This document shows, piece by piece, positions 1-11,703 of a DNA stretch of 11,703 bases. Position 1 is the stretch's first letter, and each line of letters opens with the position of its first letter. Origin of the DNA: Promethearchaeota archaeon (GTDB lineage Archaea; Asgardarchaeota; Lokiarchaeia; Sigyniarchaeales; SOKP01); assembly GCA_048940645.1 (NCBI GenBank), contig JBHLOI010000086.1, forward strand, positions 1-11,703. Direction: 5' to 3'. The notes below the pieces were generated by a model. It ran no database searches and was not told the origin of the DNA. It saw only the letters and a list, made by a program, of their open reading frames with translations. Both the position numbers and the translations under genes were made by a program.

Positions 1-642
1 TTCTTGATAAATTTCAGCAAGTTTAGAAAGATAATAAGAATCATTTGTTTGTAAGTAATGAGAAATATAACCACCTAACCCATTTGGATTTTTTACCCAT
101 TCTAAAAACATTTCTACTTCTGCTTTTAACGTAGGGTCAATAGTAGGAATTTTTGATGGATAAGCATATGTATTATATTGTTCTGAAGAAGTTTCACTAA
201 TAGTTTTTGTTTTAGTTTCTTTAGAAATATCTATGTCCGTTTTAATAAATTCAGATTTTGAGCCTTTTTTTAACATAGCTGCAGCTCTAACAACAGCAGG
301 ATACGCTAAATGCTCCCACCCTTTTGCTTTAGCTTTAATATGAGCAATCATATAATTTTCACCATCAGGGGTAGTAGCTCCAATAAGTTGCCCCTTTTTA
401 TGACGATTGGTTGCTATAAAACGCTCTGGCTCCATTTGGACAATAGAATAACGGATGGAGTTTACAGTAACAGATTGTGCAGAACCACTAGCCCAACTGG
501 ATAATAAATTACGTATATCACTTTTAATGTTCCAATTTTTTGTTGAATATAGCAATTTTCCATTCTTACTAATTATCGCTACTGATTCAGCATCTTTATA
601 GTGTTTTTGTAAATTATTAACAACAGTTTTAAAATTTACCAT
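1..642 (-). CDS. Profilin-like domain protein with a C-terminal helical extension (3' end runs off the window)
   Basis: Not in the ORF track; translated by hand. ATG at 642, then 214 codons with no stop down to base 1: MVNFKTVVNNLQKHYKDAESVAIISKNGKLLYSTKNWNIKSDIRNLLSSWASGSAQSVTVNSIRYSIVQMEPERFIATNRHKKGQLIGATTPDGENYMIAHIKAKAKGWEHLAYPAVVRAAAMLKKG, then a K/T/S/E-rich linker, then IDPTLKAEVEMFLEWVKNPNGLGGYISHYLQTNDSYYLSKLAEIYQE. The segments AII..NG.LLYST.NW.I, I.Y.IV....ER.IATN and KG.LI match the Asgard profilin pattern as I recall it. Confidence 0.8.
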   Translation of the reverse strand, partial: MVNFKTVVNNLQKHYKDAESVAIISKNGKLLYSTKNWNIKSDIRNLLSSWASGSAQSVTVNSIRYSIVQMEPERFIATNRHKKGQLIGATTPDGENYMIAHIKAKAKGWEHLAYPAVVRAAAMLKKGSKSEFIKTDIDISKETKTKTISETSSEQYNTYAYPSKIPTIDPTLKAEVEMFLEWVKNPNGLGGYISHYLQTNDSYYLSKLAEIYQE

Positions 643-671
643 AAAATTCACTTTTTTTTTTAATTATAATT

Positions 672-2027
672 TTATTTACTCATATCTATCCAAGTATCCA
701 CTTTATCTAATAATTCAAGTTTTTCTTTATAACTTAATCCTAGATTTGGTTTAGCACGTTGATAAATGTTAGCATATTTACTTAAATCCCATAAATAATT
801 AAGATGCAAAACCATGCTTTTAATGTAATTACGGGCAATTTCAAAAGCTTTACCTATCGAACGTAAATCGTAATCTTGTTTTATTATAGCTTTCAATACT
901 GATAGAATTTCAATTATATTGCTAGTAGGTATTACTGGAAGTGCTTTAATCTCTACAGTTGGACGCTCTATAAATCTGGGCTCAAACTTCTCTCTTCTTG
1001 GTTCTTCTTTCACAATGGTTTTTTCTTCCTTTTTAGGATGGTATAACCTCTCTCTTCCTATAAAAACAGAATCTTCCAATTCTTTTTTTGTTCTTCTTCT
1101 AAATTGATCAGGCCACCCCACAAATGAAGTTAGATTTTCCTCTGCAGAAATTAAAATTGATTCCTTCAACGTTTTTTCAGGAGGGGGTTTTACTTGTTGT
1201 GTAATTGAGTTTGGCATTTTTATTTTTAACCAAATATTTGCTTGATCTATTAATGAATATAAATATATTGGATCAAATTCTATCGTGGAGTAAATTTCAT
1301 TTAATTTTCTAATAGTTTCTCTAATTTCAAGAAGTTCTGAATTTGTAAAATGTTCAATTAAAAATTTGTATACGCGCAACGAAATTCCATTCAAACCTGC
1401 CACCGATTCTAAATATCTTAATTTTATTTCAGGTTTCATATCATCAGAAATAAGGATCATATTGAAGAAATCCCAATGAGCACTTAGAATCATATGTCCT
1501 GTCTTATCAAATTTAAATTTATTGGGATCGCGAATACTATCCATAAATTCCAAGATTATATCCTTATACGGTATAAATAAATTTCTCATTAAAGTCCCTT
1601 GGATAAATGTTTTTTTGTTTTCTGACTTAAATGAGAAATCGATTGGTGTTTTAAATATATTCTCTCCAACGATTACGTCTCGATCATTTTGGAGAGTAAT
1701 ATTTTTTGATTTTGCTAATTGATCATATACAAAATCAGGTAGTAATAACCCAGTTAAAGGTCTATTATCAGTAATATATCTCCCCGTTTGAACTTCAAAC
1801 TTCGTATAGTAATATCCTAAACCAAAAAGATAATATATTGTACCTCTAAAGGTTTTAACAGCGCCTTCAACACCACCAAAAAAGATTACTAGATCTTGAG
1901 AAATATTTAGCACATCATGATTAGCATATCGACCTAAAGTCGGATATCCAAGTAATTTTCCCCAACTTGGAATTACTAAAAAAATATTATTATTTATCAA
2001 ACCTTTTTTTAATGGAACTTTGGGCAT
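672..2027 (-). CDS. Hypothetical protein, 451 aa (globular N-terminal region, charged/Pro-rich linker, small helical C-terminal domain)
   Basis: Long ORF with an ATG start. Only 29 nt separate it from the co-oriented profilin-like gene. No catalytic motif recognised. Confidence refers to it being coding. Confidence 0.85.
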   Translation of the reverse strand: MPKVPLKKGLINNNIFLVIPSWGKLLGYPTLGRYANHDVLNISQDLVIFFGGVEGAVKTFRGTIYYLFGLGYYYTKFEVQTGRYITDNRPLTGLLLPDFVYDQLAKSKNITLQNDRDVIVGENIFKTPIDFSFKSENKKTFIQGTLMRNLFIPYKDIILEFMDSIRDPNKFKFDKTGHMILSAHWDFFNMILISDDMKPEIKLRYLESVAGLNGISLRVYKFLIEHFTNSELLEIRETIRKLNEIYSTIEFDPIYLYSLIDQANIWLKIKMPNSITQQVKPPPEKTLKESILISAEENLTSFVGWPDQFRRRTKKELEDSVFIGRERLYHPKKEEKTIVKEEPRREKFEPRFIERPTVEIKALPVIPTSNIIEILSVLKAIIKQDYDLRSIGKAFEIARNYIKSMVLHLNYLWDLSKYANIYQRAKPNLGLSYKEKLELLDKVDTWIDMSK

Positions 2028-2223
2028 ATCAATCTAATGATCAATTATTATCCTTTACTAATAATTATAGATGAGTGTATTAATAATCCTTTACATATTT
2101 GGTAAGATTATTATATAAAATATATTTTTTAATTTTAAGCTTAGAGAATAATAAAAAAAAGAATAAATAGTTACAATAATTCTTATAGAAACAGATAATA
2201 CAATAATTTACGCTTATTTTCTT

Positions 2224-3438
2224 ATGCAATCAACGGGTAGAGATGAAAGAAGAAGGAAGGATATGAAAGATGAGGAATATCTCACCAATTATATTAGTCA
2301 TTTAGAGATTAGGATAAAGGATCTTGAAAATGAAAGACGCTCATTAAAAACAGAATGTTTGAAATTGGAACACGACTTACACACATTAAGAAATGAGATG
2401 AGCCATTTAAGAGAGGCTCCTTTAATTACTGGGATATTAACAGATATCTTGGATGAGAAAAAAGAAAGAGTAATTATAAATATTTCTACAGGATCTAGCT
2501 TTATAGTAAATACTAGTAAGAATGTAAGGAAGAATCAGTTAAAACCTGGATTAAATGTGGCGTTAAATCAAAATACATATTCTGTTATGGAAATATTGCC
2601 AATGAATTTAGAACCAATTATTAGGGGGATGGAATTAGTTGATTCTATACCAGACATTTCATATAATGATATTGGAGGATTGGATGAACAAATAGAGGAA
2701 ATAAGAGAAACTGTTGAATTGCCTTTAATAAAACCTGAACTATTTAAGAAAATAGGCATAGATCCTCCAAAGGGAGTTCTACTTCATGGTCCTCCTGGCA
2801 CAGGAAAGACATTATTAGCAAAAGCTGTTGCTCATGAAACTAAAGCAACATTCATTAGAGTAATTGCATCTGAATTGGTACAAAAGTTTATTGGAGAAGG
2901 CGCTCGTTATGTTAGAGAAATTTTTAGTTTAGCACGAAAAAAAGCTCCATCAATATTATTTATTGATGAATTAGATGCTATAGCAGCTGAAAGAATGGAA
3001 GATGCCACTTCTGGAGATCGAGAGGTTCAAAGAACAATGATGCAACTTCTAAGTGAGCTGGATGGTTTTAATGAGAGAGGAAATGTTAAATTTATTGGTG
3101 CAACTAACCGGATAGATATTTTGGATCGAGCACTATTAAGACCTGGAAGATTTGATAGAATAATAGAATTACCAATTCCTAATGAAGAATCAAGGCGACA
3201 AATTTTTAGAATTCATACAAGATTTTTAAATATTGGAGACAATGTTAATTTTAAAGAGTTAGTAAGGCTAACTTCAGATGCTACAGGAGCTGATATTAAA
3301 TCAATTTGTACTGAAGCAGGGATGTTTGCAATTAGAAGGGATTCAGATACAGTTAAAAATGAAGATTTCTTAAAAGCAATCCCTAAAATTATGAAAAAAA
3401 TACAAAAAAAAATAGATAGATTAGATTTCTTTGGTTAA
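2224..3438 (+). CDS. pan: Proteasome-activating nucleotidase (PAN/Rpt-family AAA+ ATPase)
   Basis: N-terminal coiled coil followed by EAPLITG and an OB domain; YNDIGGL; Walker A GPPGTGKT; pore loop KFIGEG; Walker B FIDELD; GDREVQRTMMQLLSELDGF; second region of homology ATNRIDILDRALLRPGRFDR; GADIKSICTEAGMFAIR. The start could be ATG 2263, which follows AAGGAAGG. Confidence 0.97.
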   Translation: MQSTGRDERRRKDMKDEEYLTNYISHLEIRIKDLENERRSLKTECLKLEHDLHTLRNEMSHLREAPLITGILTDILDEKKERVIINISTGSSFIVNTSKNVRKNQLKPGLNVALNQNTYSVMEILPMNLEPIIRGMELVDSIPDISYNDIGGLDEQIEEIRETVELPLIKPELFKKIGIDPPKGVLLHGPPGTGKTLLAKAVAHETKATFIRVIASELVQKFIGEGARYVREIFSLARKKAPSILFIDELDAIAAERMEDATSGDREVQRTMMQLLSELDGFNERGNVKFIGATNRIDILDRALLRPGRFDRIIELPIPNEESRRQIFRIHTRFLNIGDNVNFKELVRLTSDATGADIKSICTEAGMFAIRRDSDTVKNEDFLKAIPKIMKKIQKKIDRLDFFG

Positions 3439-3590
3439 ATACAATCTGTTATTTCCATTTTTAGTTTTAAAGCTTTGTTTTTCCTCTTCTTGTTCTATAT
3501 TTGGCATAATACATTGATTAAATAAATTAAATTTTTAAAGGCATTTCCTATTAATTAATCAGTAATCAAGTAATAAGAGGAGATTTTAAA

Positions 3591-3722
3591 TTGAAGAAAT
3601 TAGCAGAGAAGTTGAAAAAAATTGAATATGAATTGCCAAAATGGACAAGGGAGCTGTTGTATGAACATTTAATGGAAGTTTGTCAAGATATAGAAGAAAA
3701 AAGACAGCTAAAAGCAAATTAA
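3591..3722 (+). CDS. Putative 43-aa small helical protein
   Basis: TTG start 8 nt after GAGGAG (3577-3582), TAA at 3720-3722. MKKLAEKLKKIEYELPKWTRELLYEHLMEVCQDIEEKRQLKAN. Purine-rich, coding-like composition in an otherwise empty gap; below the size cut-off of the ORF track. Confidence 0.6.
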   Translation: MKKLAEKLKKIEYELPKWTRELLYEHLMEVCQDIEEKRQLKAN

Positions 3723-3812
3723 GAATAAAATTTTTACTATAAATTTAGAAAGCATTTGATATTACACTTGATCCTGTTAACAGCTTTCTAATAATGATTG
3801 GTCTAAACATCA

Positions 3813-3820
3813 TTTATATA
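3813..3820 (+). promoter_or_regulatory. Candidate archaeal TATA box (TTTATATA) for the first zinc-ribbon membrane protein gene
   Basis: Consensus-like TTTATATA about 40 nt upstream of ATG 3861. The AT-rich background limits specificity. Confidence 0.35.
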
Positions 3821-3860
3821 TCTTTTTCAATTAGATAAACATAAATCTAAACTTTATGAG

Positions 3861-4709
3861 ATGATTAAATTGTCACATATGCATGTTAATAACAAATTCT
3901 ACGAATTTGGCAAATATATTCGAATTGTAGCAATTGCGACGATATTAAGTATTATTCCATTTATATCTTTTGCTGGTATGGTTTTAACATTTATTTTTGT
4001 CATTATCGCATCAGTTCATTTGCTTGCTATAAATAGACAATTAAAAGATGTCACTTTGGGTGAATTTCGTTCAAAATGGTTAAAAGGTGTTATCATTAGG
4101 ATAATTGGAATGTTTATTATCAATGTATGTTTCGCTATTGTTCTTACAATGATAAGGAGAAGAGGTATAATGGGTGTAATTGAATTAATTACTACTGGTT
4201 GGTCATATCCTTATCCTAATCCAGCATTAGCCCTATTAATTGGGGTTGGTGTAACATTTTTTATAGGTTTTATACTTGTTATAGTAGGTTCATCTAAAGA
4301 AATGAGTGCTTGGAGACTTTTTTACAATTTTCTCAAGGAAAATGAGACTTTGTTTCCAAAAATGATCTCTGCAAGCACTATGGAAGGAGCTGAGAAATGC
4401 CGTACTGGAGCTTTAATGTTTACTTTAAGCTTTTTGATTATTACACCCATCATTGGTTATATTTTTCAAGCTATTGGATATTTCAAGATAGCTTCACTTA
4501 TCAAATTAGGAGAGCCTTATCCAGATTTAGAACCGGTACTACCTATATCTGTGCCAATTTCAAAACCAAAGCTTATACCAAAACCAGAACCAGAATCTAT
4601 ATCAATAGCATCTTCAGAGGATATAATTAATTTCTGTTCTCTTTGTGGAGAAAAAGTACCTCCTAATGCTAAATTTTGTGGATCTTGTGGTTCTTCATTG
4701 ATAAATTAA
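3861..4709 (+). CDS. Multi-pass membrane protein with C-terminal zinc ribbon (DUF973/DUF996-like), paralog 1
   Basis: Several hydrophobic segments, Pro-rich linker (PYPDLEPVLPISVPISKPKLIPKPEP), terminal FCSLCG-x8-FCGSCG double CxxC ribbon. The DUF family assignment is tentative. Confidence 0.85.
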   Translation: MIKLSHMHVNNKFYEFGKYIRIVAIATILSIIPFISFAGMVLTFIFVIIASVHLLAINRQLKDVTLGEFRSKWLKGVIIRIIGMFIINVCFAIVLTMIRRRGIMGVIELITTGWSYPYPNPALALLIGVGVTFFIGFILVIVGSSKEMSAWRLFYNFLKENETLFPKMISASTMEGAEKCRTGALMFTLSFLIITPIIGYIFQAIGYFKIASLIKLGEPYPDLEPVLPISVPISKPKLIPKPEPESISIASSEDIINFCSLCGEKVPPNAKFCGSCGSSLIN

Positions 4710-4739
4710 TAAAAACAGCGTCAAGAACCTTTTAATCTA

Positions 4740-4755
4740 TTTTTTTCTTTTTTCT
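4740..4755 (+). terminator. Oligo-T tract, candidate archaeal intrinsic terminator
   Basis: TTTTTTTCTTTTTTCT about 30 nt after the stop at 4709. Confidence 0.4.
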
Positions 4756-4861
4756 ATTAAAATTTTTTACTCATATTCAAAACTTATTTTAGACAAAAAT
4801 TTATCCCTTAAAATTATATGTTATGTTATCTTAAAAAATCAAAAAAGTAATTAGATTAGCA

Positions 4862-5668
4862 ATGTCAAATTATAATTTAGAAATGGGATGGATTAGCTTT
4901 GGAAAATATTTTCGGATTATAGCTATTTTTTGGATTTTTATTCTGATTCCATATTTTGCATTTTTAGTTGTAAGTATTCAGTTTATCTTTATAGTTATAG
5001 CTCTAAGCGAAATTAAAAATATAAATCGACAATTATCCAACTTAAATCTTGGGAGATTTTTTTCAAAGTGTTTGACGGGAAATACTATCAAAGTAATTGG
5101 ACTCATAGTGGTCAATGTAGGTGGTATAATCATAATTGGAAGATTTTTATCTGGACAATTTAATATTATCTTCTTTTATTACGGATTATTCTCTTTTAAT
5201 TTTCTTTGGATGTACCCTATTATAACAGCAATAGTTGTTGTCGGTTTTATATTTACAATTATTGGGTGTGGTATTGAAAAGGGTGCCTGGGAGAATTTAA
5301 ATATTTTTCTAAATCAAAATAATAAAATGTTTCCCGTTAGGACAGCTATAGATACAATAGAAGGGACAAATAAATTAAGTAGGGCAGCTTTATTATGGGC
5401 ACTTGGTTTTTTAATTGTTCCCATAATAATTGGATGGATCTTCTATATTATTGGTTATTTTAGGTTGGCAAAATTTAGTATTTGGCCTTCAACAATGCAA
5501 TTACCACCAACTATTGCTCCAGAATCAAAGCCAGCGTCTACTTCTGTATCTGAACCTATAAATGTTATAATTTATTGCCCACATTGTGGGTCAGAACTCA
5601 ATGAAGAAGGTAGATATTGTGGGATTTGTGGTTCACCTCTTCATGAAAATTCTAATCTAGTTCAATAA
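4862..5668 (+). CDS. Multi-pass membrane protein with C-terminal zinc ribbon (DUF973/DUF996-like), paralog 2
   Basis: Colinear with the upstream gene (FGKY.RI.AI, INRQL...LG.F.SK, AW, FP, IIG.IF..IGYF..A). Pro/Ser linker and terminal YCPHCG-x8-YCGICG. Confidence 0.85.
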   Translation: MSNYNLEMGWISFGKYFRIIAIFWIFILIPYFAFLVVSIQFIFIVIALSEIKNINRQLSNLNLGRFFSKCLTGNTIKVIGLIVVNVGGIIIIGRFLSGQFNIIFFYYGLFSFNFLWMYPIITAIVVVGFIFTIIGCGIEKGAWENLNIFLNQNNKMFPVRTAIDTIEGTNKLSRAALLWALGFLIVPIIIGWIFYIIGYFRLAKFSIWPSTMQLPPTIAPESKPASTSVSEPINVIIYCPHCGSELNEEGRYCGICGSPLHENSNLVQ

Positions 5669-5864
5669 CTTTAATTGTCTCATCTATTATTTCTACATTT
5701 TTCATCAATCTTTCGAACTCTCCTTCTCACTACTCTTATATCTAGATTTCAATTCAAATTATTAAATAAATTAAGCGAATATTAATGAATTGAAAATAAT
5801 TTTTAATATTTATTAACCTTATATTCATAACTTATTAATCAATTTTTGTAACTTAAGATAAAAG

Positions 5865-6452
5865 ATGGAATGGTTTAGAAATCTTCTCTCAAGAATCACT
5901 TCTAGTGTAGAAAATAATTTTAAGAGAGAATCAGATTATATCCAAATGAGACTTTTAGTAGAAGATATTACTGATGATTTTGAAAAGAAATTAAAATTAA
6001 AAACTGAGGATAGTATCTTGTACGCTGATATTAGAGAAGCTAAAGAAGAAGACATTAAAAGTATAGTAAATCTGTATAATTTAGCATGGCATTCAACTTC
6101 AATGCCATATCATACATTGAATGAGAATAATCTAAATGAGATGATGGAGGATCCTGATATTGTTTTTTTAATTGCTCAAGTAGATTCTATAGATAGTGGA
6201 TTTGCTCTTATTTATTATGCTGGGCAAAATAATGAAATGGGAGTAATTGCAGGATTGGGGGTTATTCCGGAATTGCAGCATAAAGGATTGGGTACGATCT
6301 TAGGGTTAGCAGTGTGGAGTTATTTCAAGAAAAGAGGTGTTAAAGAATTAAGGTGTAAGGTGTATAAAAAAAATAATGTATCCTATTCATTTATTAAAGG
6401 ACTTAAATTTGAAGAATATGAAGATGATGTGGTTACATGGAAATTTCAATAA
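5865..6452 (+). CDS. GNAT-family N-acetyltransferase
   Basis: IREAKEEDI first strand; motif A LGVIPELQHKGLG (Q-x-x-G-x-G); motif B VYKKNNVSYSFIKGLKF. Confidence 0.92.
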   Translation: MEWFRNLLSRITSSVENNFKRESDYIQMRLLVEDITDDFEKKLKLKTEDSILYADIREAKEEDIKSIVNLYNLAWHSTSMPYHTLNENNLNEMMEDPDIVFLIAQVDSIDSGFALIYYAGQNNEMGVIAGLGVIPELQHKGLGTILGLAVWSYFKKRGVKELRCKVYKKNNVSYSFIKGLKFEEYEDDVVTWKFQ

Positions 6453-6629
6453 TTATTTTTCCAAATTTTATTAGTTCATCACCACAAATATTAGTTATAT
6501 TTAAATTTTTTTGTTTTTGGAACTTTTGTCACATCTACTTGTATATCACATGGTTTTAAAAAAAATTATAATCAATTAAAAACGTTAAATTAATGAATTT
6601 CTATAATTATCTTACTTGTAGCATGTATT

Positions 6630-6767
6630 ATGAGTGATCGAAAACCAGAAAAAGAACCAGAGATTTGGCTAAAATATTGTGAAGATTGCGTGAAAAGTGT
6701 ATTATCTTCATCTGAAGACAATAATGATGACTTTTCTGGTGATAAACAAGATGAGTCCGAGAAATAA
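6630..6767 (+). CDS. Putative 45-aa small acidic protein with a CxxC motif
   Basis: ATG 6630 to TAA 6765-6767: MSDRKPEKEPEIWLKYCEDCVKSVLSSSEDNNDDFSGDKQDESEK. Higher GC and purine content than its flanks, and it fills the intergenic gap. Confidence 0.55.
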   Translation: MSDRKPEKEPEIWLKYCEDCVKSVLSSSEDNNDDFSGDKQDESEK

Positions 6768-6841
6768 CTTAAGTTTTAGCTTGTATTAAAAATGCTAATA
6801 AAATTTCTCATTTTTTTAATTAGCTTAAATTTAAGTTCTAT

Positions 6842-7546
6842 CTATATTAAACTTATTATATCATGTAATGTACCTTTATAATCTGGTTCAGGTATCTCCG
6901 AATCTAATTTTGTATTTGAACTATAGACTAAAAATGTTTGACATCCAACATTTTTTGCGATCATATCTTTATCTTCATCTCCAACCATTAAACAATCCTT
7001 GGCAGAATAACCCAAATAATCAATAATATGACTATAATAAGTAAGATTGGGTTTATTTGCTCGAGAGTTTTCTATTGTGGTAATTAACTTATAATTAAAA
7101 TCTCCTACACCTGCCCAATTAAGTCTTTGTTGTATTGCAGTTAAAGGGAGAACTGGTGTAGTTGCAATGACTACATCATATCCTTTTTTGAAAACAGCAT
7201 TCATTACTGAATGTGCTTCGGGTTTTTTACTTGTGTATTTACGTAATTTTGAAAATGTAGTTTCATAAAATTTATCAAACAGTGGTTGAATCTCTTCAAT
7301 ACTATATCCTTCAATTGGAAAAAAATTTTCAAGAAAGACCTGTTTATTTGTTTTATGTCCGTTGTTTTTGTTAACAGCTTCTGAAGCTTTTAAAAGTTTA
7401 GTAATTACTTTATTAGGCCGAACTAAATGTGAGATAGAACTTGCTAAGAGCTTTAAATATCCTGGAATGAATTTTTTTAAGTCTATATTAATTAAAGTTC
7501 CATCTAAATCAAATAGGATTGCTTTTAGAGGGATATTTGACACCAA
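6842..7546 (-). CDS. HAD-superfamily hydrolase (subfamily IA-like phosphatase)
   Basis: Motif I AILFDLDGTL, motif II IATT, motif III KP, motif IV MVGDEDKD. The start is probably TTG 7546 or GTG 7543 rather than 7654, because motif I normally lies a few residues from the N-terminus. Confidence 0.93.
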   Translation of the reverse strand: MVSNIPLKAILFDLDGTLINIDLKKFIPGYLKLLASSISHLVRPNKVITKLLKASEAVNKNNGHKTNKQVFLENFFPIEGYSIEEIQPLFDKFYETTFSKLRKYTSKKPEAHSVMNAVFKKGYDVVIATTPVLPLTAIQQRLNWAGVGDFNYKLITTIENSRANKPNLTYYSHIIDYLGYSAKDCLMVGDEDKDMIAKNVGCQTFLVYSSNTKLDSEIPEPDYKGTLHDIISLI

Positions 7547-7754
7547 AGTATATATTTTAATTGCATAATAATCAAGAATTTTCTTTTGAAATAAAATATT
7601 CAATTTTGTATTTAATTTACTATTATACAAGGATTCATAAAGAATAAAATACAAAATAGCATTAATTTTTGGGATTAATAATAAATATTAATAAAATTCA
7701 ACTATTAAATATAATATAGTAAATTTCATAAAATCTAATTAGCTAATTACGAAT

Positions 7755-8963
7755 ATGAAAATAGAGCTAAGCGATTTAAATAATGGTTCGGTTTTTATAG
7801 GAGATAAACTTAATGTAAGAACAAAGTTCAAATTTGAAGAAGACACATCAATTTTATGGTCAGGAATTAAATTAATCACACAGCCACCATGTTTAAAGGA
7901 ACTGCAAGTTTCTAAGGAAGAAATCTTTTCAATGGGTCATTTTGAGGCTGGAGAATATATTAGAGAACGAGCATTGCTCATTAAAAATAATGTTGTCCCA
8001 ACAATCAAAAATCGTAATTTGGAATATGAAATTAAACTGATTATAAGGCAACCACATCCCACTAACCCTGCTGATGATATAGTTATTAACAGAACTCAAA
8101 AGGTGGAAATTAAGTCGCGAGATTCAAGCTCTCAAGTAAAACAGCCAAACCCTATCTCATTTTCTATCTCTGGACTTAATGTCCTTCTTAATAAAGATGT
8201 GTTTAAGCCAGGTGAAACTGTTAAAATAAGCTTTACTTCTGAAGTACTTAAACAAATTGAAGTAAGACTCTTACAAAAAGCAAATCTTGTTTGTTATTGT
8301 GATGCTTATGGGCAAACGTGTAGGAAAGTTGAGGAATTACCTCCTGCTATTGCTGGTGATTCTAAAACTACTGATATTGAAAAGGGATTTTTATTACTAA
8401 AAATCCCAGAAATTGCAGAACCCACTCATAATTACATGTGGGAGCCTACTGAAAAGGAATATTGGGGATTTAAATTTGGTGATTATACTAATTGGTCCTT
8501 ATTAGTAATTGGAAAAAAAAAGTCTGAATATGGACGTGAACCAATAACTTTTGAACTTCCAATAACGATTGTTTCAAAACCTATTGGAGAATTTAAGAAA
8601 GAAATTGATTTATTTGCCGAAACTCCTTCAGCGGCACCTTCAATATTCGACGGAATTACATCCAAATTTCAAAAAACTTATAAAATTACTTCAATTGATT
8701 CAGATATAGAGAAGTATAAAGTAAAAATTAAAAACACTTCCAAAGAAAGGCTTCAAGGAGTTACTGTAAAAGTCTCTGGACTTCAAGAAGGACTCTTTGA
8801 GACTGCTCCAAACTTTGCTGGATTTAACAATTGGAAGCCTAATGAAGAAAAAGAAGTAATATTTCAATCAAAACAAGATATATCAGCATTAATTACTTTA
8901 ATAGAAGATAATAGTCAGAAAGTAATTAGAATCCAAACTCCTGTTGCATCTAACTTTTTTTAG
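7755..8963 (+). CDS. Arrestin/Vps26/SpoOM-fold protein with two arrestin-like beta-sandwiches and an extra C-terminal beta-rich domain
   Basis: N-domain pattern VFIGDKLNV...GHFEAGEY...VVPT...LEYEIKLIIRQP. C-domain pattern VLLNKDVFKPGETVKI...KQIEVRLLQK...LKIP...PT...WSLLV...FELPITIVSKP. About 100 further residues have alternating beta-strand character (YKVKIKN, GVTVKVSG, WKPNEEKEVIF). Confidence 0.7.
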   Translation: MKIELSDLNNGSVFIGDKLNVRTKFKFEEDTSILWSGIKLITQPPCLKELQVSKEEIFSMGHFEAGEYIRERALLIKNNVVPTIKNRNLEYEIKLIIRQPHPTNPADDIVINRTQKVEIKSRDSSSQVKQPNPISFSISGLNVLLNKDVFKPGETVKISFTSEVLKQIEVRLLQKANLVCYCDAYGQTCRKVEELPPAIAGDSKTTDIEKGFLLLKIPEIAEPTHNYMWEPTEKEYWGFKFGDYTNWSLLVIGKKKSEYGREPITFELPITIVSKPIGEFKKEIDLFAETPSAAPSIFDGITSKFQKTYKITSIDSDIEKYKVKIKNTSKERLQGVTVKVSGLQEGLFETAPNFAGFNNWKPNEEKEVIFQSKQDISALITLIEDNSQKVIRIQTPVASNFF

Positions 8964-9396
8964 AGATTCTTTTTAGATTAGTTAAAGTACCATTACGTAA
9001 TAAACTTAATACTTCTTCTTCGGTTCTGTTATCATAATCTTTTCCAGATGAGACATCCATACCTCGCTCTTTATTATCTATTACATATTGAATAAATTGA
9101 TCAACTCCATCCTCCTTAATACACCGAGCAAATGCTTTGATTTTTGGATCATGGTCAGTATTATACATATTTCTATCACAAGGAAATTCTTGACATTCCC
9201 AACACCCATTTAAACCCTTTTTTATGCAACAATTATGTTGGAAACAGCCTTCTTCACTTAAATATTTCCCACAACTATTTGTTGTCGATTTACATCCGCT
9301 ACAAGTGTCAGATAAATGGCAGAATTTGCATATCAAACCACAATATGCAATACTTTCAATAAGATCTTTTTGTATATATACTAGTTTTTCTGGCAT
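8950..9396 (-). CDS. DUF3795-like cysteine-rich (probably metal-binding) protein
   Basis: IAYCGLICKFC...CSGC...C...C...CCIKKGLNGCWECQEFPC signature. Overlaps the convergent arrestin-like gene by 14 nt. Confidence 0.85.
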   Translation of the reverse strand: MPEKLVYIQKDLIESIAYCGLICKFCHLSDTCSGCKSTTNSCGKYLSEEGCFQHNCCIKKGLNGCWECQEFPCDRNMYNTDHDPKIKAFARCIKEDGVDQFIQYVIDNKERGMDVSSGKDYDNRTEEEVLSLLRNGTLTNLKRISKKS

Positions 9397-9609
9397 TATT
9401 TCTTATCCTTTAATATATCAGTATTATAAATTCAATAAAAAGAGACTGGAAAATTCTCTCAATTTATGAAATTAAAGTATGATTCTTATTATGAGAAAGA
9501 ATTTAAAATTTTACTTCAATAGTTTAACTGTACGAGTTATTTTAAGTTATAAAGATTTATTAACCAATATTAGTTTATTTATAAATATTTATAGACAAGT
9601 TCAATCTCA

Positions 9610-10422
9610 ATGGCTCCTACAAAAAAAGAAATGAAAAAATTCTATTTTGGAAATCCTATTCAAGGAAAGGTTATCAGAGAAATTCTTGGAACTAGGATTG
9701 AATACTATTTTCTTGAAAATGATCTTTCTCTTAAAACTAAACCAAGGACAGTTTTGATTGGCTGCATTTTATCTGGAGGATTGCTCCTCATCCATAAAAA
9801 GAAGGAGCATAAAATAAATCAATTTGATTTTTTTCTCTTGCCACCAAATAGTGAATGTCAAATTAAAATTAATCCTGAAAACGATAATAAAAATAAATTG
9901 TGTATATTTTATTCTTCTCTTGACCAAGAGGTAGATTCTGTATTTGAGATCCAACATTATGCTCCGGATAAATTTATTCCTCGAGGTGATCATGGCTCTA
10001 ATGAAAAAATGGCAACCTATCGAACCGTTTGGACAGCATTTAAAAATGAGCTATTTATGTCTGGTTTTACCAATATTCCAAGTGAATCTCTTAGAAGTGG
10101 AGTAATAACAAGTGTAAATCTAGAAAAGAATGAAAGCGGAAATATAGAAATTTATTCACATGTACACCCTCAATACCCTGAAGTGTATATAATGTGTATT
10201 GATGATGATAAATATGCAATCACTCAATATTTAATTAATGAAGAAGGATTTTCTGTATGTAGAGACCTTTCTAATGGGGATGGGGTTTTCTTTCCTGGAT
10301 CTCTTGGACACAGTAATTTTGCTAGACCTACTTATAGAAAATTGAATTATGCCATGTATATGTGGATTATACCTACGTTTGGAAGAAAAAGTGGAGTAAA
10401 TCCAGTAACTTTAAAGATATGA
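9610..10422 (+). CDS. KduI/IolB-like bicupin (putative sugar-acid isomerase)
   Basis: Two cupin-like halves (ILSG...FDFFLLPP and SHVHPQYPEVY...GDGVFFPGSLGHSN...YMWI). The H-x-H...E...H metal-ligand arrangement matches KduI/IolB. Confidence 0.7.
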   Translation: MAPTKKEMKKFYFGNPIQGKVIREILGTRIEYYFLENDLSLKTKPRTVLIGCILSGGLLLIHKKKEHKINQFDFFLLPPNSECQIKINPENDNKNKLCIFYSSLDQEVDSVFEIQHYAPDKFIPRGDHGSNEKMATYRTVWTAFKNELFMSGFTNIPSESLRSGVITSVNLEKNESGNIEIYSHVHPQYPEVYIMCIDDDKYAITQYLINEEGFSVCRDLSNGDGVFFPGSLGHSNFARPTYRKLNYAMYMWIIPTFGRKSGVNPVTLKI

Positions 10423-10489
10423 TTAATATTTTGATTAAAAAATTACGTTCTATGATTTGTATTAAAAAAAGAGAGAAAAAGATTAAAAA

Positions 10490-11083
10490 TTATTGAAATA
10501 CTGATACAAGCTGACTTTTATAAACATTTTTAAAGATCAAACTTAAAATTTCCTCGAATGAATCCAAAATTCCTTCTCCGTTAATCGCAATCGTCTTTTT
10601 TACATCTATGTTTGAAAATTTGTAATAATCAATCTTATGTAAAAAAACGTTGCTATTAAATTTGTCAGGAAGATCTTGTTTATTAAATGCAATAACTTTT
10701 GGGAGTGATTCAATGACAGTTCCAAAGTATGAACAAAGTTCTTTCCAAGAAATCTCATTTCGTTCAAATGCCTTTCTTTGAGAATCTATTACGAAGATCA
10801 CACCATCAAGTGCCTGTAGAGTAGCAGGTCTTGTAATTATATAATAATCTTGCCCCGTTGTAGCATATATATGAATTTTAATTGTCCATTCTTGATTTTG
10901 AAAGATTATAGTGCCATAGTCAAAAAAAAGGGTACGACCAACTGTATTTTCAATCGAATTCACCTTATCCTTTTTTCCAAAATGATTGAACAGTGATTTT
11001 AATGATGTTGTTTTTCCTGAAAGTGCTGGTCCATAATAGCAAATCTTTAGTTGTATCGATCTCTCAAGAGAATTTATTATCAT
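10490..11083 (-). CDS. mglA: MglA-like small GTPase (Ras superfamily)
   Basis: G1 KICYYGPALSGKTT; G2 RTLFFDY with the intrinsic Arg; G3 YATTGQ (no Asp, compare TVPGQ in MglA); DGVIFVIDSQ; G4 NKQD; G5 AINGEG. The symbol marks the family and does not imply proven orthology. Confidence 0.9.
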   Translation of the reverse strand: MIINSLERSIQLKICYYGPALSGKTTSLKSLFNHFGKKDKVNSIENTVGRTLFFDYGTIIFQNQEWTIKIHIYATTGQDYYIITRPATLQALDGVIFVIDSQRKAFERNEISWKELCSYFGTVIESLPKVIAFNKQDLPDKFNSNVFLHKIDYYKFSNIDVKKTIAINGEGILDSFEEILSLIFKNVYKSQLVSVFQ

Positions 11084-11101
11084 CGTTTTATGATAATTTG
11101 A

Positions 11102-11108
11102 TTTTATA
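11102..11108 (-). promoter_or_regulatory. Candidate TATA box (TATAAAA) for the GTPase gene
   Basis: Minus-strand TATAAAA 19-25 nt upstream of ATG 11083, roughly consistent with a leaderless or short-leader archaeal transcript. Confidence 0.35.
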
Positions 11109-11173
11109 TTGATTCTGAATTAAGATTTTTAAAATCCAAGGATTTATCTAATAATTTTTTCAGAATTCAATAT
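11106..11173. repeat. Imperfect nested inverted repeat / hairpin
   Basis: Outer arms ATATTGATTCTGAA (11106-11119) and TTCAGAATTCAATAT (11159-11173) are complementary apart from one bulged base. Inner dyad AAATCC-AA-GGATTT (11132-11145) is flanked by AGAT/ATCT. Confidence 0.6.
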
Positions 11174-11212
11174 TCTCAAGAAGAAATTTTAAGTTGTATT
11201 AATAGATGTTAA

Positions 11213-11602
11213 CTAAAAAGTTAGCTTATTTCCTTCAATATTGCATGATACAAGATTCCGTAAAATAAGAATCTCGATTTCTCTTCTTAAAATGGTTTCA
11301 TCAAGAGCAATACTTTCAATTTCTTTCAATCTTTTTTGTAATTCAGTAAAAGTTATCGAGCTTTGTTGTTGAGAAATTTTAGAAATTAAATTCAGGATTT
11401 TTTGCTGATTATTAAGTGAACGTGCATTTGAATCCAATTGATACAATTTATGGGTTAAATTGTAATTAAAATTTGCTTGTTTTTCGATCGCTTTTAAGCT
11501 CTCAATTAAAGCTATAGCTTCAGAATATTTTTCTTGGGACATTAAATCTTGAATATTATTAAGCTCATCAATAAACTCTTTAGGTTCCATTCTTTTACTC
11601 AA
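11213..11602 (-). CDS. Small helical-hairpin + winged-helix protein (PCI-domain-like)
   Basis: N-terminal helix pair (QDLMSQEKYSEAIALIESL). C-terminal SITFTELQKRL...LRREIEILILRNLVSCNIEGNKLTF resembles the PCI winged-helix pattern. Start is TTG 11602 or ATG 11590. Confidence 0.6.
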   Translation of the reverse strand: MSKRMEPKEFIDELNNIQDLMSQEKYSEAIALIESLKAIEKQANFNYNLTHKLYQLDSNARSLNNQQKILNLISKISQQQSSITFTELQKRLKEIESIALDETILRREIEILILRNLVSCNIEGNKLTF

Positions 11603-11613
11603 TAAGGTTCTTA

Positions 11614-11703
11614 TTAATCTATTTGCAATTTATCGAGTTTTTGTAATTTCATTATTTCAGGCATAGTTGCTTTTACTATTAATTTTCCCTGCTGATATGC
11701 CTT
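11614..11703 (-). CDS. 3' end of a probable SCP2 sterol/lipid-binding domain protein (partial)
   Basis: Not in the ORF track. KAYQQGKLIVKATMPEIMKLQKLDKLQID-stop resembles the SCP2 C-terminal motif (A-F/Y-x-x-G-K-L-K-V-x-G...MKL). Only 29 residues are visible. The stop lies 11 nt from the next gene's TTG. Confidence 0.5.
   Translation of the reverse strand, partial: KAYQQGKLIVKATMPEIMKLQKLDKLQID

Follow-up and report, generated by a model that had tools for sequence, protein, structure and literature searches.

The genome fragment considered here raised the question of whether an open frame that runs off its first base encodes a true profilin with an additional domain, and what such a domain could do. 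The fragment (hereafter, the window) is the whole stretch of DNA that was analyzed, 11,703 bases long, and forms the beginning of contig C39 of a Loki-type Asgard archaeal genome of 3.83 Mb (126 contigs, 29.8% G+C). The frame lies on the minus strand and extends over 214 codons from an ATG at 642–640 to base 1 of the window, with an in-frame GTG at 651. Alignment indicated that most homologues begin at a methionine matching position 642. The chance of 214 stop-free codons at 30% G+C was estimated by us at approximately 2e-8. The first-pass annotation of this DNA had pointed out a frame of at least 214 codons that was missing from the ORF track. This was confirmed: the frame appears only when open-ended frames are listed, and the track omitted it because it runs off the window.

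The contig could be extended to a stop codon, as had been proposed. The last 77 bases of contig C107 exactly match positions 1–77 of the window, an overlap of the kind that assemblers leave at a graph break. Continued into C107, the frame adds seven further codons (LYRIFFS) and then reaches TAA, followed by a T-rich stretch; the protein is therefore 221 aa long. The orthologue P0003 is 93% identical, likewise contains 221 aa and ends in LYRIFFP. The genes on its 17-kb contig are ordered as follows: GNAT, zinc-ribbon membrane protein, PAN ATPase, a 451-aa gene, the tailed profilin and a convergent Arf/RagA-like GTPase. Joining C39 to C107 gives exactly this order across the join. A total of 322 full-length homologues (211–236 aa) were found, and mean column identity in the family alignment was 65%. 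The gene is real, and complete once the two contigs are joined. The features of the locus are listed below, with the evidence in brackets.

1..642, minus strand: coding sequence of the predicted two-domain profilin, residues 1–214 of 221 (open frame, 77-base overlap, homologues, synteny).
L002:1477-1500 on contig C107, minus strand: last seven codons and TAA stop (in-frame continuation).
244..642, minus strand: predicted profilin domain, residues 1–133 (PDB sequence matches, model, Foldseek, charge).
145..243, minus strand: flexible linker, residues 134–166 (alignment, pLDDT < 50).
1..144, minus strand: three-helix tail, residues 167–214 of 167–221 (alignments, models, profile search, phyletic pattern).
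643..671, minus strand: A/T-rich spacer of 29 nt between the stop of the 451-aa gene (TAA, 674–672) and the profilin ATG.
672..2027, minus strand: 451-aa gene (directly upstream on the same strand, recurrent neighbour).
L002:556-1371, plus strand: convergent Gtr1/RagA- and Arf-like GTPase on C107 beside the join (frame listed from TTG).

The N-terminal 125 or so residues had been described as profilin-like, and both the sequence and the predicted fold bore this out, with a domain that covers residues 1–133. A phmmer search matched the head directly to profilins only among the PDB sequences, namely 5ZZB (Loki profilin-2, 1e-9), 5YED/5YEE (Loki profilin-1, 1.7e-9), 7PBH (7.9e-9), 5ZZA_P (Odin profilin, 4.1e-7) and 6YRR (5.5e-3). 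Some of the matched Asgard structures are crystallised complexes with actin. Passages of PMC10933270 and PMC8410842 attribute the Loki profilin-1/-2 and Odin profilin structures (5YED, 5YEE, 5ZZB and 5ZZA) to Akil and Robinson (2018). Modeling with AlphaFold2 from 29 family members led to a pLDDT of about 90 over residues 1–125. The model has a helix at either end, seven strands and a short central helix, in the order H-E-E-H-E-E-E-E-E-H (H4-14, E18-25, E30-33, H40-52, E57-60, E63-70, E74-78, E85-90, E96-102, H109-122). In a Foldseek search, Asgard profilins came first (Odin profilin, TMt 0.89, rmsd 1.6 Å; Loki profilins, E 1e-10), followed by the profilins of Acanthamoeba, yeast, plants and human. 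Ranks 1–40 were all profilins, and the first other fold was an SRX domain at rank 41.

One source labels an orthologue of this protein as Roadblock/LC7/MglB, and roadblock, longin and profilin domains have a common core fold (PMC10933270). Read in this way, the head would be a roadblock- or longin-type regulator of small GTPases, which the tail would link to a tailed Ras-like GTPase or to the neighbouring RagA-like GTPase; the presence of the same tail on some Ras-family GTPases and the convergent RagA-like gene downstream would fit. The fold search, suggested earlier as the check on this point, returned the profilin topology instead. The best roadblock chain was found at Foldseek rank 49 (rmsd 6.9 Å, TMq 0.35), behind the forty profilins, and the direct PDB sequence matches include no other family. 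Roadblock/LC7/MglB domains have a five-stranded sheet and a long central helix, and the head model has seven strands and a short one. Seven strands with a three-strand motif are what distinguishes profilin from the five-stranded roadblock and longin domains (PMC10933270), and the head carries this mark. We regard a roadblock or longin identity as extremely improbable.

The Pfam Profilin model PF00235 gave no match to the head at E ≤ 0.1, and a Pfam search of the whole 221-aa protein returned only a chance match to dCache_1 (E 0.054). Of the six profilin domains in the genome, PF00235 leaves five undetected, among them that of the gene on contig C69 that resembles Loki profilin-1/2, and its silence on the head therefore counts for little. 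Its only near-match in the genome was the tailed paralogue on contig C43, with 22.8 bits against a cut-off of 25.

Like Loki profilin-1 and -2 and Odin profilin, the head has the profilin fold and topology, at 21–29% identity in structural alignments, and the NW, (K/R)Y..I.Q/E, ER, TN and G-H motifs are common to all of them. The HMMER alignment places six fewer residues than in Loki profilin-1/-2 after the second helix, which is consistent with the short loop noted there at first reading. The Loki and Odin profilins are single-domain chains of 121–136 residues, whereas the protein studied here adds a linker and a 55-aa tail. Sequence matches and the predicted fold together support the identification of the head as a genuine Asgard-type profilin.

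The head differs from the other profilin domains of its genome in charge. The first-pass annotation had called the domain noticeably basic, citing RHKKG, KAKAKG and MLKKG, and this holds as a conserved trait: residues 1–133 have a net charge of +11 and a pI of 10.0, and all 28 orthologous heads are basic (net +7 to +15, median +11). The other five profilin domains of the genome, that of the C43 tailed paralogue among them, have net charges of −3 to −6 and pI values of 4.7–5.0; the contrast thus extends to the acidic C69 gene, the one that resembles Loki profilin-1/2. The motifs RHKKG, KAKAKGW and MLKKGSKS are conserved in the family; in the C43 paralogue, neutral or acidic residues take their place. 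The window head is also four residues longer than that of this paralogue before the last helix (KAKGW.H.AYP). By alignment with eukaryotic profilins, RHKKG and KAKAKGW presumably lie near the actin/phosphoinositide face. Basic charge is a conserved family trait, unique to this head among the six profilin domains of the genome.

Since this charge is opposite to that of the other profilin domains of the genome, the function of the head may have changed: it could bind anionic lipids or nucleic acid instead of actin and would then not be an actin regulator. Besides the conserved and unique charge, the fusion of another profilin domain of the same genome to a TrmB DNA-binding domain speaks for this, as a case of the fold being reused in other settings. 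On the other side, the block (K/R)Y..I.Q...ER....TN...G is the part best conserved across the family, the acidic tailed paralogue and the Loki profilins, and we take it to correspond to the strands that face actin in eukaryotic profilin–actin structures. Moreover, the profilins of Loki, Odin and Heimdall LC2 interact with PIP2, which affects the regulation of actin polymerisation (PMC8410842), so that basic patches and actin binding can coexist. A head that has given up actin is considered quite unlikely, although less so than a roadblock domain.

The TrmB fusion is a 400-aa protein encoded on contig C57 (L006:595-1797, minus strand). Its profilin-like N-domain, 34% identical to the window head, is joined to a winged-helix DNA-binding domain of the TrmB type (PF01978, E 1.8e-11), and the protein has one more domain at its C-terminus. 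Immediately upstream of its gene on this strand is the best actin gene of the genome (L006:1858-2994, minus strand, 378 aa, PF00022 433 bits). This protein could be a sensor that couples the state of actin to transcription.

Between the head and the tail lies a linker rich in Ser, Thr, Lys and Glu, with pLDDT < 50 at residues 135–165. A low-complexity linker had been anticipated here; its presence stands, and the length of about 45 aa given for it does not, as it covers 33 aa (residues 134–166). Neither its sequence nor its length is conserved. Among the aligned orthologues it varies from 24 to 34 aa. Some relatives, such as P0143 and P0163, have far longer linkers rich in Lys, Pro or Ser, and their tails begin at residues 245 and 265.

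The tail (residues 167–221) was predicted to form three helices at approximately residues 170–184, 188–198 and 202–219 (pLDDT 72–88). The helical domain rich in Tyr and Trp described at first reading proved to be this conserved three-helix unit, with 10 aromatic residues out of 55. The tail consensus is IDPxLKAE.E.FL.WI.N..GL..YI.Y.LQ.ND....S.La.iY.eLy.iF., and the alignment contains 11 invariant columns. The module as a whole covers about 50–55 residues in three helices with the motif FL.WI...GL..(Y/W)I..(Y/F)L.Q(N/G)D ... (I)Y..h..(I/V)F. The window copy has this motif, and the tail profile scores 99 bits on it.

Searches for known relatives of the tail gave no reliable match. Foldseek of the tail model against the PDB found nothing at E ≤ 10. 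With VIA-align, the best Z among 48,161 chains was 4.9, which does not reach the noise level given for helical models, and no actin-binding module was prominent. The Atlas shape search led to unrelated enzymes at TM ≤ 0.52, and the Atlas feature search to nothing usable. When the tail profile was run against PDB sequences, the match to DC-SIGNR (3JQH, E 2.7e-10) was an artefact of a 13-residue match summed across seven neck repeats, and the remaining matches had E > 0.08. A weak match in this genome on contig C50 (E 0.017) belongs to a sugar-nucleotide epimerase/decarboxylase, the same kind of protein as a weak PDB match, and was rejected as spurious.

The distribution of the tail was surveyed in 301 genomes sampled across the phylum. 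The module occurred in all 68 genomes sampled from the window's family and in all 7 from a sister family in the same order; it was not found in 2 genomes of other families in the class or in about 225 genomes in the rest of the phylum. A search of 1.84 billion (1.84e9) cluster representatives with the tail profile returned 56 proteins only. The module is not restricted to profilins. It occurs near or at the C-terminus of Ras-family GTPases (P0133, P0139 and P0144), in P0146 between a Ras GTPase and a gelsolin repeat followed by the start of a profilin, in the LRR protein P0170, in the zinc-ribbon protein P0132 and in short free forms. Two tailed GTPases were found in the species genomes, together with a 728-aa profilin fusion that carries a degenerate module; tailed GTPases are rare, occurring in 2 of 76 module-carrying genomes. 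As an independent and portable module, the tail is thus restricted to a single order.

The 728-aa protein (L066:91-2277, minus strand) comprises a zinc ribbon, a profilin, the degenerate tail and a helical domain. The same helical domain ends a 429-aa gelsolin-like protein of the genome (C85:18564-19850), the two having in common the motif CSNLQ.W.EH.YD.R. Judged by their domain layouts, P0146, the L066 protein and the C85 gelsolin-like protein point to a shuffling of modules between actin regulators.

A typical genome carries the module three times: on a basic tailed profilin of about 220–230 aa, on an acidic one of about 205 aa, and as a free mini-protein of about 54 aa. The genome analyzed here has this typical set, on contigs C39, C43 and C53; in addition to the window protein, it includes the following.

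L003:1046-1654 on contig C43, plus strand: acidic tailed profilin of 202 aa (34% identical to the window protein over its whole length).
L025:1492-1653 on contig C53, minus strand: free mini-protein of 53 aa (match to the tail profile).

The gene for the acidic tailed profilin lies near a TFIIB-like gene.

The range of carriers bears on another possible role, in which the tail would be a module that binds the side of actin filaments, like the villin headpiece or, as has been proposed, domain X of Thor 1DGelX; profilin would in this way be tethered to filaments. Thor 1DGelX consists of a gelsolin domain and an uncharacterised helical "domain X" (PMC7444086). The arrangement matches, from an actin-binding head through a disordered linker to a small helical module at the C-terminus, and one tail-bearing protein also has a gelsolin repeat. 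However, Ras-like GTPases and an LRR protein carry the tail as well, it also exists in free form, and the head of 1DGelX is a gelsolin domain. The tail itself was compared with domain X via the gelsolin-domain genes of this genome only; its profile matched none of them, and for these genes an identity with domain X is not supported. Binding to filament sides is considered very unlikely.

The free mini-protein was found in 69 of the 81 genomes of the order and in 36 of the 38 good-quality ones. Only three of the carrier genomes have more than one copy, and within the family the protein is 60–94% identical. Co-folding of the tail with the mini-protein was performed with custom alignments; for the tail chain the 93%-identical orthologue was used, since the contig end truncates the copy in the window. 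The resulting ipSAE was 0.78 (0.78, 0.75 and 0.81 in the individual runs) against 0.05 for the best of three controls. Among solved complexes 58 of 80 attained that mark, and among mismatched pairs 2 of 110 did. At least 95% of contacts are common to the runs, and partner pLDDT was at least 88. The predicted interface involves all three helices of both chains, with about 95 contacts and 38 of 59 tail residues touching. These models, whose score expresses model confidence and not a measurement, support pairing of the tail with the mini-protein. Since the mini-protein is a homologue of the tail, the result may reflect a general tendency of the module to pair and not a specific partnership. The most economical reading of the models is that the module would be a pairing handle linking its carriers to each other or to the mini-protein.

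In a simpler explanation, the tail would be a plain homodimerisation domain. The profilin would then be bivalent and could join two actin monomers or two membrane contacts, and the mini-protein would be an unrelated user of the fold or a competitor. The predicted interface, being large and symmetric in kind, suits any pair of copies, and the tail on its own yields a monomer model of only moderate quality (pTM 0.49). Plain homodimerisation does not account well for a mini-protein that is kept as a single copy at the above level of identity across the family, which speaks for a role of its own in the same system. We consider this explanation unlikely, although it is the strongest of the competing accounts of the protein.

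The locus of the mini-protein was analyzed in 30 cases, all from one family. Its gene is located upstream of a DEAD/DEAH-box helicase in 30 of 30 loci, and in 26 of 30 it is divergent from a gene whose product has zinc fingers of the DnaJ type (CXXCXGXG); as all of the loci come from one family, shared ancestry may explain this linkage.

A comparison of coordinates places the 451-aa gene immediately upstream of the basic tailed profilin gene, and in the same orientation, in at least 18 species genomes from four genera, and its product falls to 46–47% identity among genomes that keep the adjacency. It is not a universal neighbour, since it was missing beside the profilin in six compared genomes and beside the orthologues in L016, L018 and L019. 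No relative of the protein was found in Pfam, PDB sequences or the Atlas. We consider it a candidate partner of the tailed profilin. The 29-nt spacer between the two genes holds a TATA-like TTATAATTAAA, which is weak evidence at 30% G+C, and the profilin may be either co-transcribed with the 451-aa gene or transcribed from its own promoter.

Other genes around the locus are described here in their own right. A longer paralogue class of the 451-aa protein, with frames of about 560–750 aa, occurs elsewhere in the genomes, and in this genome it is represented by C85:21944-23917, about 2 kb from a gelsolin-domain gene. The frame of the convergent GTPase on C107 lacks the P-loop region; its orthologue in L020 has 297 aa, so the true start is probably further upstream. 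In the window, positions 3861–4709 and 4862–5668 (plus strand) encode tandem paralogous membrane proteins of 282 and 268 aa, both of which end in a zinc ribbon (PF13240 for the first) behind a Pro-rich segment.

Taken together, the reading that we prefer, and hold to be probable, is that of a lineage-specific Asgard profilin paralogue built from a profilin head, a flexible tether and a terminal pairing module. The head would still bind actin monomers (Lokiactin), and its basic face may also favour an anionic surface, for instance acidic lipids. The tail would form an intertwined helical pair with another copy of the module, which could be the mini-protein, a second tailed profilin or a tailed Ras-like GTPase, and such pairing would allow the cell to position, double or switch the handling of actin monomers at specific sites. 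The product of the upstream 451-aa gene could take part as a further partner. The first-pass annotation had suggested that the extra module localises or regulates actin binding; its portability and the predicted pairing with the mini-protein lend support to the idea, and the role itself is one that the module could have.

A broader version of the preferred reading is put forward tentatively and, in our estimate, is rather unlikely. The module would form the basis of an order-specific tag-and-adaptor system in which the free mini-protein pairs with the same module on the two profilins and sometimes on Ras-like GTPases, a gelsolin-containing protein and LRR proteins. Such a system would couple small-GTPase signalling to the supply of actin monomers, with the basic head adding membrane targeting.

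Small helical modules for pairing or docking exist elsewhere, for example dimerisation/docking domains and dockerin-type tags. Like these, the tail is short, portable and terminal, its carriers are functionally connected, and it is predicted to pair with a homologue of itself; the analogy is one of function only. Among profilins, the closest parallels are 6YRR (a Heimdall profilin) and 7PBH (a Thor profilin by its entry title), in which a segment is also appended outside the core, in their case with an effect on function. The short disordered N-terminal extension of the Heimdall and Thor profilins modulates polyproline and PIP2 binding, and its deletion enhances both (PMC8410842). That extension is present in about 5% of Asgard archaea (PMC8410842), whereas the tail described here is predicted to be folded, is portable and C-terminal, and is universal in two families. 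In the papers covered by a full-text literature search, no profilin with a C-terminal extension is mentioned, and those of Loki and Odin are described without added domains; an earlier description in Akil and Robinson (2018) or in the Asgard profilin survey of Ponlachantra et al. (2023, BioEssays) is possible. The protein joins a true profilin to a portable three-helix module, a putative partner module for which no description was found.

The results add an undescribed small domain family to a group of proteins that is one of the few experimentally supported links between archaea and eukaryotes in the regulation of the cytoskeleton. The Asgard profilins studied so far are single-domain proteins, and for those of Loki and Odin a lack of binding to the VASP polyproline motif is reported (PMC8410842). 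The tailed profilin, universal in two families, basic and provided with a tail common to GTPases and a conserved mini-protein, would offer a concrete mechanism of recruitment to particular sites. The order sampled includes closed genomes of 4.3, 4.4 and 6.0 Mb, and if these belong to cultured strains, the idea would be directly testable. Should the tag-and-adaptor system prove true, it would be a prokaryotic counterpart, functional and not ancestral, of the recruitment of profilin and actin to signalling sites in eukaryotes.
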